From contig OZ252016.1 in the NCBI GenBank assembly GCA_965247475.1, positions 982,087-1,046,086 of the forward strand: a DNA stretch of 64,000 bases, written 5' to 3'. This document shows, piece after piece, positions 1 through 64,000 of this stretch. Origin of the DNA: Chloroflexota bacterium. GTDB lineage: Bacteria; Chloroflexota; UBA11872. Numbering within the stretch: the first letter of the stretch is position 1; every line of letters starts with the position of its first letter. The position numbers and the translations under genes were made by a program. The notes beneath the pieces are model-generated. The model was not told where the DNA came from. It saw nothing but the letters and a program-made list of their open reading frames with translations, and ran no database searches.

Positions 1-50
1 CCTGCGCCGCGGGGTATGTCGTCGCCCAGCCCGATAAGAACCTAGGCCTG

Positions 51-1958
51 GTGCGCGACTGCCAGACGCTGATGGATCTGCGGGGCGCGCTGTTCGGTAG
101 CGTGACTACGAACTGGAGTGCCGGGACCCCGATCGACGAGTGGGTTGGCCTGACCATCGAGGGCTCGCCGTCACGGGTAACGGGCCTGAAAGTCGGCGGT
201 GGTGCATACGGCAATCCCATCACCGCGGGAATCATCCCGCCCGAGCTCGGGAATCTGGCCAGGCTGCGGACGCTGGACCTGTCCGGCAATCAATTGTCGG
301 GGAATATCCCATCGGCGCTTGGTCAGCTTGCCGAACTGCAGACCCTGGACCTCACTCGCAATCAGCTCTCGGGACGGATCCCGCCGCAACTCGGTGACCT
401 CGGCACGCTGCAGAGCTTGAGCCTGGCCGATAGCCGACTCTACGGTGGAATCCCACCGGAACTGGGCCGGCTTGCCGGCCTCCAACTCTTGAATCTCGCC
501 GGAAACGACCTCACGGGCGGCATCCCGGCGGAGTTGGGCAACCTGTCCAGCCTGCAGCGGCTCTATCTGGGGGGTAATGAATTCGCTGCGAGCATTCCAG
601 GCGAACTGGGCCAGCTTGTCGAACTGCAGGTGCTGCACCTCGCCGAAAGTGGGTTAGGGGGCAGCATTCCGCCCGAAATCGGCGAGCTGGCTGAACTGGA
701 GATTCTGGATCTCTCCGAGAACGATCTGACGGGTGACATTCCAACTGAACTCGGCGGGCTGAGAAACCTGACCGAATTGCAACTCGCCGACAACCAGCTG
801 ACGGGCGCTATCCCTTGGGAACTGGGCTGGCTCACGAAGCTCGAGGAGTTGAACCTGTGGGAGAACCGGCTCACAGGACGGGTCCCCGTGGCCTTGGGCG
901 GCATCTACAGCTTCAAGGGGCTGCGGCTCTGGGGGAATCAGCTGGAGGAATGCCTGCCCTTCCATCTGACCAGCCGCGAGCGCTTGCACATCGACGTTAA
1001 GGAATGGCCCACGTGCGAGGCGGGTGTGTACGCCTTCAATGTCCGCGACGACGCGGCGCGCGGCGCCAGCGTGGGCACGGCATTCGTCCCCGGCCGGCGG
1101 GCGGGCACGGCCAACTATGTGATCACAGCTGGAAACGAGGACGGCGCGTTTGCCATCGACCCCGCCAGCGGCCGCATTACCGTGATGGGCGCGCTGGACG
1201 CCGCCACGGCCGCGGCCTACGCGCTTACGGTGGAGGCGGGCGACGGGACCGGCGATCCGGCGACCGTAGCCATCCAGGTCCTGCCGACGCCGTCACCGGC
1301 GACCTGCGCCAGCGGAATCGCCGTACCCAATCCGCAGGACAATCCCGGGCTGGTGAACGACTGCCGCATTCTGTTGCAGGTGCAAGAGGTTGTGGTGGGG
1401 CCGAGGTGGCTGAATTGGAGCGCCGAAGCCCCGATGGAGCAGTGGGAGGCGATCGAGATTGGCGGCATGCCGCGCCGTGTCCTCGCGCTGGAGATTCGAG
1501 GGCCCCACGGCGGCGGACGCATCCCTCCGGAGTTTGGCGGTCTGACGGCCTTGCAGCGGCTGGTGATCGCCGACAACCGTTCGTGGGGTCCTGTCCCGGC
1601 GGAACTCGGCCGCTTGAGCGAGTTGCGCGAGCTTGACCTGTCGTACAACCACTTGTCGGAGGCGATTCCGCCGGAGCTTGGGCAACTCGCGAACCTGACG
1701 AAGCTCAGCTTGGCAGTCAATCGGCTGACCGGCGCGATCCCGGCGGAACTCGGGCAATTGACCAGCGTGGAGGAGCTGTGGCTTCGAAACAACCGCTTGA
1801 TCGGCCCGATCCCGGCGGAACTCGGGCAATTGACGAGCCTGCGAGAGCTACAGCTCGACTCCAACTATTTGACGCAGTGCCTGCCGGCCGTTTTGGCCGT
1901 CCGCGCACGCGAGGGCGTCACGTTACCGGACTGGCCGACGTGTCAGGCGGACGTCTAG
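51..1958 (+). CDS. Secreted or surface protein with two modules of plant-type leucine-rich repeats (LxxLxLxxNxLSGxIP) separated by a cadherin-like domain. Each LRR block ends in a CLP...WPTC cysteine cap. The frame is open back to base 1, so the gene may be 5'-truncated by the window edge.
   Basis: 635-aa ORF. It contains about 10 plus about 6 tandem 24-residue LRRs with the LSGxIPxxLGxL consensus. The central segment VITAGNEDGAFAIDPASGRITVMGALD...YALTVEAGDGTGD is cadherin-like. Both halves show a repeated ...CLP...(D/E)WPTC(E/Q)A motif. Stop TAG at 1956-1958. Confidence 0.75.
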   Translation: MRDCQTLMDLRGALFGSVTTNWSAGTPIDEWVGLTIEGSPSRVTGLKVGGGAYGNPITAGIIPPELGNLARLRTLDLSGNQLSGNIPSALGQLAELQTLDLTRNQLSGRIPPQLGDLGTLQSLSLADSRLYGGIPPELGRLAGLQLLNLAGNDLTGGIPAELGNLSSLQRLYLGGNEFAASIPGELGQLVELQVLHLAESGLGGSIPPEIGELAELEILDLSENDLTGDIPTELGGLRNLTELQLADNQLTGAIPWELGWLTKLEELNLWENRLTGRVPVALGGIYSFKGLRLWGNQLEECLPFHLTSRERLHIDVKEWPTCEAGVYAFNVRDDAARGASVGTAFVPGRRAGTANYVITAGNEDGAFAIDPASGRITVMGALDAATAAAYALTVEAGDGTGDPATVAIQVLPTPSPATCASGIAVPNPQDNPGLVNDCRILLQVQEVVVGPRWLNWSAEAPMEQWEAIEIGGMPRRVLALEIRGPHGGGRIPPEFGGLTALQRLVIADNRSWGPVPAELGRLSELRELDLSYNHLSEAIPPELGQLANLTKLSLAVNRLTGAIPAELGQLTSVEELWLRNNRLIGPIPAELGQLTSLRELQLDSNYLTQCLPAVLAVRAREGVTLPDWPTCQADV

Positions 1959-2318
1959 CCTTCAGGGTCCGCAGCGGCTCGTCGCAATGGCCCGCCGCCA
2001 GGAGGCGCGTCACGTTGTCGATCAGGTCGTCGTCCGAGCGGAGCGTCGCGGACTCGCGAGCCATGCCCCGCGCTCCTTGCAATCTGGAACGAACACACAG
2101 GCTTGGCTCCGATTTCTTGACTTGCCAATACAACTAGGCGGCCTCGACTAGTACGCGTCGCATGTGGCCGGTGCCGGCCCGTAGGATCGGTCGCGCCGAC
2201 GCCGGGCGAACTCGCTTGGCTGTCTGGCGGAGAGTGCAAGCCTCTACAGCGCCACCGCGGCCGCGCGGCATGTTGGCAAGCTGGTCTTCAGCGGCAGGAA
2301 AAATCCTGCTCTCAAACC

Positions 2319-2394
<76 letters not shown>

Positions 2395-2574
2395 GCGGCG
2401 GCGGGACCAGTCTACCGGCGGCCGGATCGCGGTCTCAACGCGGGTGGCGGCGGAGTGCTGCCGTCGGGCGGTCAGGGATCGGCTGTCGACGGTCCGGCCG
2501 GCGGCCGATGCGTGCTGCTCGCGCCAGACGGCGCATCCTCAGGCGCGCGTTGCCGCCGTCTACCGGTTTGCCCT

Positions 2575-3816
2575 ATGCCGCACCCCGAGCCGAACTGGGA
2601 TCGCATCGTCACGACCTGCCGCTTCGAGGAGCCCGACCGGGTGCCGCTGATGGACATCGTGACGCCCGGGCTGCAGAAGAAGCTGACCGGGACCTCGGGC
2701 GGGACGGGCTACGGCCTGGGGGCGACGCGTGGGGGCAGCTTTGGCAGCCTCGACGAGACCCGGTCGCCGCTGGAAGAGATGATTCAGAACGAGATCGATT
2801 TCCGCATCGCGCACCACTACGACTTCATCTGGGCGGCGCCGGACGTGGACTTTCACGGTGGGCATGTGGACGACTCGCTGGTCACGGCGGATGTGTACTC
2901 GGGCGAGTCGCGGCAGTGGGCCAACCTGCACTCGGGGCTGATCACGTCGTGGGCGGACTTCGAGCAGCACCCGTGGCCCAAGCCGGAGGACGTCAACTAC
3001 GCGATGCTGGATGCGGCCGAAGGCCTGGTGCCGGACGGGATGAAGGTGATCGGCGCGCGCGGGCACATCTTCACCGAAGTCTGGGAACTGATGGGGATGG
3101 AGGCGTTCGCGTTTGGCCTGTACGACGCGCCCGAGCTGATCGAAGCGCTGTTCGACAAGGTGGCGGTGCTGGTCTTGAACATTCTGGAGACGCTGCTGGA
3201 CTACGACTCGGTGGGCGCGATCCGCTTCAACGACGATCTGGGGTTCAAGACGGGGCTGCTGATGCCGCCCTGGGTGTACCGGAAGTGGCTGTTCCCGCGC
3301 ATGCGCGAGGCGGTGGAGATGTGTCACCAGCGCGACAAGCTGTTCCTGTACCACTGCGACGGCAACGTGTCGGAGGTGTGGGACGACCTGATGGAGCTGG
3401 ACATCGACATCATGCACCCGATCGATCCGAGCTCGCTGGACATCCGCGAGGTGCGGCGGATCACGAATGGCCGGCTGGCGCTGTGCGGGAACATCAGCCA
3501 GGCGTTCCCGCTGGCGTTCGGCAGCCCGGCGGACGTGCGGCTGGAGGCGTTGCGGCTGCTGCGCGACATCGGGCCCGGGGGCGGGTATCTGCTGGGGTCG
3601 GGGCACTCGTGCCAGGACTACCTGACGGCCGAGAACTACCTGTCGATGGTCAACACGGCGATCGAATACGGGCGCTATCCGATCGACATCCCGGACGCGG
3701 TGATCGTGGAAGCCGAAGCCGAGGCGGAGCGGTCGACGAAGCACTTCGATCTGACCTACGACAACATGCCGCAACAGCCGCAGCTGGCGCGCTTCTACGA
3801 TCGGATGATCACCTAG
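2575..3816 (+). CDS. Uroporphyrinogen decarboxylase (URO-D) superfamily protein (methyltransferase/decarboxylase-like), carrying a Gly-rich insert
   Basis: The N-terminus ...DRVPLMDIV... and the C-terminus ...LFLYHCDGN...MHPIDP...LALCGNI... match URO-D family architecture. Start placed at ATG 2575, because the longer ORF from 2380 overlaps the tRNA. Confidence 0.6.
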   Translation: MPHPEPNWDRIVTTCRFEEPDRVPLMDIVTPGLQKKLTGTSGGTGYGLGATRGGSFGSLDETRSPLEEMIQNEIDFRIAHHYDFIWAAPDVDFHGGHVDDSLVTADVYSGESRQWANLHSGLITSWADFEQHPWPKPEDVNYAMLDAAEGLVPDGMKVIGARGHIFTEVWELMGMEAFAFGLYDAPELIEALFDKVAVLVLNILETLLDYDSVGAIRFNDDLGFKTGLLMPPWVYRKWLFPRMREAVEMCHQRDKLFLYHCDGNVSEVWDDLMELDIDIMHPIDPSSLDIREVRRITNGRLALCGNISQAFPLAFGSPADVRLEALRLLRDIGPGGGYLLGSGHSCQDYLTAENYLSMVNTAIEYGRYPIDIPDAVIVEAEAEAERSTKHFDLTYDNMPQQPQLARFYDRMIT

Positions 3817-3971
3817 GGCTCCGTCCCCTGAGCCTGGGGTGCCCGCGGCGAGTCGCTGCGGCGCCATGCCGGCGGACGCCGGCATCCAGGGAGTCTCGCC
3901 AAGCGCCCCCTCCATCGGCCCCGTACCTCGCGCCGCGCGCGGCCTGGGCTGCCCGGTCCCCTGGACCTCCT

Positions 3972-4078
3972 AAATTCACAAACGAAGTGCAACACCTCAC
4001 GACGGTGCTGCCATGGGGCTCCGATATGCCCAGCTCACCATTGACGAGCGGGGGGCGATTGCCCACCTAGAGGCCGCA
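3972..4078 (+). mobile_element. Solo left-end remnant of an IS30-family element. It comprises the terminal inverted repeat plus the first roughly 20 codons of the transposase.
   Basis: AATTCACAAACGAAGTGCAACACCTCA matches the IR-L of the complete IS30 copy at 54171. The following ATG encodes MGLRYAQLTIDERGAIAHL, which parallels MGRRYAHLTSDERCEIARL of the intact transposase. Similarity is lost after about 100 bp. Confidence 0.55.
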
Positions 4079-4246
4079 CCGCACCAGCCCTGTAGCCATT
4101 TTCACGGTCCGAATGGGCGCGGTGCGGCAAGCTTGCTGGTACCTGATAACCGCAGTCTTAGCGCGCGACAGCCGTAGTGTCACGCGGCTGGTGCGCCTGT
4201 TCGCTTACGGCGGATCGCCTCACCTCGTCAGGAGAAGGAGACATCG

Positions 4247-5083
4247 ATGCGGTGGCCCTTGTCAGCTCGAATCACTAGCGTCCTCGCCCTCTTCACGGTC
4301 GCGCTGGCCATCGGCGGCGCCGGTCTCGGGCTTGCGCTGGCCAACATGGGTGAAGCGGCTGAGACCGCAGCGGTCGAGACCAAAGCGGCCAAGGCCGGAT
4401 CGATCGAAAGAGACGTCGGCAAACACGCCGACGCGCGCGGAGATCGTTCCGACAAGGAGTCACGCGCACGTGGCGTTCATGAGGATCGAGAGCGGATTTC
4501 GATCGGCGCCATGATTCCGGGGCCCGGCCGGGCCATCATCCGCGCCGACGAGATTCTGGGCTCGGGACCGTTCGGGACTACTGAGATTCGAGGGACCATC
4601 ATCGAGGTCGCGGATGATTCCGTCTTGATCGAGACCGCCGATGGCGAGCGCCGGCGCGTTCACCGAATCGGCGAGCTCGCGGACGAGTTCGAGGCGAACC
4701 GCGAAGCCGGCGACGAGGTCACCGTCATCGCCAGGACGCGTCCCGACGGCCGCCTCACAACGGTCACGCCCGTCGAGTGGGCGCCGATTCGACGCGGCGA
4801 AGTCGGCTCGTCCGTCTCGATAGTCATAGCCATCGGCGAAGCGACCGAGGTGAACGCGGCTTCGATCCGGATCGCGACGATACGCGGGAACGACGTGGAG
4901 GTGCGGGCAACGCCTGAACAGCTCAACGGCCTGGCGCCCGGCGACGAGGTCATCGTGATCGCCAGTCGCGAGGACGACACGCTGACGGCGCGATCGGTCA
5001 TGCGATTCGGAGGAGCATTCGCACGCGATTTCGTCCCCAGGATGCGCGCGTCTGTGCCGACCCAGGCGCTGGCCGCCTTCTAG
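4247..5083 (+). CDS. Secreted hypothetical protein with repeated beta-rich segments (DUF5666-like)
   Basis: Strong RBS GGAGAAGGAG 6 nt upstream of the ATG. N-terminal signal peptide. Repeated GDEVTVIA/GDEVIVIA segments. Confidence 0.6.
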   Translation: MRWPLSARITSVLALFTVALAIGGAGLGLALANMGEAAETAAVETKAAKAGSIERDVGKHADARGDRSDKESRARGVHEDRERISIGAMIPGPGRAIIRADEILGSGPFGTTEIRGTIIEVADDSVLIETADGERRRVHRIGELADEFEANREAGDEVTVIARTRPDGRLTTVTPVEWAPIRRGEVGSSVSIVIAIGEATEVNAASIRIATIRGNDVEVRATPEQLNGLAPGDEVIVIASREDDTLTARSVMRFGGAFARDFVPRMRASVPTQALAAF

Positions 5084-5143
5084 CGACTCGCCGCCCACGG
5101 CGATATGCTCCCAGCCGGGACTGGGAATCGCCTGGAGTGAACG

Positions 5144-5776
5144 GTGCGAGCGGTACTGAGCGCGGCGGCGCTGCATCCGGTGTATGCGTCGCTCGGCCTG
5201 GGCCCGCTGTATGCGGCATTCATCGCGGCGCGCGGGCTGCTGGAACCCTCCGGGCCCTGGTTGTCGGAGACGGAGCGCTGGCTCGAGTGGCTGGTGCTGA
5301 TCGTGCTGGCGGATGCGCTCGGCTGGACACTCACCAACCTGTCGGTCGCCTATGAGGACTTCTGGCGCTTGCCCGGGTGGGCGCATGCGATCCGCCGGCT
5401 CGGGAGCGCCGATGCGCCTGCCGGCCGCGTGCGGGCGCTCGCCGACGAATCGCGCGCCGCGCTCGGCGAAACGCTGACGCTCCGGCGCCTGGCGTCGCAC
5501 GGCCTGGACCGTGCACGCCTCTCCCGGCCGTACCGTTCGTACGCCTATGCCCGTGGCGCGTGGCTTGCCGCGGCGCTGGCGGTGCTGATGGTGGCCATCG
5601 AACTGGTCCGAGAAGCGATTGCCGGCGCCGGAGGGCTCGGCGACACCGCCATCGCCTTGGGCGCGGCCGCGGCCACCGCCGTGGTCGCCGCAGTCGCCTC
5701 GGTGGCGCTCGGTCGCGCGCTGGCGGGCCGCGTGGCGCGAGATCTGCGCGAGCTCGCGGACGGCGCCGCTCGGTAG
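5144..5776 (+). CDS. Hypothetical membrane protein
   Basis: 210-aa ORF with several hydrophobic stretches. No recognisable motif. Confidence 0.4.
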   Translation: MRAVLSAAALHPVYASLGLGPLYAAFIAARGLLEPSGPWLSETERWLEWLVLIVLADALGWTLTNLSVAYEDFWRLPGWAHAIRRLGSADAPAGRVRALADESRAALGETLTLRRLASHGLDRARLSRPYRSYAYARGAWLAAALAVLMVAIELVREAIAGAGGLGDTAIALGAAAATAVVAAVASVALGRALAGRVARDLRELADGAAR

Positions 5777-5790
5777 GCGGCCTTCCGGCG

Positions 5791-6555
5791 TCAGGCGATC
5801 GTCGGCAGGTCCACGAAGCGGGCCTCGGACGACCGCTCCCGATTGATCAGGTCGGCGAGCGCTCGCACGCCGAACACCTCGGTGGCGTAGTGGCCGGCCG
5901 CGATGAAATGGATGCCGAGCTCGCGACTCAGCATCTCGGCGGGCTCGGACATGTCACCGGTGACCAAGGCGTCGCAGCCGAGCGCCGCCGCCTCTCGTAG
6001 GAACCCGGCTCCGCCGCCGCTGCACACGGCGACGCGCGCGACAACCGCGGGACCGTTCATGAACGCGGCGTTGGGCGGCCCGATCTCCGTCGCTATTCGG
6101 GCAAGCAGTTCGTCGGCGCCGAGGTCCTCGGATGCGCGGCCAATGCGGCCGATCGCGCGTCCTCGCGATAAGGCGAACGCGGTGGGATCCGCCTCCAGCC
6201 CCAGCCCTCGAACGATCAGCGCGTTGTTGCCGAGCTCGGGATGCGCATCCAGCGCCAGATGGTAGGCGGCCAGATTGATGTCGTGCTCGAACAGCGGCTT
6301 GAGCCGATCCCGCAGCAGGGGATCGATCACGCGCGAGTCCCCGTCCCACAGTAGGCCGTGATGCACCACGACCAGCTGCGCGCGGGCATCGGCGGCAAGC
6401 TCGAACAGCTCGCGGCTCGCGCTCACAGCCGTGATCGTCAGGTCGACCCGGTCGGCGCCATGGACCTGCAGCCCCATGGGGCCGTAGTCGTCGAAGTCCC
6501 GCGCTGCCAGCGTCCGGTCGAGAAACTTGATCAGATCGTCGCGCGACTCCGCCAT
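5791..6555 (-). CDS. Nif3-family dinuclear metal centre protein (GTP cyclohydrolase 1 type 2 homologue, YqfO/YbgI-like)
   Basis: Typical Nif3 N-terminus (LIKFLDRTLAARDFDDYGPMGLQV) and C-terminal VTGDMSEP...HYATE motif. Confidence 0.85.
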   Translation of the reverse strand: MAESRDDLIKFLDRTLAARDFDDYGPMGLQVHGADRVDLTITAVSASRELFELAADARAQLVVVHHGLLWDGDSRVIDPLLRDRLKPLFEHDINLAAYHLALDAHPELGNNALIVRGLGLEADPTAFALSRGRAIGRIGRASEDLGADELLARIATEIGPPNAAFMNGPAVVARVAVCSGGGAGFLREAAALGCDALVTGDMSEPAEMLSRELGIHFIAAGHYATEVFGVRALADLINRERSSEARFVDLPTIA

Positions 6556-6857
6556 TACGCGTCGATAGCCTGTGCTCCACTGGCGGCGCGCACGCGCTCG
6601 ATGATCTCCGCATCACCCGAGGCGGAGGTGGCGATCTCGGTGAATTCCTCGGGCGAGATACCGAGTTCGCCCAAGACCCGTTGATCGATGGGACACGGGT
6701 ATATGTACTCGCCGATCGTTCCGTCGGCCTCGGCGCGCGCCTTGTCGATCATGCGCGCCAGCCAGGGGATGCCGCCGATTACGAGCGATCGCGCCCGCGG
6801 CTTGAATGCTTCGGCCATGTCTGGCTCCAGGTGCGGTGGTCGAGCAAGTGTAGGCAA
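6555..6857 (-). CDS. DUF5069 domain protein
   Basis: 100-aa ORF with the IYPCPID motif characteristic of DUF5069. Its stop overlaps the start of the Nif3 gene. Confidence 0.65.
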   Translation of the reverse strand: MPTLARPPHLEPDMAEAFKPRARSLVIGGIPWLARMIDKARAEADGTIGEYIYPCPIDQRVLGELGISPEEFTEIATSASGDAEIIERVRAASGAQAIDA

Positions 6858-6896
6858 TCGCCGCGTCGCGCATGACCCGCGAGTTGCCCGCCGGTG

Positions 6897-7538
6897 CTAT
6901 TCGTCCGTCAGCTCGATCTCGGTTCGCAGGATGTGCGCGAACGTGATTCCCAGCGCCGACCCGAGGTCACGCGGCGTGACGATGGTGGGCTCGGCGAGGC
7001 TCAGCCGCGCCATGAGGCCGGCGCCGTTCGTCCACTGGAGGTCCAGGACGCCCGGGCGGATGTCGCGGATGGATGCAGGTCGGCCGTCGCGCGCCGGGCG
7101 CTCCACGTCGACGCGATCCGAAGCCAGCAGCCGATCGATCGAATCGGGAACGCCCGCGGCGCCCGAATCGACCTGGAGCCGATACGCGGCCCACACCGGC
7201 CGGAGCCTGCGGCGCGCGGCGCTCGACACGTCGCCCACCGGCATGCCGTCGGTGGCCGCTGCCCGGAGACGTGCCGCGACATCGTCGACAGGCAGAGACT
7301 CGCGCAGCGAGACGATCACGCATTCGCGCGCACCCTCCGCGCCTACCTGCAGCGGCGGTCCGAACGTCAGGCGAGGCTTCGGACGGTACCCGCGGCTATA
7401 GGCCAGCGGCAGGCGGGCGCGGCGCGTGAGCCGCTCCCAGGTGCGGCGAACATCGTGGTGCGATAGGTAGCGCGCCGCCCCGGATTTCCCGAATCGAACC
7501 AGATAGTGGTAGTCGGCCGCGAGGTCGGCGTGCGTCAT
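6897..7538 (-). CDS. Radical-SAM-associated protein, TIGR03936/DUF2344 family
   Basis: YLSHHDVRRTWERLTRRARLPLAYSRGYRPKPRLTFGPPL matches the DUF2344 signature. No radical SAM partner is adjacent. Confidence 0.7.
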   Translation of the reverse strand: MTHADLAADYHYLVRFGKSGAARYLSHHDVRRTWERLTRRARLPLAYSRGYRPKPRLTFGPPLQVGAEGARECVIVSLRESLPVDDVAARLRAAATDGMPVGDVSSAARRRLRPVWAAYRLQVDSGAAGVPDSIDRLLASDRVDVERPARDGRPASIRDIRPGVLDLQWTNGAGLMARLSLAEPTIVTPRDLGSALGITFAHILRTEIELTDE

Positions 7539-7624
7539 GTTCGAACATCGGGATCGGCGCGGCGCGCGGCGGCGTCCAATTCAACATGTAGCATGGGCCA
7601 GCATCTGGATACATTGCGAGCGAC

Positions 7625-8179
7625 GTGACCGGTCCGGTTCTTCTTCTCAATCAGAACTACGAGCCGCTGAACGTGTGCATCACGCGGCGCGCGGTCGTGC
7701 TGCTCGCCAAGGGCAAGGCCGAGATCCTCGAGCGGCACGCGCACTCCATTCAGACCTGCCGCCAGTATTTTCCGCGGCCGGCGGTCATCCGGATGCTGTA
7801 CCAAGTCCAGCGACCGCGGCCGGTGGCGAAGCTGTGTCGCCGCGAGATCTTCATCCGCGATGCCTACACCTGCCAGTACTGCAGCGCGCGGACGGACGAT
7901 CTCACCGTCGACCATGTGATTCCGCGGCGGCTTGGCGGCACGCGGTGCTGGGAGAATCTCGTCACCGCATGTCGCCACTGCAATCTCCGCAAGGGGAGCC
8001 GAACCCCTCGCGGCGCCGACATGCGTCTCGCGCGCATGCCGGAGCGGCCGCGTATGTCGATGCACCACCGCATCCTCCAGCTCGCCACCGGGCGGCTGCA
8101 TCCGACCTGGGAGCCCTATCTGTCGGGCGTTGAGCGCATCGTCTCGCGGCGTCGGGCGCCGGCGCTGCGCTCCGCATAG
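7625..8179 (+). CDS. HNH endonuclease
   Basis: CQYCSAR...LTVDHVIPRRLGGTRCWENLVTACRHCNLRKG is a canonical HNH motif. Confidence 0.8.
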   Translation: MTGPVLLLNQNYEPLNVCITRRAVVLLAKGKAEILERHAHSIQTCRQYFPRPAVIRMLYQVQRPRPVAKLCRREIFIRDAYTCQYCSARTDDLTVDHVIPRRLGGTRCWENLVTACRHCNLRKGSRTPRGADMRLARMPERPRMSMHHRILQLATGRLHPTWEPYLSGVERIVSRRRAPALRSA

Positions 8180-8204
8180 ACGCCGCGCGCCGATCTGACG
8201 ACCG

Positions 8205-8903
8205 CTACGGAACGCCCTCCAGCGCGCCCTTGGCGCGCATGTTGTCCCAGTGCCCGCGAAACGTCGCGTTCCACTCGGCGGTAGCGGGATGCAGCAGCAT
8301 CTCCTCGAGCGTGTGCGGGAAGATCACGACTCCGTCGCAGCCGCCTCGTATGGCCACGTCCGCCGCGATGGCGCCGCGAATGATCCCGCCGAGAACGTAC
8401 GGCGTGTTCTGGCGCTCGCGCAGGACCCGCACCATGTCGCGCACGATCGTCATCGCGTCCGCGCCTGAGTCGATCATCGGACCGACGAACGGCGCGATGT
8501 AATCGGCGCCGGCCTTCGTGGCGGCGACCGCCTGACTGGCCGAGAACAGGGTGGTGACCATTGATTCGCGGCCGTCCGCCTTCATGCGCGAAACGGCGCG
8601 CAGGCCCTTCATCGTGCACGGGATCTTCATCACCACTCGGTCCGACATCGCCTGAAACGGCGCGGAGGCCGCGATGATGTCGTCGGTCGTGTCGCCGTCC
8701 ACCTCCACCACCACCGGCCCGCGGTTCAGCAACCCCAGATAGCGCTCGATAAGCCCCAGCATCGGGCCGTATTTGTCCACCATATCGTCGAGGATGATGG
8801 TGTTCGTCACGATCCCGAAGACGTCGAAATCGAGATAGTCCTCGATCACCTCCGGATCGCCCTGCAGCCAGATATCGACCGGATTGACGTGCACGTTTGC
8901 CAT
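8205..8903 (-). CDS. Transaldolase / fructose-6-phosphate aldolase family protein
   Basis: Start set at internal ATG (MANVHVNPVDIWLQGDP...). Family motifs are present: FGIVTNTIIL, catalytic K in KIPCT, and FVGPMID. Confidence 0.8.
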   Translation of the reverse strand: MANVHVNPVDIWLQGDPEVIEDYLDFDVFGIVTNTIILDDMVDKYGPMLGLIERYLGLLNRGPVVVEVDGDTTDDIIAASAPFQAMSDRVVMKIPCTMKGLRAVSRMKADGRESMVTTLFSASQAVAATKAGADYIAPFVGPMIDSGADAMTIVRDMVRVLRERQNTPYVLGGIIRGAIAADVAIRGGCDGVVIFPHTLEEMLLHPATAEWNATFRGHWDNMRAKGALEGVP

Positions 8904-9003
8904 AGCGTCTCCCGCGCTGCCGGCCCACGCGGCCATCATATCGGGCGGCGCGGATGCTGGTTCTCGATCCCCCCGCACGGAGCGCATATGCGCGATCCGC
9001 CGG

Positions 9004-9537
9004 CTATGCAACCTCGAGGGCTTCGAGCGCGCGCTCGTATACGCCGAGATCGGCCTGGCTGAAGAGAACGAAACGAACCTCGTCGAATCCGTGCGCGGGC
9101 GCCGTGTCTCGAACCGTGCGCAGTGCGATCTTGGCGGCCGGCCCGATCGGGAATCCGTAGATGCCGGTGCTGATGGACGGGAACGCCACCGTCTGCGCGC
9201 CGTGTTCGGCAGCGACTTCCAGGCTGACGCGATACGCGGACGCCAGCAGCTCGGCCTCCCCTCGATCGCCTCCGCCCCAGCGTGGTCCCACGGCGTGAAT
9301 CACGTGCTGGGCCGGCAGGTCGCCCGCGCCGGTCCGGACCGCCTGTCCGGTCGGGCAGCCGTCGATTGATCGACACTCGGCCATGATCGACGATCCGCCG
9401 GCCCGGTGAATGGCGCCGTCGACTCCGCCGCCGCCGGCCAGCCGGCTGTTGGCCGCGTTCACGATCGCGTCCACCCGCTGTTCCGTGATGTCGCCCCGGA
9501 CCAGCGTGATTCGGGTCGCGCCCACGGTCATTTCCAT
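9004..9537 (-). CDS. Macro domain protein (O-acetyl-ADP-ribose deacetylase, YmdB/MacroD-like)
   Basis: ITLVRGDITEQRVDAIVNAANSRLAGGGGVDGAIHRAGG is a canonical macro-domain motif. Confidence 0.85.
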   Translation of the reverse strand: MEMTVGATRITLVRGDITEQRVDAIVNAANSRLAGGGGVDGAIHRAGGSSIMAECRSIDGCPTGQAVRTGAGDLPAQHVIHAVGPRWGGGDRGEAELLASAYRVSLEVAAEHGAQTVAFPSISTGIYGFPIGPAAKIALRTVRDTAPAHGFDEVRFVLFSQADLGVYERALEALEVA

Positions 9538-9558
9538 ATGACTCGCTCTCGCGGCCGT

Positions 9559-10464
9559 CTAACCGAGCGGCCAGAGTTGTTCAGCAACCTCATCGAGCGT
9601 GCGCGTTCCGCCGGACGCAATCCACTCGAGAATCTCTCGAGCCTCGGTCCAGAGGTGGATGAGCGTGTACACCATGAGTCGGCGGTGCAGATCATCGATT
9701 CCGTACGCCCTCGTGAGCTCCGGCCTGATAAGGAGTCTTAGAAGCTCCGGGTCACCGCGAGCGATGTCGAGCCCAGGGCCGACGATGTCGTAGACGCGCT
9801 CGCCATGCATCGCGTCGCCGAAGTCAAGAATGCCGGAGATTCGCCAGCCGGAGGTCTGCCGCTCCACGAACACATGCTCGGCGCCCAGATCGCCGTGGAG
9901 AAGCGACGCAGTGCCGGCCGGGTCCGGAATTGTCCCTGCCGAATCAAGGAACTCGATCACTCGATCCGCGATCTGGAACCCGACGGCGCGGCGCATGTGG
10001 CCGCCGTTGTCCCAAGCGGTTCGGCGTCGCGCGACGAACGTGTGCCAGGTCTCGGGCATCCGCTCGACGCTTGCGTCGTGCAGCGCGTGCAAGATGTCGC
10101 CGAGTTGCGCGACCAGGCGCACCAGCTCGCGGCGCGTCAGCTCGGGTCGAACGTCAGTGAGCGGCTTCCCCGGCAGGCGGGTGGTGATCACATACGGCCA
10201 ACCACCATCCACGCCGTGGGCCAGCAGCTTCGTGGTAGCTACATCTGGGTTGCCCGCGAGGATCTCCGCTGATTCGACTTCCGCGGCGTAGTCGTCAAAC
10301 CCCTCGAACCACTCGGTCGGAACGAACAGCTTGATGAAGAACTCGTCGCCGACCGCAAATGTCGCGTGGGTCCCGGGGACCGTCGGGCGCACCCGCCCCG
10401 CATCGAGCTCGTGACGCAATAGCGCGCGCTCAATCGTGGGCGTCCAAAACCCTACGTCGCCCAT
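9559..10464 (-). CDS. Phosphotransferase enzyme family protein (APH-like kinase)
   Basis: Brenner motif LLHGDLGAEHVFV and D-x-G motif ILDFGDAM. Start trimmed to internal ATG 10464. Confidence 0.7.
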   Translation of the reverse strand: MGDVGFWTPTIERALLRHELDAGRVRPTVPGTHATFAVGDEFFIKLFVPTEWFEGFDDYAAEVESAEILAGNPDVATTKLLAHGVDGGWPYVITTRLPGKPLTDVRPELTRRELVRLVAQLGDILHALHDASVERMPETWHTFVARRRTAWDNGGHMRRAVGFQIADRVIEFLDSAGTIPDPAGTASLLHGDLGAEHVFVERQTSGWRISGILDFGDAMHGERVYDIVGPGLDIARGDPELLRLLIRPELTRAYGIDDLHRRLMVYTLIHLWTEAREILEWIASGGTRTLDEVAEQLWPLG

Positions 10465-10991
10465 GACGCGAGGCCATTCGCCGCGCCGAGGGACAGGCGG
10501 ACTTCGATTCGTCGTGGTGCGCCTTGCTGGTGTACTTCTCATGAGCCTAGTTGACACGCTGCGACCCCACCCGTGCCGTGGGCTGCTGCCGCCCGGTGGC
10601 CCGCAGCGTGCGACGATTTCGGACTTCGATCCGTCCCAGCTCCAATAGGCGGGCCACCCGGCTACGTTCATTCGTCCCATCTGGGACATCCCGATCTGAA
10701 CGTCAGGCCACTTTGCCAGTGCCCCCGGACACCGGCTGGACTAGCACTTACGCCGACAGCGGCACGCAGGGCGCTTCCACGCTGGCCACGGCCACCAAGG
10801 GTCGGGCGCTGTTCGAGGAAGCCGTAGGCAATCTGGTGGAGTTCGCGGAGGAGTTCGCCGCGCGTGAGTTCAAAGCGCGCGTGGACCACCACGCGACGGC
10901 GCCCACGATTCCCCCGCCGGGATAGCCGGCGGTCGTGGGACTTTGCCTGCCCCGGGGCCTTCGATAGGACCACGCGGAGCTTCGCTACAAT

Positions 10992-11747
10992 GTGAGCGCC
11001 ATGGCTGATCCAAGTCTAGAGCCGGGCGGCGAAGCACCGGCGGCGGTGGTCTTCGACCTCTTCAACACGCTCACGGCGCCAGTGGACGACTCGGAGTTCC
11101 GGTCGTCGCTCATGGAGATGGCTCTTGCCGTCGGCGCGGACTCCGACGCCTTCACGCAAGGCTGGTTTGATTTGTGGCGGGAGCGATTTTCGGGCGTCTT
11201 TCCGACGGTCGAAGCGTCCGTGCGGGGCGTGTGCGATGCCATCGGACTCCGTGTCTCCGAGACGGCCATCAGCGGGGCGGTCCGGCTTTGCAGCGAGTTC
11301 TCGCGGCGCACCCTGCGGCCGCGGCCGGAGGCACTCCCCACGCTGGCCCGGCTCCGGTCGCTCGGCCTCGGGACCGCGCTGATCAGCGACTGCTCGCCAG
11401 ACGTGCCGGTCCTCTGGCCTACGACGCCTTTCGCGCAGGCGATTGACCATCCCCTCTTTTCCTGCGTGGAAGGGCTCACCAAGCCCGATCCTTCCATCTA
11501 CTTGCGCGCCTGCCAGCGTCTCGGGGTGGACCCGGAGGACTGCGTGTACGTGGGCGACGGCGGCAACCACGAGCTCAGCGGCGCCAAGCGGGTCGGAATG
11601 CGGGCCATCCTCATCAAGCTGCCCAAAGAGACCTCCGCTTGGCACAGGTCGGAATCAGACACGTGGCGGGGCGAAGCGATTCAGGCCCTCAGCGAGCTTC
11701 CGCCTCTTATCACCGGCGTCGGGGGACCGCCGCCGTCGATTGACTGA
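10992..11747 (+). CDS. HAD-IA family hydrolase
   Basis: VVFDLFNTLT (DxDxT-like motif I), LISDCSPDV, and a VGDGGNHELSGAKRVGM C-terminal motif. Confidence 0.75.
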   Translation: MSAMADPSLEPGGEAPAAVVFDLFNTLTAPVDDSEFRSSLMEMALAVGADSDAFTQGWFDLWRERFSGVFPTVEASVRGVCDAIGLRVSETAISGAVRLCSEFSRRTLRPRPEALPTLARLRSLGLGTALISDCSPDVPVLWPTTPFAQAIDHPLFSCVEGLTKPDPSIYLRACQRLGVDPEDCVYVGDGGNHELSGAKRVGMRAILIKLPKETSAWHRSESDTWRGEAIQALSELPPLITGVGGPPPSID

Positions 11748-11784
11748 AAGCACCGGCCGCAAGCACGCCCTATTCGTTCCCCGC

Positions 11785-13641
11785 TCAGCTCCCGGCGCGG
11801 CGCACGTGAAGAACCAGCCGGCTGGGATGTGCGGCGTCGTGGTACACGGCCTGATCGGCCACGACGAGCCGGCGCGAGTGCCCGAGCGGTTCGCCGGTGT
11901 TCGGGTTGGCGTCGAACCGCGGGTAGTTGGACGACGAGATATCCACCCGAATGCGGTGCCCGGCGGCGAATCGGTTGGCGGTGGGGTACAGCACGATCCG
12001 GAACTCGTAGACCTCGCCGGGATCGAGCAATTCCTCGCGGTCGAAGCCGCCGCGGAACCGCGCACGGATGATGCTGTCGGCGATATTGAGCTCGTAGCCG
12101 CCGGGCGCCGATCCGGGAACACCCCGCTCGTGCGGGTAGACGTCGAGCAGCTTCGCGGTGAAGTCCGTATCCACGGCGCTGCTGGACGCGAACAGGACGA
12201 CCTCGACCGGCCCCGCGATCACGACGTCTGACGCGAGCGCCTCCGTCTCGAACGTCAGCACGTCGTGGCGGGATGCGATGGCGAGGGAATCGTGATGTCC
12301 GAAGAACCGCGACGGCTGCCCGCGTTGATCGAAACCGCCCGACGGCAGGATGTCTTCCGCCGCGCTGATCGAGCCGCCGACGGTCGGGACCGGATGTCGA
12401 GGGTCGTACGTATAGGTTGATGGCTCGATGGCATCGACCGACGGATCGGGCCGGAGCGAACCGTCCGAGTGCAGGTGATACGCGATCTCGGCCGTCTCGG
12501 GCGGCGGCCACACGTCGGACGTGTGCCACTCGCCGCCATGCCAGAGCGTGAGCTCCGGATCCTGGGGGCGGCGTCCCCGACGGCCGCCCATGAGGAAGTA
12601 GCGGACGGGCGGCTCCTCCGCCAGTCCCGTGTCGAGCCCCTTGAGGTGCTGATCGAAGAATCGCAGCCGCATGTCGTCATAGAGGGGTAGCGGCGAATCG
12701 ATGCCGAACTCGGCGTCGCCCGACGTGCTTTCCTCGGTCGTGCCCTCGCCGTGCCGCCAGGGTCCGAGCAGCAAGCGCATCGGGCTCTGCTTGCGTTTGC
12801 CCAGGCCGTTGAAGTTTGCGATCGCGCCGCGCGGGTACGTGTCGTACCACCCGCTCTGGAACAGCACCGGCACATCGGCGTGATCGTCCCAATACCGGTC
12901 GATCGTGTAGCCCCGCTGCATCCAGTAGTCGTCGTAGGCGCCGTGCGTGAGCACATCCCACGCCCACCGCTCGTAGCTGGGGAGCAAACGGAGAGCCGTC
13001 CGTCCCGGCCGGAACCGCAACGGCGGGCGAAAGATCTCCGGAACACGCGCGTACTCCTGGTCGAGCACGCGCTTGAGGTCGGGATCGGCGAGCGCCTCAC
13101 GGCTGCTCGACGCCATCCAGTACGCGTAGCGGATGAAGCGCTGCTCCAGCGCGCCGCCCTGGCGCAGGGAGGAGACGTGGTAGTTGCTGGTGCCCTGGCC
13201 GATCACTTGCGCCGCCAGATGCGGCGGGTCGAGCGTTGCCAGCGAGCTCTGGTCGGAGCCCGCGTAGCTGGCGCCCATCGTTCCGACGACTCCGTTGCAC
13301 CACGGCTGCGCGGCGGTCCACTCGACCACGTCAAACCCGTCCGGCGCCTCCTTCGCGAATGGATACCAGTCGCCGTCCGAACGACCGCGGCCGCGGACGT
13401 CGTTGATGACGACGGCATATCCACGGCGCGCGTACCAATGGCCGCGGCGCGCGTACCGCGTGCCGTCTTTCAGGTATGGCGTGCGTTCGACGATGGCGGG
13501 GACGGCGTCGCCGATTTCCTCGCCCCCGGCGGCCGGCAGGTAGACGTCCGCCGCCAGCTCGACGCCGTCGCGCAGCGCGATGCGAACGTCCGGCCGGACG
13601 TTCGAGTCGAACTCGAAATGCGAGCCTTGCCGTCCGGGCAT
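11785..13641 (-). CDS. CocE/NonD family hydrolase (X-Pro dipeptidyl peptidase, S15-like)
   Basis: VINDVRGRGRSDGDW and GASYAGSDQ are serine-hydrolase motifs. A large C-terminal beta-sandwich region follows. Start at ATG 13641. Confidence 0.8.
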   Translation of the reverse strand: MPGRQGSHFEFDSNVRPDVRIALRDGVELAADVYLPAAGGEEIGDAVPAIVERTPYLKDGTRYARRGHWYARRGYAVVINDVRGRGRSDGDWYPFAKEAPDGFDVVEWTAAQPWCNGVVGTMGASYAGSDQSSLATLDPPHLAAQVIGQGTSNYHVSSLRQGGALEQRFIRYAYWMASSSREALADPDLKRVLDQEYARVPEIFRPPLRFRPGRTALRLLPSYERWAWDVLTHGAYDDYWMQRGYTIDRYWDDHADVPVLFQSGWYDTYPRGAIANFNGLGKRKQSPMRLLLGPWRHGEGTTEESTSGDAEFGIDSPLPLYDDMRLRFFDQHLKGLDTGLAEEPPVRYFLMGGRRGRRPQDPELTLWHGGEWHTSDVWPPPETAEIAYHLHSDGSLRPDPSVDAIEPSTYTYDPRHPVPTVGGSISAAEDILPSGGFDQRGQPSRFFGHHDSLAIASRHDVLTFETEALASDVVIAGPVEVVLFASSSAVDTDFTAKLLDVYPHERGVPGSAPGGYELNIADSIIRARFRGGFDREELLDPGEVYEFRIVLYPTANRFAAGHRIRVDISSSNYPRFDANPNTGEPLGHSRRLVVADQAVYHDAAHPSRLVLHVRRAGS

Positions 13642-13892
13642 CGGAGATGCGCCACCTATCGCGACCAGCGTCTCGGGTGGATTGTGACCGACCGGCGTCG
13701 ATCTGTCCGATGCTGGCGCGCTGTTTGCGGCCGGGCGCCGGACCGATCCTCGACGCGGGGGTGCCTGTGCTACAAGTGTGGCCGTCAACGCGCCCGGACC
13801 AGAGCGCAGCCCAAATCACCACGCAGCTTGCCGTTGTTCGAGCGGTCGACGCGACCGAGGGGTCAAGTCCAGGCGTGCTCGGTCGTCGCATC

Positions 13893-14180
13893 ATGGGCGG
13901 CGCCGACGGCGCCGATGGCGCGGGCGCGCTCCTGATCGGCGAGCTCGTGGTTTCTCCGGGGGCCGTGGTTCGGCGCCATCGCCACCGCGTCGAGGAAGTC
14001 TTCTTCCTGATCTCCGGCGACGGCACGCTGGAGACGGACGATGAGAGCGTCCGGCTCGGTCCGGGCGACGCAGTGACCGTTCCTGCAAACACCTTCTATC
14101 TGTTCACGAACGACGGCGACGAGGATGTACGAACCGTCTATGCGCTTCCGTCGGTCAAGCCCGGGACGCAGTTCGGCTAA
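13893..14180 (+). CDS. Cupin domain protein
   Basis: HRHRVEEVFFLISGDG...GPGDAVTVPANTFYLFTN is a cupin two-motif pattern. The start is uncertain, because the longer ORF reaches back to 13476. Confidence 0.55.
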   Translation: MGGADGADGAGALLIGELVVSPGAVVRRHRHRVEEVFFLISGDGTLETDDESVRLGPGDAVTVPANTFYLFTNDGDEDVRTVYALPSVKPGTQFG

Positions 14181-14196
14181 CGGGCCAACCGGTCGC

Positions 14197-14928
14197 GTGC
14201 CCGCGTTCGACGCCGCGTTCTTCGATTCCGGCGGCACGCTCTATCAGGAGGACCCCGCGACTTCCCGCGCCGCGGGCGAACCCACGATCGCGGATGCGCG
14301 GGCGACCGGACCCGGCCGCGCCGCCAGTGCCCTCATGTCGGCCGGCATCGAGGTCGGCGTGGAACGCCTCGCGTCAGCCATCGACTCCGTGGAGGCGGAC
14401 GCGCGGCGCCGCGCGGGCGCCGCGTTCTCGCACATCACACTCGTGACCGCCGGGCTGGCAGAGCTGGGCATTGCCCCGCCGCGCGAGATCGTGGTGTTCG
14501 CGGCCGACGCGTTTGCGGGGCCGCGCTACCCATCGTGGGTCTATCCCGGCACGCACGCAATGCTGGATCGGATGGTCGGCGCGGGTATCGATCTGGGGAT
14601 CATCGCCAACACCGATTGGCCCGGGTTCAGCATGGACCGCGCCTACGAAGGTCTCGGATTGCTCCGGTACTTCCGAACCCGCGTGTACTCGTGCGACGCG
14701 GGTGTGAAGAAGCCCGACCGGCGGATCTTCGAGATTGCCGCCGAACGCGCGCGCCTCACCGATCAGCGCGTGCTGTTCGTCGGCAACGATCAGACGACCG
14801 ACGGCGTCGGCGCGCGGAGCTTCGGGTGGAGCGTCGCGCTGCGACGCGGACCCGAGGCCGAGGGATTCGCGGCCGACTTCCTCTTCGACGGCTGGGACGA
14901 GTTGCTGGGGTTTGTCGGCGTCAGCTGA
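14197..14928 (+). CDS. HAD family hydrolase
   Basis: FFDSGGTLY motif I. ...GNDQTTDGVGARSFGW at the C-terminus. In-frame GTG at 14197 chosen to avoid overlap with the cupin gene. The ORF is open from 14125. Confidence 0.55.
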   Translation: MPAFDAAFFDSGGTLYQEDPATSRAAGEPTIADARATGPGRAASALMSAGIEVGVERLASAIDSVEADARRRAGAAFSHITLVTAGLAELGIAPPREIVVFAADAFAGPRYPSWVYPGTHAMLDRMVGAGIDLGIIANTDWPGFSMDRAYEGLGLLRYFRTRVYSCDAGVKKPDRRIFEIAAERARLTDQRVLFVGNDQTTDGVGARSFGWSVALRRGPEAEGFAADFLFDGWDELLGFVGVS

Positions 14929-14957
14929 CGACCTCTCGCGGACCGCGCACGCGCGCC

Positions 14958-16376
14958 TCAGTCCCAGCGCCGCGGCCCCAGCTGCCGACTGCTCAGATAC
15001 GGCGTGCAGCCCGGCCGCGACTTGAACTCGCTGAAGTAGTCGGGAATCGCGCCGCCCGCATCGTCAACCGCGCGACCGAGCAATCGCTTGACCTCGCCCG
15101 GATTCTCGTCGGCGAGGTTCCGCTCCAGCAGCGGGTCCTCGTCCACCCGATACAGCAACGGTTCCTCACCCCAGATGGTCGCGTTGCACCACCAGTCGGC
15201 ATCGATCACGGTCATCAGCGGACCCCAGGCGACGGTCACATAGTCGCGCGGCGATGCGTCGTTGGCGGCCACCACCGGCCAGACATTGGACCCTTCCGTA
15301 TCCGCTTCCGCGCCCGCGGCGGCCAGCATCGTGGCGGCCAGATCGGTGTTCGTCACGAAGTCGTCGTAGGTCTGTCCGGCCCGTGGCGTGTCGGGGTGCC
15401 GGATCATCACCGCCAGATCGGCGACCGAATGCGTCATCGGGTGGCCTTGCTTGCTGACCAACCCCTTGTCGCCCGGCCCGATGCCGAGATTGTGCCCGTG
15501 GTCCGACGTCACGATCACGAGCGTGTCGTCCAGGCGCCCGTAGTGGCCCAGCGCCTCCATGAAGTGCCCGAACCAGAAGTCGGTCAGCGTGACCTCGCCC
15601 GCATAGTTCGCCTGGCAGCGCTTGAGCTCGCGATCGGTGAAGACCCCCTCGTGCGGCGCGTAGAGCGATTGGATGATGTCGGCGACATCGTCGTCGGGGT
15701 CATACAGGCGCCGGTAGTACGGCGGCGGCTCCCACGGCTCATGCGGGTCGAACGAGTCCACGACCAGGAAGAACTGCTCGGCGTCCTGGTTGTCGTGCAG
15801 CCAGCGTGAGGCCTCGCGGAAGAGGCGAGCGGGGTAGAAGTCCTCTTCGCCGCGCCTGAACAGGTTGTTCGTGAGGTACTGACGGTAGAACCCCGAGCGC
15901 CTCTCGTCCGGCCGGCTGGCCGGCACGTGGCCGTCGATCGTCCCGGCGGGAAGCTCGGGTCCGGAGCGGAACCTGTCCATCTCCTGCCCGCGAATCCACT
16001 GCCACTCGTCGAAGCCGCGGTGGAAGTTCTTGGACGGCTTGAACTGGTGGTAGCAGTCAGTGAACAGCGCCGTCCGGTAGCCCTGGGTGCGGAGCAGCTC
16101 CGCGACGGTGTCCTGATCCTCGGGAATCGGCCCCCACCCGGGGGACCCGGGGAAGTCGCCCTTGTGGTCGATGTGGCCTTTGAACGGGAAGGTCCGCTGG
16201 CCGGTATGGATCGCGCGTCGAAACGGGAGCGTCGGCAATGACTCGGGATAGGCGCGCGTAAGCCGGATCGATTCGCTCGCGAACGCGTCGAGGTGCGGTG
16301 TTCGAATCCAGTCGTTGCCGTACGCCCCGATGTGGTCCTTACGCAGCGTGTCGAAGATCACGAGGACGATGTTCAT
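14958..16376 (-). CDS. Sulfatase-like hydrolase (alkaline phosphatase superfamily)
   Basis: MNIVLVIFDTLRKDH N-terminus. SDHGHNLG motif. Start at ATG 16376 preceded by AGGA. Confidence 0.8.
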   Translation of the reverse strand: MNIVLVIFDTLRKDHIGAYGNDWIRTPHLDAFASESIRLTRAYPESLPTLPFRRAIHTGQRTFPFKGHIDHKGDFPGSPGWGPIPEDQDTVAELLRTQGYRTALFTDCYHQFKPSKNFHRGFDEWQWIRGQEMDRFRSGPELPAGTIDGHVPASRPDERRSGFYRQYLTNNLFRRGEEDFYPARLFREASRWLHDNQDAEQFFLVVDSFDPHEPWEPPPYYRRLYDPDDDVADIIQSLYAPHEGVFTDRELKRCQANYAGEVTLTDFWFGHFMEALGHYGRLDDTLVIVTSDHGHNLGIGPGDKGLVSKQGHPMTHSVADLAVMIRHPDTPRAGQTYDDFVTNTDLAATMLAAAGAEADTEGSNVWPVVAANDASPRDYVTVAWGPLMTVIDADWWCNATIWGEEPLLYRVDEDPLLERNLADENPGEVKRLLGRAVDDAGGAIPDYFSEFKSRPGCTPYLSSRQLGPRRWD

Positions 16377-16534
16377 GCAGCTGTTGTCCTGCCGGTGGTC
16401 GGCGAGCATCGTCCACCGCGGGCACGTTATCGGTCAATCGCGTTACGGGTGGGGCGGCGCCGGTCGGACGGTCGTTGGGATTCGAGCGGTAACCTACGAG
16501 AGAGCAGCCGTTCCCGTACGGGCGGGCGCCGCAT

Positions 16535-17776
16535 ATGACGATCGACAAACTGATGGGCCAGACGGTCGCCTTGGCCGCTTCGGGCGGTCTGGACAGCTGC
16601 ACCATCACGCGCTGGCTGACCGAGGAGAGCGCGGTGCGGGTGGTCGCCATGACCGCCGATCTCGCGCAGCCCGACGAGGCCGACATCTCCGCGATCAAGA
16701 CGCGGATGCAACTGGCCGGCGCCGAGGAGGCGATCATCGTCGACGCGCGCGAAGCACTGGCGCGTGCTGGGCTGGAGGTGATCCAGGCGCAGGCGCGCTA
16801 CGAGGGCGGCTACTGGAATACGACCGGCATCGCGCGCCACGTAACCGTGGCGGCGTTGCTCCCGGAGGTCCGGCGCCGGAACATCGAGATCTTCGCGCAC
16901 GGCGCGACCGGCCGCGGGAACGACCAGGTCAGGTTTCAACTCGCGACCAACATGCTGGCGCCGGACATCCAGGTGTATGCGCCCTGGCGCGATTCGGTCT
17001 TTCTCGAGGAGTTTCCGGGCCGCAGGGAGATGATCGCGTTCTGTGAGCGCGAGGACATCCCGATCCGCGCGACGCTCGAGAAGCCGTACTCGACCGACGC
17101 CAACCTGCTGGGGCTCACGCATGAGGCCGGCAAGCTGGAAGACCTGGATACGCCGGCCCACTTCGTCGACCCGGAGATGGGCGCGTATCCGGCGGACGCC
17201 CCGGACGACCCGGAACGCGTCAGGGTTCGCTTCGAGGCCGGAGTCCCAGTAGCGATCGACGGCGAGCCGGTCGGTCCGGTCGAGGCGTTCGAGCGCGCGA
17301 ACCAAACGGCGGGCCGACACGGTGTCGGCATCGGGCTGCACGTCGTCGAGAACCGCTTCGTCGGCATCAAGTCGCGGGGCGTGTACGAGGCGCCTGGCAT
17401 GGAGCTGCTCGGCACGTGCTACGAGTACGTGCTCCAACTCGTTCTCGACCGGCGCGCCCGCCCGGTGTTCGACTCGCTCTCGGCGCAACTCGGACGCCAG
17501 ATCTACGAGGGCTACTGGTTCGATCAAGCCAGCACGGCGATCCGCGCGGGCATCGCCGAGTTCGCCAGGCTCGTCAGCGGCGAGGTCGCCGTCGATCTGC
17601 TGAAGGGCAATATTGCGTTTGTGTCGGCGAGCGATGTGCCGCACTCGCTCTACTCCGACGCGTCCAGCATGGAGGGCGTCGGCGAGTTCGATCACCGCGA
17701 TTCGGAGGGCTTTCTGGGCGTGCTCGGCGTGAGTGCGCGGGCGCTGCACTCCGGCCGGCAGGTTCGCGGCGAATGA
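16535..17776 (+). CDS. argG: Argininosuccinate synthase
   Basis: AASGGLDSCTITRWL (PP-loop motif) and ArgG-typical conservation along the whole length. Confidence 0.9.
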   Translation: MTIDKLMGQTVALAASGGLDSCTITRWLTEESAVRVVAMTADLAQPDEADISAIKTRMQLAGAEEAIIVDAREALARAGLEVIQAQARYEGGYWNTTGIARHVTVAALLPEVRRRNIEIFAHGATGRGNDQVRFQLATNMLAPDIQVYAPWRDSVFLEEFPGRREMIAFCEREDIPIRATLEKPYSTDANLLGLTHEAGKLEDLDTPAHFVDPEMGAYPADAPDDPERVRVRFEAGVPVAIDGEPVGPVEAFERANQTAGRHGVGIGLHVVENRFVGIKSRGVYEAPGMELLGTCYEYVLQLVLDRRARPVFDSLSAQLGRQIYEGYWFDQASTAIRAGIAEFARLVSGEVAVDLLKGNIAFVSASDVPHSLYSDASSMEGVGEFDHRDSEGFLGVLGVSARALHSGRQVRGE

Positions 17777-18028
17777 GCGGGCGCCGCGCGCGGCGCACCC
17801 CGTCGTGGACGACGACAAACGCTCAACCTGCTGGTGAGCTAACCTTCCGGCGGCTCGCCCGTCATGCAGGATTTGGCATGCCCGACACGATGCTGACGAC
17901 GCCGATCGATCGGGTGCACTCATGAGACGACCCGCGTTCGCCTTTGACGATCGAGCCACCACAGTTCTGGTCGCGGCATCGACCGTGCTGGGGCTGGAGG
18001 CGATTCGCGTCTTCGCTACGCAAACCGT

Positions 18029-19768
18029 ATGGGTCCTCGGCGAGACCTCGAACCGGCTCGTTCTGGCCTGGTCGCGCTCGGCGGATTTTTCGCGTGGCCG
18101 CTGGCCCGATGGCTGGGCGAGCGGTCGATGCGGCTGCGCGCCCTGCTGCTGTTGGCGGGCGCGGCGGTGGTTGGGCAGATCTCCGCCGCACCGTGGGTCG
18201 ACTTCGGCGCCGGGCTGGCCGGAACGATGGCGTTTGGATGGGTGCTCGCGCTGTCCGTGTCCCGGCTGGGGCACGTGGCGGCGGCCGCGGTTGCGTTCGG
18301 GCTGGCGGCTGACCTGGCGATTCGAGCCGTGCTGGTCACGGTCGACGCGCCGTTCGCGCACGAGCCCGCCGCGTCCGGGATCGTGGCGGGGCTGGTTGCG
18401 ATCGTCCTAGTGCTGGCCTGGTTCGAAGTTCGGGCGGCGCCGCGTGAGGCGCGCGGATTGTGGGGCCTTTTTGCGGTCGGCCCCGTGCTGCTGATCTTCT
18501 TGGCGCTCAGCGGCAACTTCGGGCAGGTGGCGGAGCGGGCCGGGACCGACTTTCGGGCCGCGGCGCTCGCTATCGGAGCGGGAGCGGCCGTCGGCGCGTT
18601 GATGGCGGCTAGCGGGCGACAGCTCGCGCTCATGCGCCCACGATTCCTGCCCGCGGTTGGAGGTACCGCGCTGACCGTGCTCGGATACGCGCTCTTCGCC
18701 GTCGGCGGCATTGCCGCGCTGGTGGGCGCGGGACTGCTGGCGGCGGGTCTTCCATTGCTGTTGATGGCGGCCTGGCGTCTCATTGGCGCCGACCGCGGGA
18801 CGGCGCGACCGGTCGTGGCGGCGACGCTCGGTCTGCTGGCCGTCGCCGTGCTGCTGTTCGCCTACTACTCGTTCTACTCGCCCGACTGGCCGTTGCCGGC
18901 CGCTCTTGGCCTGGCGGTGCTCGCCGCGTTCGCGGCGTCCGCGCGGCGGGGGAGCAGGGATCAGGCCGAGGAGTCCCGATCCTGGTCACCGGTCGCCGCC
19001 GCGATCGCGGCGGCGGTGGTATTCGTGCCCTCCGGGGCCGCGGCGGTGGTAATCGCGCCCGCGACGCCCGACCCGAGCGCCGCGGCCCAAACGGCAGTCG
19101 TCATGACCTACAACATCCGGCAAGGATTCGGACTCGAGGGACGATTCGACCTCGAGGCGGTCGCGGAGACGATCGAGCGGGAAGGCGCGGACGTGGTCGG
19201 GCTCCAGGAGGTCGGCCGCGGTTGGATCATCTCCGGCGCCGCCGACCAGCTCACCTGGCTGTCCCGCCGACTCGACATGCCCTACGTCTTCGGCTCGAAC
19301 ATCGGCGACACCTGGGGGAACGCGCTCCTGACGCGCTTGCCCATGAGCGCCGAGAACCGGCAATTCGACAACCCCGGCCGCGTGCCGCGCGGCGTGCTGG
19401 CCGCCAACGTCCAGCTCGGCGCCGGCAGTTTGACTGTCCTGAACACACACTTCGATCACGAGGAGGATGGCGGTCCGACCCGGCGCGAGCAGGCCGCGGA
19501 CGTGCTCGACGAGTGGGCACAGCGCCCGGCGACCGTGCTGCTCGGCGACTTCAACGCGGGGCCTGGCGCCGCCGAGGTGCAGACGCTGCTCGCCGCGGGA
19601 TTCCACAACGCCGATGACTCCGGCCGGCCGACTTTTGCGTCCGATGAACCGATGGAGACGATCGACTACGTGCTCGCGACGCCGGACCTCGCGGTTCTCG
19701 ATGCACGCCGGCCGGACTCGACGGCATCCGACCATCTGCCGGTGATCGTCGAATACGGACTCCCGTGA
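18029..19768 (+). CDS. Polytopic membrane protein with C-terminal endonuclease/exonuclease/phosphatase (EEP) domain
   Basis: About 10 predicted TM segments followed by MTYNIRQG...GLQEV...LNTHFDHE...SDHLPVIVEY. An alternative N-terminus in another frame (17922..) suggests a possible frameshift. Confidence 0.7.
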   Translation: MGPRRDLEPARSGLVALGGFFAWPLARWLGERSMRLRALLLLAGAAVVGQISAAPWVDFGAGLAGTMAFGWVLALSVSRLGHVAAAAVAFGLAADLAIRAVLVTVDAPFAHEPAASGIVAGLVAIVLVLAWFEVRAAPREARGLWGLFAVGPVLLIFLALSGNFGQVAERAGTDFRAAALAIGAGAAVGALMAASGRQLALMRPRFLPAVGGTALTVLGYALFAVGGIAALVGAGLLAAGLPLLLMAAWRLIGADRGTARPVVAATLGLLAVAVLLFAYYSFYSPDWPLPAALGLAVLAAFAASARRGSRDQAEESRSWSPVAAAIAAAVVFVPSGAAAVVIAPATPDPSAAAQTAVVMTYNIRQGFGLEGRFDLEAVAETIEREGADVVGLQEVGRGWIISGAADQLTWLSRRLDMPYVFGSNIGDTWGNALLTRLPMSAENRQFDNPGRVPRGVLAANVQLGAGSLTVLNTHFDHEEDGGPTRREQAADVLDEWAQRPATVLLGDFNAGPGAAEVQTLLAAGFHNADDSGRPTFASDEPMETIDYVLATPDLAVLDARRPDSTASDHLPVIVEYGLP

Positions 19769-19867
19769 CCCCGGTGTCCGGCGAGCCGCGGCGGTGCCAG
19801 TACGCCGGGTCCTGAGATACGGCTAAGGGCCGCGACCCGCGACGATGCGGAGGCGGCCGGTGTTCTG

Positions 19868-20449
19868 GTGGCGGCTTCGGCCGGGGAGCTTGCTGGACCG
19901 ATCTTTGGCCTCGACGACGTTGACCGGGCCATTGGCTATTTCGCCCGCCTGTTTGCGACGCGCGGGAGCGACTGGAGCTTCGACATCACCACCGCCGCCG
20001 AGCAGGACGGGCGCGTGGTCGGCATGGTGTCCCATCGCTCGGCTCGGGAGGAGCTCCGCCGCGACTTGATGAGCGGCGTCGCCGTGATGAGGGTGTATGG
20101 GCTGCTCGGGTCGGCCAGGCTCGGTTGGCGAATGCGGCACCTGGTATCGCCGCGCCGACCGGCCGGTCGCGGCGAGCACTACATCACCTTTCTCGCGGTG
20201 GACGCGGGCCATCGGAATCGCGGCATTGGCTCGATGCTCCTGGATTCGGCGCACGCCGCGGCCGGAGCGGCCGGCGCCTCGCGGGTCGGCCTGGAAGTGC
20301 TGATCGAGAACCATGCCGGCCGCCGCCTGTACGAACGGCACGGCTACGAGGAAATCGCGCGGAAGCGGAGCGAGGGTCTCAGACGACTGACCGGTGTCAG
20401 CGGCCTGATCTACATGGCGCGGCCGGTGGAGGGATCGGCGGCCGGCTAG
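19868..20449 (+). CDS. GNAT family N-acetyltransferase
   Basis: LAVDAGHRNRGIGSMLL and RLYERHGYEE are an acetyl-CoA binding motif. Confidence 0.75.
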   Translation: MAASAGELAGPIFGLDDVDRAIGYFARLFATRGSDWSFDITTAAEQDGRVVGMVSHRSAREELRRDLMSGVAVMRVYGLLGSARLGWRMRHLVSPRRPAGRGEHYITFLAVDAGHRNRGIGSMLLDSAHAAAGAAGASRVGLEVLIENHAGRRLYERHGYEEIARKRSEGLRRLTGVSGLIYMARPVEGSAAG

Positions 20450-21396
20450 CGTGCGGCGGACTGCTTCGGGAATCCGTGCAGGCTCTGGTGATACGGATGG
20501 TCGAACAGCGTGGTCGACTTGTACCACTCGAGCCGGCCGTCACCGGCGATCCGTCGAACCCGGTTCCGCAGCGCCTCTTGCTCGTTCTCAGGCATTGGGG
20601 TGAAGGACCGCGCGATGCTCACGTCCTGCTCGACCTGCTGGATGGAGGTCTGGCCGCACGACAGCACACTGATCGGCTGCGAGAGCGCGTAACGTCGCAG
20701 CTCCTCGGCCGTCAACCCGCCCTCGGTTATGAACTGGCCGCCGCCGCCCACCGACTTCATCCCGATGCAGGCGATCCCGCGCCGGTTCAGTTCGGGGAGC
20801 ACCTCACGCTCGAAGCTCCGGTAGAGGCTGTCGAACACGCCGATCGGCATCTGGCACGCGTCCCACTCGAAATCCATCGCCAGCATGCGCTTGTGAATGT
20901 GCGGGCTCTTGTGGCCGGTGAAGCCGATGTACCGGACCTTGCCTTGCGCGCGCGCCTTCAACACAGCCTCGATAGCGCCGCCCGGTTCGAAGATCCACTC
21001 CGGATCGTTGTCGTAGTTCACCTCGTGGAGCTGCCAGAGGTCCAGGTAGTCGGTCCCCAGCCGCCTGAGACTGTCTTCCAGTTGCTCCAGTGCGCCGGCG
21101 GCGTCGCGTCGGCACACCTTGCTCATCAAGAAGACCTCGTCCCGCCGCCCGTCGATCGCGCGGCCCACGATGGTCTCGCTGTACCCGTGCCCGGTCTCCA
21201 CATTGCCGCCGTAGCACCACGCGGTGTCGACAAACGTAATGCCGGCGTCCAGCGCGGCGCGCACGATGCGCAGCGACTCAGCGTCTCCGAGGCCCTCCGT
21301 CGCGGCGTGCCCGCCGCCAAGCCCAACGATTGAGATCTCGTCGTCGTGCCGACCGAACGTGCGCGTGGGGAGCAGATGGGAGGTCGATCCGGTCAT
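20446..21396 (-). CDS. Aldo/keto reductase
   Basis: AKR motifs (GLGGGH, IDTAWCYG, LDLWQLHE). Start at ATG 21396 with an AAGGA RBS. Confidence 0.85.
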   Translation of the reverse strand: MTGSTSHLLPTRTFGRHDDEISIVGLGGGHAATEGLGDAESLRIVRAALDAGITFVDTAWCYGGNVETGHGYSETIVGRAIDGRRDEVFLMSKVCRRDAAGALEQLEDSLRRLGTDYLDLWQLHEVNYDNDPEWIFEPGGAIEAVLKARAQGKVRYIGFTGHKSPHIHKRMLAMDFEWDACQMPIGVFDSLYRSFEREVLPELNRRGIACIGMKSVGGGGQFITEGGLTAEELRRYALSQPISVLSCGQTSIQQVEQDVSIARSFTPMPENEQEALRNRVRRIAGDGRLEWYKSTTLFDHPYHQSLHGFPKQSAAR

Positions 21397-21431
21397 GCTG
21401 TCAGTCCTTGGCGGGGCGGCACATCCCGAAT

Positions 21432-23021
21432 CTACCGGATTCCGTCGAACGTGTATTCCCACAGCCGGTACGTGCCGCCCTTGGCGAGCACCGCGTCCGC
21501 GTAGTTCTCCGCGTCGTCCCGCGGACGATACCCGAGATCCATCGCGGCATTCGTGAGGTCCCAGTGGGCGCGCGCATTGTTCGAGACCCCGTAGTAGATG
21601 CCGTGCCGAATCCCCGGCGTCTCGATCGAGCGGCGTACGAGCTGGACTAGATCACCGGCACTCAACCACGACGAGAGGATGCGCGCGCCCATATCGAACG
21701 TGGATGGATCGGCGCGATACCGGTAGCTGCCGATTCGCAGGGAGATCACCTCGAGGCCATAGCGGTCCGAATACAGACGTCCGAGCGCCTCGCCCCAGAC
21801 CTTGGCGGCGCCGTAGATGCTGTCCGGGCGCACGACCGATTCGGCGTCGCAGCGCTCGCCCGCCAGCTCGTACCACCCGGTCGCGTGATTCGAGCTGGCG
21901 AAGATCACCCGTCGCACGCCGGCGCGGCGCGCCGCCTCGTACGTGTTGAACACGTGCGCCATGTTCGGCGTGAGATACGCGTCGAAGTCGTCGTCGTCGT
22001 GGTTTGACTTGGCGTGCATGTGAACGACCACATCCTGTCCCGCGAAGGCCTCCGCGATCGTGTCGATGTCGTCGAAGCCCAGCACGCGGAATCGCGGGTC
22101 GTCGGACGGTTGCCGGGACGTGCCGGTGAGCTCGAAGACATCGCCGAGGTCCTCCATGAGCGTGCGGCCGATCTGACCGGTCGCGCCCGTGATCAGGACC
22201 TTCAGGCGTTCGCCGGTCGGCTCGCGGCGGTCGGGGGCTGGCTGCACGTCGCTTGTCGCATAGGGGTTGCGGGCGGCCGCTTCGCTGGCGGCCGGGACCT
22301 CCGCCGCGTAGTCCTCGGCGTTGTCCAGCGGCGCGTAACCCAGATCGACGGCGGCATTCGTCAGGTCCCAGTACGCGCGTGAGTTGTTAGAGATCCCGTA
22401 GTAGACGCCCCACGTGACCGCGGGCGCTTCGATGGATCGTCGGACGAGCTGGACCATGTCTCGATCGCTGATCCAGGTCGAGAGGATCCGCTTGCCCGGA
22501 CCCCAATCGGGTGGGCGCTTGCGGTACAGGTAACTGCCGATGCGGAGGCACACGACTTGCAGTCCGAATCGATCCGCGTAGTACCGCCCGAACGCCTCGC
22601 CCCACGCCTTGGTGGCGCCGTAGATGCTGTCGGGGCGGAACACCGAGGCCGCGTCCGACCGCGCACCCGAGGTTTCATGCCACCCGGTCGCATGGTTGGA
22701 GCTGGCGAACACGACCCGGGGGACGCCGGCCAGCCGGGCCGCCTCGTAGACATTGCGGACCGACACGATGTTCGGCTGCAGGTAGTCGTTCAGGTCGCAG
22801 CTGACGCCGGTCGAGAACCCGTGCATGAGCACGACCGCGTCGTGGCCGCGAAACGCGCTGGTCACGGTCTCGACATCGTCCAGCTCCAGCTGCGCCATCC
22901 GCGGGTCGTCGGTGGGCCGCCGCGAGGTGCCCGTGAGCTCGTAGACGTCGGCGAGATCCTCCATCAACGTGCGGCCGATCTTGCCGGTCGCTCCGGTGAT
23001 GAGGACCTTCCGCTTGGCCAT
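21432..23021 (-). CDS. Fusion of two tandem NAD-dependent epimerase/dehydratase (uronate-dehydrogenase-like SDR) domains in one 529-aa ORF
   Basis: Two halves of about 265 aa each, both starting KVLITGATGxIGRTLMEDL and both containing the YGAxKxWGE catalytic YxxxK. The halves are about 65% identical to each other. Confidence 0.8.
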   Translation of the reverse strand: MAKRKVLITGATGKIGRTLMEDLADVYELTGTSRRPTDDPRMAQLELDDVETVTSAFRGHDAVVLMHGFSTGVSCDLNDYLQPNIVSVRNVYEAARLAGVPRVVFASSNHATGWHETSGARSDAASVFRPDSIYGATKAWGEAFGRYYADRFGLQVVCLRIGSYLYRKRPPDWGPGKRILSTWISDRDMVQLVRRSIEAPAVTWGVYYGISNNSRAYWDLTNAAVDLGYAPLDNAEDYAAEVPAASEAAARNPYATSDVQPAPDRREPTGERLKVLITGATGQIGRTLMEDLGDVFELTGTSRQPSDDPRFRVLGFDDIDTIAEAFAGQDVVVHMHAKSNHDDDDFDAYLTPNMAHVFNTYEAARRAGVRRVIFASSNHATGWYELAGERCDAESVVRPDSIYGAAKVWGEALGRLYSDRYGLEVISLRIGSYRYRADPSTFDMGARILSSWLSAGDLVQLVRRSIETPGIRHGIYYGVSNNARAHWDLTNAAMDLGYRPRDDAENYADAVLAKGGTYRLWEYTFDGIR

Positions 23022-23153
23022 TCGCGGGCTAGCCCTTCGCTGGACGATGACGCGAACACACGCGCCGCCGAAGCATACCGACGGGTCTGAGCGGACACGA
23101 ATGTACGAACATCCGCCGCGAGCGTGCGTTCACGGCAGGCGCCGGCCCGCGAG

Positions 23154-23392
23154 GGCGGTTCGGGAACCGCCGTTACCGTCGATCGCCGAAACTGTTCGAG
23201 AGTCATTCCGAGCGGAGCGAGGAATCTCATGGTCACCGGACCGGCGAAGGCGCGTCCTGCATACATCGAAGGGCCTGTACGGAGTCACGCCATTCCCGTG
23301 CACCCTGAGCGTGTCGAAGGTGGGGCACGGGCCACCGGACAGCAGCCCAAGGCAAGACTGGCCAGCCTGCGACGGCGGTTCGCGAACCGCCC
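23154..23392. promoter_or_regulatory. Two copies of an 18-bp perfect palindrome GGCGGTTCG(G/C)GAACCGCC about 220 bp apart. They lie in a 450-bp non-coding region upstream of the dehydrogenase fusion gene.
   Basis: Palindromes at 23154-23171 and 23375-23392. A further hairpin, CATTCCGAGCGGAGCGAGGAATC, lies between them. Confidence 0.25.
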
Positions 23393-23473
23393 AACCTCTG
23401 AGCGCCGCAACTGGATGCCGGGTGCGCCGCGTAGCCGCGGATGTGGCGCGTCTATTCCGGAATGGGAGGGGCG

Positions 23474-24991
23474 CTAGAGCTCCAGGCGCGGTCGGTACTG
23501 CAGCGCCTCGGCTAGGCTCTCGGGGGAGATGATCTCGTCGCCGGCAAGGTCCGCGATCGTGCGTCCAAGCTTGAGAATCCGGTGATGACCCCGGCCGCTG
23601 AGCTCCATGCGATCATGCGCGCTCCGCAGCAGTGATTCCGCCGTGTCTTCGAGCTCACACAACTCCGGGACGAGCCGCGCGGGAATCTCGGCGTTCACAT
23701 GCAGGTCATGGGCCGCGAGCCGCTCGCGCTGTCGATCGCGTGCCGCGGCGACCCGCGCCCGCACGTGGGCGGACGTATCGGCGTCGGGCTTGGCGGCCAT
23801 CTTCTGGTATGGGATCCGCGGCACTTCCACGTGCACGTCGATCCGATCCAGCAGCGGACCTGAGATGCGCTGACGGTAGCGGCGTGCCGCCTCGGCCGAG
23901 AACGTGCCGCTATCCGAGCCCTGCTCCGCGAATCCCGACGGGGATGGATTCATCGCCGCGATCAGCATCAGCCGGGCCGGCATGTTCACGGAGTAGGCTG
24001 CGCGAGTGATCGTGATGTCACCGTCCTCGAGCGGCTGACGCAGCGCCTCCAGCGACTGGCGGCCAAACTCGGGAAACTCATCGAGAAACAGCACGCCGCG
24101 ATGCGCCAGCGTGATCTCACCTGGGCGCGGCGAGCTCCCGCCGCCCACCAACCCGACATGCGTGACGGTGTGATGAGGCGCGCGAAACGGACGTGCGGCC
24201 ATCAGCGGGCGGTTGTTGGGAAGCAGGCCGGCGACGCTGTACACGCGCGTGACCTCGATAGCCTCGTCGAGATGCATCGGCGGCAGGATCGATGGCACTG
24301 CGCGGGCCAGCAGAGTCTTGCCGGAGCCCGGCGGCCCGATCATCAGCACGTTGTGGGCGCCCGCGGCCGCGACCTCGAGCGCGCGCTTCACGTGCTCCTG
24401 CCCGCGGACGTGGGCGAAGTCCACCGGGTACGCGTCGACGTCGATTTCGATCTCAGTGGGCGGCGCCGGCTCGATCTCCACCATGCCGGCGTAGTGCGCG
24501 AGCAGCTGCTGCAGCGAGTCGACCGGGCGAATCTCGATGTCCCGGACGATCGCGGCCTCCGGGGCGTCAACCGCGGGCACGAACGCCTTCGTGACCCCCG
24601 CGTCGCGTGCCATCGCGATCATCGGCAGGATGCCCTGTGTGTGCCGAACGCCGCCGTCCAGCGACAGCTCGCCAAGGAATACCGCTTTGGAATCGGGGAA
24701 GGGCTCGATCTGGCCGGACGCGGCCAGAATCCCGACCGCCATCGCGAGATCGTGAACCGGCCCTTCCTTGCGCACGTCGGCGGGCGCGAGGTTCACCGTC
24801 AGCCGCCGGTTCGGAAACTGGGCGCCGCTGTTCCTGATCGCCGCCTTGGTTCGATCGCGGGATTCCTGAACCGCGGTATCGGGCAGCCCCACGATCACAT
24901 GATTGGGGAGCCCCTGGGAGATATCGACCTCAACGTCCACCAGCGCGCCGTCAAGGCCGATTACCACGCAGCTCCGCGCCTTCGCGAGCAT
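23474..24991 (-). CDS. yifB: YifB/ComM family Mg-chelatase-like AAA+ ATPase
   Basis: N-terminal Lon-like domain. Walker A GPPGSGKT. A conserved C-terminal region. Confidence 0.9.
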   Translation of the reverse strand: MLAKARSCVVIGLDGALVDVEVDISQGLPNHVIVGLPDTAVQESRDRTKAAIRNSGAQFPNRRLTVNLAPADVRKEGPVHDLAMAVGILAASGQIEPFPDSKAVFLGELSLDGGVRHTQGILPMIAMARDAGVTKAFVPAVDAPEAAIVRDIEIRPVDSLQQLLAHYAGMVEIEPAPPTEIEIDVDAYPVDFAHVRGQEHVKRALEVAAAGAHNVLMIGPPGSGKTLLARAVPSILPPMHLDEAIEVTRVYSVAGLLPNNRPLMAARPFRAPHHTVTHVGLVGGGSSPRPGEITLAHRGVLFLDEFPEFGRQSLEALRQPLEDGDITITRAAYSVNMPARLMLIAAMNPSPSGFAEQGSDSGTFSAEAARRYRQRISGPLLDRIDVHVEVPRIPYQKMAAKPDADTSAHVRARVAAARDRQRERLAAHDLHVNAEIPARLVPELCELEDTAESLLRSAHDRMELSGRGHHRILKLGRTIADLAGDEIISPESLAEALQYRPRLEL

Positions 24992-25049
24992 GGCTGGATT
25001 CTACCGGCGGGCTACTGCGGCAAACGGATATGCGCGCGCGCCGCGTCGT

Positions 25050-25610
25050 CTAGCACGGCCCGGTGCATTGGTGTGGCTGCCCGGTCTGGCCGGTCGTGTG
25101 CACGCTGAACGTGAAGGCGAGTCGCTTGACAGGCTCTCCCGACCGCGCGGCCGGATCGCGCTCCACCAGCTCGACGATGACGTCGGTCTCCCCCCGGCCC
25201 GACCCGCGAAACTCGAGCACTTTCGCCGCGATGGTGGGATCGCCGATCAGATCGCCCGTCTCGAAGGCCAGCTGCCCGTCCACCGCGTACCAGTCGAGGA
25301 AGAGGGCGTCGGGCTTCTGGGCGAACCGCCACCGGAACTCGGATGCGTCGTCGCCCTCCAGATGGATCTCCGTGCCTTTCTTGTCCGGGAGTCCGATCTC
25401 ATACTGGAAGTAGTCGACATCGATCACGCGTCCGGCGTCGGCCTCGGTGAGCACATCGTGTTGCGCGGCCACGGCGCCGGAATGCGTGGAGCGTGCCTCG
25501 CCGCCGTCGGCCCCCTCGCCGCAGGCAATGAACACCGGAATCGTGAGCAGGGCCAGCGTGGCGATCACGCGGCGGATGTGGACGACGGGCCGGTTTTCTA
25601 GTGCGGTCAC
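25050..25610 (-). CDS. Hypothetical lipoprotein
   Basis: Signal peptide with lipobox (LLTIPVFIACGEG). A paralogous fragmented copy lies at 53658-53966 and 55436-55540. Confidence 0.6.
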   Translation of the reverse strand: MTALENRPVVHIRRVIATLALLTIPVFIACGEGADGGEARSTHSGAVAAQHDVLTEADAGRVIDVDYFQYEIGLPDKKGTEIHLEGDDASEFRWRFAQKPDALFLDWYAVDGQLAFETGDLIGDPTIAAKVLEFRGSGRGETDVIVELVERDPAARSGEPVKRLAFTFSVHTTGQTGQPHQCTGPC

Positions 25611-25748
25611 TGTCGTAACCCGGTGAGTGCTGACCGCTGAAGCTTAATGCACACGCCGGTCATCGGTGGCCCGGCGTGCCCCAACCGTGGAATCGATTGT
25701 GTTCGGCCGGGGAGCACGCCGACGCACGGCGTCCCGATGCGCCGATGC

Positions 25749-27017
25749 CTAGGGATTCTGTTGCGGCGTTTCGGGCGGAGGCACCAGCGGGATCTGATCG
25801 GCGACGGGCACAACCTCGGCCTGCTGATGTGTTTCGACGGTGGCGCGAATCACGCGTACTCCAACTATCGAGGCGGCTGTCAAGGCCGCGACGAAGAACA
25901 GCCCGAGTGCGCCGAAACCGCGCACGTCCAGCAGCGCACCCAGCAGCGGCGGCATCGCGAGATTCACACCGTCGGTCATGAATTGGACGATCCCCATGAA
26001 CCGGCCGATGTCCGCCGGCGGCGATCTATCCGCGGCCAGCAGCGGGATCAGCGGCGCGGTGAACCCGACGGTCGAGGCCGCCAGGCCGAGCACGATGTAG
26101 AACCCGAGTTGGACCGGGAACACCATCAGCACGCAGGCGGCGGCGCTGATCAATGTGCCGGCCAGCAACGCCGGCGTGCGGCCCGCGCGGTCGATCAGCG
26201 TTCCGGAGGCGAACATAACCACCAGCCCCGCGGCCGCGAACAAGCTCAGCCAGAGACCGGCGCCCGCGGGATCGAGCTGGAGACCCTCGGTGCCGTAGAG
26301 CGGCAGCACGATCCGGTGGAGCGAGCTCATCGTGCCCCAGGTGAGGGCGCTGACGGCGACGACCGCGAGCACGTTGCGCAGGGATACCAAGGCTGGCAGG
26401 CGCAGGCGCACTCGGCCGCTGGAGGGGCGGGCCGGCGGCGCCGCGCTGGCGATGGTCCACGCGATGCCCGCGGCGACGACGCTGAGTGCGGCCGCCAGCA
26501 CGAATATGCTGCGCCATCCCAGCGCATTCGCGAGCACGCCGGCGGCGAGCGGGGCCAGCAGCATCCCCAGCCCCCAGCCGGCCATGGTGCGCCCCACCGC
26601 ACGGCCGCGCTCACGCGGAGAGCTGCTGCGAACGATGTACGCCATCCCGGCCATGAACACGAAAGCGGTCCCGGCGCCGGTGATGACTCCCGACAGCACC
26701 AGCAACTCGAATACGGGGGCGACCGCGGATACGAGCGATCCGAGGCCCACGAGCAGGCTGCCTGCACTGATGAGCACTCGCGGGCGATAGCGGTCGGCGA
26801 GATAGCCGACGGGAATCGTAGTCAATCCACGACCGAGCGCCTGCATGCCCGCGATCAGTCCCAGCGAAGCGAAGCTGACGTCGAACTCGGCGCGGATCGT
26901 GCTCAGCACCGGCGCGATAGCGCTCAGCCCGAACGCCATCATGGCGAACGTCGTGAACGCCGCGGCGAATGGGTAGTGGACGAGGCTGGCCGCCGCGCGG
27001 CTCACATGCGAACGCAA
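25749..27017 (-). CDS. MFS transporter
   Basis: 12 predicted TM segments. GYLADRYRPR-type motif in loop 2-3. Confidence 0.75.
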   Translation of the reverse strand: MRSHVSRAAASLVHYPFAAAFTTFAMMAFGLSAIAPVLSTIRAEFDVSFASLGLIAGMQALGRGLTTIPVGYLADRYRPRVLISAGSLLVGLGSLVSAVAPVFELLVLSGVITGAGTAFVFMAGMAYIVRSSSPRERGRAVGRTMAGWGLGMLLAPLAAGVLANALGWRSIFVLAAALSVVAAGIAWTIASAAPPARPSSGRVRLRLPALVSLRNVLAVVAVSALTWGTMSSLHRIVLPLYGTEGLQLDPAGAGLWLSLFAAAGLVVMFASGTLIDRAGRTPALLAGTLISAAACVLMVFPVQLGFYIVLGLAASTVGFTAPLIPLLAADRSPPADIGRFMGIVQFMTDGVNLAMPPLLGALLDVRGFGALGLFFVAALTAASIVGVRVIRATVETHQQAEVVPVADQIPLVPPPETPQQNP

Positions 27018-27083
27018 GTTCGGCCTCGTCTGCAGTGGAGTGCCCCATCGTAGCGGCTCACCGGCGGTCCTCCCGCGACGCGG

Positions 27084-27836
27084 CTACTTGGGAAGCGCGC
27101 GCGGCTCCGGCCGGCGAATCCGCGCGCTATAGAACGATGGCGCGTACGAGGTTGTCGGCAGCGGCCTGGTGTAGGGGACGGCCGCGGCGGTTACGGCCGC
27201 CGGGTCGATGGTCCGCGGGAGCGGTCCGCCGAGCAGATCCTCGATCCGTGATCGCAGAGTGCCGACGATGTCGGGGTGCTGGTCGTGCACGTTCAGCAAC
27301 TCGTCCGGATCGGCGCCGAGGTCGCAAAACTCGGGCGCCGCATCCTCGTGATCCCACCCGGTCACATAGTTCCATTCACGGTCCCTGACCGAGACTCGCT
27401 GCCAGCAGGCGGTCGTGACGAAGTCGCGGCCGGGCGTTCGCGGATCGGTCACCAGCGGCCAGACGCTTCGGCCGTCGATCGACTCCGTGAGCTCCGGATA
27501 CCCGGCGAAGTCAAGAATCGTGGCCGCGAGGTCGCAGCTCTGCACGAACGCGTCGACGTCGCGGTCGGCGAACCGCGGGTCCGGATGCCGGATCATCAGA
27601 TTGAGCCGCGTCGTGAACGGATGCAGCTCCGTGTCGCGCTTGCTAAATCCGGTGGGATCGTTCAGCTCGGTGCCGTGGTCCGAGAAGAAAACCACCACCG
27701 TGGAGTCCCGCAGGTTCTGGCGGTCGATCTCCTCCAGGCGTCTGCCGACGTACTTGTCGGTGAACGTCACCTCGCCCAGATAGCACGCGGCGTAGCAGTC
27801 CGGCCAGCTCCGGCGAGAAACCCTCGCCGGATGCAC
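27084..27836 (-). pseudogene. Truncated paralogue (C-terminal about 250 aa only) of the sulfatase-like gene at 35110-36666
   Basis: The protein aligns residue-by-residue with the C-terminal half of the 35110..36666 product (CYLGEVTFTDKYVGR...DPDELLNVHDQHPD...SYAPSFY). Nucleotide similarity of about 85% runs from the stop region to about 27850 and then ends. Confidence 0.6.
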
Positions 27837-27879
27837 GAGCGCGGAGTGTCAGGTATGGACGACCACTGCGGCGCGCTGG

Positions 27880-29033
27880 CGCCAGACGGTCACGACGACG
27901 AGCAATGTGACACCGAACAACAGGGTGCCGAACCCCGCGCCGGCACCGGCGCCGAAGGTCTCGATCACCAGGACGATGAACACGACGTACAGCGCCAGCG
28001 TGCCCAGCACCAGCGCCAGCCAGCGCCGCTGAAACGCCGCCAGCAGGATCACGGCAGCCGGCCAACCGCCCGGCGCAAACGCAAACGCGCAGGACGCCCC
28101 GAATCCCATGAACCAGCTCGGTCCCCTCCCAGATTCGCACGGCGAAATGGTCCGGCAGCCGCCGCGCGAGGGGTGCGAAGGTGAAGAAGCTGAGCGACAA
28201 CACGACCAGCCCCATTGCTCGGCCAGGGTCGTCGTCGATTCCGCCCAGCGCGGTCACGGCAGCCGTCGAGAACAGCCTGCCCGCCGTCGGCAGCCAGACC
28301 CACTCCCGCTGCCAGACCGAGACCCCTGTCGCGACGGCTGCGCCGGCGACAAGGATGAAATAGAACCAGAACTGACCCTGCAGCATGGCTGCAAGCACCA
28401 GCGCCGTGCCCAGCACCGTGGTGGCGACAAATGCCGTCCACACAGCGGTAGAAGCGGCGACCCAACCGCGCCGTGTCGCGAACTGCGTCGCCTGCTCGAC
28501 CACCGTCGCCGCCAACACCATCAGCCCGAGAGGGGATCCCAGACCGAGATCTCCGGTACCCCTGCGCGAAGAAACGGGATTGCGAGGTCTACTTGCTCGG
28601 GGCGACTGGTCGCCAGCGCCGCAGGCAGCGCGACCTATGCAGCCACGGCCAGCGCCCCAGCCACTCGCGAACGAAGCCACCAGCAGAGGGCTCCGCCGAG
28701 CGACATCAACGCCCCGCAGATCAGGATCCAGCGCACGTGGGGACTGATCGCCGAGCCAATCTCGTGCAACACGACATCCAAGCAGAGGACCAGCGATACC
28801 GCCGCGATGCCCGCCAGCACATCGGATACCGCCGCCGGTAGGAGCCGGCGCGTTGCCCAGGCCGCCGCAAGGGCGACGGCGCTGCTCAACAGGGCGAGTC
28901 GCTCCGCGAGGTCCGAATACAAACCGAACCCCAGCACCGCGACCAGCACCCCGCCCACGAACGCGATCGCGTCCGCCGCGCGCCCGGCTCCGGCGTCGGC
29001 GGGCGGCGCGGGATCAGCTTCAAGCGAAGTCAC
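27880..29033 (-). CDS. Putative polytopic membrane protein encoded in two overlapping frames (28635..29033 and 27880..28680). It may be one frameshifted gene.
   Basis: Both frames encode strongly hydrophobic helices. The ORFs overlap by 46 nt in different frames. Confidence 0.3.
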
Positions 29034-29243
29034 ACGTCAGCTCCTGCACGCCCCAGAGCAATCCGGTGCGGGTCCAGCGACCCGGTGTTTCCTCCATCGG
29101 TTCCGTCGTCGTGGAACGCCTCAGGCCTCCATGCCGCGCAATACGAGCGCACCCAGTGCCTAGCGGCTTGACCGCACTGCACGCGGCGTTGGTGCCGCAC
29201 GTCTTCCGCGCATACGACATTCGCGGACTCGCTCCGGCGATGT

Positions 29244-29750
29244 TTGACGAATCCGTCGGCCAGCGGCTTGCGTTCGCTTTCGTCCAATGGCTCAGACAAA
29301 CGGGGCGCAGCCACCGCCGTAGTCGCAAATCTTACTGGCATCACCTCGCCCGGGCTCTACGCAGCCACACTCGACGGCCTGCGCGCCGCAGGTCTCAACG
29401 TCCACGCCGCCGGGGTCGAGCTTGTCGAGAGGCTGCGCACCGGTCTTCCAGGATTGTCACATCGAGCGCACTTTCAGTTCGCCGTACAGTGCGTCATGGC
29501 CGGAAATGGTGGGCCTATTTTGACGGTAGACAGTACCGTCTTCGAGATGTGGTTGGGGGCTCTGTGACCCATGGCGCCGTGACCCTTACGGAGAGTTCGA
29601 GCCTCTTCGGTGGAGGTGAGGGTGCTGACCCAGCAGTACAGGCTGACTTACAACCGCGTCAGGCCTCACAGCTCCCTGGTCTACATGCCGCCGGTGCCCG
29701 ACGCCGTCCTGCCCGCAGACCTTGTTCCAATGCTTGTCGGTGTAACATAA
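29244..29750 (+). pseudogene. Remnant of a DDE transposase/integrase, interrupted by stops at 29565 and 29580
   Basis: The C-terminus ...QQYRLTYNRVRPHSSLVYMPPVPD is the typical end of rve-type (IS3/IS481-like) integrases. Confidence 0.45.
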
Positions 29751-29753
29751 CAG

Positions 29754-37809: not shown

Positions 37810-39423
37810 CTACTCGACCGTGAAGGGCCTCCGCAGGGCCGCCGGGACATCGATCACCGATGGCCGGTCGAGCTCAAGCGCGTGGCGCAGCGTGTCGCTC
37901 AGCGTCTCGGGCGTCGCGCGCAGACCCACGGCGCCGAACGCCTCCGCATACTTCACAAAATCGGGATTCACCAGGTTGACCTCGTACTCCTGCCCGTAGT
38001 CGCGGAGCAAGTCTTCCTTGATCGCGCCGTAGGCGTTGTCGTTGATGATCACGACCGGCACGTTTAGCCCCAACTGCACCGCCGTCGCCAGTTCCTGGCC
38101 GGTGAACAGGAATCCGCCATCACCCGTGACCGCGATCGCCGGCTGGTCGGGCGCCGCCAGCTTGGCGCCCAGTGCTACCGGGTAGCCGTACCCGAGCGTC
38201 CCGAATCCAAGTCCGTACAGCCACGTGCGCGGCTCGTAGATCGGGAAGAGCTGCCGCGCCCAGTAGCCGAGCAGGTGCGGATCGCAGCCCACGATCGTGT
38301 CGCGCGGGATCGCCTCCCGAATCGCCTGCATCAACTGCCACTCCAGCGGCCCGCGCTCCGCCAGCTCGGCGCGCACCGTCGCCCGCGCGGTTCGCGCATC
38401 ATCGGTCCACCGCTCGTGCGCCAGACCCTTCGTGTCGATGGCGTCGAGGATGGCCCGCAGCGCCGACCGAGCGTCCGCGTGGATGCCGAGGCTGGCGGGG
38501 TAGTTCTTGCCCGGCTGGTCGGGATCGATGTCGATGTGAATCAGATTGTCCGGGATCGGGATCGACCAGCCCTTCGTGGTCTGATAGCAGAAATGCGTGC
38601 CGACGGCGAGCACCGCGTCCGATCGCTCCAACAGCGCATTCACCGGTCCGTGACCGGCCAGGTTGCCGATCGCCAATGGATGGTCGTCGGCAATTGAGCC
38701 GCGCCCGTTCGAGCTGGTGATCACGGGTGCGTCGAGTCGCTCGGCCAGCTCCTGCAACTCGGTCCACGCTTCGCCCGCGATCACGCCCCCGCCGGCCCAG
38801 ATGAGCGGTCGTTCGGCGGTGACCAGGCGCTCGGCGGCGCGCTCGAGATCGCGCGCGTCTCCGGCGGGCCGCTCGAACGATTCGCCGGCGAGGATCTCCA
38901 CCTCGGCTTCCGCTTTGTAGACATCGTGCGGGATCTCGATCACGGCGGGGCGAGGTCGATTGACGTGGATCTGGCGCAGGGCTTCGTGGATCACGCCGGG
39001 AATCTCCGCCGGTGACGTGACCTGCCGCGCCCACTGGCTCAGCCGGCTGAGGAGCCCCAATTGATCCTTGCTCTCGTGGATGATCCCGCGATCCTGGTAC
39101 AGGTACTGCGAGAGGTCCTCGGCGGTGATGTACAGCAGCGGCGTCGAGTCGCCGTGCGCCTCGCCGAGCGGCGTGGCGAAGTTTGTCGTGCCCGGGCCGG
39201 CGGTCCCGAGAACGGTGGCCGGCTTTCCGCTCGCCCGCGCCAGGCCGATCGCCATGAACCCGAGGCCCTGCTCGTGTCGCCCGAGCACGTGCCGGATCTT
39301 CTGCTGCGCCATGAGCCGGCCGTACAGGTGCTGGGTGTGATGGCCGGGAATGCCGAAGACGGTGTCGACGCCTTCGGCGATGAGGCTCTGGACGATCGCT
39401 TCCGAGCCGGTCATGACGGGCAT
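37810..39423 (-). CDS. Thiamine pyrophosphate-dependent enzyme (acetolactate synthase large subunit/benzoylformate decarboxylase family)
   Basis: N-terminal Pyr domain (VFGIPGHH). TPP-binding GDGGF...NN motif near the C-terminus. Confidence 0.85.
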   Translation of the reverse strand: MPVMTGSEAIVQSLIAEGVDTVFGIPGHHTQHLYGRLMAQQKIRHVLGRHEQGLGFMAIGLARASGKPATVLGTAGPGTTNFATPLGEAHGDSTPLLYITAEDLSQYLYQDRGIIHESKDQLGLLSRLSQWARQVTSPAEIPGVIHEALRQIHVNRPRPAVIEIPHDVYKAEAEVEILAGESFERPAGDARDLERAAERLVTAERPLIWAGGGVIAGEAWTELQELAERLDAPVITSSNGRGSIADDHPLAIGNLAGHGPVNALLERSDAVLAVGTHFCYQTTKGWSIPIPDNLIHIDIDPDQPGKNYPASLGIHADARSALRAILDAIDTKGLAHERWTDDARTARATVRAELAERGPLEWQLMQAIREAIPRDTIVGCDPHLLGYWARQLFPIYEPRTWLYGLGFGTLGYGYPVALGAKLAAPDQPAIAVTGDGGFLFTGQELATAVQLGLNVPVVIINDNAYGAIKEDLLRDYGQEYEVNLVNPDFVKYAEAFGAVGLRATPETLSDTLRHALELDRPSVIDVPAALRRPFTVE

Positions 39424-39473
39424 GGGTCACGGGCCTCCGTGGTTCGGTCAGCGCCGATGGTAGCCGAGGTCGA

Positions 39474-41060
39474 CTACCGCCGATCCCCGGACATCCTACC
39501 GATCGCCCGGCGCGCGAACCGCCACAGCTGCGTCACCTCAGGCACGCGCAGTAGCGCGAGCGAGAGCCCGTAGACCAGAGCCACCGCGGCGACTCCCGCG
39601 ATCAAGGTCGCCCAGCCCGCCTCGGCGCCGGGCTCGAGGCCGCGGATCGCCAGTTCGCGGACGGCCACCGCCGCCGCCGCCGACACGCCGCCGGCGATCG
39701 CGAGCTTTACGAGGAACGGCCGCGCGCCGGCGGGTCCGAACCCTCGCATGCGCCGCCAGAGCAACACCCCGAGCACGAGGCCGTGGAAGCTGTTCTGCAC
39801 GGTGTTCGCCGTCACCAACCCAAAGACCCCCGCCGGCTGGACCAGCGAGAGCGCCACCGCGAGATACACCAGGCCCCCGACAACGCCGATCAGCGCCGGC
39901 GTGACCGTGTTCTTCATGGCGTAGAAGGCCGCGATGAACAGCTGGTCGAGCGCGGTGAACGGCAACTGCACCGAGTAGATCAACAGCGCCGTGCTCACCG
40001 GAACGGTGGCGTCCGGACCGAACGCGCCGTGTTCGAACAGGGCGCGAATCACGGGTTCATTGAGGGTGGTCAACACCACCGTGGACGGCACGATCAGCAA
40101 CAGCGCGGCCTTTGCGGCCAGGACCAGCGTGCGCTTGTACGCCTCCGCCTCGGGCAGCAGCGCCTGCGACGCGGGCGCGGCACGGGCGAGCGCGGGGAGA
40201 AAGGCCAGTGCTATCGCCGACGCGATGAGGCCGAGCGGAAACTGCTGCAGGCGGGTCGCGAAGCGCATGATCGCCAGGCTGCCCTCACCGGTTCGGGACG
40301 CCAGATTGGTGTCCGCGACCACCAGGATCTGCGCGAACACCAGCCCGGCCGCCACCGGTGCATACAGTCGCAGGGCGCGGGAGAAGTCCTCGTTGTCGCG
40401 CCAGCGCGGGACGGAAAGCCAGGCGCGATCGCGTATCAGGCCGGGGACCTGGATCGCGAGGTGCGCGCCCGCCCCAGCCAGGTAGCCGAGCGCGACGCCC
40501 GGCGGCCCAATGATTGGCGTCAACGCCAGCGCGAAGACGATCAGCGTGGCGTTCAGCGACGCGGTACTGAACGCGGGGAACGCGAATCGATCGCGCGCGT
40601 AGAGGCGCGCCATGGTCACGGCGGAGACCCCGAGGAAGAGCACGCCCGGCACCGTGATCCTCGTAAGCAGCACCGCCAGATCGCGCGTCTCGGGCGACAG
40701 CCCGGCGGCGGCCAGATCGATGATCGGCTCCGCCAATAGGACGAGCAGGCCCACCGCGGCCACCAGCGCCACGGCGGCCGACACGAGAATGGTGGAGAAC
40801 GCCCGCCGCAGCCGCGGTTCGTCGCTCGTGAGGTCGCTGAAGATCGGGATCAGCGCGCCGGCCACGGCGCCGCCGATCATCAGCTCATGCAGCATCTGCG
40901 GGATGCGAGTGGCCACTTCCAGTGCGTCGGTCTCGGCGCCGACGCCCAGCAGCGCGGCGATGACCGGCTCTCGAACGAGCCCAAGCCCGCGACTCAGGAC
41001 GTTTCCGGCGGCGATCAGCAGCGCGGCGAGCGCGATCCGACGCGCCTGCGGCTCGATCAC
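39474..41060 (-). CDS. murJ: Lipid II flippase MurJ (MviN)
   Basis: Conserved MurJ N-terminus (NVLSRGLGLVRE...AALLG) and about 14 TM segments. Start tentatively at GTG 41060, because the ORF is open to 41285. Confidence 0.7.
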   Translation of the reverse strand: MIEPQARRIALAALLIAAGNVLSRGLGLVREPVIAALLGVGAETDALEVATRIPQMLHELMIGGAVAGALIPIFSDLTSDEPRLRRAFSTILVSAAVALVAAVGLLVLLAEPIIDLAAAGLSPETRDLAVLLTRITVPGVLFLGVSAVTMARLYARDRFAFPAFSTASLNATLIVFALALTPIIGPPGVALGYLAGAGAHLAIQVPGLIRDRAWLSVPRWRDNEDFSRALRLYAPVAAGLVFAQILVVADTNLASRTGEGSLAIMRFATRLQQFPLGLIASAIALAFLPALARAAPASQALLPEAEAYKRTLVLAAKAALLLIVPSTVVLTTLNEPVIRALFEHGAFGPDATVPVSTALLIYSVQLPFTALDQLFIAAFYAMKNTVTPALIGVVGGLVYLAVALSLVQPAGVFGLVTANTVQNSFHGLVLGVLLWRRMRGFGPAGARPFLVKLAIAGGVSAAAAVAVRELAIRGLEPGAEAGWATLIAGVAAVALVYGLSLALLRVPEVTQLWRFARRAIGRMSGDRR

Positions 41061-41557
41061 GTGCGCCGTTGGACTCTCGAAATCAGGTCCCTCGATGACC
41101 GGCCGGGGACGAGCGGCACGAAGCGAACCTGGATCCCCAATCGATCGACCGTTGCCTGTTCGGGAAGGTCCCGCCCGCCGACCGACGCGTCGTAGTCGGC
41201 GCCCTTGACATAAACATCGGGGCGGACCCGCTCGATGAGCGCATCGGCCGTGGCCTCGTGCATTGCCGTGACCGCGTCGACCCACCGGATCGCGGCCAGC
41301 AGTTCCAATCGGTCCTCCAGCGGGAGGAGCGGGCGGCCGTTCCCCTTCAGCGAGCGGACCGAGCGGTCGTCGTTGACCCCGACCACGAGCGCATCGCCGA
41401 ATGTGCTCGCGCTCCGCAAGAACGCCACGTGGCCGCCGTGCAACAGGTCGAAGCAGCCGTTGGTCAGCACGAGCCGCCGTCCGTCGGCGCGTGCCCGCTC
41501 GCAGTACGCCGCGAGCTCCGCCCGATCGACCGCCGGGGCCTCAGCCGGACGCGACAT
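41057..41557 (-). CDS. D-glycero-beta-D-manno-heptose 1-phosphate adenylyltransferase (RfaE domain II, cytidylyltransferase fold)
   Basis: LTNGCFDLLHGGHVAFL nucleotidyltransferase motif. Confidence 0.8.
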   Translation of the reverse strand: MSRPAEAPAVDRAELAAYCERARADGRRLVLTNGCFDLLHGGHVAFLRSASTFGDALVVGVNDDRSVRSLKGNGRPLLPLEDRLELLAAIRWVDAVTAMHEATADALIERVRPDVYVKGADYDASVGGRDLPEQATVDRLGIQVRFVPLVPGRSSRDLISRVQRRT

Positions 41558-42587
41558 GGACCTCGGCCAGAATGTCGTCGGCGCTGGCGACGGCGGCGCC
41601 CATGCGGCGCACCACGACGCGGGCGGCGAGATCCGCGAGCAGCGCCGCCTCCAGCGGTGCGGCGCCGGCGATCAGCGCGGCCGTCATCGCTGCGGCGACC
41701 GTATCCCCCGCGCCGGTTGGGTCGGCGACGTGCGTCACTTGGGCCGGGATGTGCACGGCCGGGTCGGCGGCCGTGGCGAGCACCATCCCGGCCTCACCCA
41801 GCGTCACGAGCACGGTGTCGATCTCGAGCAATTCGCGCAGCTCGGCCGCGCCCGCACGCATCTCGTCCGGTTCGCCGAATTCGCGCCCCAGCTCACGCTC
41901 GGCCTCCGGCTGGTTGGGCGTCGCAAGCGCGACGCCCCGAAAGCGCGACAGCTCCCCGTGCGCGTCGACCGTGACCGGGACGGCGTGCGTCGCGGCGAGC
42001 GGCAGCACGGTGTCCACGATGGCGCGACTGACCAAGCCGTTCTCGTAGTCGGAGATCACCAGCGCGCTCGCCGCCGGAATCGCCGCTTCGAGGTAGAGCA
42101 GCAACTGCTCCTCGACCTCGGGACGAAGCTCGCTGCGATCCACGCTATCGACGCGCGCGACCATGCGCTGCGGCCGCTGGCGATCGCCGCCCGCCCAGAC
42201 TCTGAGCTTGACGGACGTGTTGCGGCTCGCATCGTGCATGACCCCGGCGGTGTGGATTCCCTGCGACTCGAGCTGCTCGCGCAGCGCATCCGCCATCGAG
42301 TCGGCGCCGACCACGCCGGCGACCAGGACCTCACTGCCGAGCGCTCGCAGATTCGCCGCCACGCTGGTTGCGCCGCCGGGTCCCAGCAGACGCGCGTCTT
42401 GCTCGATGACCGGGATTGGCGCTTCCCGAGCGACGCCCCTGGCGCGGCCGATGACGTGCTCATCCACCATCATGTCGCCGAGCACGATGACGCGGGCGCC
42501 GGCCGCGCCGGCCAGGATCTCCCGCGCGCGCGCGGCCGACAGTGCGGCGGGCGCCGCGGCGCCGGAGACCTCCTCTGTTCTCGCCAT
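41541..42587 (-). CDS. D-glycero-beta-D-manno-heptose-7-phosphate kinase (RfaE domain I, PfkB family)
   Basis: PfkB motifs (DTVGAGD, GAAP) and RfaE kinase similarity. Start at ATG 42587. The gene overlaps the adenylyltransferase gene by 17 nt. Confidence 0.8.
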   Translation of the reverse strand: MARTEEVSGAAAPAALSAARAREILAGAAGARVIVLGDMMVDEHVIGRARGVAREAPIPVIEQDARLLGPGGATSVAANLRALGSEVLVAGVVGADSMADALREQLESQGIHTAGVMHDASRNTSVKLRVWAGGDRQRPQRMVARVDSVDRSELRPEVEEQLLLYLEAAIPAASALVISDYENGLVSRAIVDTVLPLAATHAVPVTVDAHGELSRFRGVALATPNQPEAERELGREFGEPDEMRAGAAELRELLEIDTVLVTLGEAGMVLATAADPAVHIPAQVTHVADPTGAGDTVAAAMTAALIAGAAPLEAALLADLAARVVVRRMGAAVASADDILAEVHVASG

Positions 42588-42888
42588 CACGCCATCCTCG
42601 CCCACGCGGCTCGGTCTACTATGAAGCGTGACGCCGCGCCGCAGCGTGATGATTGTCTCGCAGGCGGGGTCGGGGCGTGACCAACCTGCTCGCGCGTGCA
42701 CCGCTGGTGGTGAGCGGGAGGCTGCGGTCCACGCCGGCTCGCGGAACGCCGGTCCGACCGGCGCTTGTTTCCAAGTTGGCAGCTACCCATCGGCCGGGCG
42801 CAGCGTACCAGAGCGCCTGAGGGTCGCTGCTATCATGAGCGGACATCCGAATCGGCGGGCGCCAATCGCGCGCGGGTAGACCCTATTG

Positions 42889-43022
42889 TGAACAAGAGCA
42901 GGCGCGTCGCGTGGCGCAAGCACCGCAAGGCCGCCAAGAAGCACCGTCGCCGGCGCGCCGCCGAGCGGCAAGAAGCCGATACGAAGGAACGCCGGCGCGG
43001 CAGGTCCAGCTCCAAGAGCTAG
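42889..43022 (+). CDS. Candidate small, highly basic protein of 44 aa, not recognised
   Basis: GTG-initiated ORF VNKSRRVAWRKHRKAAKKHRRRRAAERQEADTKERRRGRSSSKS. Its Lys/Arg richness is atypical for spurious ORFs in 70% GC DNA. It sits in a 480-bp divergent intergenic region. Confidence 0.3.
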
Positions 43023-43065
43023 CGGCTGGCTCAATGGCGCGCCGAACCGTTCGCCTCCCCCATCG

Positions 43066-44367
43066 TTGAACGAGCGCGCGTTGCCGGCCCACGCGCAGGC
43101 GCGGCTCGAGAACGGCGCCCATTCGGCGGTCACTCCCATGGGCCACGCCCGATCGGTCGCGATCGTGGTGGCCTCGCGGATCGGGTCCGGCTACGAGTCC
43201 GCCGCCGAGCAGGGCGCGTCCCACTTCGTCGAGCACATGCTGTTCAAGGGCACGGTCGCACGGCCCTCCTACACGGAGATTGGCGCCGCGATCGAGTCGC
43301 TTGGCGGGCAGATCAACGCCTCCACCGAGCCGGAGATGACGACGCTATGGGCCAAGGTGGGCGCAAGCCACTGGCGGGCCGCGCTCGACGTCCTCGCCGA
43401 CATGGCCGCGAACGCGACCTTCCAGCCCGACGAGATCGACAAGGAACGACGGGTGATCCTCGACGAGCTCGCGCTCATCGAGGACGCGCCCGAGGAGGCG
43501 GTGCGCCGGTCGATCCGCGGGCGTCTGTGGCCGCGTCACGGCGTCGGCCGTGAGGTCGCCGGACCGCCCGAGAACATCAGGGCCGTGTCCGCCGACCAGC
43601 TCAAGGCGCACGCGCGACGGATGTTCGTGGGCGCCAACCTGGTCGTGAGCGTGGCCGGCGATGTGGACGCGAGCGAGGCGCAGGCGGGCATCGCCGAGGC
43701 GTTCGGCGGCCTCCCGGAGGGGCGGCCCGCCGCCTGGCCTCCGTTCGTGCCCAACGGCCCGCCGCGGCCTCGATCGAGCGTGGCCGAGCGTGAAGCCGAG
43801 CAGGCCTATTTCTCGGTCGCGGGGCGGGCGCCGAAGCGGGCGGACCCCGACCGCTTCGGGATGGACGTGCTCTGCGCGGCGCTTGGCGAGGGGATGGGCT
43901 CGCGCCTGTTCGGCGAGCTGAGGGAGACCCGGGGCATTGTCTACGAGGTGTTCTCCTCGCTCGTGGTGACCCGCGACTCCGGCGCGATGGTGGTGGAAGG
44001 ATCGACCGATCCGGACACGCTCGATGAGGCGATGGCGGCAGTGCTGGTGGAGATTGGCCGGATGGCGGCGGCCGGCATCGGTGAGTCCGAGCTGACACGC
44101 GCCCGCGAGTTCATCAAAGGCGATATCGAGCTTTCGATGGAAGACCCTCACACCGTCGCGACCTGGTACGCACGCGAGCACCTGCTCGAGTCGGAGCGAC
44201 TGTCGCCGGAGGAAGTCGTTGCCAAATACGATCAAGTCTCCGGGTCGGACGTGGCGCGTGTGGCTAGACGGGTGCTGAGCGACGACTGGGCCATCGCCGC
44301 CGCCGCCGGTCCGCTCGACGAAGATCATCCGCTGCCGGTCACGCTCGCTGGGAATCCGGAGGCGTAG
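43066..44367 (+). CDS. M16 family (pitrilysin/insulinase-like) peptidase
   Basis: HFVEHMLFKGT inverted zinc-binding motif region. TTG start. Confidence 0.8.
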   Translation: MNERALPAHAQARLENGAHSAVTPMGHARSVAIVVASRIGSGYESAAEQGASHFVEHMLFKGTVARPSYTEIGAAIESLGGQINASTEPEMTTLWAKVGASHWRAALDVLADMAANATFQPDEIDKERRVILDELALIEDAPEEAVRRSIRGRLWPRHGVGREVAGPPENIRAVSADQLKAHARRMFVGANLVVSVAGDVDASEAQAGIAEAFGGLPEGRPAAWPPFVPNGPPRPRSSVAEREAEQAYFSVAGRAPKRADPDRFGMDVLCAALGEGMGSRLFGELRETRGIVYEVFSSLVVTRDSGAMVVEGSTDPDTLDEAMAAVLVEIGRMAAAGIGESELTRAREFIKGDIELSMEDPHTVATWYAREHLLESERLSPEEVVAKYDQVSGSDVARVARRVLSDDWAIAAAAGPLDEDHPLPVTLAGNPEA

Positions 44368-44370
44368 CCC

Positions 44371-45816
44371 ATGGTCCCGAGCGAAATCGTTCGCCGCGGA
44401 CGCGAATCCTTCGATCGCGGCGATTCCGGCACGGCGCGGTCGCTGGCGGAACATGTCCTCGGAGTCATCCGCAAGCACGCGGGCGCGCGTCTGCTGCGCG
44501 CGCTGATCGCGGAGTCGGAGGGTCGCCTCGATGAGGCCCTCGACGACCTCAGTCTCGTTGTGTCGGCCGAGCCCGCGAATCCCGAAGCGCGCGTCGTGCA
44601 AGGCCGGATCTTCAAGGTCAAGGGCGACGACGCTCGCGCGCGCGCGTTCGCGCGCCAGACGGTGGAGCTGATTCCAAGGTCGCCCGCTGTCCTGGAGTCG
44701 GCGCTGGACATCGTCGGCGTGGATGCCGATGCGCTTGCGTCATCGCCGGCGGTCCTCGGCCGCGTGCATCTGTCCAGCGGCTGGCCGTCGCTGGCAGAGC
44801 GGCACGCCCGGCTCGGGCTCGAGGATGGAGCGGATCGCGTCGACGTGCGCTTGACGCTGGCCGAGGCCTTGTGGCGACAGGGCCGGCTGGCCGAATGCGA
44901 CGAGCAGTGCGAAGTCGTCTTCGATCAGGCCAGCGACTGCGTGCGGGCGGCCATCATGCGGGCGCACGTGCTGTCGGAGCAGGGGCGAACGGCACAGGGC
45001 CAGGATCTGCTGGAGCTCGCGGGTGAGATCGATCCCGAGTACCTGGAGGCGCGGGAGCTGCTTGCGACTCTCGAGTTCCACCGTTTGGTGCTGCCGGAGC
45101 CGGCGGAAATCATGGTGCCCGAGGCTCTTTCGGCTACGGGAGACCACGCCGCTCCGGCGTCCGCGCCCGCTCCCCAGCCCCCAGATGCTTCGACAGGCGA
45201 CGCGGTCCGCGAACCCGCCGGCGCCGCGGCTGAAACAGCGCGCCCCCTTGACGAGCCGGATGACCCCACCGCCGGAGAGCCGATGGCCCCCGGTGAGTCC
45301 CCAGCCGACTCGTCGGTACCAACGGCGCCGGCCGTGAGCCCGGTCGAGCAAACACCCTTGCCGATCGAGGGCGAGCGCACAACGCCCGGTCCCGATGCTC
45401 GAGCCGGCGCCGACACCGTCGCCACCGGCGCTCCCGAATCTGATGTCGGCGATGACGATGGCCCCGACGCCGCGGCGCCAACCGCACACGAGGTCGAGGA
45501 GCAGCCCGACCAGACACAGCCGGCCGCGGAGCCCCTGTCCCCCGCGCGGGCGGAGCTGACACAGATCGATTGGGTGCGCGAGCTGCTGAATCGGGGCGGC
45601 TGGACAGAGGCGGAACGCACGCTTCACGAGTTGGTCGAAGAGGCGAGCCACCCGATCGCCGAGATCGACTCGGTGCTGGAGGAAGCGACGCGTCTGGCGC
45701 CGATCGCGGGCGTCGCGTGGAAGCTCCTCGGCGACTTCCGAATGCGAACCAGCCGTCCACAGGCCGCGGCGGAGGCGTATCTCAAGGCGGCCAAGCAAGC
45801 GAGCAACGGTGAGTGA
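44371..45816 (+). CDS. TPR repeat protein with an acidic Pro/Ala-rich central region
   Basis: N-terminal TPR-like helices. An acidic low-complexity linker. A C-terminal helical domain. Starts 4 nt after the M16 stop. Confidence 0.65.
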   Translation: MVPSEIVRRGRESFDRGDSGTARSLAEHVLGVIRKHAGARLLRALIAESEGRLDEALDDLSLVVSAEPANPEARVVQGRIFKVKGDDARARAFARQTVELIPRSPAVLESALDIVGVDADALASSPAVLGRVHLSSGWPSLAERHARLGLEDGADRVDVRLTLAEALWRQGRLAECDEQCEVVFDQASDCVRAAIMRAHVLSEQGRTAQGQDLLELAGEIDPEYLEARELLATLEFHRLVLPEPAEIMVPEALSATGDHAAPASAPAPQPPDASTGDAVREPAGAAAETARPLDEPDDPTAGEPMAPGESPADSSVPTAPAVSPVEQTPLPIEGERTTPGPDARAGADTVATGAPESDVGDDDGPDAAAPTAHEVEEQPDQTQPAAEPLSPARAELTQIDWVRELLNRGGWTEAERTLHELVEEASHPIAEIDSVLEEATRLAPIAGVAWKLLGDFRMRTSRPQAAAEAYLKAAKQASNGE

Positions 45817-46144
45817 AGCGGCCGAGCTGCACGCGCGTATCTCCGCGCTTCCACGCGTCGAGGGAGCGGTGGTTTGGCGGCTCGGCGATGTGCCGGTCGG
45901 TCGGCTCGATCGGATGGCAAACGCCGCCGCTCCGGGGCTGCTGGCGGCGGGGATCGGAAGCATCGAGCAGGTCATCGAGTTGGCCGGACTTGGCCAAATC
46001 GAGGAGCTGTGGTTTCTTACAGACAACGTGCAATGCCTCGCGGTCCGCTTCGCCGAATGGCAGGCAATCGTGGTGACCGCCACCGCCGCGGACATCGAGG
46101 CTCTCCGGGACCAGATCACCGATCTACTCGACAAGCGTGCTTGA
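45809..46144 (+). CDS. Roadblock/LC7 domain protein (MglB-like)
   Basis: 111 aa. VEGAVVWRLGD...ELWFLTDNVQCLAVRF...IVVTATAADIEALRDQI follows the Roadblock fold pattern. Overlaps the TPR gene by 8 nt. Confidence 0.7.
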   Translation: MSEAAELHARISALPRVEGAVVWRLGDVPVGRLDRMANAAAPGLLAAGIGSIEQVIELAGLGQIEELWFLTDNVQCLAVRFAEWQAIVVTATAADIEALRDQITDLLDKRA

Positions 46145-46192
46145 GCCCACGACCGTGACATCGCGCACCACCCACAGACGGACCTGCTGCCC

Positions 46193-46657
46193 ATGAGTGC
46201 CGAGATGGAACGATCGCTCGTCCTGCTGAAGCCGGACGCGCTCCAGCGCGGTGTCGCCATGGAGATTCTCGCCCGGTTCGAGCGGCGTGGTCTTCGGACG
46301 GTGGCGCTCAAGCTGGTTCAGATCAGCCACGAGCTGGCTGCGCGCCACTACGCGGTGCACCAAGGCAAGTTCTTCTACGACGACCTCGTCCGCCATATCA
46401 CGGCCGGTCCGGTCATCGCGACGGTGCTCGAAGGCCCCGAGTGCATCGGCGTTGTACGGTCGATGGTGGGCGCCACGCGTCCGCATGAGGCTGAACCGGG
46501 CACCATTCGAGGCGACCTGGCGCTGACCCCGCTGCGAAACCTGGTCCACGCGTCCGACTCCGCCGAGACGGCCGCCGCCGAGATCGATCTGCACTTCGAT
46601 GCCGGGGAGTTGCTCGACTATGAGCGGCCGCTCGACGAATGGATATATGAAACGTAG
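46193..46657 (+). CDS. ndk: Nucleoside diphosphate kinase
   Basis: ERSLVLLKPDALQRG...NLVHASDS is a canonical NDK motif with the active-site His. Confidence 0.9.
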   Translation: MSAEMERSLVLLKPDALQRGVAMEILARFERRGLRTVALKLVQISHELAARHYAVHQGKFFYDDLVRHITAGPVIATVLEGPECIGVVRSMVGATRPHEAEPGTIRGDLALTPLRNLVHASDSAETAAAEIDLHFDAGELLDYERPLDEWIYET

Positions 46658-46693
46658 GCGGGAAGGACGGCGGAACGGGGCGCCGGCCCGCAC

Positions 46694-47824
46694 GTGAAGA
46701 TTCACGAGTTCGACGCCCGCCGAGTATTCGCTGATCACGGTCTTCCGGTCCCGCCGAGTCGCATCGCTCGGGATCCCGACGCTGCCGGCGACGCCGCACG
46801 CGGGTTCGGCGGCCCCGTCGTCGTCAAGGCCCAGGTCCTCGTTGGGGGGCGCGGCAAGGCTGGCGGAGTGAAGCTCGCGGCGAACGCCGACCAGGCGCGA
46901 GCGGCGGCCGAGTCGATCCTGGGAATGGACATCCACGGGGAGACGGTGCGCAAGGTCCTCGTGGCGCCCGCGATCGATATCGAACGAGAGTTCTACCTAG
47001 GCGCCGTTCTCGATCGGGCGCGTGATTGCGTGGCTGTGATGGCCAGCGCCGAGGGCGGCGTCGAGATCGAGCAGATTGCCGAGGCAAGCCCCGAGGCGAT
47101 TCACTCGGTGCACGTCGATGGCGCGGACGGGCTGGCCGGCTGGCAGGCGCGCCAGCTCGGGTTCGTGCTTGGACTGGCGCCGGAGCAAGTCCGGCCGTTC
47201 GTCGCGATCGCGCAGGGACTCATGCGCGCCTTCTTCGCGGTTGATGCGTCGCTCGCGGAAGTGAATCCGCTCGTGCTCGACGGCGCGGGGGCCTTTCACG
47301 CGATCGATGCCAAGATCAACATCGACGACAGCGCGATGTTCCGCCATCCCGAACTCGAGGACCTGCGCGACCCTTCGCAGGAAAGCGCGGCCGAGGCGCA
47401 GGCGCGCATGGCCGACATCAGCCACATCCAGCTGCGTGGGGCGATCGGCTGCATGGTCAACGGCGCGGGCCTTGCCATGGCGACGATGGACGTGATCAAG
47501 CACTACGGCGGCGAACCCGCCAACTTTCTCGACGTCGGCGGCGGTGCGGGGCCGAATCGGGTCGCTACCGCGTTCCGGCTCATCCTCGATGACCCAAACG
47601 TGCGGGCGGTCTTTGTGAACATCTTTGCCGGCATCACGCGCGCCGACGACGTTGCCCGCGGGATCCTGGAGGCCCGGCCCGCGATGTCGCGTGACGTCCC
47701 GCTGGTCGTGCGGCTGGTCGGCACGAACGAAGACGAGGGCATTCGACTCCTGGCCGACGCCGGGATTCAGGCCGTCCGATCGATGGATGAAGCCGCGCAG
47801 TTCGCGGTCAAGGCCTCGGCGTGA
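46694..47824 (+). CDS. sucC: Succinyl-CoA synthetase beta subunit
   Basis: ATP-grasp N-terminus ([19 protein letters not shown]) and CoA-ligase C-terminus. Confidence 0.9.
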
Positions 47825-48702
47825 GCATCTTGCTCGATGGCTCCGCGCGAGTCGTCGTGCAGGGCATGACCGGCCGCCAGGGCGCGTTCCACGCACGACG
47901 GATGGTCGCGGCCGGGACATCCGTCGTCGCGGGCGTCACGCCGGGCCGTGCCGGGACCATGGTCGAGGGGCTTGAGTCGATCCCGGTCTACAACACCGTG
48001 CGGGACGCCGTGCGGGCGCACCCGGCCAACACCGCCTGCATCTTTGTGCCGGCCGCCTCCGCTCCGGATGCGATTCTCGAGGACATCGCGGCCGGCTTCG
48101 AGCTGATCGTCTGCATCACCGAAGGTATCCCGGCCCTGGATATGGTCCGGCTGATGCCGCGGCTGCGCGCGTCGCAGGCGCGCCTGATCGGGCCGAATTC
48201 CCCGGGCGTCGTCACGCCGGGCGCGAACGCGAAGGTCGGGATCATGCCCTGGGAGATCCATTCACCCGGTCCAGTCGGGGTGGTCAGCCGCAGCGGTACG
48301 CTCACGTATGAGGTGGTGCAGCACCTCACGGATCTGGGGGCAGGGCAATCGACCGCGGTTGGCATTGGCGGCGACCCGATCATCGGCACACGATTCGTCG
48401 AGGTGTTGGAGATGTTCGAGGCGGACCCCGCGACTCGCGGGATCGTGCTGCTCGGTGAGATCGGCGGCGACGACGAGGAGCACGCCGCCGCCTTCATCGA
48501 ACGCGCCGTCACGAAGCCGGTCTCCGCGTTCATCGCCGGACGCACGGCGCCGCCGGAACGTCGCATGGGGCACGCAGGCGCGATCGTCTCCGGATCGTCC
48601 GGGACCGCCGCCGCCAAGCGTGACGCGCTGCGCGCGGCGGGCGTTCTCATTGGCGACACACCGCGCGAGGCGGCGGAGTTGCTCGCGGGGCGGCTCGGCT
48701 AG
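47821..48702 (+). CDS. sucD: Succinyl-CoA synthetase alpha subunit
   Basis: [10 protein letters not shown]...SRSGTLTYE... and the MGHAGAIV active-site His loop. 4-nt overlap with sucC. Confidence 0.9.
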
Positions 48703-48803
48703 GTGGGCATCCCGGCAAGTCCGATAATGGAAGAAGACGTGCCGTCCCGCGGCGCCATCGGACACTTGACTCGGCGACGACCTCCACGACCACTGGCAAG
48801 ACC

Positions 48804-50675
48804 ATGCCTGGGACATTGATGCGCAACAACGAACTCTCACTATTGATCGGCGGACCGGCCGGGAGCGGCATCAACGTTGGAGCGGAGATCTTCGCCAAGG
48901 CCTGTGTGCGCGCGGGTCTCGAGGTCTTCTCCAACGTCGAGTACCACTCGAACATCCACGGCCGGCAGATCTTCTATCGAGTACGCGTCGGCGATGAGCC
49001 GGTCGACTCACACGTCGAGCACGTGGACCTGCTGCTGGCGCTCGACTCCGAGACGCTGTTTGGCAACTACGACGAAACGGACTACCAGCGAAACATCGGA
49101 CATCTTCACCGGCTGGCGCCCGGCGCCGCCGTGATCGTGGACACGCGCGCGGGCATCTCCCCGGACGCGATCGGCCGTGATGACGTCGCGCTGCTCTCGC
49201 TTCCGTTCGACGAGATCGTCAAATCGGCTGTCGAGTCGGGGGGCGCGACGTATCAGGCCCGTCGCCATTCGGTCATGCGCAACATGGTTCCCATAGGCGC
49301 GGCATGCGCACTGCTCGAATTCGAAACCAATCAGGTCGTGAACGTCGTGGCCGAACGGCTGCCGGCCCACCGACAGGACCTGGTGGAGCTCAACCGCCTG
49401 GTGCTGCGGAAGGCCTGGGAGTCCGCGCGACAGCGGCTCGGGACGGCCTCGTTCGATGTGGCGCTGTGGCCGCGCGAGCAGGCCCGATCCAAGCTGCTCA
49501 TGCGCGGAGTGGAGGCCGTGGCGATCGGAAAGGTCAGTGCCGGGTGCGGCCTGCAGACGTACTACCCGATCGCACCCGCGTCAGATGAGAGCGTCTATCT
49601 CGAGACCATCCAGAGCGACTACCCCATCGTCGTCGTCCAAGCCGAGGACGAGATCGCCTCGATGAACATGGCCGTCGGCGCGGCGCACACCGGCGTTCGC
49701 GCGTCTACCTCGACCGCGGGCCCGGGCTTCTCGCTCATGGCGGAAGGCGTTGGGTTCGCCTCCATGACCGAGGCGCCAGGTCCGGTCGTGGTGTTGTACC
49801 AGCGCGGCGGTCCGAGCACCGGCCTGCCGACGCGGAACTCACAGCAGGATCTGCGATTCGCCGTGCAGCCCGCACACGGCGAGTTTCCGCACATCGTCGT
49901 CGCGCCCGGTGGACTGCAAGAGGCGGCCAGGTACACCGTGCTGGCCTTCAACTGGGGCGATCGATATCAGGTCCCGGTGGTCGTGCTGCTCGACAAGGTG
50001 ACCGCGAATTCGTGGTTCACGGTGGACGACCTCGACCTGGCGAACCTGCCGGTCGATGTGGGCGAGATCTGGTCGCCCGACGCGAACGGCGACGAGCCCT
50101 ACCGGCGCCACAGGCTCACCGACACCGGCATCAGTCCGCGCGCGATCTTCGGAACCCCCGAGGGGACGTTCGTGACCACCACCGACGAGCACACCGAGCG
50201 CGGGCGGATCGACGAAGACACGACCAATCGCATGCGCCAGATGGAAAAGCGGATGGGCAAGCTGGAGCTCATCGCGGAGGAGATTCCCGACGAGGATCAG
50301 CTGACGTTGCACGGTCCCGACGATGCCGAGATCACGATCGTGGCGTGGGGGTCGACGGTTGGTCCGATCTCTGATGCGCGGCGCGTGCTCGCGCGCGAGC
50401 ATGGGGTGACGGCCAACCACCTGCAGATCCGGCTGATGTGCCCGTTCCCGGCGGAGTTGGTGCGGACGCAGCTCGAGCGCGCGAACCAGTTGATGCTGCT
50501 GGAGGACAATTACACGGGTCAACTCGGCGGGCTGGTCGCCGAGCACACCGGGATCGAATTGAAGCGGCGGGTGCTCAAGTACGACGGACGGCCTTTCTCA
50601 CAGGACGAGGTGGTCGAGGCCGCGCTCGCGCATCTCAGGACCGAGGTCGAACGGCTCGTGGTCTCGCACCCATGA
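48804..50675 (+). CDS. korA: 2-oxoacid:ferredoxin oxidoreductase alpha subunit (fused alpha/gamma type, KorA-like)
   Basis: 623 aa. Gamma-like N-terminus followed by an alpha-subunit core (GYPITP-equivalent, TSTAGPGFSLM). Confidence 0.85.
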   Translation: MPGTLMRNNELSLLIGGPAGSGINVGAEIFAKACVRAGLEVFSNVEYHSNIHGRQIFYRVRVGDEPVDSHVEHVDLLLALDSETLFGNYDETDYQRNIGHLHRLAPGAAVIVDTRAGISPDAIGRDDVALLSLPFDEIVKSAVESGGATYQARRHSVMRNMVPIGAACALLEFETNQVVNVVAERLPAHRQDLVELNRLVLRKAWESARQRLGTASFDVALWPREQARSKLLMRGVEAVAIGKVSAGCGLQTYYPIAPASDESVYLETIQSDYPIVVVQAEDEIASMNMAVGAAHTGVRASTSTAGPGFSLMAEGVGFASMTEAPGPVVVLYQRGGPSTGLPTRNSQQDLRFAVQPAHGEFPHIVVAPGGLQEAARYTVLAFNWGDRYQVPVVVLLDKVTANSWFTVDDLDLANLPVDVGEIWSPDANGDEPYRRHRLTDTGISPRAIFGTPEGTFVTTTDEHTERGRIDEDTTNRMRQMEKRMGKLELIAEEIPDEDQLTLHGPDDAEITIVAWGSTVGPISDARRVLAREHGVTANHLQIRLMCPFPAELVRTQLERANQLMLLEDNYTGQLGGLVAEHTGIELKRRVLKYDGRPFSQDEVVEAALAHLRTEVERLVVSHP

Positions 50676-50711
50676 GCTGGCTGCGCGTAGGCGAGGGGTG
50701 ACAATAGCGCC

Positions 50712-51659
50712 ATGGCCATAGCCGAACAGATGACCTCGAAGAGCTTCGCCGTCCAAGACGCGCATCCCGACTGGTGCGGCGGCTGCGGCGACTTCGGCAT
50801 CCTCAGCGCCGTCAAGCAGGCGCTGGCCGAGCTTGGACGAGCGCCTCATGAGGTCGCGGTGGTCTCGGGGATCGGGTGCTCCGGCAAGCTCCCGCACTAC
50901 CTGCACACCTACGGCATCCATAGCCTGCACGGCCGCGCGCTCAACGTTGCCACCGGCGTGAGGCTCGCGAACACCGACCTGCTGGTGATTGCCGCCGGCG
51001 GCGACGGCGATGGCTACGGCATCGGCGCGGGCTACTTTGTGAACTCGGGCCGGCGGAATCTTGACATAACGTATCTCGTCCACAACAACGGCGTCTACGG
51101 GCTGACCAAGGGCCAGGCGTCGCCAACCATGCGTCGGGGCGACCAGGCCAAGAGCATGCCTGAGCCCGCGATTCAGGAGAGTGTGAACCCGATCGGGCTG
51201 GCCATCTCGGCCGGATACACGTTCGTGGCGCGCGGCTACGCGATGGCCCAGAAGGACCTGGTCGATCTCATCATGCGCGCCGTCGCGCACCGGGGAACGG
51301 CGCTCGTGGACATTCTGCAGCCGTGCCCGGTCTACAACGATCTGATGACCGTCGACTTCTTCAGGGCCGCGGACCTCGAAGGCTCGCGGTCCCGTATCTA
51401 TCGGCTCGCCGACGAGGGCTACGACGGTGTGGTGCACGATGCTGGCGATCTCGACGAGCGGATCGCGAAGCAGCAACAGGCGCTGGGCAAGTCCTATGAG
51501 TGGGGCGACCGGATTCCCACCGGCGTCCTCTATCAGATCGACGTGCCGACCTATGAGGACGAGGTCGCGCGCCGTCGGCCCCAACTGGCTGATTCGCCGC
51601 TGACCTCCGCCGCCAAGCCCGGCCAGGACGTCCGTCCGCTGATCGAACGCTTCCGCTAG
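50712..51659 (+). CDS. korB: 2-oxoacid:ferredoxin oxidoreductase beta subunit (TPP-binding, KorB-like)
   Basis: CGGCGDFGIL...GIGCSGK...AAGGDGDGYGIG is a TPP-binding motif. Confidence 0.85.
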   Translation: MAIAEQMTSKSFAVQDAHPDWCGGCGDFGILSAVKQALAELGRAPHEVAVVSGIGCSGKLPHYLHTYGIHSLHGRALNVATGVRLANTDLLVIAAGGDGDGYGIGAGYFVNSGRRNLDITYLVHNNGVYGLTKGQASPTMRRGDQAKSMPEPAIQESVNPIGLAISAGYTFVARGYAMAQKDLVDLIMRAVAHRGTALVDILQPCPVYNDLMTVDFFRAADLEGSRSRIYRLADEGYDGVVHDAGDLDERIAKQQQALGKSYEWGDRIPTGVLYQIDVPTYEDEVARRRPQLADSPLTSAAKPGQDVRPLIERFR

Positions 51660-51954
51660 CGGTTCTTCGACCGACGCCGGCGGGCGCCAACCGACGCGCG
51701 GGTGGTGCGAGCTGACGGCTTTGGAGGCCGATCATTCGTGGTCGATCGCGCCGTCCGTCCGAGAGACGCTTGGCGGCCTCATGGTAGTGCCGTAGGCGGA
51801 TTCTCCATCGGTATGCTGGCGGGAGCCCTCCCGATCATTCCGAATCACACGGCTGCCGACCAAGCTCCGGGGCTCCGACGCCCGCTGGACACGCCCGCGG
51901 CACCGCGTGCGGCGACCGTTATGTGAAACTGAACCGGAGGCGGCGCGCGCCGAT

Positions 51955-52027
51955 GCCCCCGTAGCTCAGTGGACAGAGCAGCGGCCTTCTAAGCCGTTGG
52001 TCGCAGGTTCGAGTCCTGCCGGGGGCG
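51955..52027 (+). tRNA. tRNA-Arg (anticodon TCT)
   Basis: GCCCCCG-TA-GCTCAGTGGACAGAGC-A-GCGGC-CTTCTAA-GCCGT-TGGTC-GCAGGTTCGAGTCCTGC-CGGGGGC-G. Perfect acceptor stem. CCA is not encoded. Confidence 0.8.
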
Positions 52028-52226
52028 CCGCCGACCAGGCGTCACGGGTGCCCCGAACCTGTCAATAGGGCGTTTGCCGGGGCGCGGGTCGTCGAGTCGC
52101 CATCCTGGAGCCATACCGCCCGTTCCTTCGGAGGGTGCGGATGCGCCACACACCGGCCACGACGATCCCGGCGCTGGCCAAACACGAGTTCGGGTCCGAA
52201 TAGCGTAGAAGTCGCAAGCCATTGCT

Positions 52227-53437
52227 CCCCCTAGGGGGAGACCTTTGCATAACCCCGGTGGCTCGCCACAATCGGCCCGGAGGGCAGCGCTGAGGGAAGG
52301 GTAGCCATGCACCGCACCGTGAGTGGGGGGTCGTTCGTGGAGGCGCTACTGCCGGAGCGGCTGGGGCGGAACGCGAAGCTGGAGCGGCTGGACGCGGTGG
52401 TTGACTGGACGCCGTTGGCGGAGGTGGTCGCGGGCATCCACGCCGCGCCCGCCGGCCGTCCCAGCTACCCGCCGCTGGTGATGGTGAACGTGCTAGTGCT
52501 GCAGCAGTGGTACGGGGCCTCCGACGAGGCGATGGAGGAAGCCCGGTGGGACCGGGTCTCGTTCAAGCGGTTCGTGGGGCTGGGGCTGGAGGACGACGCG
52601 CCGGACCACTCGACGATCAGCCGCTTTCGGACGGCCGTGACGGAGCGCGGGCTGGCCGGGCGGCTGTTGCAGGCGGTGAACCGCCAGTGGGAGGCGCGCC
52701 GGTTGCTGGTGAAGCAGGGCACGCTGATCGACGCGACGCTCGTAGCGGCGCAGGCGCGGCGGCCGTCGATGCGGGAGCGGCCGGGGGCCCGGAGCGCGAC
52801 CGACCCGGAGGCTGGATGGACGCGCACAGGAGGCCGAGCGCACTTTGGCTACAAGGCGCACCTCGGGGTGGATGCGGGGTCCGGGCTGATCCGAGCGGCG
52901 GTGCTGACGCCCGCCAACGTGAACGAGACGGAGGTGGCGGACGGGTTGGTGAGCGGCGATGAGGCGGCGGTCTATGCCGACAAGGCCTACGAGTCGAAGG
53001 CCCGCCGGCAGCGGCTGCGGGCGCAGGGCATCAACGACCGGATCATGCACCGCTCGCACAAGCACCAGGCGCAACTGCCGTACTGGCAGCGGCGCCGGAA
53101 CGCGCTGATCGCCCGCGCGCGGGCACCGGTGGAGCGGGTGTTTGGGACGCTGAAGCGATCCTACGGCTATCGGCGCGTGCGCTACCTGGGGCTGGAGCGC
53201 AACGCCACGGAGTTCTTCTTCAAATGCCTGGCCTACAACCTGCGCCGGGCGGACCGGTTGCTGGCCGCCGCGCCCGCGTGTCCCTAGGAGGCCTGCGCCC
53301 TCGGCCGGGCAATGACCGGCGCGCGGCGGGGCCGGGGGCGGCTGAGCAGCCAGAACCACCCGTCCGGTCGCTTCCCCGGTGGACGGCCCCCCTCAAGGCC
53401 GGCTAGGGCGCATTACGCAAAGGTCTCCTAGGGGGCA
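52227..53437 (+). mobile_element. IS5-family insertion sequence, complete, with roughly 28-bp terminal inverted repeats
   Basis: IR-L CCCCCTAGGGGGAGACCTTTGCATAA. IR-R is the reverse complement of TTACGCAAAGGTCTCCTAGGGGG. A single transposase ORF lies between them. Confidence 0.8.
52307..53287 (+). CDS. IS5-family DDE transposase
   Basis: 326 aa. DDE_Tnp_1-type conservation (GTLIDATLV...GYKAHLGVD...YADKAY...RAPVERVFG). Confidence 0.85.
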   Translation: MHRTVSGGSFVEALLPERLGRNAKLERLDAVVDWTPLAEVVAGIHAAPAGRPSYPPLVMVNVLVLQQWYGASDEAMEEARWDRVSFKRFVGLGLEDDAPDHSTISRFRTAVTERGLAGRLLQAVNRQWEARRLLVKQGTLIDATLVAAQARRPSMRERPGARSATDPEAGWTRTGGRAHFGYKAHLGVDAGSGLIRAAVLTPANVNETEVADGLVSGDEAAVYADKAYESKARRQRLRAQGINDRIMHRSHKHQAQLPYWQRRRNALIARARAPVERVFGTLKRSYGYRRVRYLGLERNATEFFFKCLAYNLRRADRLLAAAPACP

Positions 53438-53657
53438 ACGGCCCGCAGATCGGCCTAAGCGCGGTTACAGATTTGGCGCGGCTCAGCGTCGACGCGTGTC
53501 CCGTCGGTTCTTTTGAGTTCTACGGAATACGCACAGCGCTCCACCAGACGGACGGTGCAAAATTGAAGTGTGATAGCCACCTCAGGACCCACAGACCCGC
53601 TCCGTCAACCAGCACCGGCCCGCAGGCCTCCGGGCTAGGACATCACCAAATCGTCAA

Positions 53658-53966
53658 ATGCAGTACCGCCTCCTCCTCGGGCTACTACTCCTACTGACAA
53701 CTCTCCTCTTCGCCGCGTGCGGTGAAGGCACCGCGACCGAGTTGAGTTCAGATCACCGTGCGGTGGCTGACGCGAACGCGAAGCCGTGCAGTACTCCGCC
53801 GCGACCGGCATCCAGATCAAAGAAGGCCGATCTCATCCTCACCGAAGCCGACGCCGGCAAGACCATCCAGACCCCGACGTTCCAGGCTGACCTCGGCAAC
53901 CCGGACAAGAAGGGCGTCATGCTGACGCTGGAGGGCGACGACGCCGCCCTGCCGATCCGGCCCTAG
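53658..53966 (+). pseudogene. N-terminal fragment (signal peptide plus about 80 aa) of a lipoprotein paralogous to 25050..25610
   Basis: Lipobox LLFAACGEG. LTEADAGKTIQTPTFQADLGNPDKKGVMLTLEGDDA parallels LTEADAGRVIDVDYFQYEIGLPDKKGTEIHLEGDDA of the intact copy. The ORF stops immediately afterwards. Confidence 0.5.
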
Positions 53967-54170
53967 GGTCGGGCGATGCCGCGCGACCACGCTCGCGAGT
54001 CACACGAGATCACACCCGCCGTGAGAGGGGCTCGCCGGCCAAGCCCGGAGACCCTGCGGGGATTCTGATCAGTCCCCCCGATGAGGAGACGTTTGCATAA
54101 CCCGGTCAGGCTGAGGATGTCCGGGGAGAACCCTGCGCGGTTCCAGGTTGGGTGGGGCCTAGATTCCCTA

Positions 54171-55196
54171 GATTCACAAACGAAGTGCAACACCTCATGA
54201 AGGTCCTGCGATGGGACGCCGATACGCGCACCTCACCAGTGACGAGCGCTGTGAGATTGCCCGCCTACGCGCCCAGGGCCGCTCGATCCGGCAAATTGCT
54301 GCAAGTCTGGATCGCGCGCCATCGAGCATTGCGCGGGAGCTGACGCGCAACCGGTCACGCACCCAGGGCTACCAGCCCCGCTATGCCGACCAGCAGGCCC
54401 ACGCCCGCCGCTGGCGCGGCGCCCGCCTCGACCGGGATCCGGCGCTGCGCGACCGCGTCCTCGCCCGCCTCGCCCAGGGCTGGTCCCCCGAGCAGGTCGC
54501 CGGCCGGTTGGCCCGCGAGGCCGGCCGCTCGGTCATTGCCCACGAAACCATCGACCGGTTCATCTATGCCCAGCTCGCCCGCACGAAGGACTACACGTGG
54601 CGCTACTACCTGCCCCGCGCCAAGTCCAAACGCGGCTGGCGCGGGCGCAAAGGCGGTAGCCCCGCCTCCTTTATCGCCCACCGCCGCCCCCTGGCCGACC
54701 GACCCGTCGCCGCCGCGGACCGCCAGACCCCCGGCCACTGGGAGGCCGACCTGATGCTCGTCCGCACCTATGGCCAGGCGGTCCTCACCGTGCACGAGCG
54801 TCACTCCCGGCTCCTCGTCGCCGTCCGCCCGCCCGGCAAAGCCGCCGCCCCCATCGCGACCGCCCTGACCCAGCTCCTGGCGCCCTTGCCGCCCCCCTGG
54901 CGCCAACCCGTCACCTTCGACAACGGCACCGAGTTCGCCCGCCATCACCGCCTCCATGCGCTCGGCCTCGCCACCTTCTTCTGCGACCCCCACGCCCCCT
55001 GGCAGCAAGGCGGGATCGAGACCGCCATCGGCCGCCTGCGCCGGACGTTGCCCCGCAAGACCGACCTCGTCGGCCTGCCGGACGACCGCTTTCGGCAGGT
55101 GGTCCAGGCCTACAACAACACCCCCCGCAAGTGCCTCGGCTACCAGACCCCCGCCGAGGTCTTCTGGACACACGTGTTGCACTTGAAATGTGAATC
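54171..55196 (+). mobile_element. IS30-family insertion sequence, complete
   Basis: IR-L GATTCACAAACGAAGTGCAACAC. IR-R, as its reverse complement, is GATTCACATTTCAAGTGCAACAC. The two match at 19 of 23 positions. Confidence 0.85.
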
Positions 55197-55221
55197 CACC
55201 TTCCGGCGTTCGCGGGAATGA
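54211..55221 (+). CDS. IS30-family transposase (HTH_38 plus DDE integrase core)
   Basis: 336 aa. N-terminal HTH (LTSDERCEIARLRAQGRSIRQIAASLDRAPSSIARE). DDE core (...HWEADLM...TFDNGTEF...). Confidence 0.85.
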   Translation: MGRRYAHLTSDERCEIARLRAQGRSIRQIAASLDRAPSSIARELTRNRSRTQGYQPRYADQQAHARRWRGARLDRDPALRDRVLARLAQGWSPEQVAGRLAREAGRSVIAHETIDRFIYAQLARTKDYTWRYYLPRAKSKRGWRGRKGGSPASFIAHRRPLADRPVAAADRQTPGHWEADLMLVRTYGQAVLTVHERHSRLLVAVRPPGKAAAPIATALTQLLAPLPPPWRQPVTFDNGTEFARHHRLHALGLATFFCDPHAPWQQGGIETAIGRLRRTLPRKTDLVGLPDDRFRQVVQAYNNTPRKCLGYQTPAEVFWTHVLHLKCESTFRRSRE

Positions 55222-55435
55222 CGAGGGGTTACGCAAGGGTCTCCGGCGAGGGGGAGTCGGCTCGTCGGGAGCCCAACCCCGACGAGCCGGTGGGCGAACA
55301 GAGCGCTCTTCGTCTCGGGACAGGCTCGATCAAGCAGCAGCCCCGCGCCGCGTCTGACGGATACGCTCAGGCCACGGCCGTCATGAGCCGTGCACGATGT
55401 TCTCCTTCCACCTGCCGTACCGCTCGAACGTCACC

Positions 55436-55540
55436 TCAGAGGCGTGCTCGAGCCGCTTGGCCGGATCGCCACTCGACCAGCTCGAGGATCAGGTCCGTTT
55501 GGTCCATCACGTTGCCGCGGAACTCCAGGACCTTTGCCGC
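55436..55540 (-). pseudogene. C-terminal fragment of the same lipoprotein paralogue, lying on the opposite strand from the N-fragment
   Basis: The minus-strand translation AAAKVLEFRGNVMDQTDLILELVEWRSG parallels AAKVLEFRGSGRGETDVIVELVERD of 25050..25610. Confidence 0.4.
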
Positions 55541-55602
55541 CGCCACCGGGGCCGCCGCTCGCCCGCGCGCTCGGCGGCCTGAGGGAATGCTTTGACGGCT
55601 GA

Positions 55603-58600
55603 TTGCGTAGTCTCTGGGCAAGGAGCGCTGCGCCCGGAGGCCCGCGCGTGCGAGCGCGACGATTGACTCAGGATCAAGGGCGCCGACGGCTGTGGACCAT
55701 CGGGCTGGCGGCGGCATTGCTGGCGATGATGCTTGGCCTCGCCGTGCGGTTTGTGGCCGAAGTGGAGGCCTTTGCGCCGCCGCCCGCGCCACTGCCAACC
55801 GCCGCCGCCCCAAGCTCGACGCCACCAGCCGACGCGTTCGCGCCAACGGCGGACACAACGACTCCGGCACCCGGCGAGCGGTTCATCGCCGTGAGCAGCG
55901 GCAACTTTCACACCTGTGCGCTGCGCGCCGACGGTGAACCTGTGTGCTGGGGCGCCAAGCCGGTAGATCCTGACGCTGGCTTGCGGCTGGTTGACTTCGG
56001 TCAGACCTCGCCGCCCGCCAGCGAGCGGTTCGTGGCCATCAGCAGCGGTGGGTTCCACACCTGCGGCCTGCGCCAGAACGGAACCGTCGTGTGTTAGGGC
56101 GCTGAGGTAGGTGACGAGACCAGGGGATACGGCCAAGTCGGGCACGGCTAAACATCCCCCCGGAAGGTGAGGTCTTTGTAGCTATCAGCAGCGGAGGCGG
56201 GCACACCTGCGGACTCCGCGAGGATGGCACGGCTGTCTGCTGGGGCGACGACAGCTCAGGCCAGGCAACGCCGCCCGAGGGTGAACGCTTCGCGTCCATC
56301 AGCAGCGGCTCGTACCACACCTGCGGGCTGCGTGAAGATGGATCCGGTGCCTGCTGGGGGCCCGAGTACAACTCGGGGGCGTGGGAAGTGCCGCCCGAAA
56401 ACCCGTTGGTCGTTCTGGACAGCGCCGACGGCTATACGTGCGGCCTGCGGCAAGACGGCTCCCCGATCTGCTGGGGGGGCGAGCGGTCGGACGAGGTCTA
56501 CGCCAACCAGTACCCGCGCAGCTCCGAGCGTTTCATAGCCATCAGTGGGCGTGACAGTCGCGGACGCGGCGGCTGCGGCCTTTGGACCAACGGCACCGCG
56601 GTGTGCTGGGGCGGTGTCGATCCGCCCCCGCAGCGGCAGCAGTTCACCGCGATCAGCAGCGGTCTGGAACACACCTGCGGTCTCCGCCGCGATGACGGCG
56701 GGCTCGTGTGCTGGGGCGGCGACGAGTTTGGCCAATCGTCGCCGGCCGGGATGCGGTTCGTTGCCCTCAGTAGCGGCGAGCGGCATGTCTGTGCCCTTCG
56801 GGCGAACGGCGCGCCCATCTGCTGGGGTGACCCGGCGCAAGGTCGCACCGCGCCGCCTGCAGGCGAGACGTTCGCGGCCATCAGCAGCGGCTGGGCCCAC
56901 ACCTGCGCCCTGAGGTCTGACGGGGCGCCGGTTTGCTGGGGTCGGAACGACTACGGCCAGGCGCAGCCGCCGGACGGCGAGCAGCTAAGCGCCCTCAGCA
57001 GCGGGCCTACCCACAGCTGCGGCTTGCGCTCGGACGGCACGCCCCTCTGCTGGGGCCGGAATGACGACGGCCAGGCGTCATCGCCCGCCGGCGCACAATT
57101 CACGTCGATCAGCAGCGGCGGAAGCCACACCTGCGCCCTGCACGCCGATGGCAGTCCGTTCTGCTGGGGCGACGAGGACGACGCGGTCACTCGCGCGCCC
57201 AATGTCGACCAGTACAGCTCGATTGTCAGTGGCAGCGGGTATGCCTGCGGACTGCGGTCGGACGGCACGCTGGTTTGCTGGGGTAGAGGCTCCTTGGGAG
57301 CTCCGCAGGGCGAAACGCTCTCGGTCGTAAGCCTCGGGTCGGGCCACAGCTGCGGCCTGCGTCGGGACGGCCGACCCGTCTGTTGGGGCGATGGGTACGA
57401 CACGCCGGTGGTCACGGCCCGCCGATCCACCTACCAGATCATCAGCGAGCAGAGCGTTCGCGCCGTGAGCGGCGGCTATGGGCGCACCTGCGCCCTGCGC
57501 CATGACGGCCGCCCCGTGTGCTGGTCGCTCAGGAGCGCCTATCCAAATCTGAGCGGCGAGCTGTCGGTGCCGTATGGCGAGCACTTCACCACGCTCAGCA
57601 GCGGTGGCGGTCACACGTGCGCCTTGCGCGACGACGGTACGGCCGTGTGCTGGGGTTCCGACGATGAAGACAAGTCGTCGCCGCCTGAGGGCGAGCGCTT
57701 CACGGCGGTGAGCACCGGCTTCTCGTTCACGTGCGGCCTGCGTGAGGATGGCGCCGCTGTCTGCTGGGGGAGCGATGAACGCGGAGGGGCGTCGCCCCCG
57801 GAAGGTGGGCGGTTCGTCGCCATCAGCAGCGGCCTGGGTCTGAGGCATGGGCACACCTGCGCGCTGCAAGAGGACGGGTCCGCCGTCTGCTGGGGTTCAA
57901 ATGACGAGGGCCAGGCCTCGCCACCGGCCGACGAACGCTTCATGGCCATCAGCAGCGGCGCGCAACATACGTGCGCCCTGCGCCTGGACGGGACCGCCGT
58001 CTGTTGGGGCTACGACTGGGACCGCTAGGCATCGCCCCCGCCCGGACAGACGTTCACTGCCATTGCCAGTGGCCGCGCCCACACGTGCGCCATTCGCGCC
58101 GACGACGGAACGGCCGTCTGCTGGGGATCGAACCGCGACTTCATCTACGACTATCTGGGCCAGGCCAGGCCGCCCTATGGCGAAACCTTTTCCGCCATCA
58201 GCACCGGCCAGGACCAGACGTGTGGCGTGCGCTCCGCCGATTCGACGCCGGTGTGCTGGGGGGAAGGACCCGGGCACCGATCCGGGTATCCCAAGCTCAA
58301 GCCCTTTGCCGAGGTCGGCGGTGAGACGTTCAAGTCCATCAGCAGCGGCGACGGCCATGTCTGCGCCCTGCGCAACGACGGAACCGCCGTCTGTTGGGGC
58401 GACAACGAGACCGGTGAGGCCAATCCGCCGCCGGAGACGTTCAGCGCGATCAGCAGCGGGGCCAACCACACCTGTGCCCTGCGGGCGTCGGATGGGGCGG
58501 CGATCTGCTGGGGCAGCAATCGCACCCCCGATGGCAAGTTCGCCGGCTATCGCGATCAGGCGCTGCCGCCCTCTGGCGAGTCCTTCGTCGCCATCAGCAG

Positions 58601-64000: not shown

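Follow-up and report, generated by a model that had tools for sequence, protein, structure and literature searches.

The first 1,958 nucleotides of the window, by which we mean the whole 64,000-nucleotide stretch of Chloroflexota DNA that was analyzed, hold the end of a gene encoding leucine-rich repeats (LRRs) of plant type. The locus raises three questions: whether these repeats truly belong to the plant-specific (PS) class, where in or outside the cell their protein acts, and what it does there. PS-LRRs were originally held to be exclusive to plants (PMC2244805). That part of the definition does not hold for this gene, whose bearer is a Chloroflexota bacterium, and bacterial PS-LRRs have already been reported by Miyashita et al. 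(2013, Nat Sci 5:580, as cited in PMC9471246).

Domain order of the encoded protein

On the forward strand, frame 3 runs without a stop from base 3 until the TAG codon at 1956-1958, giving a product of 651 amino acids (aa). The preliminary description of this DNA had stated that the open reading frame runs to the window edge and that the N-terminal part of the protein is missing, and a search of the protein database agreed. Entry P0001 (1043 aa) is 100% identical to the fragment in the window, P0002 (1087 aa) is 94% identical, and about 15 more full-length orthologs are 66-75% identical. The full-length protein is 1043-1087 aa long, and the window holds its last 651 residues; its signal peptide and propeller region lie outside. 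No terminator-like site was found 3' of the gene. The features within the window are listed below, with residues numbered along the fragment.

3..1958, + strand: 3' part of the coding sequence, C-terminal 651 aa plus stop codon (open reading frame, database match)
3..176, + strand: N-cap 1, aa 1-58, with Cys1 and Cys20 (cap alignment; remote likeness to plant LRRNT_2-type caps)
177..983, + strand: LRR module 1, 11 repeats of plant-specific type, aa 59-327 (Pfam, register search, consensus)
948..1016, + strand: C-cap 1, ECLPFHL...WPTC, Cys317-Cys338, overlapping the last repeat (conservation, cysteine count)
1023..1292, + strand: single cadherin-like Ig-fold domain, aa 341-430 (Pfam PF00028, modeled beta strands, paralog relatives)
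1305..1478, + strand: N-cap 2, aa 435-492, with Cys435 and Cys454 (cap comparison, cysteine count)
1479..1910, + strand: LRR module 2, 6 repeats of plant-specific type, aa 493-636 (register search, consensus)
1875..1943, + strand: C-cap 2, QCLPAVL...WPTC, Cys626-Cys647 (conservation, cysteine count)

Pfam searches with the fragment returned LRR_1 (1.9e-49), LRR_8 (2.6e-38), and LRR_14 (2.3e-36). In the register search, 14 of the 17 repeats began exactly 24 aa past the preceding repeat, within the 23-25 residues that define the PS class; repeat 1 of module 1 is irregular, and the other ten repeats of that module are spaced at exactly 24 aa. The consensus taken column by column over the repeats was LxxLxLxxNxL(S/T)GxIPxELGxLxx, with L at positions 1, 4, 6, 11, 19, and 22, N at 9, S or T at 12, G at 13 and 20, I at 15, and P at 16. 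The published PS-LRR consensus is LxxLxLxxNxL(t/s)GxIPxxLGxLxx in a repeat of 23-25 residues (PMC2946307; PMC4030839). Our consensus agrees with that of PMC2946307, so the plant-specific class to which the repeats had been provisionally assigned is the right one.

Between the two modules, the Cadherin model PF00028 passed its cutoff of 28.8 bits both when the whole fragment was searched (34.7 bits) and when the domain was searched by itself (39.3 bits). Thus, the HMMER/Pfam check proposed in the preliminary description found LRR_8 and, above its threshold, Cadherin, and Pfam and the register search together placed the two plant-type modules on either side of the cadherin-like domain, as had been claimed. 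The AlphaFold model, made for P0002 from the ortholog alignment, had a mean pLDDT of 74.7, with values of 85-95 in the LRR blocks, 70-90 in the propeller, and 50-82 in the cadherin-like sandwich, a segment in which beta strands were present. The Ca2+ motifs of tandem cadherins (LDRE and DxNDN) were not seen in this single domain, which has LDAATAAAY and no DxNDN before the linker. Its relatives occur as tandem arrays of 6-7 copies in genes adjoining paralogous PD40-LRR genes; this arrangement suggests that the PD40-LRR-cadherin proteins may be a mix-and-match family.

The order LRR block, cap, cadherin had been taken to be repeated along the protein. It is not the repeated unit, because only one cadherin domain is present, and the second C-cap is followed by 4 residues and then the stop codon. 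In the orthologs, module 1 is preceded by a PD40 beta-propeller and not by another cadherin-like domain. The repeated unit of the protein is N-cap, LRRs, C-cap, and the full order of domains is Sec signal peptide, PD40/TolB-like beta-propeller, capped LRR module 1, cadherin-like domain, and capped LRR module 2.

Export, cysteine caps, and ancestry

The N-terminal 390-435 residues that are absent from the window form the PD40/TolB-like propeller (PF07676, 75.6 bits, with a further match to DPPIV_N), which has six WSPDG-type blades. Ahead of it, a Sec-type signal peptide, (R)FVALAAVLVALGVSLTTRPAHA|HS, was present in 12 of the 16 ortholog gene calls. The 5' end of the gene lies outside the window, and we read the upstream region in a 94%-identical relative, L001, in place of the window's own contig. 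An in-frame stop just upstream of the fragment in a protein with no signal peptide, a case that the preliminary description had considered, did not occur.

The remaining four gene calls have no signal peptide; they include P0001, the entry identical to our fragment. These calls would suit a cytoplasmic repeat protein, for example, the sensor domain of a defense or signaling system. We give this reading hardly any credence, since all four start at an internal Met of an otherwise conserved N terminus and since paired, conserved cap cysteines suit an oxidizing compartment. In addition, the domain search found no signaling, NTPase, kinase, or effector domain in the protein.

The anchor signals that had been suggested for checking alongside the signal peptide were absent: neither the protein nor its orthologs have an LPXTG motif, transmembrane segment, lipobox, SLH domain, or PEP-CTERM signal. 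All of the orthologs terminate 2-4 residues past the last cap cysteine. We identified neither an anchor nor a secretion-system gene. These results bear on the proposal that the protein is an extracellular, disulfide-capped adhesin or receptor. Its first part is supported by the signal peptide in 12 of 16 calls, by four conserved pairs of cap cysteines, and by plant ectodomains as the closest structures. As to its second part, because there is neither an anchor nor a signaling domain, a role in binding or adhesion fits better than that of a receptor.

Each LRR module ends in a cysteine cap, as had been described (Cys317/338 and Cys626/647), and both C-caps have the form CLP-x17-WPTC. The fragment has eight cysteines, all within the four caps, and each is invariant or at least 90% conserved among 16 relatives. 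We infer that all four cap pairs would form disulfides in the LRR protein. The N-caps, with cysteine pairs of their own (Cys1/20 and Cys435/454), had been overlooked in the preliminary description. Each is about 58 aa long and has the layout C-x18-C, helix, and then NW...W-G-L.

The Pfam model of plant N-caps, LRRNT_2 (PF08263), which had also been proposed as a check, did not match the N-caps even at an E value of ≤10, whether the search was made with the N-cap alone or with the whole fragment. A remote likeness appeared when profiles were compared. Aligned by hhalign, a profile of 29 bacterial caps and one of 16 plant caps matched with a probability of 91% (E, 1e-6) over the helix, the (N/S)W, the WxGV, and the first strand. 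A hidden Markov model of the bacterial N-cap matched plant receptors weakly (≤11 bits), and always at the site of the plant N-cap. The plant cysteine pair, CxWxGVxC, is absent and replaced by P(I/M)xxWxG(L/I), and the bacterial pair, C-x18-C, lies upstream of the helix. Because the N-cap profile found 4747 representative proteins (E ≤ 1e-3; clusters at 50% identity) among 1.84 billion, the N-cap is a large family without a Pfam model. Single proteins with up to 16-20 copies of it were found in the same search.

With Foldseek, the top 50 matches in the PDB were all ectodomains of plant LRR receptor kinases (MIK2, ERL1, PEPR1, GSO1, FLS2, HAESA, PSKR, and BRI1). With phmmer, the PDB matches included GSO1 (2e-188) and FLS2 (5e-133), the best bacterial chain being Leptospira LIC11098 (2e-56), and several of the sequence alignments began inside the N-cap. 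Among eukaryotic and PDB entries alike, plant LRR receptor kinases matched best, with 40-46% identity across the LRRs, and transfer of PS-LRRs between plants and bacteria was argued by Miyashita et al. (2013, as cited in PMC9471246). The gene might then have been acquired recently from a plant or alga and encode a receptor ectodomain whose ligands are peptides of plant type. We regard such an acquisition as very improbable. A shared consensus inflates the similarity between repeat proteins, the codon usage is native (the GC3 of 0.80 is like that of the neighboring genes), the cysteine pattern of the N-cap is unlike that of plant LRRNT_2, whose Pfam model finds no match, and the bacterial N-cap family, at 4747 representative clusters, is very large.

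Compared with the 94%-identical relative, the gene had a dN/dS of 0.26 overall, 0.24 in module 1, and 0.08 in module 2; the value of 0.83 for the cadherin segment comes from just 20 substitutions. Judged from these sequence comparisons, the LRR gene is functional and under purifying selection. Diversifying selection, as in a hypervariable receptor, was ruled out by the overall dN/dS together with the unremarkable variability of the concave face. Among the orthologs, the x positions of the concave LRR face are roughly as variable as the rest of the exposed positions, and so no particular binding face is indicated. Synonymous divergence from the relative was about 2.5 times higher in the LRR gene (dS, 0.11) than in its neighbors (0.03-0.045), and nucleotide identity was 95% versus about 98%. 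Recombination or gene conversion between repeats is a possible source of the excess.

The repeated architecture had been taken to imply an internal duplication. As a recent event, this was rejected on the identities of the N-caps: the two share only 40-42% of their residues, whereas comparison of either one with caps from other proteins in related genomes gives 45-58%. Because the N-caps are nearer to foreign caps than to each other, the modules appear to be old, separate lineages, which points to their having arisen by an old duplication or by module shuffling within a large family. The core observation of the preliminary description, two plant-type LRR modules around a cadherin-like domain and each with a cysteine C-cap, stands, with two corrections needed.

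Habitat, gene neighborhood, and proposed function

A survey that scanned one genome per species yielded 13 orthologs of full or nearly full length (L002-L014), and every one of them belongs to a Chloroflexota MAG. Among these MAGs are jk18x bins, which come from Caribbean Ircinia sponges (PMC9531527); in the literature searched, direct sponge provenance is documented for those bins only. The names of other MAGs (the RHO2, COS2, and APA bins and Spongiisociaceae) suggest a sponge origin for them as well. Most likely, the bacterium that bears our gene lives in a marine sponge.

The domain content agrees with such a habitat. A published list of eukaryotic-like domains with enrichment in sponge microbiomes includes LRR, cadherin, and PD40 (PMC9531527), and for sponge MAGs both enrichment and lateral transfer of LRR and cadherin genes have been reported (PMC8163846). 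All three domains of our protein thus belong to classes reported as enriched in these two studies. Eukaryotic-like proteins (ELPs) have been described as typical of sponge Chloroflexi in general (PMC6306507), and ELRs are presumed to help keep the association with the host in place (PMC8163846). According to work cited in PMC8163846 and PMC6306507, ankyrin ELPs are the only ones to have been functionally tested.

Upstream DNA is available for 12 ortholog loci, and in every one of them an open reading frame of 2009-2075 aa lies directly upstream of the LRR gene on the same strand. The product in L001 carries a signal peptide together with 47 RCC1_2 repeats (984 bits), each repeat containing two cysteines. 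On the downstream side (tRNA-Lys, URO-D), synteny extends to the closest relative and no further. Because the upstream RCC1 gene is constant and the downstream synteny is lost, we consider the RCC1 gene and the LRR gene to be a linked pair. In three loci there is a third gene, encoding about 1300 aa with 19-22 PS-LRRs and two capped modules.

We infer that the LRR protein binds extracellularly, that the host is its target, and that it cooperates with the RCC1 protein. In the reading we prefer, and which we hold to be probable though far from assured, it is an exported, soluble or loosely attached, disulfide-capped, multidomain binding protein of the sponge-symbiont eukaryotic-like class, directed at the host. 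After Sec export to the outside of the cell, four cap disulfides would form, one in each N-cap and one in each C-cap, and would seal the hydrophobic ends of both LRR solenoids. The cadherin-like Ig domain would be a spacer between solenoids 1 and 2, and the concave beta-sheet faces of the solenoids, together with the propeller, would bind extracellular macromolecular ligands. Because the protein belongs to the sponge-symbiont ELP repertoire, host or mesohyl-matrix proteins are the likeliest ligands, and the binding may serve to attach the bacterium or to modulate recognition by the host. The protein would probably act jointly with the giant secreted RCC1-repeat protein encoded upstream.

The same exported protein could also serve the cohesion of bacteria with each other or with the matrix, or be a scaffold associated with the envelope or S-layer, without being directed at the host. 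We consider this unlikely, although several results are compatible with it. The signal peptide is of the Sec type alone, with no effector-type secretion signal, and specialized secretion systems are found in few sponge MAGs (PMC8163846); cadherin and fibronectin-type domains could mediate attachment between bacteria (PMC8163846). Related modules are spread across many phyla in tandem gene arrays: distant relatives with the capped module were found in Dehalococcoidia, Caldilineaceae, Latescibacterota, Gemmatimonadota, and others, often in such arrays, where a single open reading frame can have as many as 38 repeats and 5 caps. However, the family is concentrated in MAGs from sponge-associated lineages, and none of the signals that would retain the protein at the cell (SLH, LPXTG, PEP-CTERM, or lipobox) is present.

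Also present in the window are genes for two sulfatases and for an S15 X-Pro dipeptidyl peptidase, PD40 propellers are frequent companions of peptidases (note the DPPIV_N match), and attachment genes with cadherin and fibronectin domains have been linked to lineages that degrade glycosaminoglycans (PMC8163846). The modules might then be accessories in substrate capture, tethering the cell or its enzymes to polymers of the host extracellular matrix as these are degraded. That explanation seems to us quite improbable, as neither the LRR protein nor its conserved RCC1 partner has a catalytic domain, and in other genomes the degradative genes are unlinked to the LRR gene.

A wider version of the host-directed reading can be entertained tentatively, but we lean against it as a whole: the capped PS-LRR module would be a large, unmodeled bacterial family (at least 4700 clusters, with as many as 16-20 modules in one protein) that shares ancestry with the ectodomains of plant receptor kinases, and with the RCC1 giant it would make up a conserved two-gene, extracellular host-interaction system in sponge-associated Chloroflexota.

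The locus supplies a concrete, delimited example, with boundaries, cap cysteines, a partner gene, and orthologs, of a class that is usually given as Pfam counts. Among the eukaryotic-like proteins of sponge symbionts, none of LRR type has had its function tested; the two short capped solenoids could be expressed alone and used to seek sponge ligands. A model of the N-cap would improve the annotation of thousands of metagenomic proteins and would permit a phylogenetic test of the relationship between bacterial and plant PS-LRR ectodomains.

Comparison with known systems

In the literature searched, we found no description of the combination of PD40, capped PS-LRR, cadherin, and capped PS-LRR, of the N-cap family, or of the linkage to an RCC1 gene. 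The architecture, the N-cap family, and the RCC1 linkage are variations within known kinds, the occurrence of PS-LRRs in bacteria and the enrichment of ELPs in sponge symbionts having already been published.

The ectodomains of plant LRR proteins (GSO1/SGN3, FLS2, MIK2, HSL1, and PGIP) have the same 24-aa repeat and consensus and are this protein's best matches in both sequence and fold. They also have a Cys-bounded C-cap after the last repeat and are extracellular, as is predicted here, and the plant LRRNT_2 caps share the layout of a helix followed by (N/S)W...WxGV (the hhalign match described above). In contrast to plant LRR receptors, our protein comes from a bacterium and lacks both a transmembrane helix and a kinase; its N-caps have C-x18-C upstream of the helix in place of CxWxGVxC and do not match Pfam LRRNT_2. 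In addition, it has two short solenoids with a cadherin-like domain between them and a PD40 propeller in front.

Among bacterial proteins, the best NCBIfam matches were the Xanthomonas proteins XopAC and XopAE, at 151 and 162 bits versus cutoffs of 450 and 600, and only over the LRR part. The type III effectors XopAC/AvrAC and XopAE carry different catalytic or N-terminal domains, whereas our protein combines cysteine caps with a Sec signal peptide. The internalins and the Leptospira LRR adhesins (LIC11098 and the LIC_11051 family) are likewise secreted or surface bacterial LRR proteins, bind host proteins, and gave partial matches. They differ in LRR class and repeat length, and the scores were far under the cutoffs (class 1 internalin NCBIfam, 73 bits versus 1600). 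Unlike them, our protein has no LPXTG, GW, or lipoprotein anchor.

The sponge-symbiont ELPs/ELRs (Reynolds and Thomas 2016; PMC8163846; PMC9531527; PMC6306507) share with this protein the domain classes LRR, cadherin, and PD40 and a presumed role in host association, and orthologs of it are present in MAGs from Ircinia sponges. Whereas studies of these ELPs count Pfam domains, the gene described here has one defined architecture, with its caps and its linkage to an RCC1 gene.

The RCC1/LRR gene pair and the N-cap family

The neighbor of the LRR gene (window 3-1958, plus strand) lies directly upstream, outside the window, and was located at the locus of the closest relative (L001):

L001:3597-9809, giant RCC1-repeat gene

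Its product, a secreted protein of about 2040 to 2075 amino acids (aa), carries a signal peptide. It is made up of 47 RCC1_2 repeats (984 bits), and every repeat contains two cysteines. The giant adjoins the LRR gene on the upstream side in every ortholog locus (L001, L002-L010, L012, and L013).

The LRR gene itself encodes two of the bacterial LRR N-caps (alignment A3), for which there is no Pfam model:

window 3-176, N-cap
window 1305-1478, N-cap

The alignment gave the consensus CxxGxAVxDPxxNPGLVxDCxxLLxxRDxLxGxxxLNWxxxxPIxxWxGV, and a profile search (E ≤ 1e-3; 1.84 billion proteins) found N-cap matches in 4747 representative proteins, some of which have 16 to 20 copies each. In three ortholog genomes, the pair is followed by a third gene, whose product of ~1300 aa has 19 to 22 plant-specific-class LRRs, two N-caps, and two C-caps; this gene is missing from the window's genome.

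L002:13348-17253, third gene
L007:13180-17112, third gene
L011:3751-7572, third gene

A second RCC1-repeat gene

Another RCC1-repeat gene is inside the window, preceded by a tRNA gene and two transposase genes (window 51955-55221) just upstream:

51955-52029, tRNA-Arg
52253-53287, transposase, DDE_Tnp_1/DUF772 type
54211-55218, transposase, IS30-like, HTH_38 + rve type
55900-59900, plus, second RCC1-repeat gene

This gene appears broken. Its repeat motifs switch back and forth between frames 1 and 3, and the ORFs that cover it, 56388-58028 and 57847-60036, overlap each other. It also contains a 114-nt tandem repeat (56862-57140). It is probably either a pseudogene or the result of an assembly frameshift.

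Other features of the window

2319-2394, minus, tRNA-Lys
4247-5083, plus, 278-aa ORF
30750-30826, minus, tRNA-like gene (ARAGORN)

Between the LRR-gene stop codon and tRNA-Lys (1959-2320), identity to L001 is nearly 100%, versus 95 to 98% for the coding DNA on either side. This stretch, which holds a 48-aa antisense ORF overlapping the 3' end of the LRR gene, is a possible site of a small gene or regulatory RNA. The segment most diverged from L001 is the 278-aa ORF, which has no Pfam match (90 to 91% nucleotide identity, 85% amino acid identity, dN/dS of 0.44). The tRNA-like gene, to which ARAGORN assigned a four-base anticodon (ccgt) and which had a low Rfam tRNA score (43.6 bits), is located in a block of lower GC content (0.64 versus about 0.68) at roughly 28 to 36 kb.

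Comparison with sponge symbionts

11785-13815, minus, S15 X-Pro dipeptidyl peptidase
14958-16433, minus, sulfatase
35110-36732, minus, sulfatase

RCC1-type proteins are scarcely named in the sponge-symbiont literature open to search. The two sulfatases and the S15 X-Pro dipeptidyl peptidase are in keeping with the range of matrix-degrading functions that sponge symbionts are described as having.

Follow-up and report, generated by a model that had tools for sequence, protein, structure and literature searches.

An IS30-family element in the subterminal REP-like hairpin of a MITE with IS5-type ends in a Chloroflexota genome

The window, that is, the whole stretch of 64,000 nucleotides analysed here, comes from a Chloroflexota bacterium and holds an IS30-family element inside a MITE, with an autonomous IS5-family element 650 bp away (Table 1). 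Exact-protein look-ups of the IS30 transposase, a 2-oxoacid oxidoreductase ORF, a small ORF (53658-53966) and P0001 gave no hit. In the IS30 family, one ORF is enclosed by terminal inverted repeats of about 20-30 bp, and elements are about 1.0-1.25 kb long. The element in the window has this architecture, and its transposase scores 214.8 bits against the IS30 family profile NF033563 (cut-off 80), with HTH_38 (1.9e-14) and rve as Pfam domains. The first-pass annotation regarded this copy as complete, which is borne out by the ORF and the inverted repeats. The ORF extends beyond the element, and its last seven codons consist of MITE sequence. The target duplication of 4-5 bp is imperfect (TTCCC versus TTCCG), and its assignment is based on an unoccupied orthologous site and on covariation among 59 related copies, both described below. 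A tblastn search of the transposase against 72,556 plasmids gave distant relatives only, with less than 47% identity and generic names, and therefore no named IS can be assigned to the element. By analogy with IS30, it probably moves by copy-out-paste-in, which would proceed via a circular intermediate (minicircle) whose ends are joined.

Table 1. Coordinates of the mobile elements, their parts and related features in the window.
Feature	Position	Strand	Remarks
Interrupted MITE	54085-55244		123 bp once the IS30-family element and one duplication copy are removed
MITE left arm, 84 bp	54085-54168	+	terminal repeat 54085-54103; the subterminal hairpin has its 5' stem in the final GATTCCC
MITE right arm, 44 bp	55201-55244	+	hairpin TTCCGGCG-TT-CGCGGGAA (55201-55218), TGAC, terminal repeat 55226-55244
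MITE left flank	54074-54084		C6 arm of C/G palindrome and GATGA (decayed duplication copy); identical in L249
MITE right flank	55245-55254		GGCGA (decayed duplication copy) and G5 arm of palindrome
IS30-family element, 1,032 bp (1,033 bp if C54168 is included)	54169-55200	+	complete
IS30 inverted repeats, 25 nt	IRL 54169-54193, IRR 55174-55198		20/25 positions match; placed at 54171-54193 and 55174-55196 by the inverted-repeat search
IS30 transposase ORF, 336 aa	54211-55221	+	stop TGA 55219-55221, after the MITE hairpin
IS30 target duplication, left copy	54164-54168		TTCC(C)
IS30 target duplication, right copy	55201-55205		TTCC(G)
Diverged 5' fragment (82 bp) of another IS30-clade copy	3969-4050	+	86.6% identical; cut off after about 19 codons
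Autonomous IS5-family element, 1,192 bp	52237-53428	+	terminal repeats GGAGACCTTTGCATAA / TTACGCAAAGGTCTCC
IS5 transposase ORF, 326 aa	52307-53287	+	NCBIfam NF033581 (IS5 family); Pfam DUF772 and DDE_Tnp_1
IS5 target duplication, left copy	52232-52236		TAGGG; the same 5 nt adjoin both element ends
IS5 target duplication, right copy	53429-53433		TAGGG
Standalone, unoccupied hairpin	61511-61536	-	GTCATTCCGGC-GGAC-GCCGGAATCC; intergenic gap

The MITE is small, has 19-nt terminal inverted repeats and lacks coding capacity. Its termini, GGAGAC...GTCTCC, are set at 54085 and 55244 by comparison of two identical copies of the neighbouring IS5-family element, whose identity ends exactly at those bases: the window copy is 100% identical over 52237-53428 to the copy at another locus (L001), and no further. 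An earlier size estimate of about 140 bp is thereby lowered to that given in Table 1. Inverted repeats of the IS5 type had been placed at 54075-54100 and 55226-55255; their presence and inverted orientation stand, while the outer C/G runs turn out to be target sequence. The stretches 54073-54084 and 55245-55255 (CCCCCC-GATGA / GGCGA-GGGGG) are the flanking target, which consists of a C/G palindrome and a decayed 5-bp duplication whose two copies match at 3/5 positions. These outer bases look like IS5 flank only because both elements occupy similar targets. The empty target of the MITE is predicted to read ...CAGTCCCCCC-GNNGA-GGGGGAGTC..., with a single 5-nt copy; an empty allele was not found among the orthologous loci, where L244 and L247 lack the entire segment. 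An Rfam scan of 51800-55600 yielded a tRNA alone; the MITE arms thus show no match to any known RNA family. A promoter and terminator scan of 53900-55400 detected no promoter-like sites; a single terminator-like hairpin was located at 53914-53928, outside the element.

The window copy belongs to a large family. The search for further copies, which had been proposed as a check, revealed among the matches listed at least 128 intact copies at no fewer than 120 loci in about 25 Chloroflexota/Dehalococcoidia MAGs. The refuting outcome named in the first-pass annotation, an absence of other MITE copies, is clearly contradicted. Most of these intact copies are 122-125 bp long and some are 141-142 bp, and an internal hairpin is common to them. 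When the IS30-family element is removed, the window MITE aligns without gaps to four 123-bp copies among these matches, with 92.7-95.9% identity. A blastn search with the MITE arms detected no further copy elsewhere in the window, which contains a single one. A description of this family, or of any specific Chloroflexi MITE, was not found in the literature searched. A large MITE family in uncultured Chloroflexota is documented here, for which that literature yielded no description.

The ends of the MITE are shared with the IS5-family element. The 19-nt core of the IS5-type end, GGAGACCTTTGCATAACCC, occurs in the whole window at 52237 (+), 53410 (-), 54085 (+, 1 mismatch) and 55226 (-, 2 mismatches). 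These four matches compare with 0 expected, and 0/100 shuffles gave any match. The two ends of the MITE face each other in inverted orientation, bracket the IS30-family element, and are identical to the ends of the IS5-family element at 16-18/19 positions. The latter is itself well defined: its transposase scores 289.2 bits against the IS5 profile NF033581 (cut-off 140), its inverted repeats are 16 nt at 94%, and the element is absent from orthologous loci. Once the IS is taken out, the window exceeds the empty IS5 site of L244, L247 and L249 by exactly 5 nt, which corresponds to a 5-bp duplication. Full-length IS5 relatives with the same ends are also present in the MITE-rich genome OY759972.1. 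The first-pass annotation took the MITE for a derivative of the IS5-family element, a view that the sequences do not support: only the terminal repeat of about 19 nt is common to the two, and the internal sequences show no similarity. The MITE is presumably moved in trans by a transposase of that IS5 group; that the neighbouring element's own transposase does so can only be inferred, because the terminal repeat is all they share. A 3-kb composite transposon spanning 52237-55244, bounded by the left end of IS5 and the right end of the MITE, was considered and rejected: its outer flanks, TAGGG and GGCGA, share no duplication, and L249 carries the MITE without IS5.

The order of events can be read from the orthologous locus L249, which lies on a closely related metagenome contig. 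At positions 17001-17123 it carries the 123-bp MITE of the same locus with identical flanks and without IS30, and this MITE is identical to that of the window at 119/123 positions. The left side of the window MITE is 96% identical to L249 16860-17084, the right side is 98% identical to L249 17081-17351, and the two IS30 junctions of the window, when placed on L249, have 4 nt in common. Since L249 contains the MITE alone between identical flanks, the IS30-family element came later, and the nesting of an IS30 copy in a MITE with IS5-type ends, as first described from the window, is confirmed. The other orthologous loci (L242-L248) show empty IS5 sites, but 54020-55339 is missing or replaced in them, so that none offers an empty MITE site; L249 is the sole informative locus for the MITE. 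We consider it highly likely that 54085-55244 is the product of two successive transpositions, of the MITE first and of the IS30-family element, into the MITE hairpin, second. In the first step, the non-autonomous 123-bp MITE with the ends GGAGAC..TTGCRTAAC would have entered the centre of a short C/G palindrome. In the second, the 1,032-bp IS30-family element would have entered the 5' stem of the subterminal REP-like hairpin of the MITE, ATTCCCGCG-NN-CGCGGGAAT-GAC, duplicating TTCC(C). The nesting had also been offered as an explanation of an IS30 end at 3972. This end instead belongs to the remnant of a different copy, which has its own left flank, CTGGACCTCC, resembling the usual target half-site.

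The hairpin hit by the IS30-family element, which reads ATTCCCGCGTTCGCGGGAAT when reconstructed for the window, is of the REP-type or dRS3 form, being a GC-rich, repeated and mostly intergenic palindrome. In 960 kb of related loci there are 133 hits of the exact form and 221 of a relaxed form, a density that is biased because the loci were picked for containing MITEs. About 60 IS30 relatives occupy the same position, in the same orientation, in the hairpin TTCCCGC-N4-GCGGGAA-TGAC. In 59 full-length metagenomic copies, conservation of the flanks extends from -14 to +26, and 46 of these copies have, at the same offset and orientation, a hairpin in which 6 or more of the 7 stem pairs form. In the same 59 copies the duplicated bases covary between the two flanks, with 4.07/5 identical versus 3.32 in shuffles (sd 0.09). 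MITE-borne hairpins hold only 3/70 IS30 copies, and about one fifth of the clade members (e.g., L126, L135 and L236) have no hairpin. The clade shows the type 1 association of Tobes and Pareja (PMC1525189), in which each copy lies at one fixed position of the repeated palindrome, at about 80%, not 100%. The stop codon of the transposase gene coincides with the TGA of the hairpin, 22 nt past GTGAATC, in 43/63 relatives. The ORF lacks a stop codon of its own and is usually closed by the TGA directly behind the hairpin. The hairpin arm resembles the end of the element itself, TGGATTC[C/A]C, and the N-terminal helix-turn-helix region of the transposase probably recognises this arm. Judged from these insertion sites, this IS30 clade, found in soil, freshwater and marine metagenomes, is specific for the REP-like hairpin, with insertion nearly always at the same nucleotide and in one orientation, and the position of insertion is not accidental. 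For two IS30 copies of one genome, L119 and L097, no sharp drop of identity is seen at the element ends, because they share no more than about 86-88% identity.

Several other readings of the locus can be weighed against these data. The whole 1,160-bp unit, with IS5-type ends and IS30 cargo, might be a mobile element that arrived in one piece by means of an IS5-family transposase; its IS5-type ends are intact and correctly oriented, and a second IS30 relative inside a MITE is known (L119). However, L249 holds only the MITE at the very same place, and no other composite copy is present in any fetched locus. Moreover, L119 represents a different MITE subfamily and its IS30 is only 78% identical, and it is therefore an independent event. 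Arrival in one piece is thus highly improbable. It is extremely unlikely that the arms are a one-off remnant, left by an internal deletion of a full-length IS5 copy, and not a MITE at all. The agreement of the terminal repeats with the neighbouring element would fit such a remnant, but neither the dissimilar internal sequence nor the more than one hundred intact copies with a common internal hairpin would, four of these copies being closely similar to the window MITE over its full length.

Two further readings concern the hairpin itself. The hairpin and the TGAC to the right of the IS30-family element could be its own terminal structure including the stop, in which case the element would be longer than 1,032 bp and would have landed beside the MITE. 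Against this, exactly that hairpin is already present in the MITE of L249, which is unoccupied, and in over 100 other MITE copies, and the occupied site in the window has one full hairpin and an extra half-stem, not two hairpins. In addition, the loop and stem variants of the local MITE subfamily recur in the hairpin next to each IS30 copy. Hence this reading is very unlikely, although about 80% of the clade copies have the conserved hairpin at their side and, in 43/63 relatives, the ORF terminates within it. That the IS30-family element struck the MITE by chance, so that the position of the hairpin is meaningless, might be supposed from the single such insertion in the window, and IS elements often land in intergenic repeats. 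Chance is hardly credible, however, for the same nucleotide and orientation in 46/59 independent copies from many metagenomes, in which the duplicated bases covary.

Insertion into REP sequences has been known for other IS families. The survey of Tobes and Pareja (2006) covers the IS3, IS110, IS4, IS256 and IS5 families, with IS30 not included; the catalogued elements are IS1397 and ISKpn1 (IS3), ISPpu9, ISPpu10 and ISPa11 (IS110), and ISRm22 (IS4), and IS1655 was found in REPs at only 2/13 and 2/6 copies (PMC1525189). As for these elements, (nearly) every copy here lies at the same position of the palindrome, and the palindromes are hot spots in which elements nest (PMC1525189). In contrast to the catalogued cases, an IS30-family clade enters the 5' stem and an IS5-family group enters the loop. 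Nothing specific on targeting of REP sequences by an IS30 clade was found in the literature searched. In E. coli, IS30 makes a 2-bp duplication and favours hot spots that are nearly palindromic, as well as sequences resembling its own ends (PMC9333248). IS1630 of Mycoplasma fermentans targets inverted repeats with a 19-26 bp duplication, as summarised in a later paper (Calcutt 1999, cited in PMC2853133). The window element belongs to the same transposase family (NF033563) as these two, but it duplicates 4-5 bp, and it differs from what is summarised there for IS1630, and from IS30, in the use of a specific REP-like hairpin with a fixed orientation and in an ORF usually closed by a stop in the target. 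The Neisseria dRS3 repeat, ATTCCC(N8)GGGAAT, is a landing site for mobile DNA, namely the Nf1 prophage (PMC3898611). The hairpin here can have exactly this form, e.g., ATTCCCGCCTGCGCGGGAAT beside L124 and L125; the likeness is one of form only. Here the hairpin occurs in Chloroflexota and in various organisms of soil or marine metagenomes, and other elements use it.

The MITE and the full-length IS5 relatives use hairpins in a different manner. MITEs of this family insert at palindrome centres, and among the matches listed 81/128 copies are flanked by exact direct repeats of 3 bp or more, against about 5 expected. The duplication measures 4 bp where the hairpin loop has 4 nt, and 3 or 5 bp where it has 3 or 5 nt, and the full-length IS5 relatives make 3-bp duplications in hairpin loops. 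Thus, the MITE and the full-length IS5 relatives enter hairpin loops, including the loop of the hairpin targeted by IS30, and duplicate exactly the loop, which explains why the elements pile up inside one another. In size, absence of an ORF, ends common to an autonomous IS in the same genomes, copy number and target duplications, the family resembles bacterial MITEs mobilised in trans. Unlike the general MITE class, it has a conserved internal REP-like hairpin, it duplicates a loop of 3-6 nt with no fixed length, and it often enters the hairpin of another copy.

From these patterns a wider, more tentative proposal can be made, which we consider possible but doubtful as a whole: two unrelated DDE transposases may share a single REP-like hairpin as a landing pad that is defined by its structure, in a nest that propagates itself in Chloroflexota. 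IS5-family elements and MITEs would cut at both stem-loop junctions, and the duplication would be the loop whatever its length (3, 4, 5 or 6 nt), so that an extruded hairpin or cruciform would be recognised, in place of cutting with a fixed stagger. The IS30 clade may depend on the hairpin to the point of drawing the stop codon of its transposase gene from the target. As the MITE itself carries the hairpin, each MITE insertion would make a new landing pad.

For the most part, an IS nested in a MITE is ordinary archaeology of mobile DNA, although the choice of target is unusually precise. For annotation, the 336-aa ORF is to be described as a transposase that ends with seven codons of MITE sequence, and the 'repeats' at its flanks have no regulatory role. 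A precise choice of target is also the trait sought for programmable or safe-harbour insertion tools. IS30 is absent from the families given as REP-targeting in the survey searched, and here an IS30-family clade is hairpin-specific. The loci form a natural data set in which the length of the duplication tracks the length of the loop, and with it the question of whether DDE transposases read structure or sequence becomes testable.

The first-pass annotation had described IS5-type ends around an IS30 element. The 19-nt left end of the IS5-family element, GGAGACCTTTGCATAACCC, was searched across the 64-kb window with up to 3 mismatches. Four matches were found, one at each end of the IS5 element and two that are mutually inverted and enclose an element with inverted repeats of its own, and none of 100 shuffled windows contained any match. 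Both transposases pass the curated cut-offs of their family profiles, at 214.8 bits against 80 for IS30 (Pfam HTH_38 and rve) and 289.2 bits against 140 for IS5 (DUF772 and DDE_Tnp_1). Thus, the described pattern is real and well above chance.

Positions of mobile elements, hairpins and neighbouring genes in the window
Feature	Position	Strand	Remark
GGAGACCTTTGCATAACCC match	52237	+	One end of IS5 element
GGAGACCTTTGCATAACCC match	53410	-	Other end of IS5 element
GGAGACCTTTGCATAACCC match	54085	+	1 mismatch
GGAGACCTTTGCATAACCC match	55226	-	2 mismatches
IS30 element	54169-55200		1,032 bp (1,033 bp if C54168 is included)
IS30 inverted repeats	54171-54193, 55174-55196		
IS30-family transposase ORF	54211-55221		336 aa
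5' remnant of a different IS30 copy	3969-4050		82 bp
Standalone REP-like hairpin GTCATTCCGGCGGACGCCGGAATCC	61511-61536		Unoccupied; intergenic gap
Standalone hairpin variant CATGCCGGCGGACGCCGGCATCC	3866-3892		Unoccupied; ~80 bp upstream of IS30 remnant
tRNA-Arg(TCT)	51955-52029		207 bp upstream of IS5 element
Two neighbouring ORFs of RCC1-like repeats	55603-58028	+	164 aa and 546 aa; ...HTCALR.DG..VCWG...

On an unrelated metagenome contig, L001, a second IS5 copy matches that of the window at every base (100% identity) from GGAGACC at 52237 through GGTCTCC at 53428 and diverges directly outside both positions, so the element is 1,192 bp long. The outer C5...G5 runs (52227-52236 and 53429-53437; 54075-54084 and 55245-55255), previously taken as element sequence, are flanking target. 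The IS5 site is empty in three orthologous loci of close relatives (L244, L247 and L249). The window exceeds these by exactly the IS5 element plus 5 nt, and thus the duplication is TAGGG; the target before insertion was CCCCCTAGGGGG. The L001 copy (2931-4122 of ENA ERZ26166302 contig_13) has another gene context, within a CCCTCTCCC...GGGAGAGGG hairpin, and has no clean duplication (GCC vs AGC). Complete identity in a different context implies recent activity or transfer.

The MITE has a conserved gene 2.4 kb upstream, through which the orthologous loci were retrieved. L249, 96-98% identical to the window, carries this MITE at the corresponding position (17001-17123, 123 bp) without IS30 and with identical flanks, in which CAGTCCCCCCGATGA precedes GGAGACG...GGTCTCC and GGCGAGGGGGAGTCGG follows it. 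Window 53944-54168 corresponds to L249 16860-17084 and window 55201-55471 to L249 17081-17351, the segments overlapping by 4 nt. Because the MITE is uninterrupted at this locus, IS30 inserted later and is polymorphic among close relatives; the empty-site allele proves the proposed nesting of a complete IS30 element. Its insertion duplicated 4-5 bp of target, which now reads TTCCC at the left junction and TTCCG at the right. In the other two loci, about 1.6 kb of unrelated DNA (L244 13950-15582 and L247 13937-15569) replaces window 54020-55339, which comprises the MITE and IS30 with flanking stretches of ~65 bp and ~95 bp. The replacing DNA contains a 331/362-aa ORF without Pfam match and a 105-aa TPP-enzyme fragment.

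Deletion of 54169-55200 and one 5-nt copy reconstructs a MITE of 123 bp, the length found intact in L249 (119/123 identical), instead of the ~140 bp first estimated. Gap-free alignments of the reconstruction with four 123-bp copies in MAG OZ244806.1 show 92.7-95.9% identity. The remainder of the window holds no further copy. A scan of one genome per species for paired IS5-type ends 78-108 nt apart found at least 120 loci, all in Chloroflexota/Dehalococcoidia MAGs among the matches listed. These loci contain at least 128-130 intact copies, the majority 122-125 bp and one subfamily 141-142 bp long. Common to all copies listed are the ends and a subterminal hairpin, GGATTCCCGC-NNNN-GCGGGAATGAC, adjoining one end; the arms matched no Rfam family. 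The MITE had been regarded as a derivative of the neighbouring IS5 element. However, the likeness is confined to the 19-nt ends and a deletion derivative is not demonstrable; the MITE is instead a partner of that IS group. Some Dehalococcoidia MAGs carry tandem or closely spaced copies (L013 1165-1501, L092 960-1250, L030 729-2185) along with arrays of GGGTCCCCGC-NNNN-GCGAGGAC hairpins, groupings that suggest clusters of repeats akin to BIME or NIME arrays.

The IS30 element of the window entered the 5' stem of the MITE hairpin, and relatives in fetched MAG loci occupy the same position. A 78% identical relative (L119) lies inside a MITE of another subfamily, where GGATTCCC adjoins TAGAC... 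and ...GAATCCACC adjoins TTCCCGCCTTCGCGGGAATGAC, and two others (L097 and L066) lie in hairpins outside any MITE. Metagenomes scanned for the conserved left-end core gave 120 additional loci, from which 59-70 full copies were analysed. Conservation of their flanks extends from -14 to +26, with CTGG(A/G)T(T/C)CCC on the left and CAC(C/A)-T(T/C)CC(C/G)GC-NNNN-GC(G/C)GG(G/A)A-TGAC on the right. In 46 of 59 copies the hairpin has an identical offset and orientation, with 6 or all of its 7 stem pairs formed, and flank bases -10..-6 covary with +5..+9 (4.07 of 5 identical vs 3.32 in shuffles, sd 0.09). The hairpin is target and no part of IS30, because MITEs without insertion already have it, because an occupied site consists of one hairpin plus one extra half-stem, and because the loop and stem variants beside each IS30 are those of the local MITE subfamily. 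Only 3 of 70 copies are in MITE-borne hairpins; nesting is therefore a by-product of hairpin targeting. Nor does nesting account for the IS30 end at 3972, as was suggested: this is a remnant of another copy, 86.6% identical, which ends after ~19 codons and whose left flank, CTGGACCTCC, is itself target-like. The remnant shows only that the clade entered the genome more than once.

The IS30 transposase ORF lacks an internal stop in 43 of 63 copies, that of the window included; in these its stop is the TGA of GGGAATGAC, 22 nt past the inverted repeat. The left end of the clade nearly always starts with a stop triplet (TGA, TAA or TAG; TAG at window 54169-54171), and a codon boundary of the ORF coincides exactly with the right end, ...TCC ACC. 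In a circular intermediate with directly joined ends, the left end would, speculatively, terminate the reading frame. An IS30 relative on metagenome contig L183 lies in the hairpin of an apparent other MITE family (ends GAGACCTCTTC.../...GAAAAGGTCTC). This MITE in turn occupies a hairpin loop and has CTTGC as its duplication.

The MITEs also choose hairpins. Among the 128 listed copies with sufficient flank, exact direct repeats of 3 bp or more adjoin the ends of 81, whereas shuffling the partners predicts ~5. Directly outside these repeats are perfectly paired stems, which belong to two main families of hairpin. Duplications are 4 bp in ATTCCCGC...GCGGGAAT hairpins and 3 bp or 5 bp in CCCTCTCCC...GGGAGAGGG hairpins. 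As unoccupied hairpins have loops of these same lengths (4 nt in 232/255 of the former; 3 nt in 14 and 5 nt in 8 of the latter), the entire loop is duplicated. Full-length IS5 relatives in OY759972.1 behave alike (duplications AAT, CAT and AAG), and many MITEs lie within the hairpin of another MITE (e.g. L008, L016, L021, L052). The window MITE is flanked by C6 and G5 arms, and its 5-nt repeat has decayed (GATGA/GGCGA). Structure rather than sequence may guide the cuts of MITE and IS5 elements.

The tRNA-Arg(TCT) site looks like an island hot spot. The DNA immediately after it is wholly different in close relatives: L245/L246 (11366-20167) have a tyrosine integrase, a relaxase-like gene and a type ISP restriction-modification gene, and L249 (11780-16862) has a 5.6-kb insert delimited by a repeat of the tRNA 3' end (16808-16862). 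Blastn finds numerous diverged copies of the RCC1-like ORFs in relatives, both internal and paralogous.

Insertion sequences targeting REPs are known from the IS3, IS110, IS4, IS256 and IS5 families (PMC1525189); the IS30 family is absent from that list, whereas the IS30-family clade found here targets a REP-like hairpin. No named close relative was found, the best plasmid-borne transposases being <47% identical. The hairpin shares the form of Neisseria dRS3, ATTCCC(N8)GGGAAT (PMC3898611), a resemblance only. Within the IS30 family, IS1630 duplicates inverted repeats of 19-26 bp (PMC2853133). For IS30 itself, palindromic hot spots are the preferred targets and the duplication is 2 bp (PMC9333248). 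The target arm TGGATTCCC is similar to the tip of the element's right end, TGGATTCAC. IS30 is known to favour near-palindromic hot spots as well as its own ends (PMC9333248), and the two observations suggest that the DNA-binding domain of the transposase may recognize the hairpin arm. The nested insertion itself is ordinary, and the pattern of target specificity is a new, moderately interesting variation on known IS behaviour.
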